DNA of 64,000 bases from positions 51,084-115,083 of IMG/VR virus record IMGVR_UViG_3300013426_000022. The stretch is one strand, 5' to 3'. The notes under the pieces are model-generated. The model was not told the DNA's origin. It made no database searches and saw only the letters and a program-made list of their open reading frames with translations. Numbering within the stretch: position 1 is the stretch's first letter; every line of letters starts with the position of its first letter. Source of the DNA: a virus (taxonomy: Duplodnaviria; Caudoviricetes). The position numbers were made by a program, and so were the translations under genes. This document shows, piece after piece, positions 1 through 64,000 of the stretch.

Positions 1-270
1 TATACTATCACCATTTACAAAACCATCAACATTCATAGCAGTTATAGATATGAATGTACAATCAAGATAATTACTTTGAGGAACAGCTAAAGTTAATAAT
101 TCCCATTCCATAAAACATTTATATTTATATTTCCATATATCATCAATTAAATATTCTGAACCAAATACTAATTGGTGGTCATTAAGTTTTCCTTTTTGTT
201 CTTTTCTTATCCATAATCTACAACAAGTATTTCGTTCTACAAATTTAGTAACGAATTCTCGTAATGTCAT
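1..270 (-). CDS. Hypothetical protein, partial (runs off window start); paralog of 291-731
   Basis: Manual translation MTLREFVTKFVERNTCCRLW...KCFMEWELL...QSNYLD matches MKLKDFLKEFVESNTTIKLW...RCMVHEIL...QSKYLD; AGGAGG RBS upstream. Confidence 0.75.
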   Translation of the reverse strand, partial: MTLREFVTKFVERNTCCRLWIRKEQKGKLNDHQLVFGSEYLIDDIWKYKYKCFMEWELLTLAVPQSNYLDCTFISITAMNVDGFVNGDSI

Positions 271-290
271 TATAAAACCCTCCTATTTAA

Positions 291-731
291 TTATATTTTT
301 AAAACTATATTAACCGAATAATCATATGTTTCAGCAGGAACTATATCAGTAACTCCTGCAACTTCAACATCTAGATATTTACTTTGCCATACCTTTTCAT
401 TTAGTATTTCATGAACCATACATCTAAAATTACAATCTGTGACTGTTCCTAAATATGTTGCATCTATAAATTCTTCACCATCAAATACATATATTTTAGA
501 TTCACCACCATCTTCTTTTTCAATCATATAGGCATCATGTTTCTTTATATTAGATAAAACAGTCACTGTTTTTAAATCATCTATATTTTTAGCAGATTTA
601 TCTAATATTATTTCTATATTACTAGCAAATTTTATTTGTTGTATTAATTGGTGTCCTCCTGGTATTTCTCTCCAAAGTTTTATTGTTGTGTTTGATTCTA
701 CAAATTCTTTTAAAAAATCTTTTAGTTTCAT
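291..731 (-). CDS. Hypothetical phage protein
   Basis: 146-aa ORF with GGAGG RBS, in a tightly packed operon. Confidence 0.75.
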   Translation of the reverse strand: MKLKDFLKEFVESNTTIKLWREIPGGHQLIQQIKFASNIEIILDKSAKNIDDLKTVTVLSNIKKHDAYMIEKEDGGESKIYVFDGEEFIDATYLGTVTDCNFRCMVHEILNEKVWQSKYLDVEVAGVTDIVPAETYDYSVNIVLKI

Positions 732-934
732 ATGTTTATTTCCTCCCTGTAATTAAATTCATTTACTCTATCACAGTCTCTATCAAGATATTGGTGATAG
801 AATATTTTTCCACAATGTTTACATTGTTTTATACTCCTACAATCATAGAGATTTATAGGATCACCATACACATTTGTTATGGTATATAAATCTTTATGAT
901 TGCAAGTTAATCTCTTCCATATTTTTTTAAACAT
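728..934 (-). CDS. Small Cys/His-rich (zinc-ribbon-like) phage protein
   Basis: CxH...CxxCGK pattern; overlaps both neighbours. Confidence 0.65.
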   Translation of the reverse strand: MFKKIWKRLTCNHKDLYTITNVYGDPINLYDCRSIKQCKHCGKIFYHQYLDRDCDRVNEFNYREEINI

Positions 935-1346
935 TTATTCGACCTTTTTCATTTAAAAATTTTGCTACATTATCTAATGAATTAAAAAAATGTCCTCCGT
1001 TATTTTCTATCATGGTTCCTACTCTACGTAAAGATCTCATTTGACCTTCATCAAAAGAAACCATTGTGTTATCTAATGTTACATCTTTATATAATATACA
1101 AAATAAAGTTTTTTCAGGTTTTTTATTACTATCATCTACTACTTCGGCTATACTATAAACTCCTGTCATTAAAGGTGTTATAACATACAAACAATAATCA
1201 CAAAGTACACGTTCTTTTAATTCTCTTAAATAACATTCTTCGTTCCAGTCATCTACTACTGGATTAAAATAATCTATTTGTAACATATCAATTAATCTTT
1301 CTCTCCAAGCAGATTCATTGCATGTTCCTCCAAGAAATACTTTCAT
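927..1346 (-). CDS. Nucleoside 2-deoxyribosyltransferase-like protein
   Basis: MKVFLGGTC...WR...YFNP.V.DW...E...CD...YVITP...GVYSIAE signature. Confidence 0.75.
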   Translation of the reverse strand: MKVFLGGTCNESAWRERLIDMLQIDYFNPVVDDWNEECYLRELKERVLCDYCLYVITPLMTGVYSIAEVVDDSNKKPEKTLFCILYKDVTLDNTMVSFDEGQMRSLRRVGTMIENNGGHFFNSLDNVAKFLNEKGRINV

Positions 1347-1763
1347 TTATTCGTCCTCCTTATTTAAATAATTTAACAATTCTTTTATTTCTTCATCACT
1401 TTCAAATATTATTTCATCATTAGGTTCTTTTCTACATAAAAAACAGCTAATTGTTATTTTATCAAAAAAACATCCTCTTATAGATGTTCCCCAATTTAAA
1501 GTATCTATTATCAAATTTACTATTGTAATAAATTTAATATAATTATCTTCATTTTTTATATATTCAAAATTTTTTCTTGTTAATATAACATCCATTATTT
1601 CTAATATAGCTTTAACAAATTTTTCATCTAATGCTGAATCATATGTTGTTATATGAAATATATGATTCAAAATATAACTATTTTTAGCTTCTTTAAATGT
1701 TTCATGATTCATCAATTCAACATATTCTTGAAGATCTAATTTAAGTTTATCTATTTTTTCCAT
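1347..1763 (-). CDS. Hypothetical phage protein
   Basis: 138-aa ORF with a WGTSIRGCFF motif of a type common in phages. Confidence 0.7.
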   Translation of the reverse strand: MEKIDKLKLDLQEYVELMNHETFKEAKNSYILNHIFHITTYDSALDEKFVKAILEIMDVILTRKNFEYIKNEDNYIKFITIVNLIIDTLNWGTSIRGCFFDKITISCFLCRKEPNDEIIFESDEEIKELLNYLNKEDE

Positions 1764-1765
1764 TT

Positions 1766-2014
1766 TTATTCCCTTTCATTAAATAATTTAAACCATATCC
1801 AAGATAAAAATCTTATATATAATTTTAATTTAGCACGATCCATTTTGATAATTATTTCTTCTATATCATTAGATACGTGTATTTTTCTATCTTTTATGGT
1901 AGTTATAACAGAACCAGAATCTTCTCGTATTATTTCTTTTATATTATCAGGATCAATTAATAATATTCTTGTGTAATCTTTATATCCTATTTTTTTAGAT
2001 AATTTAACAAACAT
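1766..2014 (-). CDS. FlbD/SwrD-like small protein (probable start MFVKL)
   Basis: MFVKL...LIDPDNIKEI...SVITT..D.KIHV...IEEI resembles the FlbD fold pattern; GAGGAG RBS. Confidence 0.5.
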   Translation of the reverse strand: MFVKLSKKIGYKDYTRILLIDPDNIKEIIREDSGSVITTIKDRKIHVSNDIEEIIIKMDRAKLKLYIRFLSWIWFKLFNERE

Positions 2015-2015
2015 A

Positions 2016-2447
2016 TTAATTCTCCTCAAGCAATATATTTTTTTCTGTTATAACATTTTGTATTTTTATAAAAAATTTAAAAATCCATATATTATTAGTT
2101 GGACTTATTTTTTCATTTGGTTTTTCTATATATTCAACAGATATAGGTTTTAATTCTATTTCTTGTATAGAATGTTTATGCATCATATTTTTTATTTCTT
2201 CTAAATCTATATCTTTATCTATTTCTTTTATTTTTTCGTTTATAAAATCCATGAATTTTTTTCTTATAGCTTCACCATCTTTAACACATTTATCATTCTC
2301 GTCACGACCAAGATATCCATAAAATTCATCGTCTTTAAAGACACCATCGGTTACATTTCTAATATAACCTCCATTAAAATTATCATGGAAATAATTTCCA
2401 AAATTCATTAAATATCTAACATTAGTGTCTGAATATTTAATTATCAC
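2016..2447 (-). CDS. Hypothetical protein
   Basis: 143-aa ORF in operon, GTG start with AGGAG RBS. Confidence 0.65.
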   Translation of the reverse strand: MIIKYSDTNVRYLMNFGNYFHDNFNGGYIRNVTDGVFKDDEFYGYLGRDENDKCVKDGEAIRKKFMDFINEKIKEIDKDIDLEEIKNMMHKHSIQEIELKPISVEYIEKPNEKISPTNNIWIFKFFIKIQNVITEKNILLEEN

Positions 2448-2449
2448 GA

Positions 2450-2809
2450 TTATTCACTCTCCTTTATTTTTGATAATAAAGATTCTGCTGTTTCTGTGAA
2501 ACCTGTTCTTGGATGGATCATTTTTTCTATATCATATTTTAACATCATTTCTAACATTTCCTCTTCTGTGCTAATTTCAATATCAGCAGCATATAATTTA
2601 GCTCCACAATAAGGACAATAATTAATTGCTCCAACATAAGAAGTATTTAAAGTCCAAAGATCATTATCTGTATTTTTAACAAAATTTTCAATTTGTAAAC
2701 TATTACCTGCAACTAAATCAACTGACATTTTTCTAATCATATTGTCAAACATACTGTTTACTATAGTAAACCAATTATTCTTTTTATTACTTTCACATTT
2801 TTCACACAT
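2450..2809 (-). CDS. Zinc-binding hypothetical protein
   Basis: MCEKC...INYCPYCGAKL motif. Confidence 0.7.
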   Translation of the reverse strand: MCEKCESNKKNNWFTIVNSMFDNMIRKMSVDLVAGNSLQIENFVKNTDNDLWTLNTSYVGAINYCPYCGAKLYAADIEISTEEEMLEMMLKYDIEKMIHPRTGFTETAESLLSKIKESE

Positions 2810-2824
2810 ACTCTTTTCTCCTCT

Positions 2825-3199
2825 CTATTTTTCATATTTACCTAAAACATTTCTTTTTGCTCTATCTTTTGTTCTATTATTTAATGCTTCTAAAGCTTTT
2901 TCTACATAATTTAATGCTTCAGCATTTTCATCACAATTATATGGACCTTGTTGATATGAAAATAAAACATCTTTTGCTATTTCTAATATATCAACTAACA
3001 ATACTCCATGAATGGAATCTTTTCCATCTCTAGGTCCTTTTTGAAATTGTATTTCACCTACAACTGCATTTAAATCATATGTCTTTCTTCCTTTTTTTAC
3101 TATTAAATATTGGTGATTTGCTTTATCTTCACTAACAACGTCTGTTGCATATATGTCATTTAATTTGTTTTCTTTTTGAACAGTTTCTATTTTTCTCAT
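2825..3199 (-). CDS. tad1: Tad1-like anti-defence nucleotide sponge (Thoeris anti-defence 1 family)
   Basis: TVQKENKLN...HQY...IQFQKGPR...HGV...DILEI..D....YQQGPY...ENAEAL...EKAL...N.R..DR..RNVLG follows the Tad1 pattern end to end; ATG 3199 has an AGGAGG RBS. Confidence 0.8.
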   Translation of the reverse strand: MRKIETVQKENKLNDIYATDVVSEDKANHQYLIVKKGRKTYDLNAVVGEIQFQKGPRDGKDSIHGVLLVDILEIAKDVLFSYQQGPYNCDENAEALNYVEKALEALNNRTKDRAKRNVLGKYEK

Positions 3200-3268
3200 A
3201 GTTTTATACCTCCTAAAAGCATAACCATATAAATTATTAAACATATTATAGCTGCAAATTCCATAATA

Positions 3269-3592
3269 CTAATCCTCCTTATATTGATAACCAAATTCTT
3301 CTAATATTTTTTTATATATTTCAGTTGGAACTGAGAAATTTCTAAGGAATATTGGTTCAACATTATGTTCTCTAAATATATTTTCTCGTTTAATATTAAC
3401 TAAATTAGAATCAATATCTATTTGATTGTATGCTACATCAATATATTGATTTTGACCAACACACCATGTTTCAGTAAACATATTATTTTTATTTTCATTA
3501 TAATAATGATACATTTCAGGTGCTAAAAAATTTAAAACATTTTCATCTACTGGTCTTAGTTCATTTGTTCTTTTATCAATAAAATAATTCAT
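3269..3592 (-). CDS. Hypothetical protein, first gene of the leftward operon
   Basis: GGAGG RBS; AACAA-N5-TA promoter at 3624-3635. Confidence 0.7.
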   Translation of the reverse strand: MNYFIDKRTNELRPVDENVLNFLAPEMYHYYNENKNNMFTETWCVGQNQYIDVAYNQIDIDSNLVNIKRENIFREHNVEPIFLRNFSVPTEIYKKILEEFGYQYKED

Positions 3593-3650
3593 TTATAATT
3601 ACCTCCAATATTATTATTTCATTTACAATTTTGTTAGGTTTCGTATAAAA

Positions 3651-3688
3651 AAAAATAAAGAGAGAATATTAATTCTCTCTTTATTTTT
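3651..3688. terminator. Intrinsic (likely bidirectional) terminator
   Basis: Perfect inverted repeat aaaaataaagagagaat/attctctctttattttt with A/T tails. Confidence 0.8.
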
Positions 3689-3694
3689 TATTAA

Positions 3695-3865
3695 TTAGAA
3701 TTCACCACGTTGGATATCTAGTATATCCAATTCCATCTCTGTTGTATCAATTCCTAATAATTTATTAAGTTCTATTATATCTTCCATATTGACAACGTCC
3801 ATTGCTAGTTGTTCAATTTTTAAATCTTCCATTTCTATTAATTCCATTTCATAATTTTTCTTCAT
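3695..3865 (-). CDS. 56-aa acidic early protein (absent from ORF track)
   Basis: MKKNYEMELIEMEDLKIEQLAMDVVNMEDIIELNKLLGIDTTEMELDILDIQRGEF; GGAGG RBS; lies between promoter cassette and terminator. Confidence 0.75.
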   Translation of the reverse strand: MKKNYEMELIEMEDLKIEQLAMDVVNMEDIIELNKLLGIDTTEMELDILDIQRGEF

Positions 3866-3894
3866 AATATTACCTCCAAATAATTATAATTTAT

Positions 3895-3964
3895 TGAATA
3901 ATCTATAAACCATTTTATATATTATTCACAGTTATAATATAGTATTGAAATTTCACGAATTACA
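3895..3964 (-). promoter_or_regulatory. Repeated early-promoter plus 5' hairpin cassette, copy 1
   Basis: ~60-bp near-identical element also at 15671-15740 and 19871-19938; TATATTAT core at 3934-3941. Confidence 0.75.
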
Positions 3965-4016
3965 CCAGGAACATATAAAAAAATAAATAGAGGTAGCAAA
4001 GCTACCTCTATTTATC

Positions 4017-4310
4017 TTAGAATATTAAAATTATTAATATAGATATGATTATACAACTTATTCCTACACCTATTAATAATTTGCACATGTTTTTATAATA
4101 TGTTATTTTTTCTATATAATCCCATTTTTCTTTAAATTGTTTTATATTCATTTTCATCAACATATTTACTTGATCCATTGGTATGTGTGAACCATCTTCT
4201 AATACTAAGTGTGGTAATGTTCTTTGTTGACAACATAATACTGAATATTCCATATCTCTTCTAACTCTATCTTCTTCACTTAATCTTCTTAATCTTTTTA
4301 ATTTAAACAT
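4017..4310 (-). CDS. Membrane-anchored hypothetical protein
   Basis: Hydrophobic C-terminus LLIGVGISCIIISILIILIF. Confidence 0.65.
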   Translation of the reverse strand: MFKLKRLRRLSEEDRVRRDMEYSVLCCQQRTLPHLVLEDGSHIPMDQVNMLMKMNIKQFKEKWDYIEKITYYKNMCKLLIGVGISCIIISILIILIF

Positions 4311-5088
4311 ATAACTCCTCCTTATAATCTTTTAATATTTTTATAACAGTGTCAATACTGTTTTTATATAAATCTAATTTAGTTATAACGTGTTCAACTG
4401 CAAGTCTAACTTCATGATCTTGTTCTATTAATACAAAATTATGACTGTATAATTTAAAAGTATAGAACCCAAAACTATATTCTAAATTAAAACCAAAATC
4501 TAGTTTATTATTAAAAACATCATAATCATTTATGGCTATTCTTTTTATAAGTTCATCGTTTCTTTGCTCTATTTTATCATAAAAATCTGCTATATCTTCT
4601 AAATGTGATCTTGTTTCTGTAATTTGTTGTTTTCTTTTATTCAGTTCATCTAATAATAACTTATTATTGTCTTCTCTAAAGAAATCACCTTTATTAGAAT
4701 CGAAATTGTCGGATGCTACTCTCACGTTTAATGTTGGTAAACCATATCCTATAGAATTTTTAATATATATATTTCCAATAAATGTTGAATATATATCATT
4801 TTTAATATATTCTGGTTTATTATTAACTATTAAAGTTATTTCATCTATTATGTCATCGGATGATGTTGATCCGTATATAGCATCCATGAAAAATTGTGTT
4901 CGCTGTTGTCGTAAAGACATTTCATCTTTTGCAGGACCAAATATAGAATGCATCATATCATCAGTACTCAATGCACCATCTGGAGCATTTATATCTATTT
5001 TATTTTTATATTCTACGTTCATATCAAAACTTTTTAACTCTCCATTAGCTTTAAGTTCATCTATAATGTTTTTTATTTTATATAACAT
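4303..5088 (-). CDS. Hypothetical protein, tandem paralog family member (start MLYKIK)
   Basis: GGAGG RBS before ATG 5088; C-terminal KLDLYKNSIDTVIKIL motif shared with 5354 and 5982. Confidence 0.7.
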   Translation of the reverse strand: MLYKIKNIIDELKANGELKSFDMNVEYKNKIDINAPDGALSTDDMMHSIFGPAKDEMSLRQQRTQFFMDAIYGSTSSDDIIDEITLIVNNKPEYIKNDIYSTFIGNIYIKNSIGYGLPTLNVRVASDNFDSNKGDFFREDNNKLLLDELNKRKQQITETRSHLEDIADFYDKIEQRNDELIKRIAINDYDVFNNKLDFGFNLEYSFGFYTFKLYSHNFVLIEQDHEVRLAVEHVITKLDLYKNSIDTVIKILKDYKEELYV

Positions 5089-5089
5089 A

Positions 5090-5296
5090 TTATTTACCCT
5101 CCACTTGTTTTTTATAATACAACATAAGTTTCTTAGCTTCAGTACATCCATGTTTTTCAACATCTTTTTCTAATTTATCTATGTCTATTGTTGAATAACA
5201 AGATTTATCTACATCTGGAAATTTTATTTCAGTATTTCTAATTTCTTCACATAAACTATCATTTAATTTTATAAACTTTTTCATCCATTCTTCCAT
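5090..5296 (-). CDS. Small hypothetical protein (start MEEWMK)
   Basis: AGGAGG RBS before ATG 5296. Confidence 0.6.
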   Translation of the reverse strand: MEEWMKKFIKLNDSLCEEIRNTEIKFPDVDKSCYSTIDIDKLEKDVEKHGCTEAKKLMLYYKKQVEGK

Positions 5297-5353
5297 TTCA
5301 CAAACCTCCTTAAAATATTTGGAGGAACATAGAAGTTCCTCCAAATAATAACT

Positions 5354-5950
5354 TTATTTACATAATCTGTTAATTATTTCTATTGTTATATCTATACTTC
5401 TATTAAATGTTTCTATATGTTGTATAGCTTCATCCATAGCTATTGGTAAGTTAGTTTTAGTCCCAACAAACCAAAATGATATATTGTTTATCATAAAGCT
5501 ATATTCTTCGCCGTCAAAATCGATTGTAAAATCTGTTCTAGTTTCTTTATCTAAAACTGATATTTCATCATTTCTAAATAGATTTTTTAAAAATGAATTT
5601 TTATTTAAAACTTCATTTGCAAATTCTTTATATTCTTTAATCTTGTCAATTACAAGTTTAGCTTCATTTTGAAGTTCTCTTAATTTCGCGATATTGTCTA
5701 AATTAACTTCATATATTTCCATACCATTCATATCTGAAGTTATATAAACTGATGCTCCTGCATAATTTTCTAAATCCATAAAAATTAGTTTTCCTGGAAT
5801 GTTATCATATCTATATTTCTTAATACCATTTTCCATAGGTACTAGAAATAATTTATTCACTCTTTCACCAGATTCTAAATCTTCATAATAACCTTCAATT
5901 AAACCTTCTTGTCTCATACTTTCTATTATTTTACTTATTTTTTCTACCAT
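5354..5950 (-). CDS. Hypothetical protein, tandem paralog family member
   Basis: GGAGG RBS; C-terminal HIETFNRSIDITIEII. Confidence 0.7.
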   Translation of the reverse strand: MVEKISKIIESMRQEGLIEGYYEDLESGERVNKLFLVPMENGIKKYRYDNIPGKLIFMDLENYAGASVYITSDMNGMEIYEVNLDNIAKLRELQNEAKLVIDKIKEYKEFANEVLNKNSFLKNLFRNDEISVLDKETRTDFTIDFDGEEYSFMINNISFWFVGTKTNLPIAMDEAIQHIETFNRSIDITIEIINRLCK

Positions 5951-5981
5951 ATTATTTACCTCCAATTTAATTAAATATTCA

Positions 5982-6599
5982 TTATCTTAATTCTAATAAA
6001 CGAAGAGCAATGTCTATTGATTTAAGATATATTTCTAATTTATCTATCATGTCATTTATAGCTTTAGATAAATCAATATCTTTAACTATAAATTTACAAC
6101 TATCATGATTAACTAAAATTTCATATTTACCATATATAAATTCAATATTAATATCAACATCATATCTGCTATTATTTATAAAATAAATTTCATGATATGA
6201 ATGACAATATTTATTGTCGAATCCCATTATTTCTTGATATGTCATAGCTTTAAATTGCTTAAATTTATCTAAAATGTTTTTATATACTCTTTCAGTAGAA
6301 TTGATCATATCTATACTATTACATAATTTATATCCTGTATCACCGTCAAATCTAAAATTTATAGGTTCATCATATCTATACATAATTATTGTTATAGTGC
6401 CTAAAAGGTGATTGTTATTACGCCAATATTGACTTTCCCCTTCATCACCTCCAGGAATTAAAACTATTTTATCGCTACATGATGATAATGATAAATGTTT
6501 TATATAATTATCAACATTTATATTATTATAATTTATCAATGCTTTTTCTAATACATTTCCCCAGTTTTCCTTTTGTTTCTTTATATCCATCATAGTCAC
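5982..6599 (-). CDS. Hypothetical protein, tandem paralog family member
   Basis: GGAGG RBS; C-terminal KLEIYLKSIDIALRLL; early-promoter-like motif at 6654-6667. Confidence 0.7.
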   Translation of the reverse strand: MTMMDIKKQKENWGNVLEKALINYNNINVDNYIKHLSLSSCSDKIVLIPGGDEGESQYWRNNNHLLGTITIIMYRYDEPINFRFDGDTGYKLCNSIDMINSTERVYKNILDKFKQFKAMTYQEIMGFDNKYCHSYHEIYFINNSRYDVDINIEFIYGKYEILVNHDSCKFIVKDIDLSKAINDMIDKLEIYLKSIDIALRLLELR

Positions 6600-6669
6600 A
6601 TCCCTCCAATTTATTTATTTTAAATGAAATAATTATTTATTTCATTCAATTACATTATATATAATTGAT

Positions 6670-7419
6670 TTATTTATCTTTTTCACTTTCAGAAAACAAT
6701 GCACTATAATGTTTATCTTCTAATTTCATTATAGGTAACATTCCTAATTTAAATAATCGATCATGTGATATTTCAACTAAATTATGTTTTAATACTAATC
6801 CGTTATTTTTCATTTCAAAATTATATCCTAATTCTCCTATTATTATTTCAGTATATTCTATCATATCATTATCTAATAATATTTTTGCATAATCAACATC
6901 ATTTAATATATACGTAGTTGGTTTAATATCAAGAGATTCAACACATTCTTTAAAATCTCCATATACATACTCTATTTTATCACTTGTAAATGAACTAAAA
7001 TATGTTTCCATATCATATACTGGTTGATATATTTGTCTATCCGTATGAATATATATTTTTTTAACTATTTTTTGACCTATTAGATTAAATAATTTAGAAC
7101 CAAATGAAGTAAAAGGAGTATCAGTATATATACTATATAACTCTTTTTCAAATATTTCTAATAATCTATCACACTCTTCAAATTTATCTTCACTTGTAGC
7201 AATATATCTCAAAGGATTCTTATATAAACGTTCAATACATAATCTTTGTATGTTATCATGATTATGATTTACTAAATCATCTAATATTAAAACATCTCTT
7301 AATTCATCCCTATAATCTTTTATTAAAGTTTCTATTAATGTAACATATATTTGCTTTACTAAATCTTGATATGTTATAAATATATATTGGTCTCTTAAAG
7401 AGAAATAATTAGCATCCAT
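6670..7419 (-). CDS. Hypothetical jumbo-phage protein
   Basis: 249-aa ORF, AGGAGG RBS. Confidence 0.7.
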   Translation of the reverse strand: MDANYFSLRDQYIFITYQDLVKQIYVTLIETLIKDYRDELRDVLILDDLVNHNHDNIQRLCIERLYKNPLRYIATSEDKFEECDRLLEIFEKELYSIYTDTPFTSFGSKLFNLIGQKIVKKIYIHTDRQIYQPVYDMETYFSSFTSDKIEYVYGDFKECVESLDIKPTTYILNDVDYAKILLDNDMIEYTEIIIGELGYNFEMKNNGLVLKHNLVEISHDRLFKLGMLPIMKLEDKHYSALFSESEKDK

Positions 7420-7471
7420 TTTTTAACCTCCTTATAAAAAAATAATAGGGAGGAAAATCCTCCCTATTATT

Positions 7472-8242
7472 TTATAGTATATCTTGTAAATCACTCAATG
7501 ATGTTGTTTGTGTTACGTTATTTTCAGGTGGTTTTCCTGTAGGATTGAAACTATTAGTAAACATTGAATTATTGTTACCTGAATCTAATGCCCCTATTTT
7601 AAGTCCTGTTTTAAGTACATTAGAATATATATTATCCCTATAATATTTATTGAAATATTTATCTGCATGATTATCAGCAACTTGATTAATTCTTACAAAT
7701 TCTTTAAGCATTCCTTTAAAACATTCATATTCTGTTTGTACTTCACATACATTTTCGAATTTACCAGTAGTTGGATCAAAATCTTCTATCACTTGGTCAT
7801 CTTTTATAAAAGTGTAGGAATATCTTTGATTTGGTATTCTTGTATCAGGATTTAATTCTCGACATATGTGTAACACAACATGAAGTGACTCTTCTTTCAA
7901 TATAGTACTTACAACAACCATATTATTTGATGATGTTGTTATTCCTACAGATTTTTCTTTCTTATCATCTATAGCTTTATCTATAATTTTTTCTAATGAT
8001 TTTAACAATGCTTCAACTTTATCTACTTTTAAAGCTATAGATATTTTAGTTTCATAATCATATACTTGCTTTTCTGTAGGTGTTTTTAATTTAGGATGGA
8101 TAGTTAATGTTAGTTTATCATCCCAATATCTAATTTTAAGAGTTGATACTTCAAACCCTTTAGAATTTTTATATTGTGGTCCATCTGTATTAACAGAATC
8201 GTTCTTTTTATCTATATTACCATTATTATAATTTTCAAACAT
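7472..8242 (-). CDS. Hypothetical protein, possibly ssDNA-binding (beta-rich body, flexible acidic tail)
   Basis: 256 aa; own AACAA-N5-TA promoter (8266-8277) and terminator; low-complexity tail ending LSDLQDIL. Confidence 0.45.
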   Translation of the reverse strand: MFENYNNGNIDKKNDSVNTDGPQYKNSKGFEVSTLKIRYWDDKLTLTIHPKLKTPTEKQVYDYETKISIALKVDKVEALLKSLEKIIDKAIDDKKEKSVGITTSSNNMVVVSTILKEESLHVVLHICRELNPDTRIPNQRYSYTFIKDDQVIEDFDPTTGKFENVCEVQTEYECFKGMLKEFVRINQVADNHADKYFNKYYRDNIYSNVLKTGLKIGALDSGNNNSMFTNSFNPTGKPPENNVTQTTSLSDLQDIL

Positions 8243-8275
8243 AATTTTACCTCCTAATATTCTTTTATTATTTTG

Positions 8276-8635
8276 TTAGTCTTGTGATAATATATTATCT
8301 AAAGTTTCAATTATTTTTTCTGTAGAAAAAGATTCGTGATCAACAGAATAATCATTACCCAAAATAACATTATTACATGCTTGTAATAATTCTATTTCAT
8401 ATTTCAATCTAGCTATTGCTAAACTTTTTCCTGCCATAAAATATGTTTCTGAATAATTAAGAAAAGCAGAATACGTAGAATTAGATATATTATCTAATTT
8501 ATTTTGTAAGAAATCTAATTTCCTAATATTTTGACCTATAACTGCTGGTTTTAAAATACTTTCCATATTTTTATAACTTTCTATTTTTTCAGTATAAGTT
8601 TTCTTTAATGAATCAAAAGTTGTTAATTCAAACAT
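8276..8635 (-). CDS. Hypothetical protein
   Basis: 119-aa ORF with AGGAGG RBS. Confidence 0.65.
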   Translation of the reverse strand: MFELTTFDSLKKTYTEKIESYKNMESILKPAVIGQNIRKLDFLQNKLDNISNSTYSAFLNYSETYFMAGKSLAIARLKYEIELLQACNNVILGNDYSVDHESFSTEKIIETLDNILSQD

Positions 8636-8695
8636 TTATAATCCTCCTTTAAAAAAATAAGCTGGATAATATTTCATATCCAGCTATTTTACTAT

Positions 8696-9297
8696 TTAGA
8701 TTTTTTATTAGTTTTAGCCCAATCTGAAAATTCACCTTCAGAATAAGTTTCTTTTTCTTTAGGTTCTTCTTCTACTATGATTTTTCCAATATCATTACCA
8801 AACATATCTTCTGATAGCCAAGCATCATCTGTTTTTTCAGTTGATAATACTTCAGCATTAGAAACATCTTTTGCAATACCTTTTGCTATTTTATCATCTA
8901 TGACTTCATTTTCTTCCTTTTCTTTTTTTTTTTATAATTATCCTTATTATTTAATAACTCTATAAAAGAGAAATTACAATCAGGATCATCGTCACATAGA
9001 GAAAATAGACACGTCTTCACTATCATTAGAATCATGTTTAGTATATTTTTTGTCAAATAAGTCTTCTTCTAATTCGTCAGGAATATATTCTTGATCAACC
9101 ACAATTTGATCATCTAAATCGTCTTCTTCTTCATAATAATCATCATCAACTACTACTATTTCGTCATCATCATAATCATCATCATAATCATAATCGTCAT
9201 CAATTACAACGATGTCTTCATCATCATAATCAAACTTTCCATTATTAATATCACGTTTTAAAATATTCATTAAATCCTCGATATAATTTTTACTCAT
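8696..9297 (-). pseudogene. Acidic low-complexity protein, apparently frameshifted (near 8995 and at the A11 run near 8923-8933)
   Basis: After the 101-aa ORF, acidic coding-like sequence continues in other frames (LCDDDPDCNF...; EKEENEVIDDK...WAKTNKKI*) up to a terminator, with no new RBS. Confidence 0.5.
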
Positions 9298-9308
9298 AGT
9301 TTTACCTC

Positions 9309-9635
9309 CTATAAATCATTATCTTTTCTATTGAATGTAGGAATAAATCCACACCATTCTTCAAATGATGGGAAATCATAATGATAACCATCGCCTGATA
9401 AGAATATTTCATATTCTTTTTCTGCTATTTCTCTTATTTCTTTGAAAGTCTTATTTTCAAATTCTGAAGGATATGAATATGGCAATTGTTCTAACCAGTA
9501 TTCTTTTTCTAAATTATCGCTTATGATCATGTCTTTATTTTTTAAATTTTTAGCATAGTTTTTATCCACATACTCTTTTATTGATTTTAGTTTATCCGCC
9601 TCATTTGATCGAATTATTAAAATTTTTTTATCCAT
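9309..9635 (-). CDS. Hypothetical protein
   Basis: 108-aa ORF with AGGAGG RBS. Confidence 0.65.
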   Translation of the reverse strand: MDKKILIIRSNEADKLKSIKEYVDKNYAKNLKNKDMIISDNLEKEYWLEQLPYSYPSEFENKTFKEIREIAEKEYEIFLSGDGYHYDFPSFEEWCGFIPTFNRKDNDL

Positions 9636-9669
9636 ATTTATTTTACCTCCTATAATATTATTAAAGATA

Positions 9670-9867
9670 TTAGTCCTCTAAATAATCGACTAGTTTTATT
9701 ATTACAGTTAAAATTCCTATAACTATTAAATATAAAGCTAACATAATTTTTAAGAAATCTACTGGATCTGTTCCTAACAACCATCCTGCTATTAAAGAAC
9801 ATATTATTATTTTTATAATAATAAGAAACCAATCTTTTATTTGTTTTTTTATATTTTTCATATACAC
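9670..9867 (-). CDS. Small two-TM membrane protein
   Basis: Two hydrophobic segments; GGAGG RBS; tandem early promoters at 9900-9947. Confidence 0.65.
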   Translation of the reverse strand: MYMKNIKKQIKDWFLIIIKIIICSLIAGWLLGTDPVDFLKIMLALYLIVIGILTVIIKLVDYLED

Positions 9868-9899
9868 AATACCTCCAATATCTTTATTCTTTCAAAGGT

Positions 9900-9947
9900 A
9901 TAATATATAATTGAAAAATATATGTTTTACATCATAATATATAATTG
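9900..9947 (-). promoter_or_regulatory. Tandem early promoters (CAATTATATATTAT)
   Basis: Identical 14-mer at 9900-9913, 9934-9947, 60223-60236 (-) and 17132-17145 (+); resembles the phiKZ early TATATTAC motif. Confidence 0.7.
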
Positions 9948-9981
9948 TTAAATAATATATAAAAAATAAAAGGAAACAGAA

Positions 9982-10071
9982 TTATCTGTTTCCTTTTTTA
10001 TAATTTCCGTTTCGTATATCTTTAGTTCTTTTACATATTTCAACTATTAAATCTTTTATATGTTTTTTCAT
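9982..10071 (-). CDS. 29-aa basic peptide
   Basis: MKKHIKDLIVEICKRTKDIRNGNYKKGNR with a strong AGGAGG RBS. Confidence 0.4.
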   Translation of the reverse strand: MKKHIKDLIVEICKRTKDIRNGNYKKGNR

Positions 10072-10118
10072 TAGATAAATCCTCCTTAGATTTACCCAAT
10101 CTCCCTCCCCTTTTTTAT

Positions 10119-12058
10119 TTAAAAACTTATTATATTTGAATAATGTGTAGTAGTTGAATTTGTTTTTATTGTATGAATTCCTAATGATTCTAGAACAGTG
10201 TTCATTTTACTTGTATTTGCATTTACTATACTATCATAATCTATATATGGTTTACACCATTCAGGTATACTGTGTATTTTTTTAGGTAATGCTAATACCA
10301 TTAATGCTTTCTTTCTAACAGCTTCAATTCTACTTTCAAATATTTTTTCTTTTATATTTTTATATTCAACTGGATATTTATCCTTCATATCTTCTATAGT
10401 TTCTAATGATGGTATATTCAATAATACTATATCTATTTGGTCAGGAAATTCTATAGTTTGGTCTGGATAAATAACATTCCATGCATATGCTCCCCTAAAT
10501 GATTGTTCTTGGAACGGTTCTTTATATGCTCCTTCTTGTTTAACCTTCATCGGACTTAAGAAAGTTTTCTCTCCTTTTGCTAATGATTCTTTGACTTTAT
10601 TTGCTAAATCATCAACACCGTTTATTATATTTTTAATAACAATATCATCTTCTTCTTTTTCGAGTATTTCTTTTGCTATTAAATTAGTTATAAATTCTCT
10701 AGTAAAATCATTACATGTTGATTTAAGATGATCAACACCTTTATTATCTATTCATATACATGACCTTCCCTTAATAATATTTTACTCATATAACGTTTTT
10801 TAGTTTCAAATAACAACATTTTAAAAAATAAGAATTCGTTTTTCATATTTAGAAAATGTCTATATTCTGGTAATATACCAGAATTATCAGCAAATTTCAT
10901 TAAATGTGAAGTAATTAATTTAGTTGCAACAAAACATATTGTATTTATAAAAATATAAACTAGATTCTTACTTCCTTTATTTAATATTTCTTTATCATCT
11001 TTAACAATTTCATTTAACATAAAATCTACCCAAGGACTCAATGTTAACATATTTGAATCCGTATCTATAGTACATACTGTATCTCTTGGGTCACAATTTA
11101 ATCTACCTATTCTATTAAAAGCAAAATAATTGTACACAACAAAATTATTCAAATAATCCCAAAAGTTTTCTAAATCTTTGTGTATATTATCTGGTATATC
11201 ATTTGGGTCTAAAAAATCATTTGTTTTACTAGTTAAATCAAATAACATTTTTCTTATTATAGGTAATTTACAAAATTCATATAAATTATTTTTATAATAA
11301 AGTTTATTCAATTCACTTTGAGATAACCCTTCTAATATATGCATGATAGGATATTCATAATTTTGTCTAAAATATATAAATTTTTTTCTTAATCTATAAA
11401 ATACATCTTCTATTGATTTATTATCTAAAAATGAATCATCTATTGTATATTTTTCATTTAATATATTATTAACATACACTGCAAAGTCATCATAATCTAT
11501 AAATTTAACATTATCAGAAAAGAAATTCTCAAAAGTACACATAGCTGTCGATATTAATGATTGACCAGTTGCAGTCGTAGAAACGGCACAATATAAATTA
11601 TAGAAAAATGTTATAGGAGAACCTGCTCCACCATAATCTGAATTCATCGCACGTTTTTTTGTATTTTGACCTATATCTTTTATTTTATATTCATATGAAT
11701 TTGGATTCAATGAATTTCTTTCATTTTTTAAATTATTTCTTTGTTCTTTTAATCCTATCAACATATGTATTGTAGGATTATATTCTTGATTTTGATTTTT
11801 GAATATTGTTCCATTTCCTGCTATTATAAAATTATTATCTTTAATCCATTGCATTAAAGATAATGCATCTACACGTTTAGTTTTTCTTAAATAATTATTA
11901 TCTAATGTTGCTATTGGAACTTTTATATTATCTTGTAATATTTTTACAAGATAATCTTTTATTTGTTTATCAGTTAAAGTTGGATATGTTAATTTTACTG
12001 TTTGAGCCATTTGTCTAATCCAATCTTCAATAAAATAATTATTCATATCTATTTCCAT
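10119..12058 (-). CDS. Split family-B DNA polymerase, C-terminal subunit; frameshift near 10749
   Basis: KKRAMNSDYG (motif B), TIDTDS (motif C) and KKRY; after HVYE* another frame reads IDNKGVDHLKSTC...EKTFLSP and runs into the 10119-10550 ORF. Confidence 0.85.
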
Positions 12059-12124
12059 ACAATCACCTCTTATTTTTTTGTAATATGATTTATAAAAAAA
12101 TATAACCCAGTGATTTTCACTGGG

Positions 12125-13114
12125 TTATATAAGTTTTCCTTCAGAACCAACATCTTGTTTTGTATAAAAACAAGGAATTGAATGATAAGTTCTTTCTTTT
12201 ATTTGATCTACAGTAAAATTAAAATGATCTATAACTACAACATCATCAAATATAATATCAGGTAGTTCGTCTTTTTCTAAACCAAAAGTATTCAATATCG
12301 TACAATAATCTCCTAATGTTTTTTGTATTTCATCAGCTATTTCTGAAGAATCAGTTAAAAATATAACTGCATTGCTACTATTAAGTCTATCAATATCCTT
12401 CCAGTTACTATATATATTTAAAATTAAATTTTTTTTATTATTTGAATATCTTATTATATCAGGATATTTATCATCTTTTAAAATATTTATAACATCTCCA
12501 TATTCTAATTCTTCAATATATTCTGTTTTTATTAGATTGAATTGTATAATATATTTACCTTTATTATAACTATCAGTGATATACATATCATCTTTCTTAA
12601 TTTTACATATTGCTGTTATTAAAAATCTTGTATATTGTCTAAATTGTAATCTTCCTGATAATTCAAAATATTCAGAAGATTTTACATGTTGCACATATAA
12701 TTTATCACTAAATCTATTTATTCCTATTATTTTATAAGTCATAGATACTATTTCATCTATTAATTGTATTGCGTTTTGTATTATATTATTTTGGTTTTCA
12801 TTTGAATTTAAAATATCATATAATCTTTTTATACATATGTCTTTATCCACATAATTCGCTATATAGCATTCAGTTAATATTAAACTCATACATTTTTGAT
12901 TTACAGCTGCTTGAATATTAAAACCATCATATAAATAATCTTTACATAATATATCTGAATACACTATACTAGAATCAACCATATCTTTTAGATTTTCCTT
13001 TGTAACTTCAATATCATTATCACTAAGCCAATCCAATATGTCTTTACTGTAATTAACTATCACTTTTTTACAATCTTCTATATTTATATTCATATTTATC
13101 ATTTTATATTTCAC
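12125..13114 (-). CDS. Hypothetical protein
   Basis: 329-aa ORF followed by a terminator hairpin. Confidence 0.65.
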   Translation of the reverse strand: MKYKMINMNINIEDCKKVIVNYSKDILDWLSDNDIEVTKENLKDMVDSSIVYSDILCKDYLYDGFNIQAAVNQKCMSLILTECYIANYVDKDICIKRLYDILNSNENQNNIIQNAIQLIDEIVSMTYKIIGINRFSDKLYVQHVKSSEYFELSGRLQFRQYTRFLITAICKIKKDDMYITDSYNKGKYIIQFNLIKTEYIEELEYGDVINILKDDKYPDIIRYSNNKKNLILNIYSNWKDIDRLNSSNAVIFLTDSSEIADEIQKTLGDYCTILNTFGLEKDELPDIIFDDVVVIDHFNFTVDQIKERTYHSIPCFYTKQDVGSEGKLI

Positions 13115-13331
13115 TCCTATCTATTATTTCATTTACATCAGAAATTATATAACCATTCTCATATAAATATTTATATTTAGGATCATTTAACATCATTTCT
13201 TCCATTTTTTTAAAAGCATCTTCTTCATTACATGCTTCTATTTCTATTTCTTCTTTACCGTCTATATAAGCATTATAATCATAATGAATTAGTATTACAT
13301 TATATTCACTCATAATATTAATCCTCCTCAT
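13104..13331 (-). CDS. Small hypothetical protein (IEAxxEEDA motif)
   Basis: ORF in operon; probable start MSEYNV. Confidence 0.6.
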   Translation of the reverse strand: MRRINIMSEYNVILIHYDYNAYIDGKEEIEIEACNEEDAFKKMEEMMLNDPKYKYLYENGYIISDVNEIIDRSEI

Positions 13332-13626
13332 AAATTTCAGAAAGTAACATCATATCCATTTCTTCTATGGATTCTTTTATATGATATATTCCATTTTCAT
13401 ATATTGTTACTTTTTCAAGCAACGCTTGATTTGTATTTTCTAATTCATCGTTTTTGTCTAACATTGAACAATATTTTCTATATAATATTCCATATTTATT
13501 TTTAAGCTCTTCTAATTCCTTATTTTTATCATCAATTATTTTATCTAATACTTTTATTCCAGTTTCTAATTCTTCTTTTTGAGCCATAAATTGTTGTATT
13601 ATTAAATTTGAAACAGTTCCACTCAT
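13318..13626 (-). CDS. Coiled-coil protein
   Basis: Heptad pattern; AGGAGG RBS; late promoter at 13651-13662. Confidence 0.65.
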   Translation of the reverse strand: MSGTVSNLIIQQFMAQKEELETGIKVLDKIIDDKNKELEELKNKYGILYRKYCSMLDKNDELENTNQALLEKVTIYENGIYHIKESIEEMDMMLLSEIYEED

Positions 13627-13720
13627 ATTTTTTACCTCCTATATTTTAATTACTTTTTTGTTAATTTCGAAATAAAAAAATATCTATAAGGAAAATCCTT
13701 ATAGATATTTATAAATCGTA

Positions 13721-14155
13721 TTAGTCATCTATTCTAGGAACATAGTCTTCTAATGCAACATCTAACATACATTCCTTTAACATTGTTTCTGAAACAATAA
13801 ATTCTTCATTTTGTTCTTCTTCAACTAAAGCAACATAAGACATAAATAAAGCACATAATACTTGACTCATATATTTGTCAAAATATAACGTTCCGTTTTT
13901 TATTTCACCCTTTATTTTTTTTGGTTCAGTATAATAATGTCCAATCAAATAATCTGCTAATATATCAGCTACACTATAAATATAATGCTTTCTCAGTCTA
14001 TATTTCACTTCTTCTTTTGTTATTAATCCTTGATTTACCAAAAATTCAATAAAACTATCACATACACATTTGTTACTATTTGGTATAAATTCCTTAACAC
14101 AGTCTGTAAATGAATACAGTTCTTTATCATTTATTATTTTTTTACTCATAAACAT
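13721..14155 (-). CDS. Hypothetical protein
   Basis: AGGAGG RBS; promoter at 14279-14290. Confidence 0.65.
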   Translation of the reverse strand: MFMSKKIINDKELYSFTDCVKEFIPNSNKCVCDSFIEFLVNQGLITKEEVKYRLRKHYIYSVADILADYLIGHYYTEPKKIKGEIKNGTLYFDKYMSQVLCALFMSYVALVEEEQNEEFIVSETMLKECMLDVALEDYVPRIDD

Positions 14156-14338
14156 ATCCTCCTTTATTAATATATGTGAAAATATAACCAGAATACATTT
14201 ATTTATATTCTGGTTATATTATAACAAGAGAAAAAAATATAATATTACAGGGTGATTAAAAAGCAAAATATACTTCTTTACTTAATTGTTTATAAAAAAA
14301 TAAATGGTATAGAATTCTATACCATTTATTTATAATTA

Positions 14339-15637
14339 TTATTCAAAAATACTATTCAAATGATTTAATAATTCATCATCTGATTTATCAGTATCATTAG
14401 CTAATTCTACTGTATTTGTATCTATTAAATTATCCATTTCTTTAATTGTTAGATTGTATAGTTGATTATAAGTTTTAGCTTTTTCTAATATTCCTGTATC
14501 TGCTAATATCCCCACAATCGTTCTCTGTAAATTTTCCTTATTTATTGATTTGTTGAAATCTTTATCGTATTTTTTCTTAACATCATTTACCAATCTGTTC
14601 ATCTTTTCTTGTTCTATTGGAAGATATACATACTCTTCATTGTCTATTTTTTCAGTTTTATAATTAGGTTTACCATCACCATTATCTTTAACTGTTTCTT
14701 TTACTCCTTTCTTTTCACCCTTATCAACAACGTTTTCTTGTTTATCTTCTTCTTTTACTTTGTTGTCAACTTTTTGTTTGTTATCTTTTATTATTTCTTT
14801 ATTTTCTTCTACAATATCTTTTGTTTTAGCTTCTGCTTTATATTTGTTTCTATATATTTCCACTAAAGATTTATTTTTAAATGCATCTTTTAACATTTGT
14901 ATTTCTCTTTCTTTATCAGAACATTCAATGTCTTTAGTTAAATCTTCTATAGCTTTATTTATTATTTCTTCATCTGATAAATCATTTACTAATTCTTCAT
15001 TATTCTTTTTAGCTTCTGATTTAGTTTTATTAGCTTTAGCTTGAGATTTTAATTTTTCAACATTCTTTTTAGCTTCTGTTTTTATTTTGTCAAATTCTTT
15101 TTTAGTTTCTTCTTCGATATCTTTAGTATTTTTCTTTAATGCTTCATTTATTATTTTTGTAGCATCATATTCAGAAACTTCAGGTATAACTTTTGCTTCA
15201 TCTGAATATTCGACAAAACCATTTTTCATTTTAGCTTTATTATCTAAAACTGTTTTAGTTTCTAGTTTAACTTCTTTTTCTGGTTCAATTTCTTCGACTT
15301 TAACATCAATTGCTTTTGTTTTATCTATTGATTCATCTTTAATATCGACTGTTTCAACTTCAACTTCTTTTTCTTCTGTTGTTTTTATTTTGTCTGTAAA
15401 TAAAGATTGAATATCATTTAACATATCTAATGTTGTATCTAAAGAATTATTGTCTATAGTATCAATAGTTTTATCATCAATATCAACTACTTCTTTTATA
15501 GCATTATCACTATATCCACAATCTTCTAGAACTCTATATCTGTTTTGATTTGATTTAATAACAACTGCCTCGTCATAAGGTTTTCTAGTAGTATTGTTGT
15601 AAACTCTTAAATTTCTTTTAACTTTTCTTAATAACAT
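14339..15637 (-). CDS. Lys/Glu-rich low-complexity early protein
   Basis: 432 aa, highly charged; follows promoter cassette copy 2; own terminator. Confidence 0.7.
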   Translation of the reverse strand: MLLRKVKRNLRVYNNTTRKPYDEAVVIKSNQNRYRVLEDCGYSDNAIKEVVDIDDKTIDTIDNNSLDTTLDMLNDIQSLFTDKIKTTEEKEVEVETVDIKDESIDKTKAIDVKVEEIEPEKEVKLETKTVLDNKAKMKNGFVEYSDEAKVIPEVSEYDATKIINEALKKNTKDIEEETKKEFDKIKTEAKKNVEKLKSQAKANKTKSEAKKNNEELVNDLSDEEIINKAIEDLTKDIECSDKEREIQMLKDAFKNKSLVEIYRNKYKAEAKTKDIVEENKEIIKDNKQKVDNKVKEEDKQENVVDKGEKKGVKETVKDNGDGKPNYKTEKIDNEEYVYLPIEQEKMNRLVNDVKKKYDKDFNKSINKENLQRTIVGILADTGILEKAKTYNQLYNLTIKEMDNLIDTNTVELANDTDKSDDELLNHLNSIFE

Positions 15638-15670
15638 AATATTACCTCCACGTAATTAAATATTTTTTAT

Positions 15671-15740
15671 TAAATAAATCATAAACCATTTTATAACTTA
15701 TTCACAGATATAATATAGTTATGAAATTCCACGAATTACA
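15671..15740 (-). promoter_or_regulatory. Repeated early-promoter plus 5' hairpin cassette, copy 2
   Basis: Matches 3895-3964; TATATTAT at 15710-15717. Confidence 0.75.
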
Positions 15741-15773
15741 TGGGAACATAGAAAAAAGAGATAAGGAATATCC

Positions 15774-16037
15774 TTATCTCTCATTTTCAGACCAATCTTC
15801 ATCAGGATCATATCCATGATTTCTTTCCCATTCTTCATGTTTTAATCTAGCATTTCTAACAGCAGGATTTCCGTTATTCATTGTACAACTAGCACCTTCC
15901 GTTACAAAAAAATAAGATAACCCATACTTCTTACCTAATTTCTGAACATCTTTACAAAATGCTGTAGCTTTTATTTTATCATCAGCATCTTTAATAATAC
16001 TTTCTAGTATCTCTGATATAGAATCATTATTTATCAT
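15774..16037 (-). CDS. Hypothetical protein
   Basis: 87 aa, AGGAG RBS. Confidence 0.65.
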   Translation of the reverse strand: MINNDSISEILESIIKDADDKIKATAFCKDVQKLGKKYGLSYFFVTEGASCTMNNGNPAVRNARLKHEEWERNHGYDPDEDWSENER

Positions 16038-16050
16038 ACCAAAACTCCTT

Positions 16051-16251
16051 TCATTTAATTGTTATTTTTATAAGTATATTATTCCTAAGATGTATTATAT
16101 AACTACCATTATCGTTATCATGTGTATAATATTTTACTATTTTATTATGTTGTAAATCATTAAATTCTTGTTTGGAGAGTAAATTATTATTAAAATTCAA
16201 TATATGAATTAATTCCTGTAATGATATATTTGAAAAGTTCATATAAATCAC
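16051..16251 (-). CDS. Small hypothetical protein
   Basis: AGGAGGTG RBS. Confidence 0.5.
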   Translation of the reverse strand: MIYMNFSNISLQELIHILNFNNNLLSKQEFNDLQHNKIVKYYTHDNDNGSYIIHLRNNILIKITIK

Positions 16252-16342
16252 CTCCTTATTATTATATTGTGTAAATAATATTGAAAGCTAATAAACAAGT
16301 TAATAAGATAATAAAAATTATAAAGAAAGGATTTGATAACAT

Positions 16343-16795
16343 ATGTTATTTGATAAAAACGGAGAAATAGTAGATAACTTTGAAAATGAGAATGAAGTTA
16401 CATCAATGATTATAGAAGCAGCTATAATGGATACATTTTCTAATGAAGAATTAGAGGATATAATGGAAAATAATATGTATGATTTAGATAAAGCATGCAA
16501 CGAAGGTATTCTTTGTGAAAGAACAATAGTTCGTTTAGATAAACATGCTAAAAAATCTAAAGCAGAAAAAATGGCTGAATTCCAATTAGCTAAAGAAAAA
16601 AATGATAGAGATTTCAAAAAATTAATGACTATTTGGAAATTAGAAAGATTCTTAGAAGAAAAAATTCATAAAAGATATGGAGCTCAAGCTAAAACATTAG
16701 CAAAACAAAAAATGAAAGCAGCTAAAAATACTAAATCTAAAGTTGTTGGTAAAGCTACAAATAAAGCACATAATCTTTTAAGTAGAAAAAAATAA
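16343..16795 (+). CDS. Probable internal head protein (acidic N-terminal propeptide, basic C-terminus)
   Basis: Late promoter at 16294-16305; acidic N-half with IIEA/LCE sites, Lys-rich C-half. Confidence 0.55.
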   Translation: MLFDKNGEIVDNFENENEVTSMIIEAAIMDTFSNEELEDIMENNMYDLDKACNEGILCERTIVRLDKHAKKSKAEKMAEFQLAKEKNDRDFKKLMTIWKLERFLEEKIHKRYGAQAKTLAKQKMKAAKNTKSKVVGKATNKAHNLLSRKK

Positions 16796-16797
16796 TA

Positions 16798-16837
16798 AAA
16801 TAAGAAGATATGGTAAATTTACCATATCTTCTTATTT
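16798..16837. terminator. Intrinsic terminator
   Basis: Perfect 20-bp inverted repeat. Confidence 0.8.
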
Positions 16838-16989
16838 AAAATATATATGCAAAGGAGAAGAGAGTATGAATTTATCTCTCTTATTATATTGTTGTATAAA
16901 TTATTTTTTATACATTTTTCTCTTATTGATATGTATTGAGTAAAATTAAAAAATAATTCATAAAATTTAATACATACAAACAACTCCGT

Positions 16990-17115
16990 AAGGAGAAGGA
17001 GCAAGATATAATAAAGGACGGAATTTAAAATGGAGTCCGAACAAGGAGTTGTTAAATATAAATTAAAGTATGGAAAGGAAGATATGTTCATTAGCATTAT
17101 AGCTAATGAACTTTG
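16990..17115 (+). ncRNA. Candidate CsrB/RsmZ-like sRNA with eight ANGGA motifs
   Basis: AACAA-CTCCG-TA promoter at 16979-16990; eight ANGGA within 16990-17079; 10-bp terminal hairpin 17086-17111 followed by TTT. Confidence 0.5.
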
Positions 17116-17131
17116 TAAAACCCAAATTAAT

Positions 17132-17145
17132 CAATTATATATTAT
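17132..17145 (+). promoter_or_regulatory. Early promoter of the RNAP subunit gene
   Basis: CAATTATATATTAT, identical to the other early copies. Confidence 0.7.
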
Positions 17146-17206
17146 ATAATAGAATATAAATCATTATATAACAATAAAATATATATTTAAAGGAGGTAAA
17201 TATTAT

Positions 17207-19246
17207 ATGAAACAAGATTTTACTTTTGATCTCAATGAATATCTACAAAAAGAAAATGAACTCTATGATTATTTAGAAGAACGTTATGGAGGAGATAAAA
17301 TATTTGATTTAAATTCAATAATACCTGATAGAGAATTATTTAAATCAATATATGATGATATTTATTATATATTAGAGGAAGGATTTGAAATTGAGAGAAT
17401 AAGAAAATTCCCTGTTAAAGTATTCTTTAACAAAAAAGAGGGAATGATAGAAATGGAATTAAGACACTTATTAACTAATATGATTTTTCTAAATGCTTTT
17501 GTTGAATTAGGAGTGGATATAGAACTAAGTATAAAACATTTAATTGATGCTAGAAAAATAAATAATAAACTTATAAAAAAATATATAGATGATAATATAA
17601 TAATACCATATATAGATGAATTTACAAAGACAGAAGAAGATTTTATAAAACTAAATGAAGTAATTCATAATATAATTTATAGATTAAACAGAATACCTAA
17701 AGATTTTAATGTTTTAATAGGTTCAACAATAAGTTTAGAAGATTCATTTATTAAATTAGCAAATGAAAATGAAAGATTTAATGAAATTATACACACTAAA
17801 ATACCTGATGACATGCAACCAAAAGAAGTAGAAAATTATTTAGATAATTTAATGCATGAAGAAGTTGAAATAATGAAAAATAATGAAAATTGTTTACAAG
17901 ATGTTGTAGAATCTGGAACAGGTATTAAAATAGAACAATTGAGAGAATGTTCTATATCGGGAGGATTAAAATCAGACTTATTAGGTAATACAATACCATT
18001 ACCTATAAATTCTAATTTTATAGTTGGAGGATTAAATAATATTAGAGATTATTATTTAGATGCTCAAGCAGCAAGAAAACCTCTTATTGCTAATAAAGAA
18101 AAAATGGGTGATAGTGGTCATATGTCATTATTATTAAAACTATCTTCAGCAGGTATTTATATAAATAATGAACATGATTGTCATACTCATCATACGGTTA
18201 GATTATATATAGAAAATGAAAAATTCTTAAGAAAAGTTTCAGGAAGATATTATAGACTTGAAGGACAACGAAATTTTAAGATATTGAAATCGACTGATAC
18301 ACATTTAATAGGAAGACATATTTTATTAAGAGATCCTACTAAATGTGCTAGTGAATATGGAGTATGTCATACTTGTTATGGAAGTATGAGTAAAGTAAAT
18401 AAATTTATGGATGTTGGATTATTAGGTTCAACATTAATAACGAGACCATTAGGTCAAAATATATTATCTACTAAACATTTGAATAAAACTGTTTCACAAT
18501 TAATAACATTTAACGCATCATTTGATAAATTCTTTAAATTAGACGCAAATCAAATTAGATTACCACATGATACCGAAACTGAAACTGAATTACAATATTA
18601 TATGTTACAATTAGATAATTTAATATTATTGGATGAATTAGCAGATAATGAAAGATTCAATAAATTTATACAATATATCAAAATAGTAGATATACGAACA
18701 GGTCAATTATATGAAATCGTTGAAGATGATGGGAAAGAATTATTTATTCATCCAGATTTTGATGATTTCTTAAATGAATATAATATGAGCGAAGAAGGAA
18801 GTTATGTGATACCATTAGAAGATTTAACAGATATGTATTTATTCAGTATAAATATCCAAAATAATGAAATGACAAAACCATTGAAAGATACAGACAATTT
18901 ATTAAAAGGTAGTTATTTTGGAACACATTTAATTACTATTGAACAGATGGAACAAAAATTTATTGAATTAATGATAGAATCAGATATACAAATAAATTCT
19001 ATTCATGCAGCAATAATGTTAAGAAATTTAGTTAGAGAAAAAGATAACTTCTTGAAACGTCCTGATTTTAGAAAGATCTTTGTGGATTATGTTGTATTAG
19101 GATATTCAGCAGCATTAGAAAATAATCCAGCTATAACTACTAGTTTAGCTTATGATTATTTAAAGAAACAATTGGGATCTTATACGACATTTATTAAAAA
19201 CGATAGAGGACCATTAGACTTATTATTCAAGAAGACTTTATCATAA
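17207..19246 (+). CDS. Multisubunit RNA polymerase beta'-like C-terminal subunit (probably non-virion RNAP)
   Basis: Bridge-helix-like YYLDAQAARKPL...DSGH, zinc site C...GVCHTCYG, trigger-loop-like PLGQNILSTKH; early promoter; next to an SF2 helicase as in phiKZ-like phages. Confidence 0.85.
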   Translation: MKQDFTFDLNEYLQKENELYDYLEERYGGDKIFDLNSIIPDRELFKSIYDDIYYILEEGFEIERIRKFPVKVFFNKKEGMIEMELRHLLTNMIFLNAFVELGVDIELSIKHLIDARKINNKLIKKYIDDNIIIPYIDEFTKTEEDFIKLNEVIHNIIYRLNRIPKDFNVLIGSTISLEDSFIKLANENERFNEIIHTKIPDDMQPKEVENYLDNLMHEEVEIMKNNENCLQDVVESGTGIKIEQLRECSISGGLKSDLLGNTIPLPINSNFIVGGLNNIRDYYLDAQAARKPLIANKEKMGDSGHMSLLLKLSSAGIYINNEHDCHTHHTVRLYIENEKFLRKVSGRYYRLEGQRNFKILKSTDTHLIGRHILLRDPTKCASEYGVCHTCYGSMSKVNKFMDVGLLGSTLITRPLGQNILSTKHLNKTVSQLITFNASFDKFFKLDANQIRLPHDTETETELQYYMLQLDNLILLDELADNERFNKFIQYIKIVDIRTGQLYEIVEDDGKELFIHPDFDDFLNEYNMSEEGSYVIPLEDLTDMYLFSINIQNNEMTKPLKDTDNLLKGSYFGTHLITIEQMEQKFIELMIESDIQINSIHAAIMLRNLVREKDNFLKRPDFRKIFVDYVVLGYSAALENNPAITTSLAYDYLKKQLGSYTTFIKNDRGPLDLLFKKTLS

Positions 19247-19247
19247 A

Positions 19248-19286
19248 AAAATAAAGAGATAACCAGTTTGGTTATCTCTTTATTTT
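19248..19286. terminator. Bidirectional terminator between convergent genes
   Basis: 18-bp inverted repeat. Confidence 0.8.
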
Positions 19287-19299
19287 ATTTTTTTATTTA

Positions 19300-19512
19300 T
19301 TAATCATAATCTTCTTCTTCCATATCTGTCATTCTAACAAATGTCATTATGGAATAATGGCACACATGATTACCAAAAGGAACTGAAGTAAGTTTTGTAT
19401 CTACTAAATCAGCATAATTTGTATATCTTTTTACAATTTTTTTCATTTCTCCTGCTAATGATAAAATTGAAGTTGATTCACATGATTCTATAAAATATTG
19501 TTTTTGTTGCAT
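19300..19512 (-). CDS. Small hypothetical protein, paralog of 19626-19841
   Basis: FxIxCE.T....L..E......Y.....L.D.K......G....HY...TF shared. Confidence 0.7.
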   Translation of the reverse strand: MQQKQYFIESCESTSILSLAGEMKKIVKRYTNYADLVDTKLTSVPFGNHVCHYSIMTFVRMTDMEEEDYD

Positions 19513-19625
19513 ATTAACGTACCTCCAATAAATATTATATTATATATTATGTTTACTTTGATAAATTATAAGGAACATAGAAAAAAATAAGAGTAGAAGT
19601 TATATCTACTCTTAATGATTAAAAA

Positions 19626-19841
19626 CTATTTGTTTATTTTTTTGAATGTCAGTAAACCATAATGATGAACAATGTTTCCAACTGAACCTATTAATATTGA
19701 ATTGAATTTAACATCGATTAATTCATAATTTTCTTTATATTTATTAATATAAGAATTTATTTCAGTAGTTAATTCAGTCATACCTGTAGCTTCACAGTTT
19801 ATAGTAAACATATACCCGTAATCATAATTTCTTTTTTTCAT
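19626..19841 (-). CDS. Small early protein (start MKKRNY)
   Basis: GGAGG RBS; follows promoter cassette copy 3. Confidence 0.7.
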   Translation of the reverse strand: MKKRNYDYGYMFTINCEATGMTELTTEINSYINKYKENYELIDVKFNSILIGSVGNIVHHYGLLTFKKINK

Positions 19842-19870
19842 AACATTACCTCCAAATAATATAAAAAGAT

Positions 19871-19938
19871 ATAAGACATAAACCATTTTTATATCTTATT
19901 CACAGTTATAATATAGTATTGAAATCTCATGAATTACA
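19871..19938 (-). promoter_or_regulatory. Repeated early-promoter plus 5' hairpin cassette, copy 3
   Basis: Matches the other two copies; TATATTAT at 19908-19915. Confidence 0.75.
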
Positions 19939-19991
19939 TTATGCTATTTAAATCATCATTTAACAATATTTTAAAAAAGGAGGTAAAATAT

Positions 19992-21419
19992 ATGGCTAGT
20001 AAAATAATATTAAACAACTCATCTATAAAAGTATATGATTATAAACCAGGAGATTGTGAAGAACTAGAAAAAAGTTTATCTGTATGGAATAGTAATTATT
20101 ATAGATGGGAACCTAAAGGTATGAATTATGATGAGGATAATCATATATTAATTCTTCCAAGAGGTATAGATGTTGAATAACTAAAATCTAAATTAAGATG
20201 TCCTGTAATTACTAATAAAAATTATAATGATTATGAAAAAACTAATTTTAAGTTAAAAGTTGAACCTAGAAATGATATACAGAAAAAATCAATATCTTTT
20301 CTTGTAGGAACAGATAAATTTAAGAAAAGTTATGGTTATTCACAATTATCATTAAATTTAGATACGGGTGATGGTAAAACGTATTGTGTAATAGCATCTT
20401 TATGTTTGTTAAAATGTAAAGCTATAATCATATCACATACAGAAAATATAAAAGAACAATGGTTAACATCAATTCAAAAATTTACTAATATAGATAAACG
20501 AAGAATTTTAAATATAGCAGGAACTAAAGTCTTAGAAAAATTTGATGATTCTTCAGACTATGATATATATTTAGTTAATCATAGAACTATTCATGAATAT
20601 GCTAAAAAACATAGTTGGGATAGTTTAAATGACTTATTTAAAGAAATGAAAATAGGAATAAAAGTATTTGATGAAGCTCATATAGAATTTAGTTCAATAT
20701 TAAATATAGATTTTCATACGAATGTTTTTAAAACATTTTATTTAACAGCAACATTCGAAAGAACTGATAGAGGTGAAGATAGAGTATTTAAATTATGTTT
20801 TAAAAATATAGCTAAATATGGTTATGAAACAAGAGGAGAAAAAAGGAAACATATTAAATATATAGCAGTATTATTTAATTCAAAACCAGATATAGAAGCA
20901 AAAATGTCTATTAGAGGACCTAAAGGTTTTGATAGATACGCTTATATGGATTATGAATTATCCAATGGAATGATATTTGAAGTTATTGAATATGTAATGG
21001 AAAAATTTGAAAATATAGACGGGAAATGTTTAGTATTGTCATCTAAAATAGAAAGTAGTGAGATTTTATCAGAAAAAATTAAAGAATGGTATCCAAAAAA
21101 AGATATTAGAATATATCATTCTAAATTAAGTAAAAAAGAAAAAGAAAACTATAAAGAAGCTGATATAATAAGTACAACTCCACAATCTTGTGGAACAGGT
21201 TTTGATTTACCAGGTTTAAGATATAATATAATGTGTGAACCTTATAATGCTCATATAACAGCAGAACAAGTATGTGGTAGATTAAGAGAAATACCTGAAC
21301 AGTATACGTTTCATATTGAACTTATAGATATTGGTTTTCCAAAAGTAAAAGAAATGTATAAGAAAAGATTAAGTGTTTTTAAAAAGAAATGCTATGGAGT
21401 GTATGAATTAAATTATTAG
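19992..21419 (+). CDS. SF2 (DEAH-like) helicase with an in-frame TAA at 20178-20180
   Basis: Frame continues past the stop to Walker A LDTGDGKT, then DEAH, TAT, GTGFD and QVCGRLR; AGGAGG RBS at ATG 19992. Confidence 0.85.
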
Positions 21420-21500
21420 ACGAATAAGGATTAAGTTCCTTATTCGTTATTTTTTCAATTCCAAAACAATAACATAATAAATAATAAGGAGGAATTTAAT

Positions 21501-22775
21501 ATGAAAACAGGTTATGGATTTACTGAATTCGAAACTATAGAGGAATTCGCTAATTATATGAAAAATTTAAAGGTAACTAGAAAAATAACAAGATTACAAG
21601 TACATCATATGTATTTACCAGATTATTCTTGTTGGGCTAAAGATAATGCTTTGAGAAGACAATATAATACAAAATATTATCATATAAACACAAATCATTG
21701 GGATGATATAGCTCAACAATTATCAATATTCCCTAATGGTCATATAGTAACAGGTAGATCTTTCAATAAAACTCCAATAGGAATAAAAGGTTGGAATACA
21801 AATGCTGTATGTGTAGAAATATATGGAAATTTTGATAAAGATAAAATGACTGAAGCTCAAAAAAATGCAGTATTAGCATGCTATGCTATAATGGCTGATA
21901 AATTTAAAATAAGTATAAATAGTACTAATATAAAACCACATTGTTGGTTTACTGCAGGAGGAGCTTATATAGGTGATTATAATTCTTCTAGAAGTTGTAA
22001 GACTTGCCCAGGTTTAAAATTCTTTGGAAGTAATAAAAAAGCTTCTTTAGAAAAGAATTTTTATCCTAAAATAAAAGCTTATGATATAAGTAAATTACAA
22101 CAAGGTACTACTACAGAAGAAGATACTGTAGAAATAGTGAATTTTAAAGTACAAGTTAATATTGATTCTCTTAATGTAAGATCAGGTCCATCTACTTCTT
22201 ATGGAATAATAGCAACTGCTAAAAAAGGTGAAATTTATAATATAACAAAAACTAATTCTGCTGGTAACTGGGGATTAGTAAAGGAATTAGATGGTTGGAT
22301 GTCAATAAAATCAGATTATGTGACTAAAGTAGTTCCATCTGAAACTAAAGCTTTTATGGTTAAAGTATTAGTTGATGATTTAAATATAAGAACAGGACCA
22401 GGAACTGCTTATCAAAGTGTAGGTAAACTTGATAAAAACGATGTATATACGATAGTAGAAGTAAATTCTCAAGGTACTTGGGGTAAATTAAAATCAGGTG
22501 CAGGTTGGATAAGTTTAAATGAAAATTATGTAACTAAAGTAGAAGTTGTAGTCCCTCAACCAACAGAACCACCAGCTACTACTAAATTTATTGTTAAAAT
22601 AAAAACTAAAGAACTTAAAGTTAGAAAAGGACCTAGTACTGATTATGATGTAGTTGAGAGAGTATTCCAAGGAGATGCTTATACAATAATTGAAAAAAAT
22701 GGTACTTGGGGTAAATTATTATCAGGATTAGGTTGGATAAATATTTCTTCAAATTATGTTGATATAGTTGAATAG
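21501..22775 (+). CDS. Endolysin: N-acetylmuramoyl-L-alanine amidase (Amidase_2-like) plus three SH3b domains
   Basis: LQVHH, W.DIAQ, GR, VCVEIYGNFD, HCW, KTCPG; three LNVR.GP.T.Y...WG....GW repeats; late promoter at 21465-21476. Confidence 0.85.
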   Translation: MKTGYGFTEFETIEEFANYMKNLKVTRKITRLQVHHMYLPDYSCWAKDNALRRQYNTKYYHINTNHWDDIAQQLSIFPNGHIVTGRSFNKTPIGIKGWNTNAVCVEIYGNFDKDKMTEAQKNAVLACYAIMADKFKISINSTNIKPHCWFTAGGAYIGDYNSSRSCKTCPGLKFFGSNKKASLEKNFYPKIKAYDISKLQQGTTTEEDTVEIVNFKVQVNIDSLNVRSGPSTSYGIIATAKKGEIYNITKTNSAGNWGLVKELDGWMSIKSDYVTKVVPSETKAFMVKVLVDDLNIRTGPGTAYQSVGKLDKNDVYTIVEVNSQGTWGKLKSGAGWISLNENYVTKVEVVVPQPTEPPATTKFIVKIKTKELKVRKGPSTDYDVVERVFQGDAYTIIEKNGTWGKLLSGLGWINISSNYVDIVE

Positions 22776-22787
22776 GTTGGTGATGAT

Positions 22788-23030
22788 ATGGAAGATTTAC
22801 AAGCACAAGTTACTAGATTAAGTGATAATCTTGCTACTGCTAATGAAAATATAACAACATTATTAACATATCAATTTCAATTAAGAGAAAATTATCAAGC
22901 TCTTTTACGTGAAAATACGGATTTAGTATTTGAAAATGAAGATTTGAAACGAGAAAATCAACGTTTATTACAAGCGTTGAATGATATATCAAATACAATA
23001 GTATCAGCAGTAAAAAAACCAGAAGAATAA
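22788..23030 (+). CDS. Coiled-coil protein
   Basis: Heptad repeats over 80 aa. Confidence 0.65.
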   Translation: MEDLQAQVTRLSDNLATANENITTLLTYQFQLRENYQALLRENTDLVFENEDLKRENQRLLQALNDISNTIVSAVKKPEE

Positions 23031-23116
23031 AATATTTACGATATTATCACTAAGCACAATAGTGATAATATCGTAAAACAATTTTTTAATGTGATTAAAA
23101 GAAAGGAGAGGATAAT

Positions 23117-23935
23117 ATGGCGACATATAAAATAGTTACAGATTTAGTTAATACATTTTTTACAGATAATATTATAACTATTTCATTTAGTAGACCAACT
23201 TCTGGTACTTGGAAAAAGAATGATATTGTTATATCAAGTTCTATAAATAATAAAGTTTGGGGTTGGATGTGTACTGCTAGTGGAACTCCAGGAACATGGA
23301 TGGAATTACAAAGTGATGTAGAATTAACTGGTGATGTGACATCACATAATCATGACAGTAGATATTATACTAAAGAAGAAATAACTAAATTACTACAATC
23401 GATAGCTGCTGCAGAACACAATCATGATGAACGTTATTATACTAAAACTGAAATAGTAAATAATTATTATGATAAAATATATATTAATAATGTATTAAAA
23501 AATATTTCTGGTGCAGCTCATACTCATAGTTGGAATGAAATAACTGATAAACCTTTACGATTCCCTGCAGAATTAGGTATAGTATCAACAACAGCGTTTA
23601 GAGGAGATTATGGTAATTTAGCATACCAACATGCTTTATCAAAACATGCACCAGCTAATGCTCAAAAAAATAGTGATATCACCATAAGTGAAATAGAAGC
23701 TAAATTAATAGGGAATATAACATCACATAATCATGATGATTTTTATTATAGAAAAAGTGAAGTTGATAATAAATTTTCAACATATTCACCAAAAAATCAT
23801 AATCATAATGATTTATATTATACCAAAACAGAAATAAATTCAAAAATATGGGTAGAATCAGGTAAAAAATTATGGATACAAAGTTCTGATCCTGGAGCAG
23901 TAGGAGCTGGTTCGGTTTGGATTAAAACTAGTTAA
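23117..23935 (+). CDS. Tail fibre-like protein with HxH(D)xxYYTK repeats
   Basis: Four HNHxxxYY repeats; modules shared with 25410; late promoter at 23077-23088. Confidence 0.7.
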   Translation: MATYKIVTDLVNTFFTDNIITISFSRPTSGTWKKNDIVISSSINNKVWGWMCTASGTPGTWMELQSDVELTGDVTSHNHDSRYYTKEEITKLLQSIAAAEHNHDERYYTKTEIVNNYYDKIYINNVLKNISGAAHTHSWNEITDKPLRFPAELGIVSTTAFRGDYGNLAYQHALSKHAPANAQKNSDITISEIEAKLIGNITSHNHDDFYYRKSEVDNKFSTYSPKNHNHNDLYYTKTEINSKIWVESGKKLWIQSSDPGAVGAGSVWIKTS

Positions 23936-23946
23936 GAGGTGATATT

Positions 23947-25371
23947 ATGGAATATCAAGTCAAAGTAATAGTATCTTCATTAAACATACGAAACGGTCCT
24001 GGTACTTCATATGATATTATAGGTAATATATCCGATAAAGGAATATATACGATAGTAGCAACTAATGATGCTGGAACTTGGGGTCAGTTATTATCTAATG
24101 GTTGGATATCATTAGGTGCTTCTTATGTAAAAAAATTAGAACCTACTACTGATGATGAAGGTAATGTATATGATGATGGAGTATTTAAAAGAAATACAAA
24201 TAATAATGGTTGGATAAATTATAATGATACGAATGAAATATTTATGCGTAATGCTGCTAATACTGGATGGGTTGGTGGAGATGCAAAAGAAAATTATCCT
24301 GTTATTTATAGAAGAAATAGTGATAATAATGGTTGGATTCAAATTTATCCAGGTGGGGTTGTTCAAGCTACTGAAGAAATACCTCTTGAAGGTGAAACTA
24401 AAATGGCTAATTATAGAAAAAATTATGGTAACTGGAGATACAGTTATGCTAGACAAGGATGGGGTATTGTTCGTAATGCTAATGGTCCTGCAGGTGGAAT
24501 CCAATTTGGTTTAATAGGATTAAAATATTCTACTATAGAGGGTGGAGGCAATATAGTCGACCCAGGTACACCAAGATTTGGTGGAGGTACTGGTGGTTCT
24601 GGTAACTATAATGCAACACAATTAGTACAATTCAGAGGATGTAAACATACTACATGGGCATCTGGTAATCCTCTTTCTAAACATGATAGTACAGGATATT
24701 TTGGATATAAATGGAAATCTGCTGGAGCATATAGTGCAATGCCAGAAGCCGATTTAATGCTTAGTTCAAATAATGGTCGTTCTGCTTTTTTACGTTGGGC
24801 TAATAATACAAATGGATATGGTTCTTGGATGTGTATGTATAATGGCGAAACTAATGGAACAGGTTCGGCTTCATCAGAATATTCGGCTAATTATTTAACT
24901 ATAGAAAAATTTAATATGATATTGTATGGTTATAAATATTCGGCTCATAGAGTGGCTTCTGAAGAATATGGTAAAGCTAAAGCAATGGTTGCTATGAGTT
25001 TAAGTAATACAAAAAACACAACACATTATATCGATGTTGTTGTTCCTTCAGATAAAGCTAATTTATCATTAGATAATATAATTAAAGGAATAAATAATGG
25101 AGATATAGCATATATACAACCTAATGATATGATGAGCTATAGTGATTTTGATTATAAACCATGTATAATGCAACAATACGATGATAATTTAGTAACATCG
25201 CCAATATATAATGAATTTGATAAAGTACAATATAAATTTAATGATGAATGGTATGATGCAATATCAACATCACCTAGAAATTTTAAAATTTTAAAAAACT
25301 CTATTGAAGCTAGAATATTGAATAACTTAACAGGAGAAATATATTTCCAAATGTTATTAGAATGGGATTAA
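23947..25371 (+). CDS. Putative receptor-binding/tail protein with N-terminal SH3b domain
   Basis: LNIRNGPGTSY...WG...GWISL; RNxxNxGW repeats; Gly/Trp-rich body. Confidence 0.6.
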   Translation: MEYQVKVIVSSLNIRNGPGTSYDIIGNISDKGIYTIVATNDAGTWGQLLSNGWISLGASYVKKLEPTTDDEGNVYDDGVFKRNTNNNGWINYNDTNEIFMRNAANTGWVGGDAKENYPVIYRRNSDNNGWIQIYPGGVVQATEEIPLEGETKMANYRKNYGNWRYSYARQGWGIVRNANGPAGGIQFGLIGLKYSTIEGGGNIVDPGTPRFGGGTGGSGNYNATQLVQFRGCKHTTWASGNPLSKHDSTGYFGYKWKSAGAYSAMPEADLMLSSNNGRSAFLRWANNTNGYGSWMCMYNGETNGTGSASSEYSANYLTIEKFNMILYGYKYSAHRVASEEYGKAKAMVAMSLSNTKNTTHYIDVVVPSDKANLSLDNIIKGINNGDIAYIQPNDMMSYSDFDYKPCIMQQYDDNLVTSPIYNEFDKVQYKFNDEWYDAISTSPRNFKILKNSIEARILNNLTGEIYFQMLLEWD

Positions 25372-25409
25372 AAACAAATTAATAAGGATAAAAGAAAGGA
25401 GTGTTTTAA

Positions 25410-26663
25410 ATGGCAACAATACCAAGTAATGCTAATAAATTAGTAAGTACTAAAGATAATAATTATTTTTTAGAAAATAAAATAACTCTTGGTGAAGAAA
25501 TTCCCACTACAGGAACATATAAAATGGGAGATATCATCATAAACCCTTGGAGTGTTGGTGCAGAAATAGGTTGGATTTGTACCGATAATGGTGAACCTGG
25601 TGAATGGGCACAAATTATAAATGGTAAACCTGATACAGATGTTAATATACCTTGGAAAAATGTTTATCAAAAACCTTCAACATATGCACCAATAATAGGT
25701 AATACAGAAACAACAGCATTTAGAGGTGATTATGGTGAAATTGCATATGAACATTCGCAAGCAGCACATGCTCCTGTTAATGCTCAAAAAAATAGTGACA
25801 TTACTAAAGCAGAAATAGAAGCTAAGTTAACAGGTGTTATAACAACACATACTCACAACTATGCAGGTTCTTCTACTGCAGGTGGTGCAGCAACAAGTGC
25901 AAATAAATTATCAAATAGTAAAAAAATAGGATTTGCTTCATTTGATGGCACTACTGATATTCCTGTACATTTAATATTAGGTGAAATAAATACATCAAGT
26001 TCAGGTAGTACAAATAAAAATAAATGGACTAAATTTGCTACAATAAATGTTTCAGGTACATCATATAAAACTTGTACTGGTAAATTCATGTTAGATGCAG
26101 CTGAAACATATAATTGTTCAGGTATATTATTTTTTTATTTTAGATTATTGAATAATAAAACTGATACAAATGTAATATTGAGATGGTTAGCATTAGATAA
26201 TGATGCATATGCTAATAGTATAGCAGCAGTAAAAAAATCTGCTGGAGTTTATGATTTATATTTTAAGCCATTATCTGATTGGAATACAATGCATATAACA
26301 ACATATAGTAATAAATCTGAATATATAACATTATATTCTCAACAGGAGTTTGTTGCATCTATAACACCAGAAACAACAAGTACATTTCCAGTTTCATTAC
26401 CTATTCCTATACCTGAATCAGGTTCATATTGGAAAGGATTTGCTAAAGTTAATACAGATGGTGTTACTGAAGTTGGTAAATATATAGATTTTCATAATAC
26501 TAATACTGAAACTACAGATTATAGCATACGATTACAATGTGATGCTACAGGACCATGTACTGTTAAATTACCTTCAACATCAGGTACGTTAGCAAGAACA
26601 GAAGATATTACTTCTGCTATTGGAAATATAAATACTATATTATCTGATATAGTTGGTTCTTAG
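25410..26663 (+). CDS. Tail fibre protein
   Basis: HTHNYAGSSTAGGAATSANKL, FDGTTDI and DGVTEVGKYIDFH...DYSIRL fibre motifs; late promoter at 25373-25384. Confidence 0.75.
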   Translation: MATIPSNANKLVSTKDNNYFLENKITLGEEIPTTGTYKMGDIIINPWSVGAEIGWICTDNGEPGEWAQIINGKPDTDVNIPWKNVYQKPSTYAPIIGNTETTAFRGDYGEIAYEHSQAAHAPVNAQKNSDITKAEIEAKLTGVITTHTHNYAGSSTAGGAATSANKLSNSKKIGFASFDGTTDIPVHLILGEINTSSSGSTNKNKWTKFATINVSGTSYKTCTGKFMLDAAETYNCSGILFFYFRLLNNKTDTNVILRWLALDNDAYANSIAAVKKSAGVYDLYFKPLSDWNTMHITTYSNKSEYITLYSQQEFVASITPETTSTFPVSLPIPIPESGSYWKGFAKVNTDGVTEVGKYIDFHNTNTETTDYSIRLQCDATGPCTVKLPSTSGTLARTEDITSAIGNINTILSDIVGS

Positions 26664-26674
26664 GAGGTGATATT

Positions 26675-27517
26675 ATGAAAAAAGATAATGTGGTAGGATA
26701 TGTATTAATGGAAAATGTATCAGAACCAGTTCAAATAAAAAATCTTAGAGAATGTACTAATAATGGTTTACTTTATTTGAAATTTGATACGGTGTTACAA
26801 TCATTTGAAGTTAAAAATAGAAATAAAAGAATATACAGTGGTGATGCGGTAATGGAATCATTGGCTGCACCTCACGTTCAAGAATTATTAAAGAAAAAAT
26901 CATTTGTTAGTGAATATGGTCATCCGTTAAGTAAAGAAATGTCTAGAGTAACTCAAATTGATCCAGGTAGAGTTTGTGGTAGAGTTAATTCATATTATAG
27001 ATCAGGAAATCTACTTAAAGGCGAGTTTGAAACATTCGATGATGGTGCTATGGGTACTATGTTAACAAGAAGAATACTTCAAGGTATGGAACCCGCTCAT
27101 AGTTTAAGAGCAGTTGCTAAGTTAAGTACTAATAGAAACGGTGATGCTATAATGAATACAAGAGCCCATGTTATAGCATATGATACAGTTATATTACCAT
27201 CTCATATGGAAGCATATAGAGATGAAAGTAAAGATATAAGTGTTATACAACAACCTATAATTGCAACAGAATCTACTGAATTTGAAAATGAAGAAGATTA
27301 TGCATTCTGTGTTAATGAATCAATGTTAACTGATTTTGTTACAGAAGAATCACATAATGTTAAATTAATACAAAATATATGTGAAGTTATTCCTGAAACA
27401 ATAAAATTAACTCATGATTTAAAACATATAATACTTAAAGAAGGTACTGACACTTATTATGTAAACACTGAAGAAAAAATAAAACATGATATAAGAAATT
27501 TTTTAAGAAACTTTTAA
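26675..27517 (+). CDS. Prohead (capsid maturation) serine protease
   Basis: NRNKRIY, EYGHP, HSLRA and YDTV..PSH match the T4 gp21/phiKZ gp175-type motif order. Confidence 0.85.
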   Translation: MKKDNVVGYVLMENVSEPVQIKNLRECTNNGLLYLKFDTVLQSFEVKNRNKRIYSGDAVMESLAAPHVQELLKKKSFVSEYGHPLSKEMSRVTQIDPGRVCGRVNSYYRSGNLLKGEFETFDDGAMGTMLTRRILQGMEPAHSLRAVAKLSTNRNGDAIMNTRAHVIAYDTVILPSHMEAYRDESKDISVIQQPIIATESTEFENEEDYAFCVNESMLTDFVTEESHNVKLIQNICEVIPETIKLTHDLKHIILKEGTDTYYVNTEEKIKHDIRNFLRNF

Positions 27518-27518
27518 T

Positions 27519-27552
27519 ATATAGAGGATTGGAATATTCCAATCCTCTATAT
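27519..27552. terminator. Bidirectional terminator
   Basis: 16-bp perfect inverted repeat between convergent genes. Confidence 0.8.
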
Positions 27553-27555
27553 TTA

Positions 27556-28311
27556 TTAAACTTGAATGTATTGATTTAAATCTAAATGATAACTTTGTTC
27601 CCATTTTTCTATTAGCTGTTGTCTTTCATCTTGTGCTCCTGACCAATCATCTATTCTCATAGCTATTTGACCATAACTTGTAGATAAATTATCATAATGT
27701 TTTAAATTATCAAACATATACTTTTTAACATCCAGTGTAGCAAGTTTTAAAAATGATGTATATGTTGTTGCTGGTAAAGTTGTCAAATTTTCTGAATGTT
27801 CTAAGCAAAATTCTACTCTATAAAGATTACTTACACCATAACCATCATATATTTCTAATTGATTTGGAGGTATGAATTTAAATGTTGTACCCTGCATAGC
27901 CGAGCTTAATAAATTAGCTTGTGCTTGAGCTAACATTAATTCTTGATATCCACAATAACATGATGTTAAATCATAAGTATATAAACCTGTATCATATGCA
28001 CTTCTATGTGTTAATTGATCTTGTTCAGGTTGTACATCATTTATCATCATTATTTGTCTATCACCAAACATTCCGTCGGGTAAAACATAAGTTATACTTT
28101 CAACTTTAGTATCAACTACTTTTAAATCATTAACATTTATGACTACAGATACCTTATATGGAGATAATTCATTAAACACAGGTAATGTTTTAATTTTAAC
28201 TATTTCCATTATTAATTCATCTACATTATCAAATGGCATTCTTATACCTATAAGACCTAAATCCATTTTAATACTAGAAACTAATCTACTAGGGTTAATC
28301 ATTATAATCAC
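27556..28311 (-). CDS. Virion structural protein (neck/head-completion-like)
   Basis: F.FIPPN.LEIY...HSENL.T.P...F.KLA.LD pattern; structural-gene context. Confidence 0.5.
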   Translation of the reverse strand: MIIMINPSRLVSSIKMDLGLIGIRMPFDNVDELIMEIVKIKTLPVFNELSPYKVSVVINVNDLKVVDTKVESITYVLPDGMFGDRQIMMINDVQPEQDQLTHRSAYDTGLYTYDLTSCYCGYQELMLAQAQANLLSSAMQGTTFKFIPPNQLEIYDGYGVSNLYRVEFCLEHSENLTTLPATTYTSFLKLATLDVKKYMFDNLKHYDNLSTSYGQIAMRIDDWSGAQDERQQLIEKWEQSYHLDLNQYIQV

Positions 28312-28371
28312 CGTCCTTATTATATTGTATTTAATTTATTATAGGAGAGTACATTTGTACTCTCCTATTTT

Positions 28372-28794
28372 TTATAACATAGAATCTATTTTATTTTTTA
28401 ATTCTGGGTAGTATTTTATTGCATCATCATACTCAATAATACCATCGTTTATTCGAAGTACTATATATTGAGCTAAACTTTCTAAAGGTTTTGAATTAAC
28501 TACTATTTTTGGAAATAAAATAGAATCAATTATTTCAGATTGCAATTTAAGCATCTTTTCTACATTATTATAATTTTCTTTTAATTGTATATATTCTTTA
28601 TCAGTTGATAATCCATAAGCATAATCTTTAGAAACTTCTGAATAATCTTCTTCAGTTTCATTGATTGCTAAATATACTTTATTAAAATAATCTCTATTAT
28701 CAGCATCTTTTTTCTTAAATAATAAATTTCCTTCATCTGGTGTTAATATTCGTAACTTACCTCTATTTTCTACTATCATGATACCACACTCCAA
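28372..28794 (-). CDS. Tail-fibre-associated small protein
   Basis: Translationally coupled to the giant gene; LTPDEG.LL and YPELKNKID patterns typical of post-fibre genes. Confidence 0.5.
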   Translation of the reverse strand: MECGIMIVENRGKLRILTPDEGNLLFKKKDADNRDYFNKVYLAINETEEDYSEVSKDYAYGLSTDKEYIQLKENYNNVEKMLKLQSEIIDSILFPKIVVNSKPLESLAQYIVLRINDGIIEYDDAIKYYPELKNKIDSML

Positions 28795-31700
28795 TTCTTA
28801 CTTATTGCTATATTAAGTGTATCATCATCATTTTCTAGTATAGTCATATTATTTGTTCCAATTTTTAATGTTGAAGAAGTAGAAGTAGATCTATTATATA
28901 AATTATTTATAACTTCTTTAACAGAAGATATTGATAAATTATTCGGTAATGTTAAATAAGCATTTATGTTTTTAGGTGATTTTAGTGTAACTAAAGAATC
29001 ACACTTATTAAACATATAAGTTAAACTATCTGTTAAATTATTAGCTGTTTTTATATCCATACTAGATAAATCTAATGTTGATAATGAACTACATTCTGAG
29101 AACATATAACTTAAAGTTTGTGCATTTGTAGTTATCCAATTTGATATATTTAGATTTGTTAAACCTGAACATTTTTGGAACATTGAATTGAAATTTATTA
29201 CATTATTAACTTTCCAACTAGATAAATCTAATGTTGTTAATGAATAACAATTACAAAATACTTCATTTAAAGCATCTGTAGCTGACACATCTATACCACT
29301 AACATCTATTTCTAATAAATTATTACATTCGGAGAACATACCATATGCTATTAATAACGGTGAAGTTTTCCATCCAGTTAAATTTAATGTTGTTAATTTA
29401 TTACATTCTGAAACAAAATATCCCATATCTTTAACTAAACTTACATTCCATTTAGATAAATCAAGGCTAGTTAAATTACTACATTTTCTAAAAACATATG
29501 ATAATGATGTTATTTTTGAAGTATTGAAATTTTCAATTCCTTTTATTTCAGTAACACTAGAACAACCAGCAAATAATGATTGGATATCATCTAATACACT
29601 AGTATTTAAAGTTGATAAATCTATACTAGTTAATTTACTACAATCCGCAAATGCATATGCCATTTTTTTAATTTTTGATTTACTTAAATCAGGTAATTTT
29701 AATGTGACTAACTCAGAACAACCATTAAACATACCTGCTATCGTAGTAGCTTTATCGAAAGACCAATTAGATAAATCTAATGATGTTATTGAAGTATATG
29801 ATAATGCATAAGAGAATGATGTTATTAAATCAGTCTTCCAATTAGATATATTCAATGATGTTAAATTACGACAAGAAGAAAAAGCTCCAAGCATATTAGT
29901 AAGTTTAGAAGTATTCCATTTAGATACATCTAAATTAGTTACTGAACTACATCCTGAAAATACATAAACTATTGAAGTGACATTATCTGTTTTCCAGTTA
30001 GATACATCTAGAACTTGGACTAGAGAACAACCATTGAAAACACTTCGTAATCCTTCTCCAACTAAACTAGAAGTATCCCATTTACTAACATCTATTACTG
30101 TCAATTGAGTACAGCTACTAAATAATGATTGGAAAGTTGTTACTTTACTTGTATTCCAATTAGATACATCTAATATTTCAAGTGAAGTACAACCTTGGAA
30201 AGTTGAATTTAATGAAATAACATTAGAAATATCCCAATTACCAACAGGTATTGATCTAACAGAAGAACAACCATAGAATGTTCTATATAATGTTGTTATT
30301 TTACTAACATCCCAGTTAGCAATAAAATCTAAATCTCCTAAAGCAGCACATCCTTTAAATAAATTTGATATATCTTTACATTTAGAAGGTAAATTTATAC
30401 TAAGTCCAGTTAAATTAACACAATCACTAAATAATCCTGATATAGATTCAGTATTATTATTTATCTTAAAATTAGCATCAACTAAATTACTACATCCCTT
30501 AAATAAATTATCATAACATGTTAATGATGCTGGCATTTGTGAAACAGAAACTATAGAACTTTTAAATGTACTTGAAAAAGGTATTCCTTCAGTACTTACT
30601 TTTTGAGTTTTTATTGTATATTCTGTATTTCTTGTATATGTGTGAGTTAATAAATCATCAATAGTGCCATCTCCCCAATCAGTATATAAGTGAACAGTTT
30701 TTCCTTCAGTATCAGCTATACTTATTGTTCTTGTTCCCGCTAATTCAGTATTTATTTTAGCAACCATGGTAACTTCAGTATCGAATCCATATCCACCCCA
30801 AAGTCTTGGTACTTCTGCTAAAGTTCCCTCATCTTCATCGATTTTATTTATACTCTTACAGTTTCTATAACAATATTCATGATCTTGCATATCAGTATAA
30901 CTATTATTCCAGTTAGAATGTACTGTTGTGATTCCTGTACATCCTCGGAAAGCTTCTCTAACATTAGTTACATTTGAATTAAAATATATATCAGATTTTA
31001 TTGTATCTATATTTTTAAATGCTTCAGATAAAGTTAAAGGTTTATTTGTAGGTAAATTTATTCCTTCGATACTGGTAAGTCCTTCTGAATTTAATAATAA
31101 TTTATCCATTGTTGTAGCATTAGGGAATTTAGTTATAATATCATTAATTGTATTTATATTATCAACAACTGCATTTTCAAATAAACTTGTTAAATCATAT
31201 TGATCTTTTGAAGGATTATTTATTATCACTTTGCATTTAGTTATATCTAATCCTTTAAACATTTCATTCATATTTTCAAGATAATTAGTTAAATCTATTT
31301 TACCTTCAGGTCTAAACCAAGGTCTAGATACACTACCGTCTCTATTTTTATTTAAATTAGGATGTTTATCTGTTGGAGCTATATTGAAATTAAGTCCATT
31401 TTCAATATATGTTAATCCTTGTAAATCAATAATATCCATATTCATATCTTTAAAATCTATTCCTTCATAATTATCTGCTTCATGATAAGCTGTATTACTC
31501 CATATATTTTTTACATCACAAACACTATCACCAAATTTATTTGTAAATAAAATATTTTCTACGGAAGTAGGTAGTATTATTTTTCTTAAACCTTTAATAG
31601 AATAATTTGTTGTAAACGTTTGTATTGAAGTTAATCCTGATAAGTCTAAAGATGCACCTTCGGCAAATCTTACTGAATGTTCTTCATCACTAACATTCAT

Positions 31701-34700
31701 TGACAAAGTTTTTATTAAAGGACAGTTTGTAAATTTTATATCATATAATGTTGCTATTGAATAATTATCCATCATATCATCAAAACCTAAATCTGTCATT
31801 TTAAACATATTTTTTATATCTATTTCACGTATTTTATTAAATCCTTGGAAATATAATTCAGTTATATCTAATGAATTATCTATAATTAATGTTTGAACAT
31901 TACTCATAGCTCTAAATACATTGCCATCATCATATAATCCTGAATATAAATCCAATTTTTTAATATTTAAGCAATTTGATAATTGAACATTTGATAATTG
32001 TTGTAGATTTATAAATCGCCTATCTCCTTTTTCTATTAAAGCATAATTTACTATATTTGATGGTAATGATATTGGTCTTACGGTTCTTATACAAATCATA
32101 CAATATGCCGCATTAGAAGGTGGAGTGACTTCTATTATTTTTTCCACAGCATGAACAGCAGTATCAGCTATACTAGCTTTAGCTATGAATTTTTTGTCGG
32201 AATCAAAATAATATATTTCAGTAGTAGAACCATTTACAGGAGCTATTATTTCTTTAACTGTAGGTGTTATTTCCCATAAATTATCTTCTGATAGTGTATT
32301 TGATCCCGTATCTCTTATTATTGCATAAGTTCCAGTAGAAGATCCTTTAGTAAATCCTCCAGATGTAGTGTAACTTATAACAGTATTTGCTTTAACAGTA
32401 ACATTTTCTAATCCAGTCCATATATTTTGATATCCATAAGGCAAACCGACTGTTTTTAAATTAGTTTGATGACTTAATACTATATTTTGTATAGTTTCAG
32501 GATAATATATTTCTTCTAAGTTACCACCATCAGTATCAGATTTAATAGCTGTTAATTTAGTTCCACGAACATCGATTTTTCTCAAGTTAGTACAAGAACT
32601 CACATCCATTATTTTAGCAACATCTAGTTCACCAAATGTTGAACAATCCTTGAAACTTACTGATTTTAAATAAGTATTTTTTGATAAATCAGCTTGTTTA
32701 AGTTTCACGGCTTTTTCACATTTTAATTCAACTAATTTAGTTGCTTCTCCTAATAATAATGATTCAGGTCCCATATCAGTTAAATCACCAATTCTCTTAA
32801 GATTATTTGCACAGTAAATAATTATTTCATTATCGGTATCATTTACCATTTGTCTTTTAAATATTACTTTCTCATTAAACCCTACACGCTTTGTTTCATA
32901 CGTATTCTTTCTCCAACATATAGTAACATATTGAGGGCAATATGTTTCTATTTCAAATTGCAACCACCAATGATGTTGTTCGGTTTTATCATCAATTTTA
33001 ATTACTTCATAGTCAATCCATTCAGGTCTAGCCGCACGGACAGTTATGTTTTCTTTAGTATATGGTGAGTTATATTGTAAAAATAAACTATCTACATATT
33101 GGAATCTATTATATAACCATCTTATTAAATGATCTTTATTATTACCATGTAATCTATTTATGTTTGTTGTACCTTGGCTTATATATTTCGTATATTGATC
33201 GTTATTATATGCTATTTCTGGTAACGTATCTATTTGATCTGTTATTAAATATTTATAAAGATTTTCATATGTGTATGATCCTTCTCTCATCATTTTAAAT
33301 TCATCAAATAATATATCTTGCATGAAATTATTAAGTTTTACCCACATTTGAGATGCTGAACAGTTATATACATTTGGTTGAGAAGGTTCTATATCAGATT
33401 CAAATACATTATAACCAGAGTTATCTAATCCCATACTAGAGTCCATATCATAGAATCCAAACCACCAAATATCGTCACCATACATATTAATCATACAGTT
33501 TTTGGCAAAGTTATCTATCATACCCATTGTCATGACATTTAAATAATATCTACAAGCAGATCTAGGATTAAAATATTTTGGTCCTTCTTTATTGAAAGTT
33601 TCTTTATCTTTAGTATCATTAATAAATTTAACAAATCGTGCCAATGATAAGATAGCATAATCTTTATAGGTACCAATAACGTTTCCCGTATGAGGTATTT
33701 CTAAATAATCATAATATTTAGTTACATCATATTCGCCAGTTTCATCTTCAAATGCATCTTCATCATAAGCTATTTCAAAGTCTGCTAATATTTTAGCATA
33801 TATATCTTCAACATTGTTGTGGTCCCATGTTACATAAAAAGCACCTGCTGATGAATCAGAGTTTGCTTTTATTTCCCAACGAACCATATCAGGAATAACC
33901 TCAAAACCTAAAGATTTAGTACAAGATTTATCTAAATTAAAATTAAATATTCCTATCCATTTACCGTTAATATATAATTGACATAAAAAACCATTAATAG
34001 TTTCTCTAGTTTTTGGATCTTTTTGTTTTGCAGGATTTGGTATATCTGCAAATACTAAATCATTAACTATCTTAGCAGTACAAGTGTTTCTACAATGTGA
34101 TGAATCCATATAGTCTGCTTTTAAACAAAATGTATTTTCAGCATATCCAGTTCCATCTCTTTGACTATACATATCTATTTTCTTTTTTGTATATTTTGAT
34201 ATAGCTTTAAAATCTTCAGGTATTATTATATTATCTTCTTTATCTACTATTTGACCTTCTTTATCTATTCTATAATCATATAATTTCATTTTATAGTTTT
34301 TGATAGGATAACCTAAAGAAGATGTACCTTGATAAGATGTTAATGCTAAATAATCAAATGATGGTCCATATTTTTTTACATCAGGAGATACATATGTTAC
34401 TTGTATCCATTGTTTATTATCTTTAGTCATAGGACCAACACTACCAACAGGACTATCTTTAAAATATACTGTAGGTATGTCTTGATTTATTGTGACATAG
34501 TTTTTATCATATTTAGCTTTTTGTTCTGATATATTATCTATATCAGCCATTAAATTTTGTAATACTTCCTCATGTTCCAAAGCTCTGTTATATATTAGAA
34601 TAGTTTTTATTTTATTATTACCGAATATTTTTTTAGCTTTATCTGTATTTATTAGTATTTTATTCGAATGTTTTATACTTTCGTATACTTTATTACCACC

Positions 34701-36362
34701 TGTACCAGAGTCAGTTAACATACCCACTTCTGTAAATATACCATTTATATATGTTTGAATCATAGGGAAATTACTTTTTACACCAGTTTGCCAATCAACA
34801 GTTGTTGCGTTACGGTTTACAACAAAAGTTACTCTCATACTAGTAGCATCAGTATAATATGTTTTAAGTGTATTACCTACAGTTTGCATTCCCGCTTTTT
34901 CGCTATCTATATAAAAACCTACATAAGGTGTATCATTACCTCTACATTCAATAACTTTCGCATCGTTATCTCCAGCATTAAATGATTCAAATTGAATATC
35001 AAATGTAAAACCACCTTCAGCGTTATCCTCTAAAGGTAAATAATTTTCTATTTCAGCCCAACTAACACCATTGTTTACTAATCTACCGTCTATCCAACCA
35101 TTACTAGCATAATTATAATCATGTAATACCAATCTAGCTCTTTTTCCATTATCAGTTAGAACTTCACTGTCTAAATAATCTCTGTCAATGTTTTGATTTG
35201 TTTTTCTACTCATATTAAACCAAGCTTGTAAACCAGGTTTAACAAATTCTATTCTTTTAAAAGAACTTTCAGTTACTTTAATAGTACAATTTAATTCTCC
35301 TGCCATTGTACTATCAGTATTAGTAACTCTTATTGTAAAAATATGGTTACCTTTAATTAATTTATTATAAGGTATAGTTATTGTATTTGTACCTAATATA
35401 CCATTAACAGTATCAAATTCTTCAGAATCTAAATAATATTTAACATTAAACATATTTTGACCTATTGTAGATATACGATATTTTAAGTCAATATCTGTAC
35501 CTTCTTCTATAGTAATAGAAGTTTGTTTAGAAGATACTAATATTTGGTTAGCATCGACTACAACAACATTGAATTCTAATATATTAGATTTAAATTCATC
35601 ACTAAATACTTGTAAAGTAACAGGATGTACTCCAGTAACTTTATTTTCTGCAGGAAATACATAAGTATTATAACCTTCAACAGCAGTAGTAGTATATTCA
35701 ACACCATCAACATTTATTTTTAGTACCATAGTCGCAGTTCTATCTAAAGAACTTACATTAAATGGTATTTGGATAGATGCATACGTATTGAAATCTTGTT
35801 CATCATCAAATGATGATGATATTTCTATACTACCACAAACTACTGTACAATTTATAACATTTGTCATTTGACCCATATAGTCAACAGCATATATAGATAA
35901 TTGATTTATACCTTTATCTAATGAACCTATATTAACACTACCAACACCTATTTTTTCTAAAGTATATTCAAGTTCTTTAGATTTTTCTCCACAAATAATA
36001 TTTACATATAAATGTGCAGTACCTCTATTTGGTGTATTAAATGTATAAGGTATAACCAATACTTCATTCTCTCTCATTGTAAAACGAGATTCTAATGTTG
36101 TTGATAATGTACCAGGTTGTAAACCTCCTCCGCCGCTTAATTTTATAGTTTTAACTACTTTACCATCGGCTTTGAAATTTATAACGTTCAATTCACTATC
36201 TTCATCAACATATGTTTCTACGTCATCAAACTTAGATTCTCTTAAAGATGATTTTCCTTCAGCAGGTAATATGTTTTCTTCCTTAGTAATAGGATGAACA
36301 ATAACATCTGAACCATCTTCTTGTTTGATACGCATTTCAGTATTTTGTATAATGTCCGCCAT
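28776..36362 (-). CDS. 2528-aa multidomain virion protein: Ig/LamG-like region, CotH-like kinase, LRR, and BspA/DUF285-type repeats
   Basis: QGTSS..YP.KNY, LKADYMDSS, DNFAKN and FYDMDSSMGLDNSG (CotH-like); many ~26-aa LDVSxWxTSKxTxxxxxFxxCxxL repeats; late promoter at 36395-36406. Confidence 0.7.
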   Translation of the reverse strand: MADIIQNTEMRIKQEDGSDVIVHPITKEENILPAEGKSSLRESKFDDVETYVDEDSELNVINFKADGKVVKTIKLSGGGGLQPGTLSTTLESRFTMRENEVLVIPYTFNTPNRGTAHLYVNIICGEKSKELEYTLEKIGVGSVNIGSLDKGINQLSIYAVDYMGQMTNVINCTVVCGSIEISSSFDDEQDFNTYASIQIPFNVSSLDRTATMVLKINVDGVEYTTTAVEGYNTYVFPAENKVTGVHPVTLQVFSDEFKSNILEFNVVVVDANQILVSSKQTSITIEEGTDIDLKYRISTIGQNMFNVKYYLDSEEFDTVNGILGTNTITIPYNKLIKGNHIFTIRVTNTDSTMAGELNCTIKVTESSFKRIEFVKPGLQAWFNMSRKTNQNIDRDYLDSEVLTDNGKRARLVLHDYNYASNGWIDGRLVNNGVSWAEIENYLPLEDNAEGGFTFDIQFESFNAGDNDAKVIECRGNDTPYVGFYIDSEKAGMQTVGNTLKTYYTDATSMRVTFVVNRNATTVDWQTGVKSNFPMIQTYINGIFTEVGMLTDSGTGGNKVYESIKHSNKILINTDKAKKIFGNNKIKTILIYNRALEHEEVLQNLMADIDNISEQKAKYDKNYVTINQDIPTVYFKDSPVGSVGPMTKDNKQWIQVTYVSPDVKKYGPSFDYLALTSYQGTSSLGYPIKNYKMKLYDYRIDKEGQIVDKEDNIIIPEDFKAISKYTKKKIDMYSQRDGTGYAENTFCLKADYMDSSHCRNTCTAKIVNDLVFADIPNPAKQKDPKTRETINGFLCQLYINGKWIGIFNFNLDKSCTKSLGFEVIPDMVRWEIKANSDSSAGAFYVTWDHNNVEDIYAKILADFEIAYDEDAFEDETGEYDVTKYYDYLEIPHTGNVIGTYKDYAILSLARFVKFINDTKDKETFNKEGPKYFNPRSACRYYLNVMTMGMIDNFAKNCMINMYGDDIWWFGFYDMDSSMGLDNSGYNVFESDIEPSQPNVYNCSASQMWVKLNNFMQDILFDEFKMMREGSYTYENLYKYLITDQIDTLPEIAYNNDQYTKYISQGTTNINRLHGNNKDHLIRWLYNRFQYVDSLFLQYNSPYTKENITVRAARPEWIDYEVIKIDDKTEQHHWWLQFEIETYCPQYVTICWRKNTYETKRVGFNEKVIFKRQMVNDTDNEIIIYCANNLKRIGDLTDMGPESLLLGEATKLVELKCEKAVKLKQADLSKNTYLKSVSFKDCSTFGELDVAKIMDVSSCTNLRKIDVRGTKLTAIKSDTDGGNLEEIYYPETIQNIVLSHQTNLKTVGLPYGYQNIWTGLENVTVKANTVISYTTSGGFTKGSSTGTYAIIRDTGSNTLSEDNLWEITPTVKEIIAPVNGSTTEIYYFDSDKKFIAKASIADTAVHAVEKIIEVTPPSNAAYCMICIRTVRPISLPSNIVNYALIEKGDRRFINLQQLSNVQLSNCLNIKKLDLYSGLYDDGNVFRAMSNVQTLIIDNSLDITELYFQGFNKIREIDIKNMFKMTDLGFDDMMDNYSIATLYDIKFTNCPLIKTLSMNVSDEEHSVRFAEGASLDLSGLTSIQTFTTNYSIKGLRKIILPTSVENILFTNKFGDSVCDVKNIWSNTAYHEADNYEGIDFKDMNMDIIDLQGLTYIENGLNFNIAPTDKHPNLNKNRDGSVSRPWFRPEGKIDLTNYLENMNEMFKGLDITKCKVIINNPSKDQYDLTSLFENAVVDNINTINDIITKFPNATTMDKLLLNSEGLTSIEGINLPTNKPLTLSEAFKNIDTIKSDIYFNSNVTNVREAFRGCTGITTVHSNWNNSYTDMQDHEYCYRNCKSINKIDEDEGTLAEVPRLWGGYGFDTEVTMVAKINTELAGTRTISIADTEGKTVHLYTDWGDGTIDDLLTHTYTRNTEYTIKTQKVSTEGIPFSSTFKSSIVSVSQMPASLTCYDNLFKGCSNLVDANFKINNNTESISGLFSDCVNLTGLSINLPSKCKDISNLFKGCAALGDLDFIANWDVSKITTLYRTFYGCSSVRSIPVGNWDISNVISLNSTFQGCTSLEILDVSNWNTSKVTTFQSLFSSCTQLTVIDVSKWDTSSLVGEGLRSVFNGCSLVQVLDVSNWKTDNVTSIVYVFSGCSSVTNLDVSKWNTSKLTNMLGAFSSCRNLTSLNISNWKTDLITSFSYALSYTSITSLDLSNWSFDKATTIAGMFNGCSELVTLKLPDLSKSKIKKMAYAFADCSKLTSIDLSTLNTSVLDDIQSLFAGCSSVTEIKGIENFNTSKITSLSYVFRKCSNLTSLDLSKWNVSLVKDMGYFVSECNKLTTLNLTGWKTSPLLIAYGMFSECNNLLEIDVSGIDVSATDALNEVFCNCYSLTTLDLSSWKVNNVINFNSMFQKCSGLTNLNISNWITTNAQTLSYMFSECSSLSTLDLSSMDIKTANNLTDSLTYMFNKCDSLVTLKSPKNINAYLTLPNNLSISSVKEVINNLYNRSTSTSSTLKIGTNNMTILENDDDTLNIAISKNWSVVS

Positions 36363-36494
36363 TATAAATCCCTCCTTTATTGATAATAATACATTAAGAA
36401 TTTGTTTATTTAATGATATAGACGATTGTTTTTATATAGAAAAAACAAACTTATAATGATTTTATTAAAAGATAAGAAAGGAGGATTTTTATTT

Positions 36495-38585
36495 ATGTAT
36501 ATTAATGAAAGTTTTATTTTAGAAAAAAATGATTTATATATAAATTTTGATAAATTTGAATCTGGAGAATCTAATATATGTCTCATAACAGGTTTATCGG
36601 GTTCTGGTAAATCTACATTAGGAAAAGAAATATCTAAAAAATATAAAGCAGAATATGTTGAATTAGATAAATTCTTTTTATTTAAATCATTAGATGAATT
36701 ATCATATTTAAGTAAAACTTTTACAGATTTTTTTAAAGAAAATGAAAGTTTATATAGTATAATGCATACAAAAGAAGATTCATCTGACATACCATTAAAA
36801 GTATTAAATGCATTGATTAAATATTGTAAAAAAATAAAAAATAAAAAATTCATTCTAGAAGGAGTCCAAATATACTTATTTGCAGATGAATCAATACAAA
36901 AATATCCAATTATAATAAAAAATACTCCAGCATTAAAATCTATGTTTAGAATGTTTAAACGTGATTTTATAGAATTTGATGGTTTAAAATATCATCAATG
37001 TATTAAATATATTCCCAAATTTTTAAAAATATATATTAAAGATGAAAAGGATTTTAATGTTTTTAAAAAGAATTTTTTTAAAGGAGGTAGAAAGAATATG
37101 AATTTATTAGAAACTGATTTAAATTCTATAGTGATATTTTCAACAGATATTTTACCAGAATATATTTGTGAAGAATATTTGGCTACTAAAATGGACGTTG
37201 ATAAATTTAATACAACAAATGCTGTTGAACGATATTTAGTTATAGAATTATCTCAATTAATAAAACAATCTAAATTAGATAAAATGATAGTCAATGATAT
37301 AATAGATAGACGATTTAAAGAAATAATGTACAATAAACAAGACGAAATTGAACGAAATATATTATTTACAATAAAAGAAATAAAACAAATAGATCTAACA
37401 TATGATACATTAGAAGCTATATTAAATAATTCAATATTTAATCCTAATAGTATATTATATTTAAAAACATTATTAAATAGTAATGGAGATTCTTCTAATG
37501 GAGAATACTTAGATATATCTTTATCTACTGAGAGTTTTTTAAAATCAATGGAATTAATTAAATATTTAGCAATGAAAATAGGTGTAAATGATGAAAGATT
37601 TAAAGTAATATATCAACAAATACAAGAAATTTTATATGACTTTAAAGATTTTTATTGTGATTCAGCAAATTATACTTTAGGAATATCTGATGAAATAGTA
37701 AAAGATAATCTAGTTAAAAATCCAGATACGATAACTATAAATGATATATACGATATATTTGATAATCTAAAATCATTTTTAATGAATCAAGTTGATTCTA
37801 AATTATATTATATGATAAATGAATTTAAATGTTTATCATATAGAATGGAAGTAAAACAACAAGAAAAAAATACACGTATAGAATCAGTTGATTTAGAAAC
37901 TAAATATAATGATGCTATATATAAATTTGAAAATATGGATTTGTTAGATGACGAAGGTGAGCTTGATGTTATGAAAGTAGCCGAGGCATATCAATTAGCT
38001 CATGATATATGTAAATATCAATATATGCAAGAAGCTAAAACTACAATCATAACTAAAGGTACAAATAAAATAACTAAATCTATAGGAAATGCTTCAGCTA
38101 AATCAAGAGGTATGTCAGATGCCAAATCTAAAGTTGGTGCTATTAAAAGAGGAGCTCGTATTGTTGACGATAGAGCATCTGATGCTATTAATAAAAAAAT
38201 TGATGATATAATGAATTTTTCTCGTGATGCTAAAAGAGAAAAACTTCTTACTGGTAAAAATACTGTTAGAGTTAGTAGTTGTTTGAAAAAAGCAATAGGA
38301 TTAATAGTTGGTGGTGCTGCAGGTTTAGCTGCTTTTGGACCTCTTGCTGGAGCGGCTATAGGATTTATCGGAATACTTGGAGCAAGAGGAATAAGTAAAA
38401 ATGTTGAAGATAGAGAAAAGAAAAGAATATTATTAGAATTAGAAACGGAATTAAAAATAGTAAAAGAAAAAGTAGAAGATGCTAAAGGTGAGAATAACAA
38501 AAAACAAAAATATCAACTTATGAGAATACAAGCAAATCTTGAAAAAGAAATAACTAGAATAAAACATAACTTAAGATATTATTAG
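36495..38585 (+). CDS. P-loop kinase domain fused to a virion/head protein (internal RBS, ATG 37098)
   Basis: ITGLSGSGKST and ILEGVQ; AAGGAGG at 37081 before in-frame ATG; C-terminal Gly/Ala hydrophobic segment and coiled coil; late promoter at 36444-36455. Confidence 0.7.
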   Translation: MYINESFILEKNDLYINFDKFESGESNICLITGLSGSGKSTLGKEISKKYKAEYVELDKFFLFKSLDELSYLSKTFTDFFKENESLYSIMHTKEDSSDIPLKVLNALIKYCKKIKNKKFILEGVQIYLFADESIQKYPIIIKNTPALKSMFRMFKRDFIEFDGLKYHQCIKYIPKFLKIYIKDEKDFNVFKKNFFKGGRKNMNLLETDLNSIVIFSTDILPEYICEEYLATKMDVDKFNTTNAVERYLVIELSQLIKQSKLDKMIVNDIIDRRFKEIMYNKQDEIERNILFTIKEIKQIDLTYDTLEAILNNSIFNPNSILYLKTLLNSNGDSSNGEYLDISLSTESFLKSMELIKYLAMKIGVNDERFKVIYQQIQEILYDFKDFYCDSANYTLGISDEIVKDNLVKNPDTITINDIYDIFDNLKSFLMNQVDSKLYYMINEFKCLSYRMEVKQQEKNTRIESVDLETKYNDAIYKFENMDLLDDEGELDVMKVAEAYQLAHDICKYQYMQEAKTTIITKGTNKITKSIGNASAKSRGMSDAKSKVGAIKRGARIVDDRASDAINKKIDDIMNFSRDAKREKLLTGKNTVRVSSCLKKAIGLIVGGAAGLAAFGPLAGAAIGFIGILGARGISKNVEDREKKRILLELETELKIVKEKVEDAKGENNKKQKYQLMRIQANLEKEITRIKHNLRYY

Positions 38586-38598
38586 GAGTTGATATTTT

Positions 38599-39822
38599 AT
38601 GAATTTTAAAAAGATAGATTTAAATGATAATAATATTAGAAAATATAAAGTTAAGCATAAAGGACTTTCTCATATAAGAACAGGTAAAGATTATAAAGGG
38701 TATATTTATATAGATAAAAAAGACAATGTTGTTGGATTTATAAATATGAGAATATCAGATAAATATATTCAAGCTATTGAGGTTAGTCCCGAATATCAAG
38801 GTCAAGGTTTAGGTAAAACATTGTTAAATGAATTAATAAAAATGGGAGCAACTCGATTATCAGTAAACAAGAAAAACATTAAAGCTAAAAAAATGTATGA
38901 TAAATTATTTAAAGTTGAACGAGAAGATAAATATATGTATTATATGACATTAGAAGTTTCTGATTATATAAAAGAAGGGAGGGAATTATCCACTATGAAA
39001 TCTTTTAGTTTTAAAGATATGACTAATAATAATATAATAATTACCGAAAATTTTGATATAATAGAAGAGACAAATAATATGTATGATGGTGTTATTGTAA
39101 CAAATATAACTAATTCCAATGTATTATTAGAAGCTGATGATGATTTGGGTCCAACCGATTATAATTCTGATGATCTAGGTAGTGGAGATGAATCTGTAGA
39201 TACAGGAGGATATGATTTGGGTCCAACTGATTATAATGAAGATTCAGGAGATGATACTACTGATGATACAACAGCAGATGATACCACTGATGAATCAGGA
39301 GATGAAGATTTAACTAATGATGAAGGTGGGGATGATTTAGATTCATTAGAATCTGATACAGACGATCCATCAGCAGAACCATCAGATACAGAAGGTGGTT
39401 CTGAAGATGTTGAAAATTCAAATGACGAACAAATGAATAATGAAGACCAAAATAAAGATAATGAAAATAATAAGTTTCTCATTAAAGATTATCTTGAATT
39501 ATATAATAGATTAGAAGAAATATTAGAAAAAATAAATTCTAATGAAAAATTTAAATTCTCTAGAGATGTTGTATATAATAAAGCAAGAATAAATATAGAA
39601 AAAATAAGAGATATGCTTTTTGATTATATAACTTTAAGATTTAATAATGAATCTTATGTTGCAAATCTTTATCATTTTAATTTAGTTATACAAGCAATTA
39701 ATATTAATATTGCAATGATTGAGAAATCTCCGACTATAACTGAAATTAATGAAAGAAATAAAGAAAAAGAAAATAAAACTAAGAAAAATAATAAAAATGA
39801 GAAAACTAAGGGGTCGAAATAA
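38599..39822 (+). CDS. GNAT acetyltransferase domain fused to an acidic scaffold-like head protein (internal ATG 38995)
   Basis: V.PEYQGQGLGK.L and N..A..MY; internal GGGAGG RBS; Asp-rich region with DLGPTDYN twice; directly upstream of the capsid gene. Confidence 0.7.
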   Translation: MNFKKIDLNDNNIRKYKVKHKGLSHIRTGKDYKGYIYIDKKDNVVGFINMRISDKYIQAIEVSPEYQGQGLGKTLLNELIKMGATRLSVNKKNIKAKKMYDKLFKVEREDKYMYYMTLEVSDYIKEGRELSTMKSFSFKDMTNNNIIITENFDIIEETNNMYDGVIVTNITNSNVLLEADDDLGPTDYNSDDLGSGDESVDTGGYDLGPTDYNEDSGDDTTDDTTADDTTDESGDEDLTNDEGGDDLDSLESDTDDPSAEPSDTEGGSEDVENSNDEQMNNEDQNKDNENNKFLIKDYLELYNRLEEILEKINSNEKFKFSRDVVYNKARINIEKIRDMLFDYITLRFNNESYVANLYHFNLVIQAININIAMIEKSPTITEINERNKEKENKTKKNNKNEKTKGSK

Positions 39823-39924
39823 CAACAATTTTATAAGAACAAGTTAAAATATTACGTTATTGGTCGAAAAAATCGAAACAATTATGTAATATTAATAAAA
39901 TCTAATAAAGAAGGAGTGTTAATT

Positions 39925-41583
39925 ATGAATTATGAAGGTCCTACAAATATAGTTGGTTCTTTTAATATCTCAACTCACGAAGATTTCGATAATGGACTAA
40001 TTATGTTAAATGAAGCATTTTTAGGAAACTACGGATTAAATGCGGTTGATGATATTGAAAAAATATGTAAAGATGATGTTCTATTTGAGCAATATAAAGA
40101 ACTTTTAATAGGAGATGTTCTTAATGAACAATTCGAAGATAGATATTTAAGTTTATTCCCTGCTAAACTAGAACAATACATGGAAAATTCAAGAAATGAA
40201 ATAATATATGAAAACTATGGTGTTGGTCAATTATCACCAGTAGTTGGATATACATTACCAATATTAAAAAAAGAATATATAGATTGTATATCTAAAGACT
40301 TAATGATGACTGAAATACCTGATAAACCAGTAGTTAAAGTTTCTTTCGAAAGAAAATTCTTAAAAGATAAAGATGGAAATAAATATTATATTCCAGAAAT
40401 ATTCTATGATGATAGTTATAAGAAAGCTAATGAATTATCTAAAGGTATTCCAATTTATAATGAACATATAGCTGCACCTTTAGAAGACTACGATCTAATG
40501 ACTTCATCTATGGGAGCTGGTAAAGTAAGAAAAGGTTTAGATAAATTCTCTCACGATTTACGTATAGAAGAAGTAATATGTGATGGAGAAACTATAAGTG
40601 GTTTAGATATAAGACCTGATGTTGAAAAACAAGGTATGTTCTATAAAGAATTAATGCAAAATGGTAAAAAAATTACTATAATGGGTAAAGTTAATTATTA
40701 TGAAGGTACTGTTTCTTGTTCAGCTATAGGTGGAAATCTAGAATCAGTTAAATTTGCTGGTCATGTTTCTAACCAATTCAATGACAATTCTCTAGACTTA
40801 GATAGAGAAAGAACACCAATTACATGGTCTATAGAAGAACAACAAAGATTCAATACTGCATTAACTATTGAAAAAATTAGAGATATGAAAGCAATGGCTA
40901 ATATAGACGTTACTCCTGAAGTAGTAAATGATATGGCTACTGTTATGACTCAATTTAAAGATAGTGATACATTAGATTTCTTAGCTAATTCATTAGAAGT
41001 ATGGAGAGATAAAAAAGATCTTCCATTCGGATTCGAAGAAGGATTCGTTGAATCAGCTACTTTCGATTGTAATGTTACATCTGGTATGTTAACTCAATCA
41101 GATTACATCGAAAAAGAACTTAAATTTAGATTTAATAAATTATTAAGTTCATTAAAAACTAAATTAAAAACTGAAGAATTAATGTTCGTTGCATTTGCTC
41201 ATCCAAATAATATAGAATTATTTAATGCTTCTGTTAAATGGATGGTAGACCAAGATACTAAAGTTGGTGGATTACAATTAGCATATAAATTCGGTGTAAT
41301 GACTGAAACTGGAACTAGAGTACATTTTGTTTCTTCTCTAAAAGTTCCTGAAAAAGCTGGTATAAGAGTAGTTGCTTATCCTACTACAGCTAATTATATT
41401 ACATTTAAACAATATGATTACAGTTTCAATATTGAAAATATGTATCATCATCCTTCAGTTCCATTAGTACCAAATATCATGGGAACTCATAGATATAAAA
41501 CTACAGAGTTATTACCTATACAAGCAGAAATGTTATTATTAAATAATGATTTCGGTATAAAATCTAAAAAGGTAACTCCATAA
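39925..41583 (+). CDS. Probable major capsid protein precursor
   Basis: Two late promoters (39824-39835, 39877-39888); high-expression codon bias (TTC/AAC/TAC); acidic N-terminal propeptide; own terminator at 41594-41627. Confidence 0.65.
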   Translation: MNYEGPTNIVGSFNISTHEDFDNGLIMLNEAFLGNYGLNAVDDIEKICKDDVLFEQYKELLIGDVLNEQFEDRYLSLFPAKLEQYMENSRNEIIYENYGVGQLSPVVGYTLPILKKEYIDCISKDLMMTEIPDKPVVKVSFERKFLKDKDGNKYYIPEIFYDDSYKKANELSKGIPIYNEHIAAPLEDYDLMTSSMGAGKVRKGLDKFSHDLRIEEVICDGETISGLDIRPDVEKQGMFYKELMQNGKKITIMGKVNYYEGTVSCSAIGGNLESVKFAGHVSNQFNDNSLDLDRERTPITWSIEEQQRFNTALTIEKIRDMKAMANIDVTPEVVNDMATVMTQFKDSDTLDFLANSLEVWRDKKDLPFGFEEGFVESATFDCNVTSGMLTQSDYIEKELKFRFNKLLSSLKTKLKTEELMFVAFAHPNNIELFNASVKWMVDQDTKVGGLQLAYKFGVMTETGTRVHFVSSLKVPEKAGIRVVAYPTTANYITFKQYDYSFNIENMYHHPSVPLVPNIMGTHRYKTTELLPIQAEMLLLNNDFGIKSKKVTP

Positions 41584-41705
41584 TTATAGATACAAATAGA
41601 GAATAGATTAAATTCTATTCTCTATTTTTATTCACTAATTGCATTTTAAAAAAATATTTTAATACAATTGAATAACGATGTATAAATTTGAAAGGAGTGA
41701 ATATT

Positions 41706-41963
41706 ATGACTAAAACAGAAATGAGTTCTCATATAGAGGAATGTTTTAGAGAAGTTCAATTAAGAAAAAATGTTGACGCTAATTTACGTTCAATAGAAAG
41801 AGTTGTAAAAAGGGAATATAATATACCAATTAAAATTACAATAATAAATAATAAACAAAATAATTTCTTTGGTATGTGTGTTTATCCTTCACAAGATGAA
41901 ATAAATAAAATAACAGAATTAATATTAGAAAAAGGTTCGTCATATGATATAGAAAGGGGGTAA
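41706..41963 (+). CDS. Probable N-terminal part of a split HExxH virion protein
   Basis: AGGAG RBS; FFGMCVYP; ends 4 nt before the next ATG. Confidence 0.55.
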   Translation: MTKTEMSSHIEECFREVQLRKNVDANLRSIERVVKREYNIPIKITIINNKQNNFFGMCVYPSQDEINKITELILEKGSSYDIERG

Positions 41964-41967
41964 AAGT

Positions 41968-42960
41968 ATGCAGGATATTGAAAAAGTATATAAAGAATAT
42001 ATAACTACAACATATAAACATGTTGAAATAGATTCTATATTATTATATGATCAAAATCTAAATATGTCTGCAGGAGAAATAACAGCAATCTTTTTCCATG
42101 AAATAGGTCATGTTGTATTATCAGAATTAATGGTAGAAAGATTTAAACATATGAGATTATATCTTGTAAAAAATTATGCTAAAAAGATAATAACAGAAGG
42201 ACCTATAGGTAAAGTAACTAAAGCTGTTATGTCATTAGCCGTAGCTCAAGCATTCTCAAATCAATTTAATGCAGAAATGATGAATGAAAAGAAAGCTGAT
42301 AATTTTGCAGTTAAACAAGGATATGGTGAAGAATTGTACGAAGCACTTAATAAATTAATAATGAATGGTAAAGGGTCAGTAGTTAAAAAAACAGAAAAAG
42401 ATATTGATAATGATCTTAGTGTTACTATGAATTGGGCTATAGAAAATATAGCACAATTAAAATATAGAAAAGATAAATTAAAAAGATCTCTTACATTATT
42501 AACTATAACTTCTCCTTCTAGATATATTAAGGATATGGTTGTAGATATAAAAAATAGAGTATTCGATAAAAATGAAAAAGAACCAGCATTTTTTAATGTA
42601 ACAGAAGCTTTCATTTTAAGTAAAAAAGCTAAAGCTCCTGATGGAGCTATTGATAAGAGAACTAAGAAAGTAGTTAAATTAGATAATAGAGAATTAGATA
42701 TATATAGAGCAGAATTAGAAAGAGTTAAAACAACTGATGATAAAATTTTTTTATTAGAAAGATTATATGATTTATTAGATATAGCAGAATATGCTAAACA
42801 AATGTGTGTTGAAAAACCTAATATGGTATTACAATCAGAAAAAACTATCGATACTTATATTTCTCGTATAAATGATTTAATACAAGAAGTCGGATCCAAA
42901 CCTATCGCAAGAACAAAATATGGATTATATATTAAATATCCTACAGGTTATGAAGGATAA
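41968..42960 (+). CDS. Zn-metallopeptidase-like (HExxH) virion protein
   Basis: FFHEIGH...EKKADNFA...GYG..L..AL.KL (M48-like). Confidence 0.65.
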   Translation: MQDIEKVYKEYITTTYKHVEIDSILLYDQNLNMSAGEITAIFFHEIGHVVLSELMVERFKHMRLYLVKNYAKKIITEGPIGKVTKAVMSLAVAQAFSNQFNAEMMNEKKADNFAVKQGYGEELYEALNKLIMNGKGSVVKKTEKDIDNDLSVTMNWAIENIAQLKYRKDKLKRSLTLLTITSPSRYIKDMVVDIKNRVFDKNEKEPAFFNVTEAFILSKKAKAPDGAIDKRTKKVVKLDNRELDIYRAELERVKTTDDKIFLLERLYDLLDIAEYAKQMCVEKPNMVLQSEKTIDTYISRINDLIQEVGSKPIARTKYGLYIKYPTGYEG

Positions 42961-42963
42961 TAT

Positions 42964-45087
42964 ATGAATATTTTTGAAACGAATAATATTTATTATGATA
43001 CAGAAACAACAAATTTAACTTTCTTGCAGGTAGCTGATGATCTTAGAAAATTAGGAATAAAAAACAATAAATTTTTTCTTAGATTAAATGATGTTGGTTT
43101 AAAAGGAATAGATCCTCATAGTCCAATAGTATATAAATCTGAAGAATTAATATATAGAATAATAAATGAATGTATGAGTAATATTTGGTATTATTTAAGA
43201 GAAGTTGCGATGATAGCAGACCAAGGTAACAATAAAGGTGCTCGATATAAATTAAGTAGAGGGAATTTAGCGGCTACATGGTGTTTTATAAATAGTATAT
43301 CACATTATTTTTGTATACCAAGACAATGTGGTAAAACTCAATCAGAAATATCAAATATATTATGGGCATATTTATTTGGTTTAACAAACTCAGAAATGGC
43401 ATTCTTTGCTATAGATCAAGATTTAACTTCAGTTAATTTAAATAGACTTAAAGTACAAAGATCTTTATTACCATCATATTTACAATTAAATGAAGAAGTC
43501 GTAGTTGATGAATTATTAGGTACTAAAGACAAAGCCGTTGATAATGTTAGAAAAATATATAATCCTATGCCAAAAAATACTATCTACACTAAAGGTAAAG
43601 CATCAAGTAAAGATAAAGCAGTAACAATGGGAAGGGGGCTTACACTTCCATTATATTGGTTTGATGAATTTGACTTCACGAATTATGTTGATGAAATAGT
43701 TATGGCTGCAGGACCATCTTTTGTAACAGCATCAGATAATGCTATAGCAAATAATTCAATTGCTTGTCGTATAATGACATCAACACCAGGAGATTTAGAT
43801 TCAGCTGCAGGTAAAGCTGCTATGAATATAATAAATAAAATGTGTAGATGGTCAGAAACATATTATGATTTAGGAGCTGAAAAAACTAAAGAAATAATTA
43901 GTAAAAATTCAGACATAGGTATAGTAGAAATAAAATACAGTTATCAACAATTAGGAAAAGACGATGCTTGGTTTAAAAAATCTTGTATGTCTGTAGGTTA
44001 TGATGAAATAAAAATACGTAGGGAAATATTATTACAAAGAATACGTGGTAGTAGTGATTCTCCATTTTCACAAGAAGATTTAATGGCATTACAAGAAAAA
44101 AACTTACTTGTTGTAGATGAAATATTGATATCTGATTACAGAATAGATATTTATAAAAAATTGAATCCTGAAATACCTTATTTAATAGGAGTTGACGTTG
44201 CTTCAGGTATAGATTCAGATAATACCGCAATAACAATAACTAATCCTTATACATTACAAGCAGATGCTTAATTTAAAAGTCCAGCTATAGGTACATTTGA
44301 TCTAAAACGTTTGTTATATACATTGATTAGAAAATATTTACCAAAAGGTGTTTTATGTATAGAAAGAAACCATTGTGGTGATGCTGTAATAGATGAATTA
44401 TGGAATACACAAATAAGAAGAAATATTTTTTATAATGAAAAAAAAGACTTAGTAGATAATGGTGCACTTAAAGTAGATCACGGTAGACAATTAACTGAAC
44501 CTGAGAAAAGAAGATTACGTGGAGTTTGGACTGGTGTTACTTCAAGAGAATTAATGATGGATTTATTAATGTTAACAGTTCAAGAACATAAAGATAGAAT
44601 TTCTTCAAATTTTTTATTAAATGATATATTAGCATTAGTTATTAAAAATAGTAAAATACAAGCAGGACCAGGAGCACATGATGATAATGTGATGTCTTAT
44701 CTGATAACTTTATATGTATATACTTATGCTAAAAATCTAAAACGTTGGGGTATAATAAAAGGTATGAAAGAACCTGATGCTCAAGATGATGATAGAGGAG
44801 CTCAAGAAAAAGATGCTTTTGCTTATCTTGAACAAATAGCTCCAGAAGAAGCAGAAATATTCAGAAGACAACATGAAATGAGAAATCCTGATGATTTTTA
44901 TAAAGATTTGTCATCTAGTATATATAAATCACTATTGGAAAGTGAGAAAATCGATCAAGTTACTAAATCTACTAAATATGTTAAAGATGTTGATTATGAA
45001 GAAAATCAATATGAATTAGAAAATGATAAATTAAGAAACCCACATAGTTCTTCGTTGGATTTCTTTGATGATTTAAATGATTGGTAA
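42964..45087 (+). CDS. terL: Terminase large subunit with an in-frame TAA at 44269-44271
   Basis: PRQCGKT (Walker A), WFDEF (Walker B), STPG, IGVDVASG, IERN, HDD; frame continues *FKSPAIG... into the 44311 ORF. Confidence 0.9.
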
Positions 45088-45175
45088 AATAATATAGGAG
45101 TTAATCTCCTATATTATTTTTTATTTGAACATTTACAAGTAATTAAAAGAATAATAAATAATATGGAGGTATATT

Positions 45176-45628
45176 ATGATAATAAAATTAAATAGTAGTT
45201 ATGGTATTATGAGAATAAATTCTGATAATATCACAACATATTTCAGAGAGGATAATCAGTTACCGACACAATTAAATATGACAGATGGTAAGCGATATTT
45301 AGTTGAGAATTCACCAGAAGAAATAGATGAATTATTAATTGGAAGAACTAGTTATTCAGAAGAAAATAATTTAAAAACATATAGAGTTAGATATGGTGAT
45401 ATGAAGACAGGTAGATTTTTTGCAGATATACCAGATATAGAAGCACGTTCTATAGAAGAAGCTGTTGTTTTATGTAAAAAATATATAAAAGAACATAAAA
45501 CAGACACCGATATCTTTTTTAATTTATTTAATGGTATTGAATATAATAAAATAATTATAATAGATGAATATGATAATAGACATTCAATTATGTTATATAA
45601 ACATGATATAGAATCTCAGGAGGTATGA
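45176..45628 (+). CDS. FlbD/SwrD-like N-terminal domain plus IEAxSxEEA domain
   Basis: MIIKL...INSDNI...TQLNMTDGKRYLVENSPEEI. Confidence 0.55.
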   Translation: MIIKLNSSYGIMRINSDNITTYFREDNQLPTQLNMTDGKRYLVENSPEEIDELLIGRTSYSEENNLKTYRVRYGDMKTGRFFADIPDIEARSIEEAVVLCKKYIKEHKTDTDIFFNLFNGIEYNKIIIIDEYDNRHSIMLYKHDIESQEV

Positions 45629-46098
45629 AAATGAATGTAAAATCTAAATTTATACGAGCTATACAGGAAATAAAAGGAAGACATAAATATAGAAATGATA
45701 AATATATGCGAAAATATATAAAGTCTAAATCTGAAGTTGGGGATGGTGAATTCGGTGCAGTAACAATGACAGCACAGGTTGCTATGAATGAATTGATAGA
45801 TTTTTTCTTAGGAAAAGATTGGGGAGCTAAAGATAAAACAGAAGAAGAATTAAATGCAATAGCTGTTTATGAAATAGAAAATAGATTTTATTATTGTAGA
45901 GAAGATGACGATAAAAAAATAATAAAGAACTTAGAAACATTAGATGCTCAAAAAGCATTAAATGAACTATCTAATTTCTTTTTAGGGAAAAAATGGTATA
46001 TTGTAGATCCTTTATGTAATTTACAAGCAAATCCTATTATTGTCATAGAAATAGAAGAAAAATGTTATTATTGCAAAAAAGACGAATGGGAGGATTAA
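45625..46098 (+). CDS. Hypothetical protein with an internal tandem duplication
   Basis: AQVAMNELIDFFLGKDW...EIENRFYYC and AQKALNELSNFFLGKKW...EIEEKCYYC. Confidence 0.7.
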   Translation: MKMNVKSKFIRAIQEIKGRHKYRNDKYMRKYIKSKSEVGDGEFGAVTMTAQVAMNELIDFFLGKDWGAKDKTEEELNAIAVYEIENRFYYCREDDDKKIIKNLETLDAQKALNELSNFFLGKKWYIVDPLCNLQANPIIVIEIEEKCYYCKKDEWED

Positions 46099-46186
46099 TA
46101 TGAAAACATTTAAAAGTGAATTATTAGAACAAATATTAGAAATACCTGTTTTAGGTACTATATTAGAAATAAGGGGGTAATTTAGT

Positions 46187-46927
46187 ATGATACCAGATAC
46201 TAATAATGAAATAAACGCAATAGATGTTGAAAGAATAATGGGAGATTTACCTATTGAAGTTATTAAAGAAAATATATTAACTCAGATAGATAATCCGTTG
46301 TTATATACAACGGATTATGCTGATGATGTTTATGGAACATTAGAAAATGCTAAACAAGAATTAAGTCATATAGATCAATATAGAGAAGATATCTCAGAAG
46401 AATATGATAAATTTAATATATTCTTATTATCGAATGTATCAAAAAGATTTGATTTAGGTATTGATGTTGAAATACTAGATAGTCATGAATTAGACCATTT
46501 AGCTTATGATTGTTATCTATTCTTTATAGTATATCTTAAAGAAAATTTAGAAAATTTCTTATATAATTATATAATATCAAATAAAGAAGAATTAGGTTCT
46601 ATGTTTGATAGTGAATATAAAAGAAAAGATGTTACTACAATGAATATGAAAAAAGCTTGTAGTGATAAAAATGATATATTAATATTATCTAATTTATCTG
46701 AGGTTATAAATTATATATTAGATATAGAATTTGATGCTACTGATTTTGTAGAATTATGTATAGAACCAGGTGAACTTGTTGGAGAAAGAATAAAAGAATT
46801 TGTAAATAATTTTACGATTCCTGGAAATTTTGTTCCATTGATATTAGATGAACTTAGAATAAATCACAATGACTTAATAGATGAATTGGTTTCAACTATT
46901 CGTTTAAATATAACAGAAAATAATTAA
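46187..46927 (+). CDS. Hypothetical acidic protein (terminase-tail cluster)
   Basis: 246-aa ORF, AGGGGG RBS. Confidence 0.65.
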   Translation: MIPDTNNEINAIDVERIMGDLPIEVIKENILTQIDNPLLYTTDYADDVYGTLENAKQELSHIDQYREDISEEYDKFNIFLLSNVSKRFDLGIDVEILDSHELDHLAYDCYLFFIVYLKENLENFLYNYIISNKEELGSMFDSEYKRKDVTTMNMKKACSDKNDILILSNLSEVINYILDIEFDATDFVELCIEPGELVGERIKEFVNNFTIPGNFVPLILDELRINHNDLIDELVSTIRLNITENN

Positions 46928-46941
46928 TTTTTAGGAGGTTT

Positions 46942-47853
46942 ATGATGGAAAATAAAAAAATGAGTTATGCTGAAGCTGAACACAAAATAAGCAATATCAA
47001 AAAAACACAAGATATTATAAAAGAAGGTAAAAAGAAATATATAACAGATGAAGAATTCGAAAGTATTGTAATGGAAAGAATGAAAACATTAGATAATGAA
47101 ACAATATCAAATATGACATTAGAAGAATTAAAACAATTAAATTATGTTGATGAGAATAATAAATTAGTAGCTGAACCCGATATGGAAGATGAAGTATTAT
47201 TACAATATTTAAGAGATGTGTTTATATATATGAAATCAGCACAAACATTTGATGAAGAAATGGATAGAATGTTAGATGAATATGATAGAATTCAAGATGA
47301 AATGAATGAAATAGTAGAAAAGGAAGTAGAAGAAAAAGGTGGTGGGAATTTAATAACTTATTTAAGAGGTCTTATTTCTAAAATGAAAAAAATAGCAGAA
47401 GAAAAGGGGACTCAAAAAGATATTGATAAATATGAATCAATGGATATTGGTTTTGAAGATAGTTTTAATTTAACTAGATTAATAGATTTATACAAAAAAA
47501 TAAATGTTTATAATACTAAAATTGAAGCTGATAGAAAAGCAGGACATATTTATGATAAATATAAAATCAAGGCTAAAGAATTAAATATTAAAAACGATTT
47601 AGTTTATATATCTGATTTAGAAAAGAAATATCTACCAGAAAAATATCATGATAGAAATAATTTATTTGTTTTTATTTGTATGAAATATATTAGTAAATTA
47701 AGCGTAACTAAAGGAATAAATAAATATGATGAAGGAATATTTGCATCACAAATAACATCTAATTTATTTTTATTATATAAAGATAAATTATTAGAAGAAG
47801 ATAAAAATAATTTATTAAATAATATTATGAAATTATTAGATTTATTCGAATAA
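46942..47853 (+). CDS. Hypothetical helical protein
   Basis: 303-aa ORF, AGGAGG RBS, terminator at 47860-47891. Confidence 0.65.
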   Translation: MMENKKMSYAEAEHKISNIKKTQDIIKEGKKKYITDEEFESIVMERMKTLDNETISNMTLEELKQLNYVDENNKLVAEPDMEDEVLLQYLRDVFIYMKSAQTFDEEMDRMLDEYDRIQDEMNEIVEKEVEEKGGGNLITYLRGLISKMKKIAEEKGTQKDIDKYESMDIGFEDSFNLTRLIDLYKKINVYNTKIEADRKAGHIYDKYKIKAKELNIKNDLVYISDLEKKYLPEKYHDRNNLFVFICMKYISKLSVTKGINKYDEGIFASQITSNLFLLYKDKLLEEDKNNLLNNIMKLLDLFE

Positions 47854-47931
47854 AAAAATAAATAGAGTATGACTAATGTCATACTCTATTTTTTATATTC
47901 TTAAACAAAAAAATAAAGGAGGCGAAACGTA

Positions 47932-48663
47932 ATGTTTAAACAAAAAGTAATAGTAAAGGATGGATATATTGTACTTAATTGTCCATATGCTGAATTCTAT
48001 ATACCAAGATATTTCTTACAAGATGGTTTAGCCGAAGATGCAGGTGAATATTTTAAGAGTTTTGGATTATTTTATATAAGAACATTTAGTTCAATAGATA
48101 AACCTGATGAATTTGAAATATTAAAATTACCTTCTACTATACATTTTTTCCCTAACAGTATTGAAAATAGAAAAATGACCATAGAAGGTATGGAAAATGA
48201 TTATGTTGTATTAAAATTCTTTAAGGGTGATAATATAACGCAATCAGCAATAACATGTTCAAATTCAGCTCCAGAAGATTTCTTAAATACGATACTAAGA
48301 GGTAGAATACCTAAAAATATTCCTTATAAATATATATTAGAATCATTTATAAAAGTTTTTATATTAAATAAAATAAGTATACCCGTACCAATATTTACAT
48401 TAGAAATGATTATAAGTGAAGTTTATCGTTATAAAAACAACCCATCTATGAAATATGGTCAATATTTAGCTAAAGCTTTTGACCCTAAAGATAAACAAAT
48501 AACATATAGAACAGCAAATATACGTGATATATGTAAATCAAACAGTTCGTTTGCAGGTATATCATTTGAAAATATTGATGAAATGATAACTTCAGCAATA
48601 AATAATAATAGAGAAAAAAGAATTGAAACTAAAACTCCTTTCGAGGATGTTATTAAGTTCTAA
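47932..48663 (+). CDS. Probable stand-alone RNAP beta' extreme C-terminal fragment (virion RNAP?)
   Basis: LEMIISEVYR...SSFAGISFEN resembles beta' HIEVIVRQM...SFISAASFQE and aligns by eye with the C-terminus of 17207-19246; late promoter at 47904-47915. Confidence 0.5.
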   Translation: MFKQKVIVKDGYIVLNCPYAEFYIPRYFLQDGLAEDAGEYFKSFGLFYIRTFSSIDKPDEFEILKLPSTIHFFPNSIENRKMTIEGMENDYVVLKFFKGDNITQSAITCSNSAPEDFLNTILRGRIPKNIPYKYILESFIKVFILNKISIPVPIFTLEMIISEVYRYKNNPSMKYGQYLAKAFDPKDKQITYRTANIRDICKSNSSFAGISFENIDEMITSAINNNREKRIETKTPFEDVIKF

Positions 48664-48759
48664 GAAAAAAGTTTAGACAATATAATAATGGTAATTGTAT
48701 GAATTTTGAATTGAACAATTATTTAAATTTAATACAAAATAAAAAAGGAGGAATATATC

Positions 48760-50592
48760 ATGGTAATTAATGATGGTAACCCTATTTATTCTTATGATCA
48801 TCCTTTTAACCAAACAATAATAAATGATAATACTATCAGTAAAGAAGCTGTTATAACTATACCTGATAGAGTAAATTATCTTTGTGTATTCGTTGGTGGT
48901 AAGGGTAGAGATAATAAATTAATAAAACAAACTAGTAGATCTGGTTTCGTTTCTGAATATGGTAAACCAGATGCATTGAAATATGGTCAACCCATATTAA
49001 ATGCATGGGCTTCAATAGTAGATAGTTACTCACATGCATATTGTATGAGAGTAATGCCTAATGATGCATGTTATGCAAACATAATAGTATCTGTTAAATA
49101 TAAAGTTTCTGACGATGGTTTAGTAACAAAAATGGTTGCAGAATCAGTTGGGGGATTAAATGATATTAGTAAATTTGGTTCTATAATAGATTCTAAAAAC
49201 GATGACGCTCAAGATACTGAAGGATTTAAAACTGTTCCTTTATTCGGTATTGTATCTAAAGGTAGAGGAAAATATGGAAATAGTTATAGAATAAGACTTA
49301 CTCCAGTATCTAGTAAAAGACCTGACCAAAGTTATAGAACTTATAGATTAGAATTATTGGATGTTGATGAAGGTAATGTAGTAGTAGAATCATTTGAAGG
49401 TACATTATATGATCACGCTATAAATTCAATATCTTATCTTTTATCAGATGTTGCTGACGGAGAAAATGATGGTTCAAGTAGAATAAATATATATAATAAT
49501 GAAGAAGCTATAGAAAAAATATTCGTTGAATATCAATTAGCTGCACCTTCAGATAAAGATATGACTTATAAATTAATAGACCCTATATTTGGTGTTAATT
49601 TAGATAAATCTAGTCAAGAATTTATTAAACCTGAAGCAATAGGTGAAACTAATATAGCATTAGATAGATTAGATGGTATATCTTTAGGTGGAGGTACTGA
49701 AGGTTCTTTAGAAAAACCACCAGAAGGTAAAACTGTTGATGATATTGCAGAAGAATTATATATAAAAGCATTTTCAGGTCAATTAGATAAATCTATATTA
49801 TCAACTAGAAGAACTCCAGTTAAATTTATATTAGATGCTAATTATCCTTTAAATGTTAAAAAACAATTAGTACAATTAGGTATTAAACGTTATGATGCTA
49901 TGATACATTTAGATGCTGGTTTATTAACTACAGTAGATGAGGCAATAGCTTTTGCTGATGAAACTGCCGATTTAAACTATAGAATAGTTTCAAAAGAATT
50001 CCAACATTTTGAAATAAGAGATCCTTATAGTGGTAAGAGAGTTGCAGTAACTATAACTTATCATTTAGCTCAAGCATTAGCTAAACATATAGAATTATAT
50101 GGTTTAGGTGTTCCATTCACTGGAGAAACTTATGCTACATTAACAGGAGCTATCAGAAATACATTAGTACCAATAATAGACGAATGTGATGAAGATGTAA
50201 AAGAAATATTATATGATCATAGATTAAATTATTATGAAGCAATAGCAGATAATGTTTTCGCTAAAGCTACTCAACAAACTGCTCAAGATGTTAACTCTGA
50301 TTTATCAGAAGAACATAACATGATGGTTGTATTAGAAATAAAAGATATAGCAGAAAGAGAAACTATAGCTAGAAGATATAACTTTGCTGATGCTGAAGAT
50401 AGAGCTTTATTTAATGAAGTTCTTAATGAAAGAGTTAGATACATGAGAGAATTAGTTCAAGAATTAAACGTATTATATACTATGTCTGAAACAGAAGAAA
50501 GAAAATCTATTATACATTGCTATATAGATGTTAAATTCAGATCTATATTCAAATCTTCTATTATAGAAATAAATGTAAATAAAAGAGCTTAG
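48760..50592 (+). CDS. Contractile tail sheath protein
   Basis: EYGKP...YGQP, MRVMP.DA, GRGKYGN, L.GGTEG, DANYP, LSEEHN; late promoter at 48714-48725. Confidence 0.85.
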   Translation: MVINDGNPIYSYDHPFNQTIINDNTISKEAVITIPDRVNYLCVFVGGKGRDNKLIKQTSRSGFVSEYGKPDALKYGQPILNAWASIVDSYSHAYCMRVMPNDACYANIIVSVKYKVSDDGLVTKMVAESVGGLNDISKFGSIIDSKNDDAQDTEGFKTVPLFGIVSKGRGKYGNSYRIRLTPVSSKRPDQSYRTYRLELLDVDEGNVVVESFEGTLYDHAINSISYLLSDVADGENDGSSRINIYNNEEAIEKIFVEYQLAAPSDKDMTYKLIDPIFGVNLDKSSQEFIKPEAIGETNIALDRLDGISLGGGTEGSLEKPPEGKTVDDIAEELYIKAFSGQLDKSILSTRRTPVKFILDANYPLNVKKQLVQLGIKRYDAMIHLDAGLLTTVDEAIAFADETADLNYRIVSKEFQHFEIRDPYSGKRVAVTITYHLAQALAKHIELYGLGVPFTGETYATLTGAIRNTLVPIIDECDEDVKEILYDHRLNYYEAIADNVFAKATQQTAQDVNSDLSEEHNMMVVLEIKDIAERETIARRYNFADAEDRALFNEVLNERVRYMRELVQELNVLYTMSETEERKSIIHCYIDVKFRSIFKSSIIEINVNKRA

Positions 50593-50609
50593 AAGGAGAG
50601 TGAAAAATA

Positions 50610-51468
50610 ATGGCTAGAGATAATGTAAGAACTTTACAAAGTAATATCAAGAATAACTCTTCTAATATGCAAGATTATTCATTATTCTTAGGTGGATTAA
50701 ACGTTAAAAGAGCTGCTCTTGAACAATACGACGTATTGAAAAAAGGTAAAGGTAGAATATTCTTCACTAAAATGCCTTATTTCATGAAAGAATTAATGCC
50801 TAATGCCTCTAAAAACTTTAAGCATATAATTGAATGGTTTTATGAGTATATCAGGTATTTCTAACTTAGAAATGCAAACTGACCAAATCACTGGTGGTTA
50901 CGCAGGAAGAAGTTTCGAATTACCAACTATACTTCAAGACAATACACAATCTATAACTATAAAAGTTCTAGAATTCTCAGGTTCTCCAGTTAGAGAATAC
51001 TTAGAAATGTGGATGTCAGGAGTTAGTGACCCTAACTCAGGTTTTACTCACTATCATGGTTTGGCTATACCTCAAACTAATTCTAATGGTGTATTAGAAA
51101 AAGCTAAAGTTGAGGTATCACAAGCAAATCATACAGGTGAAATGTTCTATGTACAAACAGATGCTACAGGATTTAATGTTGAATTTGCTTCAATGTTATG
51201 TAATATATTCCCTAAAATATCTCCTAGAGATCATTTCAATCATGAATCAGGAGATGCGGCACATGTTGAATTAGACTTAGAATTCACTTGTACTCAATAT
51301 TGTTCACCAGATATAAATGCTGTTGCACAATTATTATTAAATAGATATAGAGTTCTTTATAACTATCTTGACTTCAAGAGTGATACTGCTAAAACTTCTA
51401 ATGGTACTTTATATCTTGACGCAAATCAATTCCCAGAAAGTAAAATTGCTGACTGGACAACAACATAG
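50610..51468 (+). CDS. Tail tube protein, frameshifted near 50830-50840
   Basis: Follows the sheath gene; EFSGSPVR...W..G..DP.SG..HY; two overlapping ORFs join at KHIIE/GFMSISG. Confidence 0.75.
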
Positions 51469-51473
51469 AAAAT

Positions 51474-51510
51474 AAATATGGTATATGAGATTATCTCATA
51501 TACCATATTT
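51474..51510. terminator. Bidirectional terminator
   Basis: 17-bp inverted repeat between convergent tube and portal genes. Confidence 0.8.
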
Positions 51511-51512
51511 TT

Positions 51513-53876
51513 TTAATATCCTCCACCTTCGTCACCAGTATTTTCTGTTTTAAGTTCTCCTGTAGCTTTCTTTTCTGCTATTTCTAATTTAACTCTATCC
51601 AATGATTTATCGATTTCTTCCCAAGGCAACATAGATAAAAGATTTCTAGCCATATCTTTTCTAAATAAATCTTTTTCTAATAAACGTTCATCACTATCTT
51701 GTTGGTTTTCACCATATACGTTTTTAAGTACAGTATCAAGTATTTGATCACCATATCCTATAGTATCAGCTAAGTTAGTATTAGGCAATGATTTTGGTTT
51801 TTGTAATGTATAATAGAAATTTTCTATATCAGCTTCGTCCATATCTGAACAATATAAAAGTATTTTTCTATACATAAGAGTTATACTTTCATTAAATGAT
51901 TCTTGATAATTCATTACTCTTCGTAATTGTTTTGCATTTGCCATTACTAACGTTTTTGCATAATCAGCTTCATTTATATAATTCATTATAACTGATGGTA
52001 CTCCCGTACCATTTATATATGATTGTTTTAAATTTTCCATTAAATCGTTCTGCATATCAACTTGTTGACCACTAATAACATCAAATTCAATACCTCTTTC
52101 TCCTGATTCTCCTACTGGCATAAATACATCTCTACCTGTACCTATCTTACCATATATGCTAGAATAATCCATTAAATCAGCTATTGATATTTGTTTACTC
52201 TTTATTTGTCTTGCTATTGAATTACATTTATTTATAATGTCTTTATCTATTCCAGATTGTTTTACGTAATTTATTTTAGTATCTTGAGATTTATCAAGAT
52301 GAGTAATCATATTAAATATCAATAAAGATAGATATAATTTAGCATAAAATAAAGAACCATATAACATAGATACACCATTACCATCCTCATCTTCATTAAT
52401 AGTGAATCTACATATATGATCAGCTGGTATAAATTGATAATGCAGTTTTCTTTTATACATATCATTGTATAATAATGAATTTATTATAAGGTCTTTAAAT
52501 TCTTCATTATCTTCAAGATATTTTTTATTGAATGATTTTACTATTCCGTTAGCTATAACGTCTATAACTGTTCTTTCTTTTTGAGATTTGTTTAACATAT
52601 TTCCAAATACACTACCTTTACCTAAAGTAGAACCAGGATTATGTCTACTACATCTATGTGTTATAGAATCCATTTCAGCATCTTCAATGTAATAATAACC
52701 TATAATATAATCCATTATTTTTATAGGAATAACTCTTTTAGGATCAAGTAGTTTTATATAACAACCTTTTACATCTGACCAGTCATCAATCTCTCTATTT
52801 CCTTTATTTGAAATAACGCCATCAGTAAAACCTATATTATTATCTTTTATACCAGGTTTACCATTTTTATATAAATTTTTATCTTCCGTTTTTTTCAATT
52901 CTTTATTCATTTTAGCATTTTTAAGTTTATCATCTTTTTTAGGTGGATTATATTTCATTAAAGGATTTAATTTATTAAATTTTTTAACATCCAATAAGGC
53001 AGTTAATGTATTATCATTTTCAATCAATGGTAATGGTATTTCATCATTACATATATTGAATTGGTTTTTTATTTCTTCATCTAAATAAACAACATCATCT
53101 TTTTTAACTTGCATAGATTCACATAAATCTTCTAATTCATATGATTCTAATGCCAATGATTTAATTTTAGAATTTCTATTATATTGTGCTTTTTTAAATA
53201 AATCTGATTTAGGTATAACATAAACATAATATTCACCATATTTTAATGTTTTTAAAACTATATGTTCTCTTACCTTATGATTTAATTTATATTCTTTTTC
53301 TATTCTTTTTACATCTTCTATAAGATCATCATATTTTTCACGTTGAGCAGTATCTGTTGAAAAGTTTAAACTTCTTGATATTTCCGCACCTATATTATCT
53401 GCACATAATATATCATCTCTCGTTGTATTAAGAGCTTCAGTTAATTCGACTAATTGGTCAGATATTATTTCTAAATCTTTAAATAATAAAGATTTATTTC
53501 TAAAACGTTCGTTAAATACTTCGAATATTGATGAATTTTTTGTATTAAATAAATCCTCTATCATAGCATCAGGATTATCTGCATTTCTAAAATTAAATGA
53601 ACCTGTACCTTCACCTGAATCTTTTAATGATTGTAATAAAAAAGCTCCTAAAGATACTTTTTCTTTGCCGCCTTCTTTTTTATTTTCAGACGGATTATCA
53701 TTTATTCCCATTATACTATCTATATAAAGTTCTAATCTATCTATATCTTGAACATTGTTGTTAGGATTTTTATAAGTATTCGTAGATATATTTTTCATCA
53801 CATCATTAGAACCATTATTCAAGTTATTTAATTCTTTTTTATTAACAACTTTATTCTTTTTATCGTCTTTAGGCAT
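51513..53876 (-). CDS. Portal protein
   Basis: LKYGEYY, LLDPKRVIPI, GVSML and TGVPS portal-like motifs; 787 aa; late promoter at 53915-53926. Confidence 0.75.
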   Translation of the reverse strand: MPKDDKKNKVVNKKELNNLNNGSNDVMKNISTNTYKNPNNNVQDIDRLELYIDSIMGINDNPSENKKEGGKEKVSLGAFLLQSLKDSGEGTGSFNFRNADNPDAMIEDLFNTKNSSIFEVFNERFRNKSLLFKDLEIISDQLVELTEALNTTRDDILCADNIGAEISRSLNFSTDTAQREKYDDLIEDVKRIEKEYKLNHKVREHIVLKTLKYGEYYVYVIPKSDLFKKAQYNRNSKIKSLALESYELEDLCESMQVKKDDVVYLDEEIKNQFNICNDEIPLPLIENDNTLTALLDVKKFNKLNPLMKYNPPKKDDKLKNAKMNKELKKTEDKNLYKNGKPGIKDNNIGFTDGVISNKGNREIDDWSDVKGCYIKLLDPKRVIPIKIMDYIIGYYYIEDAEMDSITHRCSRHNPGSTLGKGSVFGNMLNKSQKERTVIDVIANGIVKSFNKKYLEDNEEFKDLIINSLLYNDMYKRKLHYQFIPADHICRFTINEDEDGNGVSMLYGSLFYAKLYLSLLIFNMITHLDKSQDTKINYVKQSGIDKDIINKCNSIARQIKSKQISIADLMDYSSIYGKIGTGRDVFMPVGESGERGIEFDVISGQQVDMQNDLMENLKQSYINGTGVPSVIMNYINEADYAKTLVMANAKQLRRVMNYQESFNESITLMYRKILLYCSDMDEADIENFYYTLQKPKSLPNTNLADTIGYGDQILDTVLKNVYGENQQDSDERLLEKDLFRKDMARNLLSMLPWEEIDKSLDRVKLEIAEKKATGELKTENTGDEGGGY

Positions 53877-53972
53877 AATGTCATTACACTCCTTTCTTAA
53901 TAATTATAACACATTATGATATTGTTTTAACGATAAAAAAAATAGCCTATCGATATCCCGATAGGCTATATA

Positions 53973-54620
53973 TTATAATTTCACAAAATGATAAAAATAA
54001 TATACTTTTATATATTTATCTTTATATTCATGTGTAAATTCAAATATTGCATAAAAAGTTTTATCCATAGGAATTATATGAACATTTATATTTATTATCT
54101 TAGTTAAATTAGTAAATAATTTATGAGTTAAAAACATTCTATATCCATTAACATCATAATCGATGAATTTTTTTTCTTTGAACATATCAATTAAATCATT
54201 GCAATTCGAACATATTCCTTCACTATGTTGTATTGATATTAATTTATCTATATTTAATTCATCATTACATATATAATTTCCTATATGATATTCTCCTTCA
54301 GTTGTATTTATATAAATCTTATCTAATTTAACGGTCATGCTCTCTATTTTAGTTTTACCATTCTTAATACATTCATATATATTTTGACAAATTAATTGAA
54401 TTAAATCTCCTTCATTTAATTGAAATAAATTTGATAATCCTGAAGTTTCACATAAACATTTACATCCTTCTAGTTTCATATCCGTAGAAAATATTTTTCC
54501 ATTATAATCAAATATTACTGTGTTATATATATTTTTAACCATATTATTAAAAAAGTCGAGAGTGTTTAAAAAAGCACTCTTTTCTTTTTTATTATCAAAT
54601 TCTACATGATATTCGTACAT
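53973..54620 (-). CDS. Hypothetical protein co-transcribed with the DNA polymerase subunit
   Basis: 215 aa, AGGAGG RBS. Confidence 0.6.
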   Translation of the reverse strand: MYEYHVEFDNKKEKSAFLNTLDFFNNMVKNIYNTVIFDYNGKIFSTDMKLEGCKCLCETSGLSNLFQLNEGDLIQLICQNIYECIKNGKTKIESMTVKLDKIYINTTEGEYHIGNYICNDELNIDKLISIQHSEGICSNCNDLIDMFKEKKFIDYDVNGYRMFLTHKLFTNLTKIININVHIIPMDKTFYAIFEFTHEYKDKYIKVYYFYHFVKL

Positions 54621-54622
54621 TA

Positions 54623-56455
54623 TTATATAACCTCCTTATCTTTTCTCCTATAGATATTAGGTTCTGGTACTAAATTTTCTCTATCTAAATCAAATTGAAG
54701 TGCAAATTTTTCTAATACCTCTGTAGTATTAGGTAAATTAAACCATCTAACTCCTGTCATTATAGGATTATCACATAACATATTTTCTATAAATTCTTTA
54801 CCTGAATCATATTTGTCTTTTTTATCTTCTTTTTTATTCGAACGTCTATCTCCCATTTCATATGCGGTATATCTATCATATACTTTTTCTTCTAATGATA
54901 TTTTTCCTACAAGTGTATGTGGTCCTATATTATGAAGTATTTTAATACTAGGATAAAGAGAACTAAAGTCAAAATCAACGACGTATTTTCTAACGAATTT
55001 ATTCAATCTACCCATTATAGACATTCCATTTTTATTACTATTTAATCTAGGGTCAGCAACTAATGCACCTGAGAATTTTTCATCTTCCTCATCATCATCT
55101 TTTTCATCCCAACTTCTATTATAATCAACATTTAGATTATTTCCTATTATATAACCTTGTTTATAATAGTCAACATAAGCAAGGTTTCTTAATATTCTAG
55201 TTTCACTGAAACATTGTCTATATGGTGTGAAGTTTTCTATTGATGCTATATATAATGTTTCTAAATCTGAAGTTCTTCTTTCTATACCATATTGTAAAAG
55301 TGAATCTTTTAAGTTGTATATATAAAATTTTTTATAATCTACATATGGTAATGTTTTGATATTTGCTTCTTCACTATAATCTATTTTAGCTTCACCTATT
55401 TCATTTTGACCTACTATATTTAAACTCAATGACCCTAATTCTGATTGACCTTTACGCACTTGACCGTATAATATCATTTGATCTACCCATACTGTATAAT
55501 CTGATAATGTGAACCAATCTTTCTTTTGTTTTATCGCAAAATGAAGTTTATCTTCATAATAATAACATTTTTTAACTGGGAAATCGGGATGACACATTAT
55601 GTCTACTGGATTATAACCTAATACTCTTATTCTATCAATAAAATAATTAGCATCGAATTTCATATTCCAAAATAATATGAAATCTCTTTTTAGTGTATGA
55701 ACTAAAGCAAAATAATCACGAATCATTTTTATTTCATCTTTTTCATCATACATTAATATTTTGTATTCCCATTTCCCATAAAATTCTGTAAATAATTCTT
55801 CACATTCCTTTTTAACTTCGTCAATATTTTCTTCAAATTCTGATATTAATGGATTCTTATCATTTCTTAATAAAAAACTATAACATGTTTTAGTTTCTTC
55901 ATCTATTAATGCAATAGCATTTATTGGTGCTATACCACCATCTACGAATCCTTCTATTCCTATACCGTCTACTTCTATATCTGAATATAATTTAGTTATT
56001 TTCTTTATTTTATCATTATTATATTCCAATCCCCATTGTATTCTATAATATGCCTCAGGGTCATAATCAGAAGCCATTACATATTTATATTTATGAAGAT
56101 TCTTCAATGCATTTCTATTTTTTGTCAATACACAGTTTCTTAAATATTCAGCATAAGCTCCACCTGCATTATTTGCTATATCAAATAGAACTCTATTTGT
56201 TGTTGTTTTAAATACATCTACTTGGTCTAATGGCATTACATATTTACCATAATCATAAGTTCTATATTCTGGTTTTGTAAAAAAAATTTCCATTGGTGGA
56301 TTTTTTATATGTTCTAAATATTTCTTTCCTGTTGATAAATCTTTATATATTATATCTATACTATCATCTTCTTTTTTATTTCTTTTTTTGTTATATATTA
56401 TATTAACTAACATAAGGTCTTCTGTCTTTGTATATTTCTGTTTTAGAAATTTCAT
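54623..56455 (-). CDS. Split family-B DNA polymerase, N-terminal subunit (3'-5' exonuclease plus motif A)
   Basis: SDIEVD (ExoI), WNMKFD (ExoII), YNLKD (ExoIII), FSGALV, DFDFSSLYPS. Confidence 0.9.
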   Translation of the reverse strand: MKFLKQKYTKTEDLMLVNIIYNKKRNKKEDDSIDIIYKDLSTGKKYLEHIKNPPMEIFFTKPEYRTYDYGKYVMPLDQVDVFKTTTNRVLFDIANNAGGAYAEYLRNCVLTKNRNALKNLHKYKYVMASDYDPEAYYRIQWGLEYNNDKIKKITKLYSDIEVDGIGIEGFVDGGIAPINAIALIDEETKTCYSFLLRNDKNPLISEFEENIDEVKKECEELFTEFYGKWEYKILMYDEKDEIKMIRDYFALVHTLKRDFILFWNMKFDANYFIDRIRVLGYNPVDIMCHPDFPVKKCYYYEDKLHFAIKQKKDWFTLSDYTVWVDQMILYGQVRKGQSELGSLSLNIVGQNEIGEAKIDYSEEANIKTLPYVDYKKFYIYNLKDSLLQYGIERRTSDLETLYIASIENFTPYRQCFSETRILRNLAYVDYYKQGYIIGNNLNVDYNRSWDEKDDDEEDEKFSGALVADPRLNSNKNGMSIMGRLNKFVRKYVVDFDFSSLYPSIKILHNIGPHTLVGKISLEEKVYDRYTAYEMGDRRSNKKEDKKDKYDSGKEFIENMLCDNPIMTGVRWFNLPNTTEVLEKFALQFDLDRENLVPEPNIYRRKDKEVI

Positions 56456-56464
56456 AATAACCTC

Positions 56465-56923
56465 CTATTTGTTAACAACTACTTTTACATTATCTTTACA
56501 TTTAAAATATGTTTTTTGAGAATTTTCTACACTATAATTATCATCATATATTATATTTATATAATTATTATTATCTAAATATTTACGCATTTCGTATTCA
56601 AAATCATTCATAGCATTTAACATATTTTTATAAGATACCATAAAATCAATAGCCTCTTTTTTTTCTAGCTCAATATATTCTTTTTCACATTCTAAGTCTA
56701 AGTCGCTTATATATACAAATCCATCTTCTCTAATACCTATTTCAAGATATCCTGTACTAGAATCTTTTTTAGGACTTTTGAATAATAACGAAAATTGTCC
56801 GAAACAATTATCATGTTTCCATTTATTAAAATCTTTATCTAATAAGCATTTATTACCATTTGCTTCAAATAATGCATCCATTGTATATTTACAATCCCAA
56901 TATTTACTTTCTAATTTTTTCAT
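56465..56923 (-). CDS. Hypothetical protein
   Basis: AGGAGG RBS; promoter at 56952-56963. Confidence 0.65.
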   Translation of the reverse strand: MKKLESKYWDCKYTMDALFEANGNKCLLDKDFNKWKHDNCFGQFSLLFKSPKKDSSTGYLEIGIREDGFVYISDLDLECEKEYIELEKKEAIDFMVSYKNMLNAMNDFEYEMRKYLDNNNYINIIYDDNYSVENSQKTYFKCKDNVKVVVNK

Positions 56924-57012
56924 ATTATTTACCTCCTATAAAATTCATTCATATTTAATTGTTAAAACGGAATTAAAAAAGTATAAGGCTTGATAAACCT
57001 TATACTTTTTAT

Positions 57013-58026
57013 TTATTCATATATTTCTATAACTTTATATGATCTACCGAATTTATCTGTTGCATATTTATGATCCGCACTAAATTTTACTTTTCCTAAA
57101 TCTTTTTTATCAGGAATAGGATAATCTAATACTTCATTTCCATTTTCACTTACAGCTATTATTTTCCAATCATCATTCACTGCATTATATTTTATTTTTA
57201 ATTCAACATTTAAATTTTCATATAAAATATATTTATTTGCTTCATCAGATCTATTTGTTTCTTGTTCCAATCGTTTAGCAATATGATCATCTAACATTGT
57301 ATTTTTTTCTGACAATTTATTTGCATACTCTATTTCTTCTGGAACATCATCTTCGGTTTGTATTGATGGTGTATTATCATTTAATGCTTCCATAAAATTA
57401 TTTCTACCAACACGCATTATCTCTTTAAAATAAGTATTAGCACTATATTCTGCACTATCACCTTCACCTTCTCCTCCGAAACGTCTTCCTTCTTTAAGTT
57501 GTAAATCCAAAATGTTCTTTTTAAGAGAAGTTAATTCTTTTACTATTTGTAATTTAGTAGATTTAGTTGCTAATATGGATTGAATTAAATCATTTGTATA
57601 TTTAGATACACCTTTGGTTTTAGAACCCGCCATTGATTCATATTTTTTATCTAGTTTTTTACCAAATTTATTAACTTCATCTAATAAATCATTAAGCATA
57701 GTTAGTTCTTCTGCAAATTCTTTTTTAAGTACATTATCACCATCTTTAAGTTTATTATAACTACGTTTACCACGTCTAGCTATATCGCCAGTAACATCAT
57801 CTTCGTATTCATTTTGTTCCCAATCATCTGCTATTTGATAAAAATCAAAATCAGTTGTATCATCAGCAAATTGTTGTACTTGATTTAATGTATCATTTTC
57901 ATTATTATTCATATCAGTCATTATTTCTTCATAATCTGATAGAAAATCATATTCTTCATTATAACTAGTATCAAAATTACTATTATCTTGAAGTTCAGGG
58001 TCATTATTTAAAGAATCAAAATTCAT
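57013..58026 (-). CDS. Hypothetical protein (acidic N-terminus, coiled coil)
   Basis: 337-aa ORF, AGGAGG RBS. Confidence 0.65.
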   Translation of the reverse strand: MNFDSLNNDPELQDNSNFDTSYNEEYDFLSDYEEIMTDMNNNENDTLNQVQQFADDTTDFDFYQIADDWEQNEYEDDVTGDIARRGKRSYNKLKDGDNVLKKEFAEELTMLNDLLDEVNKFGKKLDKKYESMAGSKTKGVSKYTNDLIQSILATKSTKLQIVKELTSLKKNILDLQLKEGRRFGGEGEGDSAEYSANTYFKEIMRVGRNNFMEALNDNTPSIQTEDDVPEEIEYANKLSEKNTMLDDHIAKRLEQETNRSDEANKYILYENLNVELKIKYNAVNDDWKIIAVSENGNEVLDYPIPDKKDLGKVKFSADHKYATDKFGRSYKVIEIYE

Positions 58027-58120
58027 AACATATACCTCCTATATTATTTATTTAATAGTTATATAATTGTATTTTTATATAAAAAAAATAAAGTGGAATG
58101 AATCCACTTTATTTTTTAGA

Positions 58121-59530
58121 TTATTTATTAGTATTATTCATAGGTTGAACTTTTTTAATTGGTTTATATTCTTGTAAATATTGATCGTCTCCTAATATAA
58201 CATCAATATCCCTAGGAGTTAATAATCTATATTTCTTTATTGGCATCTTTATTAATACTTCTCTTTCATTTATAAAAGAATTATACATTCCTCTATATAC
58301 AGATTTTTCTTTATTATAAGCATCTGTTAATATTTTTTCTACGTCTATAGCTTCTATATCTTCATCTATATATATTTCTAATACCCCTCCGAACATATTA
58401 CAATCCGAACCACCTCTTCTAGAGAAATTTTTAGCAGTTCTTAAATCTTTTGAACAGCTTATAAAACCATTTTCATAATGTCTTAATACACTTAATACAT
58501 CAGGTACTCCATTTCTATTATAGAATCCATGATATACTACTCCAGTATATTTATAATCAGCTAAATATTTATCCATTAGTTTTTTACATTGAAAATCTGG
58601 TCTATCTCCACCATATGTTAATACTGTTTTTATTTCATTGTATTTAATTATGTTATCAAAAGTGTTACTTTCTAACAATTCGTTTATTTTATCAATAATA
58701 TTTTGTTTATCCTCGTCATCTAAATCTTTGCTTATAGTTTCAGTTTTTATATCTTTTATTAAATTAAATAATGCTAATTTATTAACGAAATTGAAATCAG
58801 TTACAAACGGATTCATATCTTCTACGATTTTTAAATATGCTGAATATTTTTGTGCTATTTCTAAAGATAAATCCATATTTCTTGAAATGAAGTTTATATT
58901 TGTTCTTATTAAAGCAGTTATTAAAGCTGTTTCTTTATTTCTGTCATAATCATAATCTGGTTCTATATCTTTATTTTTCCAATCATTTACAGTGATTGGA
59001 GCATTTGGAATATCATTTTCATTATTATTATCTAAAGTTCTCTTTAAATTTTTTCTACCTCTATAATAAATAATATTATCTACTTGATTAAAAGCATCGA
59101 AAACATATACTATTTTATAAAATAATGCAGAAAAATAACTATCTATATTTTCAACTGTTTGTTTTCTAATATTAGATGAAGTATAAGCTAATAATATTTT
59201 TGTAGCTAATATCACTTTTAATATAATTAAATTATCATCTCTTTTATCTAATTTATAACCGTTTCCTTGATAACCATAACCATAAGTTGGTTGTTCATCA
59301 TATAAATAATCAGCAAATACTTCAATTCTATTTATTAGATCTCTAGGGACATTGAAATCAAATACCATAGCATTTGCCTTTAAACGAGATAATACTGAAG
59401 CATTTATAAAATAATTATCAAAGAAAGTTACTGTCTTATTAACAGCTTTCATATTTTCTTTATTGAAAAATTTTGAATCACTTCTCACATTTTCAAAATA
59501 ATTATCAATTATAAATTCATTAAATTTCAT
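58121..59530 (-). CDS. Putative ADP-ribosyltransferase (C-terminal ART domain)
   Basis: VVYHG...FISCSKD..TA.NF...NEREVL matches the ART strand-1 / SxS / ExE arrangement. Confidence 0.6.
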   Translation of the reverse strand: MKFNEFIIDNYFENVRSDSKFFNKENMKAVNKTVTFFDNYFINASVLSRLKANAMVFDFNVPRDLINRIEVFADYLYDEQPTYGYGYQGNGYKLDKRDDNLIILKVILATKILLAYTSSNIRKQTVENIDSYFSALFYKIVYVFDAFNQVDNIIYYRGRKNLKRTLDNNNENDIPNAPITVNDWKNKDIEPDYDYDRNKETALITALIRTNINFISRNMDLSLEIAQKYSAYLKIVEDMNPFVTDFNFVNKLALFNLIKDIKTETISKDLDDEDKQNIIDKINELLESNTFDNIIKYNEIKTVLTYGGDRPDFQCKKLMDKYLADYKYTGVVYHGFYNRNGVPDVLSVLRHYENGFISCSKDLRTAKNFSRRGGSDCNMFGGVLEIYIDEDIEAIDVEKILTDAYNKEKSVYRGMYNSFINEREVLIKMPIKKYRLLTPRDIDVILGDDQYLQEYKPIKKVQPMNNTNK

Positions 59531-59541
59531 TTACATACCTC

Positions 59542-59967
59542 CTATATATTAGTAATATTATTTATTTCAGGATGTTGTTTTAATATCCTTTTATTCATTT
59601 TTATAAGTAGATTAGTGTATATCGTATGATTATTCATTGCTTGAAATATATCAAACGATCTTTTAAGTGTAACCAAATCGTTTAAATCAGGATTGTTTGG
59701 TTGCATAGTTATAGGATCTTTATCAGTTAACATTAAAGTTGTTTCATAATAAACTGTATTATTTTCATCAGTAAATATAGTAGTATAAAGATTAACAACT
59801 ATATCTCCGACTACTAAATATGAATTCAATGGTAACCTATCATCAGAATATAATAGTTTTTCTATATCAGTTAATTTGTCACCTTTGTTTTTAAAAATAC
59901 CTTTTTTATATTTTACAATATCTTCAGATAATAATTCTTTTGTTATCTCTTTATAATCAGTTATCAT
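59542..59967 (-). CDS. Hypothetical protein (start MITDY)
   Basis: AGGAGG RBS; YETTL...A.NNH pattern. Confidence 0.6.
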   Translation of the reverse strand: MITDYKEITKELLSEDIVKYKKGIFKNKGDKLTDIEKLLYSDDRLPLNSYLVVGDIVVNLYTTIFTDENNTVYYETTLMLTDKDPITMQPNNPDLNDLVTLKRSFDIFQAMNNHTIYTNLLIKMNKRILKQHPEINNITNI

Positions 59968-59980
59968 TTTTCTTCCTCCT

Positions 59981-60160
59981 TTAATATGCTTTTGGTAAAT
60001 TAGAATCGTGTTTGATATCACTTTCTATTTTTAGTTTATTTATGAAAATATTATTTCTTTGTATTGTACCTGATTTTGTACTTTTATATTTTCCACCAAG
60101 TACTTTTTTAACTTCATTCACTTTTTGACCAGTGTGTAACTCATACTCTTCTTTTAACAT
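59981..60160 (-). CDS. Small basic early protein (start MLKEEY)
   Basis: AGGAGG RBS; early promoter at 60223-60236. Confidence 0.55.
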   Translation of the reverse strand: MLKEEYELHTGQKVNEVKKVLGGKYKSTKSGTIQRNNIFINKLKIESDIKHDSNLPKAY

Positions 60161-60254
60161 ATCCTTTCCTCCTTGAAATAAAAATAAATGAAGTATACGA
60201 ATCGTATACTTCATTCACATATATAATATATAATTGATTTCATTGACTTTTTCA

Positions 60255-62870
60255 TCAATTCTTGAATATGATATTACCGTATTTAAAATTGTCTATATCA
60301 GTATCTGATGTTAGTATTAAATCAACAGGTTCATTATCGAACATATTATTGTGTGTTATTAAAAATACTTGTTCACAATTAACTTGTTCTATAAATTTAT
60401 AAAGAATATTTATAAATTCTTGTCTATTTTTATTATCCAATGGTCCATCTAATTCATCTAAACATATTATATCATAAGATGTCATTGATTGAATTATTAA
60501 AGACAATGATAATACTATGGATATAAAACTACTTTCCCCTTGACTAGCATTGATTATATCAGGTACCATTATTCCTTTAGTTATAAAAGGAATTCTAAAT
60601 TCATTTTCGTTTATTATGAAACTATCTATTTGTAATTGTCCGTCAAATACAGATTCTAATAACATATTCATTAATATAGGACAATTTTTCAAATATACAT
60701 TTAAATACAGTAGAGGTATACCAGTAGATGCATTGAGAGCATCTCTTATTTCATTTATATCTTTAAATAATAAATTTAAAGCATTATATTCTTTTGTTAA
60801 ATTAGAATATTCTTTTAATTTATAATCTAATTCTTCTTTATGCTTATTATCTAATTGTATATTTGAATTAATTTTATCCAGTGTATTTTGTAATTGTAAA
60901 TTACTACGTTCCAATTCATGTTTTAAATTAATATTAGATTGTATTTCTTTTAATTTATAATCTACATCTTTAAAATCTTCTTTTAGTTGATTTAAGTTTT
61001 CTTTTAATCTTAATGCTTTCAGTATCTCTTCATCTTTTTTTATAATTGTATCTTTATTATCTTTTAATTTATTTATTTTTTCTTGAGCTTTTTTTATTAC
61101 TTCATCATTTTTATTTATTTTTTCTCTTATTTGTAATATTTGATTTTCTATACTTATAGTATCTAATCCAAAATCTTTTATTGTTTTAAATTCTTCTACA
61201 ATTTTATTTCTATTAATCATATATTCATCTAATAATTCAAATGATTCCGAATCATCTATTGCTAAATTTAATAATGTTGTATTTACTAATGGTTTTCTTT
61301 TACAAATATTATATAATATATTTTTAACATTATATTCTATGGGTACATCATATTTTAATTCTAAATTATTGATGATACCTATCATATTAGATATAACTCT
61401 ATAAATATCATATAATTCATCGTAACCACTTAATTCTTTTTTTAATTCTATTAATCTATCGACATCGTCATAATTTTTATTTAATTTATCAGTTAAACTA
61501 TTATAAAAATCTATATATGGGCATTTTTTATTACAAGAAAAACTTATGTTGTTTTTACCTAATATATTTTCTAACATATTATTCTTTATAGATGCTTCAT
61601 TTAATTTATCTATTTCATTTTCTATTTTAATTTTATTATCAGATAATTCTTTTTCCACATTTTTATTTTTTAAAATTAAATCTGATATCATACGAATATT
61701 TGATGGTTTATATTGATTTAAAGAATCATATGTCTGCATAACTAATCGTATATTATCTTTTAGTCGAAGTAATTCATTTTTATCATATCTAGTTCTATTT
61801 GTTAAATTATTTTTTAATTTAGATATTTTTTTATCATATGATTTTATACTTTCTTCTATATTTTTTAATCTAGTTGTAGATACTGAAGTTTTAAGTTTAT
61901 TTTCTAAATCTTGTATCTGATTATAATATATATCTTTTTCTGAAATTTCTTTGTTAATAATAGCAATTTGAGAATCTATATCTTTATCCAGTTTATTTAT
62001 ATTTCTTTCTGATAATAATTTATATTCAGTTTCAGTATTAGTTATATCCTTTATTAAAACTAAATTCTTTTCGGATGAAGAAATAATTTCATTAAGATGA
62101 CGCCATTGTAAATTAACATCATCATAATCAGAACACTCTATGCTTTTTAATTTAGTTTCGTTTATTGTAATTTTTTTTATTAATGAATGTTTTTCTTTTT
62201 CATTATCCAATATTCTATTAGATAAAACAGTTATTTCACTTTCAAAATCTCCTATATCTGATACATTATATTTACTTAATTTATCAGATATATTTTTCAT
62301 AACTGCTCTGACATTTCTATATTCGTCAGATACTTTTTTATAAAAATTATTGTATATGTCTATATCTGAAAATAATTTAGTAGCAAATGATTTTCTATTT
62401 GTTGCTTTCATATTAATAAGACTGGTTACATTACTTCCCAATCGCATTAACTTTAATAAATCTTGATCTATACCTAATTCATTATATACTTGCTCTTTAA
62501 AACTTTTAACATTGCCGTTACTATTCAATTCTTCTCCATTTTTACTTATATATGATTTAACTGATTTATTTTTATTTTTAAACATATAGAAATGCTTTAT
62601 TATATATTCATTACCTTTGTCTTGTATATGAATTTCTTTATATCCATCCATACCTTCTTTTATTAAACAACTATCACTTCTAACATCCATATTACCACAT
62701 GAAGCAAAAGGATGTAGTTCTGATAAAATAGAAGTTTTACCTGAACCATTTTTACCAGATAAAACTATTAATTTATTTTTGGATTTATTAAAATTTATTT
62801 CAATTTCAGGTTTCTTCATACCTGACATTATATTCACAAAATTTTTTAATTTTAAGTATGTTATTTTCAT
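60255..62870 (-). CDS. sbcC: SbcC/Rad50-like SMC ATPase
   Basis: GKNGSGKT, long coiled coils with a central Cys pair, ASQGE, CLDELDG, ITH; promoter at 62884-62895. Confidence 0.9.
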   Translation of the reverse strand: MKITYLKLKNFVNIMSGMKKPEIEINFNKSKNKLIVLSGKNGSGKTSILSELHPFASCGNMDVRSDSCLIKEGMDGYKEIHIQDKGNEYIIKHFYMFKNKNKSVKSYISKNGEELNSNGNVKSFKEQVYNELGIDQDLLKLMRLGSNVTSLINMKATNRKSFATKLFSDIDIYNNFYKKVSDEYRNVRAVMKNISDKLSKYNVSDIGDFESEITVLSNRILDNEKEKHSLIKKITINETKLKSIECSDYDDVNLQWRHLNEIISSSEKNLVLIKDITNTETEYKLLSERNINKLDKDIDSQIAIINKEISEKDIYYNQIQDLENKLKTSVSTTRLKNIEESIKSYDKKISKLKNNLTNRTRYDKNELLRLKDNIRLVMQTYDSLNQYKPSNIRMISDLILKNKNVEKELSDNKIKIENEIDKLNEASIKNNMLENILGKNNISFSCNKKCPYIDFYNSLTDKLNKNYDDVDRLIELKKELSGYDELYDIYRVISNMIGIINNLELKYDVPIEYNVKNILYNICKRKPLVNTTLLNLAIDDSESFELLDEYMINRNKIVEEFKTIKDFGLDTISIENQILQIREKINKNDEVIKKAQEKINKLKDNKDTIIKKDEEILKALRLKENLNQLKEDFKDVDYKLKEIQSNINLKHELERSNLQLQNTLDKINSNIQLDNKHKEELDYKLKEYSNLTKEYNALNLLFKDINEIRDALNASTGIPLLYLNVYLKNCPILMNMLLESVFDGQLQIDSFIINENEFRIPFITKGIMVPDIINASQGESSFISIVLSLSLIIQSMTSYDIICLDELDGPLDNKNRQEFINILYKFIEQVNCEQVFLITHNNMFDNEPVDLILTSDTDIDNFKYGNIIFKN

Positions 62871-62964
62871 ATAAACACCTCCATATTAAATTGTTAATAT
62901 TTAAATGAATTTTTACTATTAAACAAACACATAACGATTAATAAATAAAGAAAGGAGTATAGAT

Positions 62965-63696
62965 ATGAATTATGAAGATTTTAAATTAAGACGAGATTAT
63001 ATAGTTGAAGAAGCATTAGTTCCATTTGGATTATCATCTAAATATAAATTTATTGATGTTACAAATGTAGATGATGATTTTATATTAGAAGAATCATCTA
63101 AGATAAAAGATAAATATCCGATTTATATTGTAGTATCTTGGTGTAATACTTTACCTGATAAAGTTATATCTGCTGTTACAAGATGTAGATATTGTCATGC
63201 AGCATTATCTTTAGATCCTTCATTACAAAAATTATACAGCTTTAATTTAGTAAATCATGTTAAAAATAAAAGAGGGGGATTTAGTATAGAATCTTTACAA
63301 AACTATTTAAATGATTATGAAGATAGTTTAATGGCAGTATTTACTATATTTTTAGATAAAATAAAATTTGATACTTTAAAAAAGAATATTAAATGGTTCA
63401 TAGATCATGCTAAAGAATCAACATATAGCTTTTTAAATATAATAGCTTATGGATTACATCTACCAGTACAATTTTCAAATAAAATGGTATGTTCTCAATT
63501 TGTAGATAATGTATTGAAAAAAATAGGAGTTGATGTAACTGGTAAACGAAGTTCTCAAGTATCAGCAGCATCATTTTATAAATCAGATTCTGATTACATT
63601 TATAAATGTTACGAAGGTAAAATAAAAACATATAAACCTTCAACATTAAATAAATCAGTTAATAAAATAAAAGGTACAGCTAAAGTAGTTACTTAA
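62965..63696 (+). CDS. Permuted papain-like NlpC/P60 (YiiX/YebB-like) enzyme, probably virion-packaged
   Basis: YCHAAL precedes MVCSQFV (His before Cys); late promoter at 62922-62933; acidic N-terminal leader. Confidence 0.65.
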   Translation: MNYEDFKLRRDYIVEEALVPFGLSSKYKFIDVTNVDDDFILEESSKIKDKYPIYIVVSWCNTLPDKVISAVTRCRYCHAALSLDPSLQKLYSFNLVNHVKNKRGGFSIESLQNYLNDYEDSLMAVFTIFLDKIKFDTLKKNIKWFIDHAKESTYSFLNIIAYGLHLPVQFSNKMVCSQFVDNVLKKIGVDVTGKRSSQVSAASFYKSDSDYIYKCYEGKIKTYKPSTLNKSVNKIKGTAKVVT

Positions 63697-63698
63697 AA

Positions 63699-63738
63699 AA
63701 ATAAAGAGATATGGGAAATTTCCCATATCTCTTTATTT
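63699..63738. terminator. Bidirectional terminator
   Basis: 20-bp perfect inverted repeat. Confidence 0.8.
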
Positions 63739-63739
63739 G

Positions 63740-63970
63740 TTAATTTTTAGCTTCTTTTATATCATCTAGAAGTGATTCTTCTACTTCTAATTCAGTATGC
63801 TCTATTAATTCTATACAATCATCATCTTCTAATAATTCAATACCTTTTGGTTCTTGATATTTGTTACATTGTATGTTTAAACATTGTTTTGTCTTTCTTC
63901 TAAATGTGTAATCTTCTATCGGTCTTTGATACTTACAAATATCTTTAAATTTACAAGTTTTACATTCCAA
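63740..63970 (-). CDS. Small Cys-rich protein (start uncertain)
   Basis: CxxCxxxxxC...C...C pattern. Confidence 0.5.
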   Translation of the reverse strand: MECKTCKFKDICKYQRPIEDYTFRRKTKQCLNIQCNKYQEPKGIELLEDDDCIELIEHTELEVEESLLDDIKEAKN

Positions 63971-64000
63971 TTTAGCATATTCACCTGTATTACCTTGTTT

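Follow-up and report, generated by a model that had tools for sequence, protein, structure and literature searches.

The segment from 16922 to 17116 of the window (the whole 64-kb stretch of DNA analysed here) is, in our judgement, probably one paralogue of a family of structured, non-coding RNAs that stand alone, had not been described before and are carried by uncultured, AT-rich, AR9-like jumbo phages. The presence of a conserved, multi-copy structured unit with neither an Rfam match nor a conserved reading frame is real; its identity as a conserved structured RNA unit is highly likely, and we regard it as very probably an RNA gene, the RNA being deduced from the promoter motif, the terminator and the covariation. 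A previous sequence-only reading of this DNA had noted a late promoter, eight ANGGA motifs and a terminator in the intergenic gap, and had proposed an RNA that titrates the host protein CsrA. All features and coordinates that it gave were confirmed in the window sequence, and the discrete non-coding unit that it described, with a late-promoter motif and a terminator, proved to be conserved far above the flanking DNA.

The window forms the right-hand 64 kb of a 115-kb IMG/VR record that is about 49% complete and has a G+C content of 24%. The next gene downstream of the window copy encodes a subunit of the non-virion RNA polymerase whose best cultured relatives are those of AR9 and PBS1 (29% identity), and the gene order around it is the order of AR9 g152–g156. 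Comparison of window positions 10748–21419 with L171 also showed DNA polymerase, virion protein, polymerase beta' piece and helicase in the AR9 g152–g156 order, with a protein identity of only about 29%. The features of the window copy and its downstream neighbourhood are as follows.

16922–16978, plus strand: upstream block (CTTATTG..TATGTAT, two CATAAAAT-like repeats, and ATACATAC directly 5' of the promoter motif), conserved in 42 distinct copies
16979–16990, plus strand: late-promoter motif AACA-N6-TA, with A 16990 as the start predicted by the AR9 rule; in every full-length copy examined
16984–16995, plus strand: P1a, a local hairpin (CTCC, loop GTAA, GGAG) whose arms covary between clades
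17016–17038, plus strand: P2, an inner hairpin pairing GGAC (17016–17019) with GTCC (17035–17038), with compensatory change
17030–17149, plus strand: 39-aa ORF, judged not to be a gene
17045–17053, plus strand: 3' arm of P1 (GGAGTTGTT), an inverted copy of 16979–16987; 9–14 bp in all clades
17072–17081, plus strand: purine block GGAAAGGAAG, predicted to be single-stranded and Shine-Dalgarno-like; the most conserved unpaired segment, with one copy that lacks GGA
17086–17116, plus strand: P3, a terminator-like hairpin (arms 17086–17095 and 17102–17111) followed by TTTGT, with many compensatory changes and a T-run after P3 in most copies
17114–17152, plus strand: early promoter of the polymerase-subunit gene (TGTAAAA box; 13-mer at 17133–17145; start G 17152), fitting the window-phage and AR9 early consensus; outside the element
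17170–17181, plus strand: second late-promoter motif, 37 nt before the ATG at 17207; outside the element
17207–19246, plus strand: gene for the non-virion RNA polymerase beta' C-terminal subunit, homologue of AR9 g154

Distribution of the unit and its genomic context

Relatives of the window phage were retrieved via the polymerase protein, and a 17-nt scan was then made for repeats of the stretch. In the relatives, conservation of the gap starts at about 16922 and extends to the terminator, and the intergenic DNA on either side could not be aligned. Relatives with a polymerase subunit 89, 78, 68, 67, 64 and 61–62% identical have the unit in the syntenic gap; it was found neither in the corresponding gap of AR9 nor in those of relatives with a 59% or 38–42% identical subunit. 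The scan showed the stretch repeated three to four times per related genome, and the 61–62% relatives carry it in the same gap and in other places; overall, near-complete genomes of relatives with a subunit 61–89% identical hold two to four copies each. Searches with a covariance model identified a single copy in the window's half-genome record, four, two and three copies in records that are 100, 97 and 94% complete, respectively, and four in a record that is 80% complete, all of them full length and in a single orientation. The same model identified 31 further copies in ENA and JGI metagenome contigs, and the family amounts to more than 40 distinct copies with clear helices. A loose gapped pattern applied to a viral collection returned mostly chance matches and was left out of these results. 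Rfam gave no match at E values up to 10 in the window region and up to 0.1 in seven relatives, and a nucleotide search of cultured-phage records gave no match; a search for the host by way of the endolysin (Amidase_2 plus SH3_3) led to no informative genome.

The copies adjoin unrelated genes, including those for the polymerase subunit, a DNA-binding protein together with a phosphoesterase, a virion protein and unknowns, and these insertion contexts are themselves conserved between clades. Separate promoters, and often a further terminator, lie between a copy and the next gene, which is the layout of a stand-alone unit rather than of a leader. The polymerase gene of the window phage likewise has its own signals, given the early promoter and the second late motif that lie between it and the unit. 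We had considered the possibility that each copy precedes a late-polymerase subunit gene, and ruled it out on the basis of the unrelated neighbours. In G004 and G005, the copies are located about 43–46 kb apart (for example at 44.9, 89.8, 132.8 and 179.0 kb), and their orientation seems to follow that of the neighbouring genes in the individual copies checked. The metagenome contigs L180, L184 and L206 start within the unit, as would happen if assembly were interrupted at the repeat.

The late-promoter consensus of AR9 is AACA-N6-T[A/G] (PMC5312081), and this motif was found 25–50 nt 5' of many start codons in the genome of the window phage. The 12-mer at 16979–16990, described previously as a copy of the phage's late promoter, fits it in the form AACA-N6-TA. 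A sequence logo of 31 late-promoter sites of the window phage carries information only at AACAA and TAA, with no conservation 5' of AACA in the ordinary late promoters. A near-invariant early motif, related to that of AR9 in a comparison with the published AR9 early consensus (PMC5312081), is also frequent in the window phage. The extended consensus of these early promoters consists of a TGTAAAAG-like box, about 10 nt, TTC, the AR9-related 13-mer, 6 nt and G, and many of them are nearly palindromic. The combination of an early and a late promoter before the non-virion polymerase beta' gene (window 17133–17181) is, in AR9, the mark of the continuously expressed class. Several other repeats were observed in or near transcription signals. 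An 18-bp two-way terminator is located 3' of the virion-protein gene (window 16798–16837), followed by a second hairpin at 16852–16880, which in the 89% relative stays paired owing to a compensatory change. At about 32857–32878 of G000:C1, beyond the window, two late-promoter motifs of opposite strand overlap at the start sites, forming an AACAA..TTGTT inverted repeat between two divergent genes. In two relatives with a 38–40% identical subunit (L212:1465–1482 and L213:1458–1476), a G+C-containing palindrome, GTCC..GGAC, is found in the late motif directly 5' of the polymerase gene, with its centre at the predicted start.

Architecture of the unit

Conservation begins about 57 nt upstream of the promoter motif in the 42 distinct copies. 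The upstream block at 16922–16978 may contain a promoter of an unrecognised kind or a site for a regulator, or may be the leader at the 5' end of a longer RNA; no recognisable promoter was found in it, and its sigma-70-like match was no better than in shuffled sequence. The promoter motif has a double role, in that its bases 16979–16987 also serve as the 5' arm of helix P1. Every copy retains the TA of the motif, whether these two bases lie in a loop, as in some clades, or in a stem, as in others, which argues that the motif is a working promoter.

Four helices can be drawn through the unit, and their sequences differ between clades while the pairing is retained. Among 22 copies, P1 has seven invariant pairs and two covarying pairs, which change from CG to UA in 10/22 and from CG to AU in 6/22; no one-sided change occurs at the covarying positions, and none of 500 shuffles reached the score. 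The outermost P1 pair is lost in two clades. In minimum-energy folds that included the two bases before AACAAC, P1 closes a three-way junction in 12 of the 17 copies. P1 and P1a are mutually exclusive. The P1a stem has 4 bp in the window copy and 5–10 bp elsewhere, with loops that are mostly G-N-N-A; its arms read CTTC/GAAG in L214, and stems of 7–10 bp are present in the 61–62% relatives. The predicted late start sits within the P1a loop. P2 changes from GGAC/GTCC to GAAC/GTTC between paralogues within the genome of one relative and is replaced by other stems in other clades; among 10 copies, a strict script found GA..GA flanks and two covarying outer pairs. The terminator, a hairpin of 10 bp (17086–17095 with 17102–17111) followed by TTTGT, is as the sequence-only reading had described it. 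That reading had also proposed an alignment of the syntenic gap to look for covariation, and the relatives indeed showed compensatory changes in the helices.

We use X for the segment right after AACAAC in the conserved motif AACAAC-X-TA, X' for its copy just downstream, and X'' for the inverted copy. The three change together, even among copies in one genome. All four helices were essentially pure Watson-Crick in the 22 copies; one G-T and one A-C were found among 632 pairs, and such wobble pairs are too rare to show selection on a particular strand or at the RNA level. The fold z-scores are about −4. The number of independent clades is only about six or seven, and the events behind the covariation are accordingly few. 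A further helix upstream, between sequence at about −56 and the bases before AACAAC, reaches 13–14 bp in some copies and is absent in others; it was left out of the structure.

Candidate functions and the 5' end of the putative transcript

From 5' to 3', the unit would consist of the conserved upstream block, the late-promoter motif, a two-state 5' domain, the single-stranded purine block and the intrinsic-terminator hairpin. In the local state of the 5' domain, segment X (promoter positions −6 to −1) would pair with the adjacent X' to form P1a, and in the long-range state, X together with AACAAC would pair with X'' about 55 nt downstream to form P1, closing a junction with P2. We envisage an abundant RNA that folds in a manner tied to the late promoter and late polymerase of the phage itself. 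The coupling would come about either by the use of two 5' ends, one for a closed and one for an open form, or by the RNA annealing again to the promoter, and the purine block and the terminator would present a trans-acting surface. A link of the unit to late transcription is a tentative suggestion. We are more doubtful of the specific form that we would give it, namely an autoregulatory device for the uracil-reading late RNA polymerase, in which an inverted copy of the promoter is present in the transcript or in the displaced DNA strand, and the competing local hairpin sets whether the promoter bases are paired or exposed. With one 5' end, the RNA could be a decoy for the late polymerase comparable to 6S RNA, and with the other, it could anneal to the promoter's non-template strand and keep the promoter open, as an R-loop that reinforces itself or primes replication.

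The late polymerase of AR9 reads uracils in the template strand and can initiate on single-stranded DNA (PMC9209446, PMC7598289), which makes both the promoter-mimic and the pair-back models conceivable. Nearly all copies examined retain AGTTGT, which reads CGTTGTT in the metagenome copy L207. Two clades have A or G as the counterpart of the essential −11 uracil, and conservation is absent at the +1 position. The literature that we searched describes no regulatory RNA from jumbo phages of the AR9/PBS1 type. Such phages depend on two of their own polymerases for the entire programme, and a conserved multi-copy RNA unit whose core helix is made from the late promoter would offer a new way into the control of late transcription in them.

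The 5' end of the transcript bears on all of these models. If transcription starts at 16990, as the AR9 rule predicts, the RNA would lack the 5' arms of both P1 and P1a; the inverted repeats, with their covariation, could then function in DNA or be a product of template-switch correction at quasi-palindromes. The retained TA speaks for a working promoter at the motif, whereas the conserved upstream block, which has no counterpart at ordinary late promoters, points in the opposite direction. Possibilities that would accommodate the repeats are a longer RNA that starts a few bases before 16979 from an unrecognised promoter, the use of both starts, and repeats that act in DNA or in an RNA:DNA hybrid.

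Apart from an autoregulatory device, two other explanations deserve consideration, and each of them has a low probability in our assessment. One is that the RNA acts in trans as a decoy or riboregulator by means of the purine block, as a Shine-Dalgarno mimic for the 16S 3' end or the 30S subunit or as the site of another RNA-binding protein, with the 5' domain merely tuning stability or accessibility. The purine block is the best-conserved unpaired segment and lies directly before the terminator, as seed regions often do, and by our own reading GGAAAGGAAG is able to pair with 7–8 bases of the 3' tail of a Firmicute-type 16S rRNA. However, the block degenerates in some copies, for example in the one without GGA, most copies have no start codon at a usable distance after it, and no complementary target of the purine block was found in the 115 kb of phage DNA. 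The decoy explanation would also leave unexplained why the promoter motif is built into covarying helices.

The other is a device at the level of DNA or of an RNA:DNA hybrid, in which the inverted repeats near the late promoter would function while the DNA is single-stranded or supercoiled. Such a device could take the form of a fold-back promoter, of a transcript that pairs with the non-template strand and holds the promoter open, or of an R-loop replication origin, and the low probability stated above applies to these options jointly. It would agree with the finding that P1 and P1a both have their 5' arms before the predicted start, with the almost purely Watson-Crick helices, with the purine-rich tract in the transcript and with the dispersal of several copies around the genome, and the AR9 late polymerase is of a kind that reads the template strand and initiates on single-stranded DNA (PMC9209446, PMC7598289). 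On the other hand, the arms of P1 are 55–70 nt apart, which is unfavourable for cruciform extrusion, and palindromes centred on the start are not a general property of the late promoters of this phage, being present in 42% of them compared to 32% of random windows. The T-run on the plus strand after P3 and the G-N-N-A loops fit an RNA.

A cis-acting leader, attenuator or insulator for the downstream polymerase-subunit gene is quite improbable. The unit is indeed located directly 5' of this gene in seven lineages and ends in a terminator, and its two mutually exclusive folds recall those of attenuators. Nevertheless, the other copies precede unrelated early and late genes, and the polymerase gene has its own early and late promoters 3' of the terminator. 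In addition, no pairing was found that would join the switch to P3, and the junction sequences vary between clades, unlike those of a ligand pocket.

The GGA cluster and reading frames of the window copy

The feature that first drew attention to the unit is its cluster of GGA motifs. As reported by the sequence-only reading, eight ANGGA motifs occur within 90 nt (16990–17079), starting at 16990, 16996, 17014, 17018, 17030, 17043, 17070 and 17075, and every one of the eight GGA of the window copy is part of an ANGGA. The enrichment over the surrounding DNA was also borne out. Background densities are 0.22 and 0.41 ANGGA per 100 nt on the plus and minus strands, respectively, and the maximum elsewhere in the 115-kb record is four on either strand. 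A comparison with a shuffled background, which the same reading had suggested, gave genome-wide ANGGA maxima of 3–5 in 100 first-order Markov genomes, compared to the eight observed. With plain GGA the cluster of eight was only slightly above other windows (6 and 7), and a count of eight was reached in 1 of 100 simulated genomes.

A late RNA of about 125 nt that titrates host CsrA through the eight ANGGA sites would fit this genome-wide outlier, and the minimum-energy fold of the 16990–17116 RNA leaves most of the ANGGA unpaired; the family is also multi-copy, as Csr/Rsm sponges often are. The comparison with relatives argues strongly against it. Across the family, the number of GGA per copy varies from 0 to 8, as does that of ANGGA, with the window copy at the top of the range. 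In the closest IMG/VR relative, whose polymerase subunit is 89% identical, the syntenic copy has five GGA and four ANGGA, and copies in the 61–62% relatives have 0–4 GGA and 0–3 ANGGA, one of them being without any. Three of the eight GGA sites in the window copy (16992, 17016 and 17045) are helix arms, which read GAAG, AAGAA or AATAA in other clades, three are lineage-specific, and two are in the purine block, the sole place that keeps GGA in most copies. The hairpin AACAA-GGAG-TTGTT (17040–17053), in whose loop one motif had been placed, is present and forms part of the minimum-energy fold of the window RNA. It is absent in relatives and thus specific to the window copy, where it borrows its 3' arm from helix P1, so that the only GGAG-in-loop hairpin is not a conserved one. 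The expected identity with the CsrB/Rsm type was not borne out either, given that no Rfam family, including CsrB/Rsm, was matched.

Because the GGA motifs are not conserved in the other copies, which the sequence-only reading had itself named as an outcome that would speak against its proposal, a CsrA sponge is unlikely at the family level, and as a function of the window element we rate it as very improbable. The window element is not a conserved CsrA-binding array, and its GGA richness is in part a by-product of the CTCC/GGAG and GGAC/GTCC helix arms; the GGA-rich window copy could still bind CsrA incidentally. A striking motif count in a single copy may thus reflect the composition of helices.

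No ORF on either strand is conserved across the copies. The 39-aa ORF at 17030–17149 does exist, as had been pointed out, and is not the conserved element; in the 89% relative, a stop follows its fifth codon, and the 78% relatives lack its ATG. A 92-aa ORF on the minus strand spans the element (window 16819–17097); it is not a gene. Its first residues look conserved because the nucleotides of the purine block and the terminator are conserved, and it is broken by frame-shifting indels elsewhere; in the distant clades, ORF remnants are 14–16 codons long or none are left. Although both ORFs exist in the window, a small protein gene on either strand can be dismissed, in view of the early stops, absent start codons, frame-breaking indels and distant-clade remnants in relatives and of the lack of a Pfam match for either ORF.

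Comparison with known systems

Sponges of the CsrB/RsmZ type carry many GGA motifs, about 7–22 per RNA. The unit resembles CsrB/CsrC and RsmX/Y/Z in being small, terminator-ended, multi-copy and non-coding, and its window copy is dense in ANGGA. It differs from them in that its GGA repeats vary from none to eight per copy and are not placed in conserved hairpin loops, and in that its conserved features are four helices and a promoter-like motif, with no Rfam match.

PeSL elements are promoter-stem-loop cassettes repeated in the genomes of T4-type phages. Like them, the unit is a repeated regulatory cassette that combines a phage promoter with a hairpin and is scattered between genes, but it is three times longer, has four covarying helices, and is inserted at sites that are syntenic across clades rather than shuffled.

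The F-plasmid Frpo, the sso of rolling-circle plasmids and the hairpin promoters of phage N4 work as folded single-strand DNA. The unit shares with these the location of promoter bases inside covarying inverted repeats, and belongs to phages whose polymerase family can start on single-stranded DNA. Those systems act on known single-stranded DNA, whereas no such stage is known for the unit, which has the ordinary layout of an RNA gene with a terminator.

6S RNA is a mimic of an open promoter that binds RNA polymerase. The likeness of the unit to 6S RNA lies in its core helix, which repeats in inverted form positions −11 to −1 of its own late promoter, and in the recognition of single-strand uracils by the AR9 late polymerase, which suggests that an RNA could offer them (as we infer from PMC9209446). 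In contrast to 6S RNA, the unit does not have a long irregular hairpin with a central bubble or an Rfam 6S match, and the putative mimic of the −11 base is changed in two clades.

Compared to an ordinary late transcription unit of the AR9 type, finally, the element has the same AACA-N6-TA motif followed by A and the same kind of intrinsic terminator. It is set apart from such units, and from AR9 itself with its syntenic gap free of any such element, by encoding no protein, by the 57 nt conserved upstream of its promoter motif, and by an invariant CT at promoter positions −6/−5.
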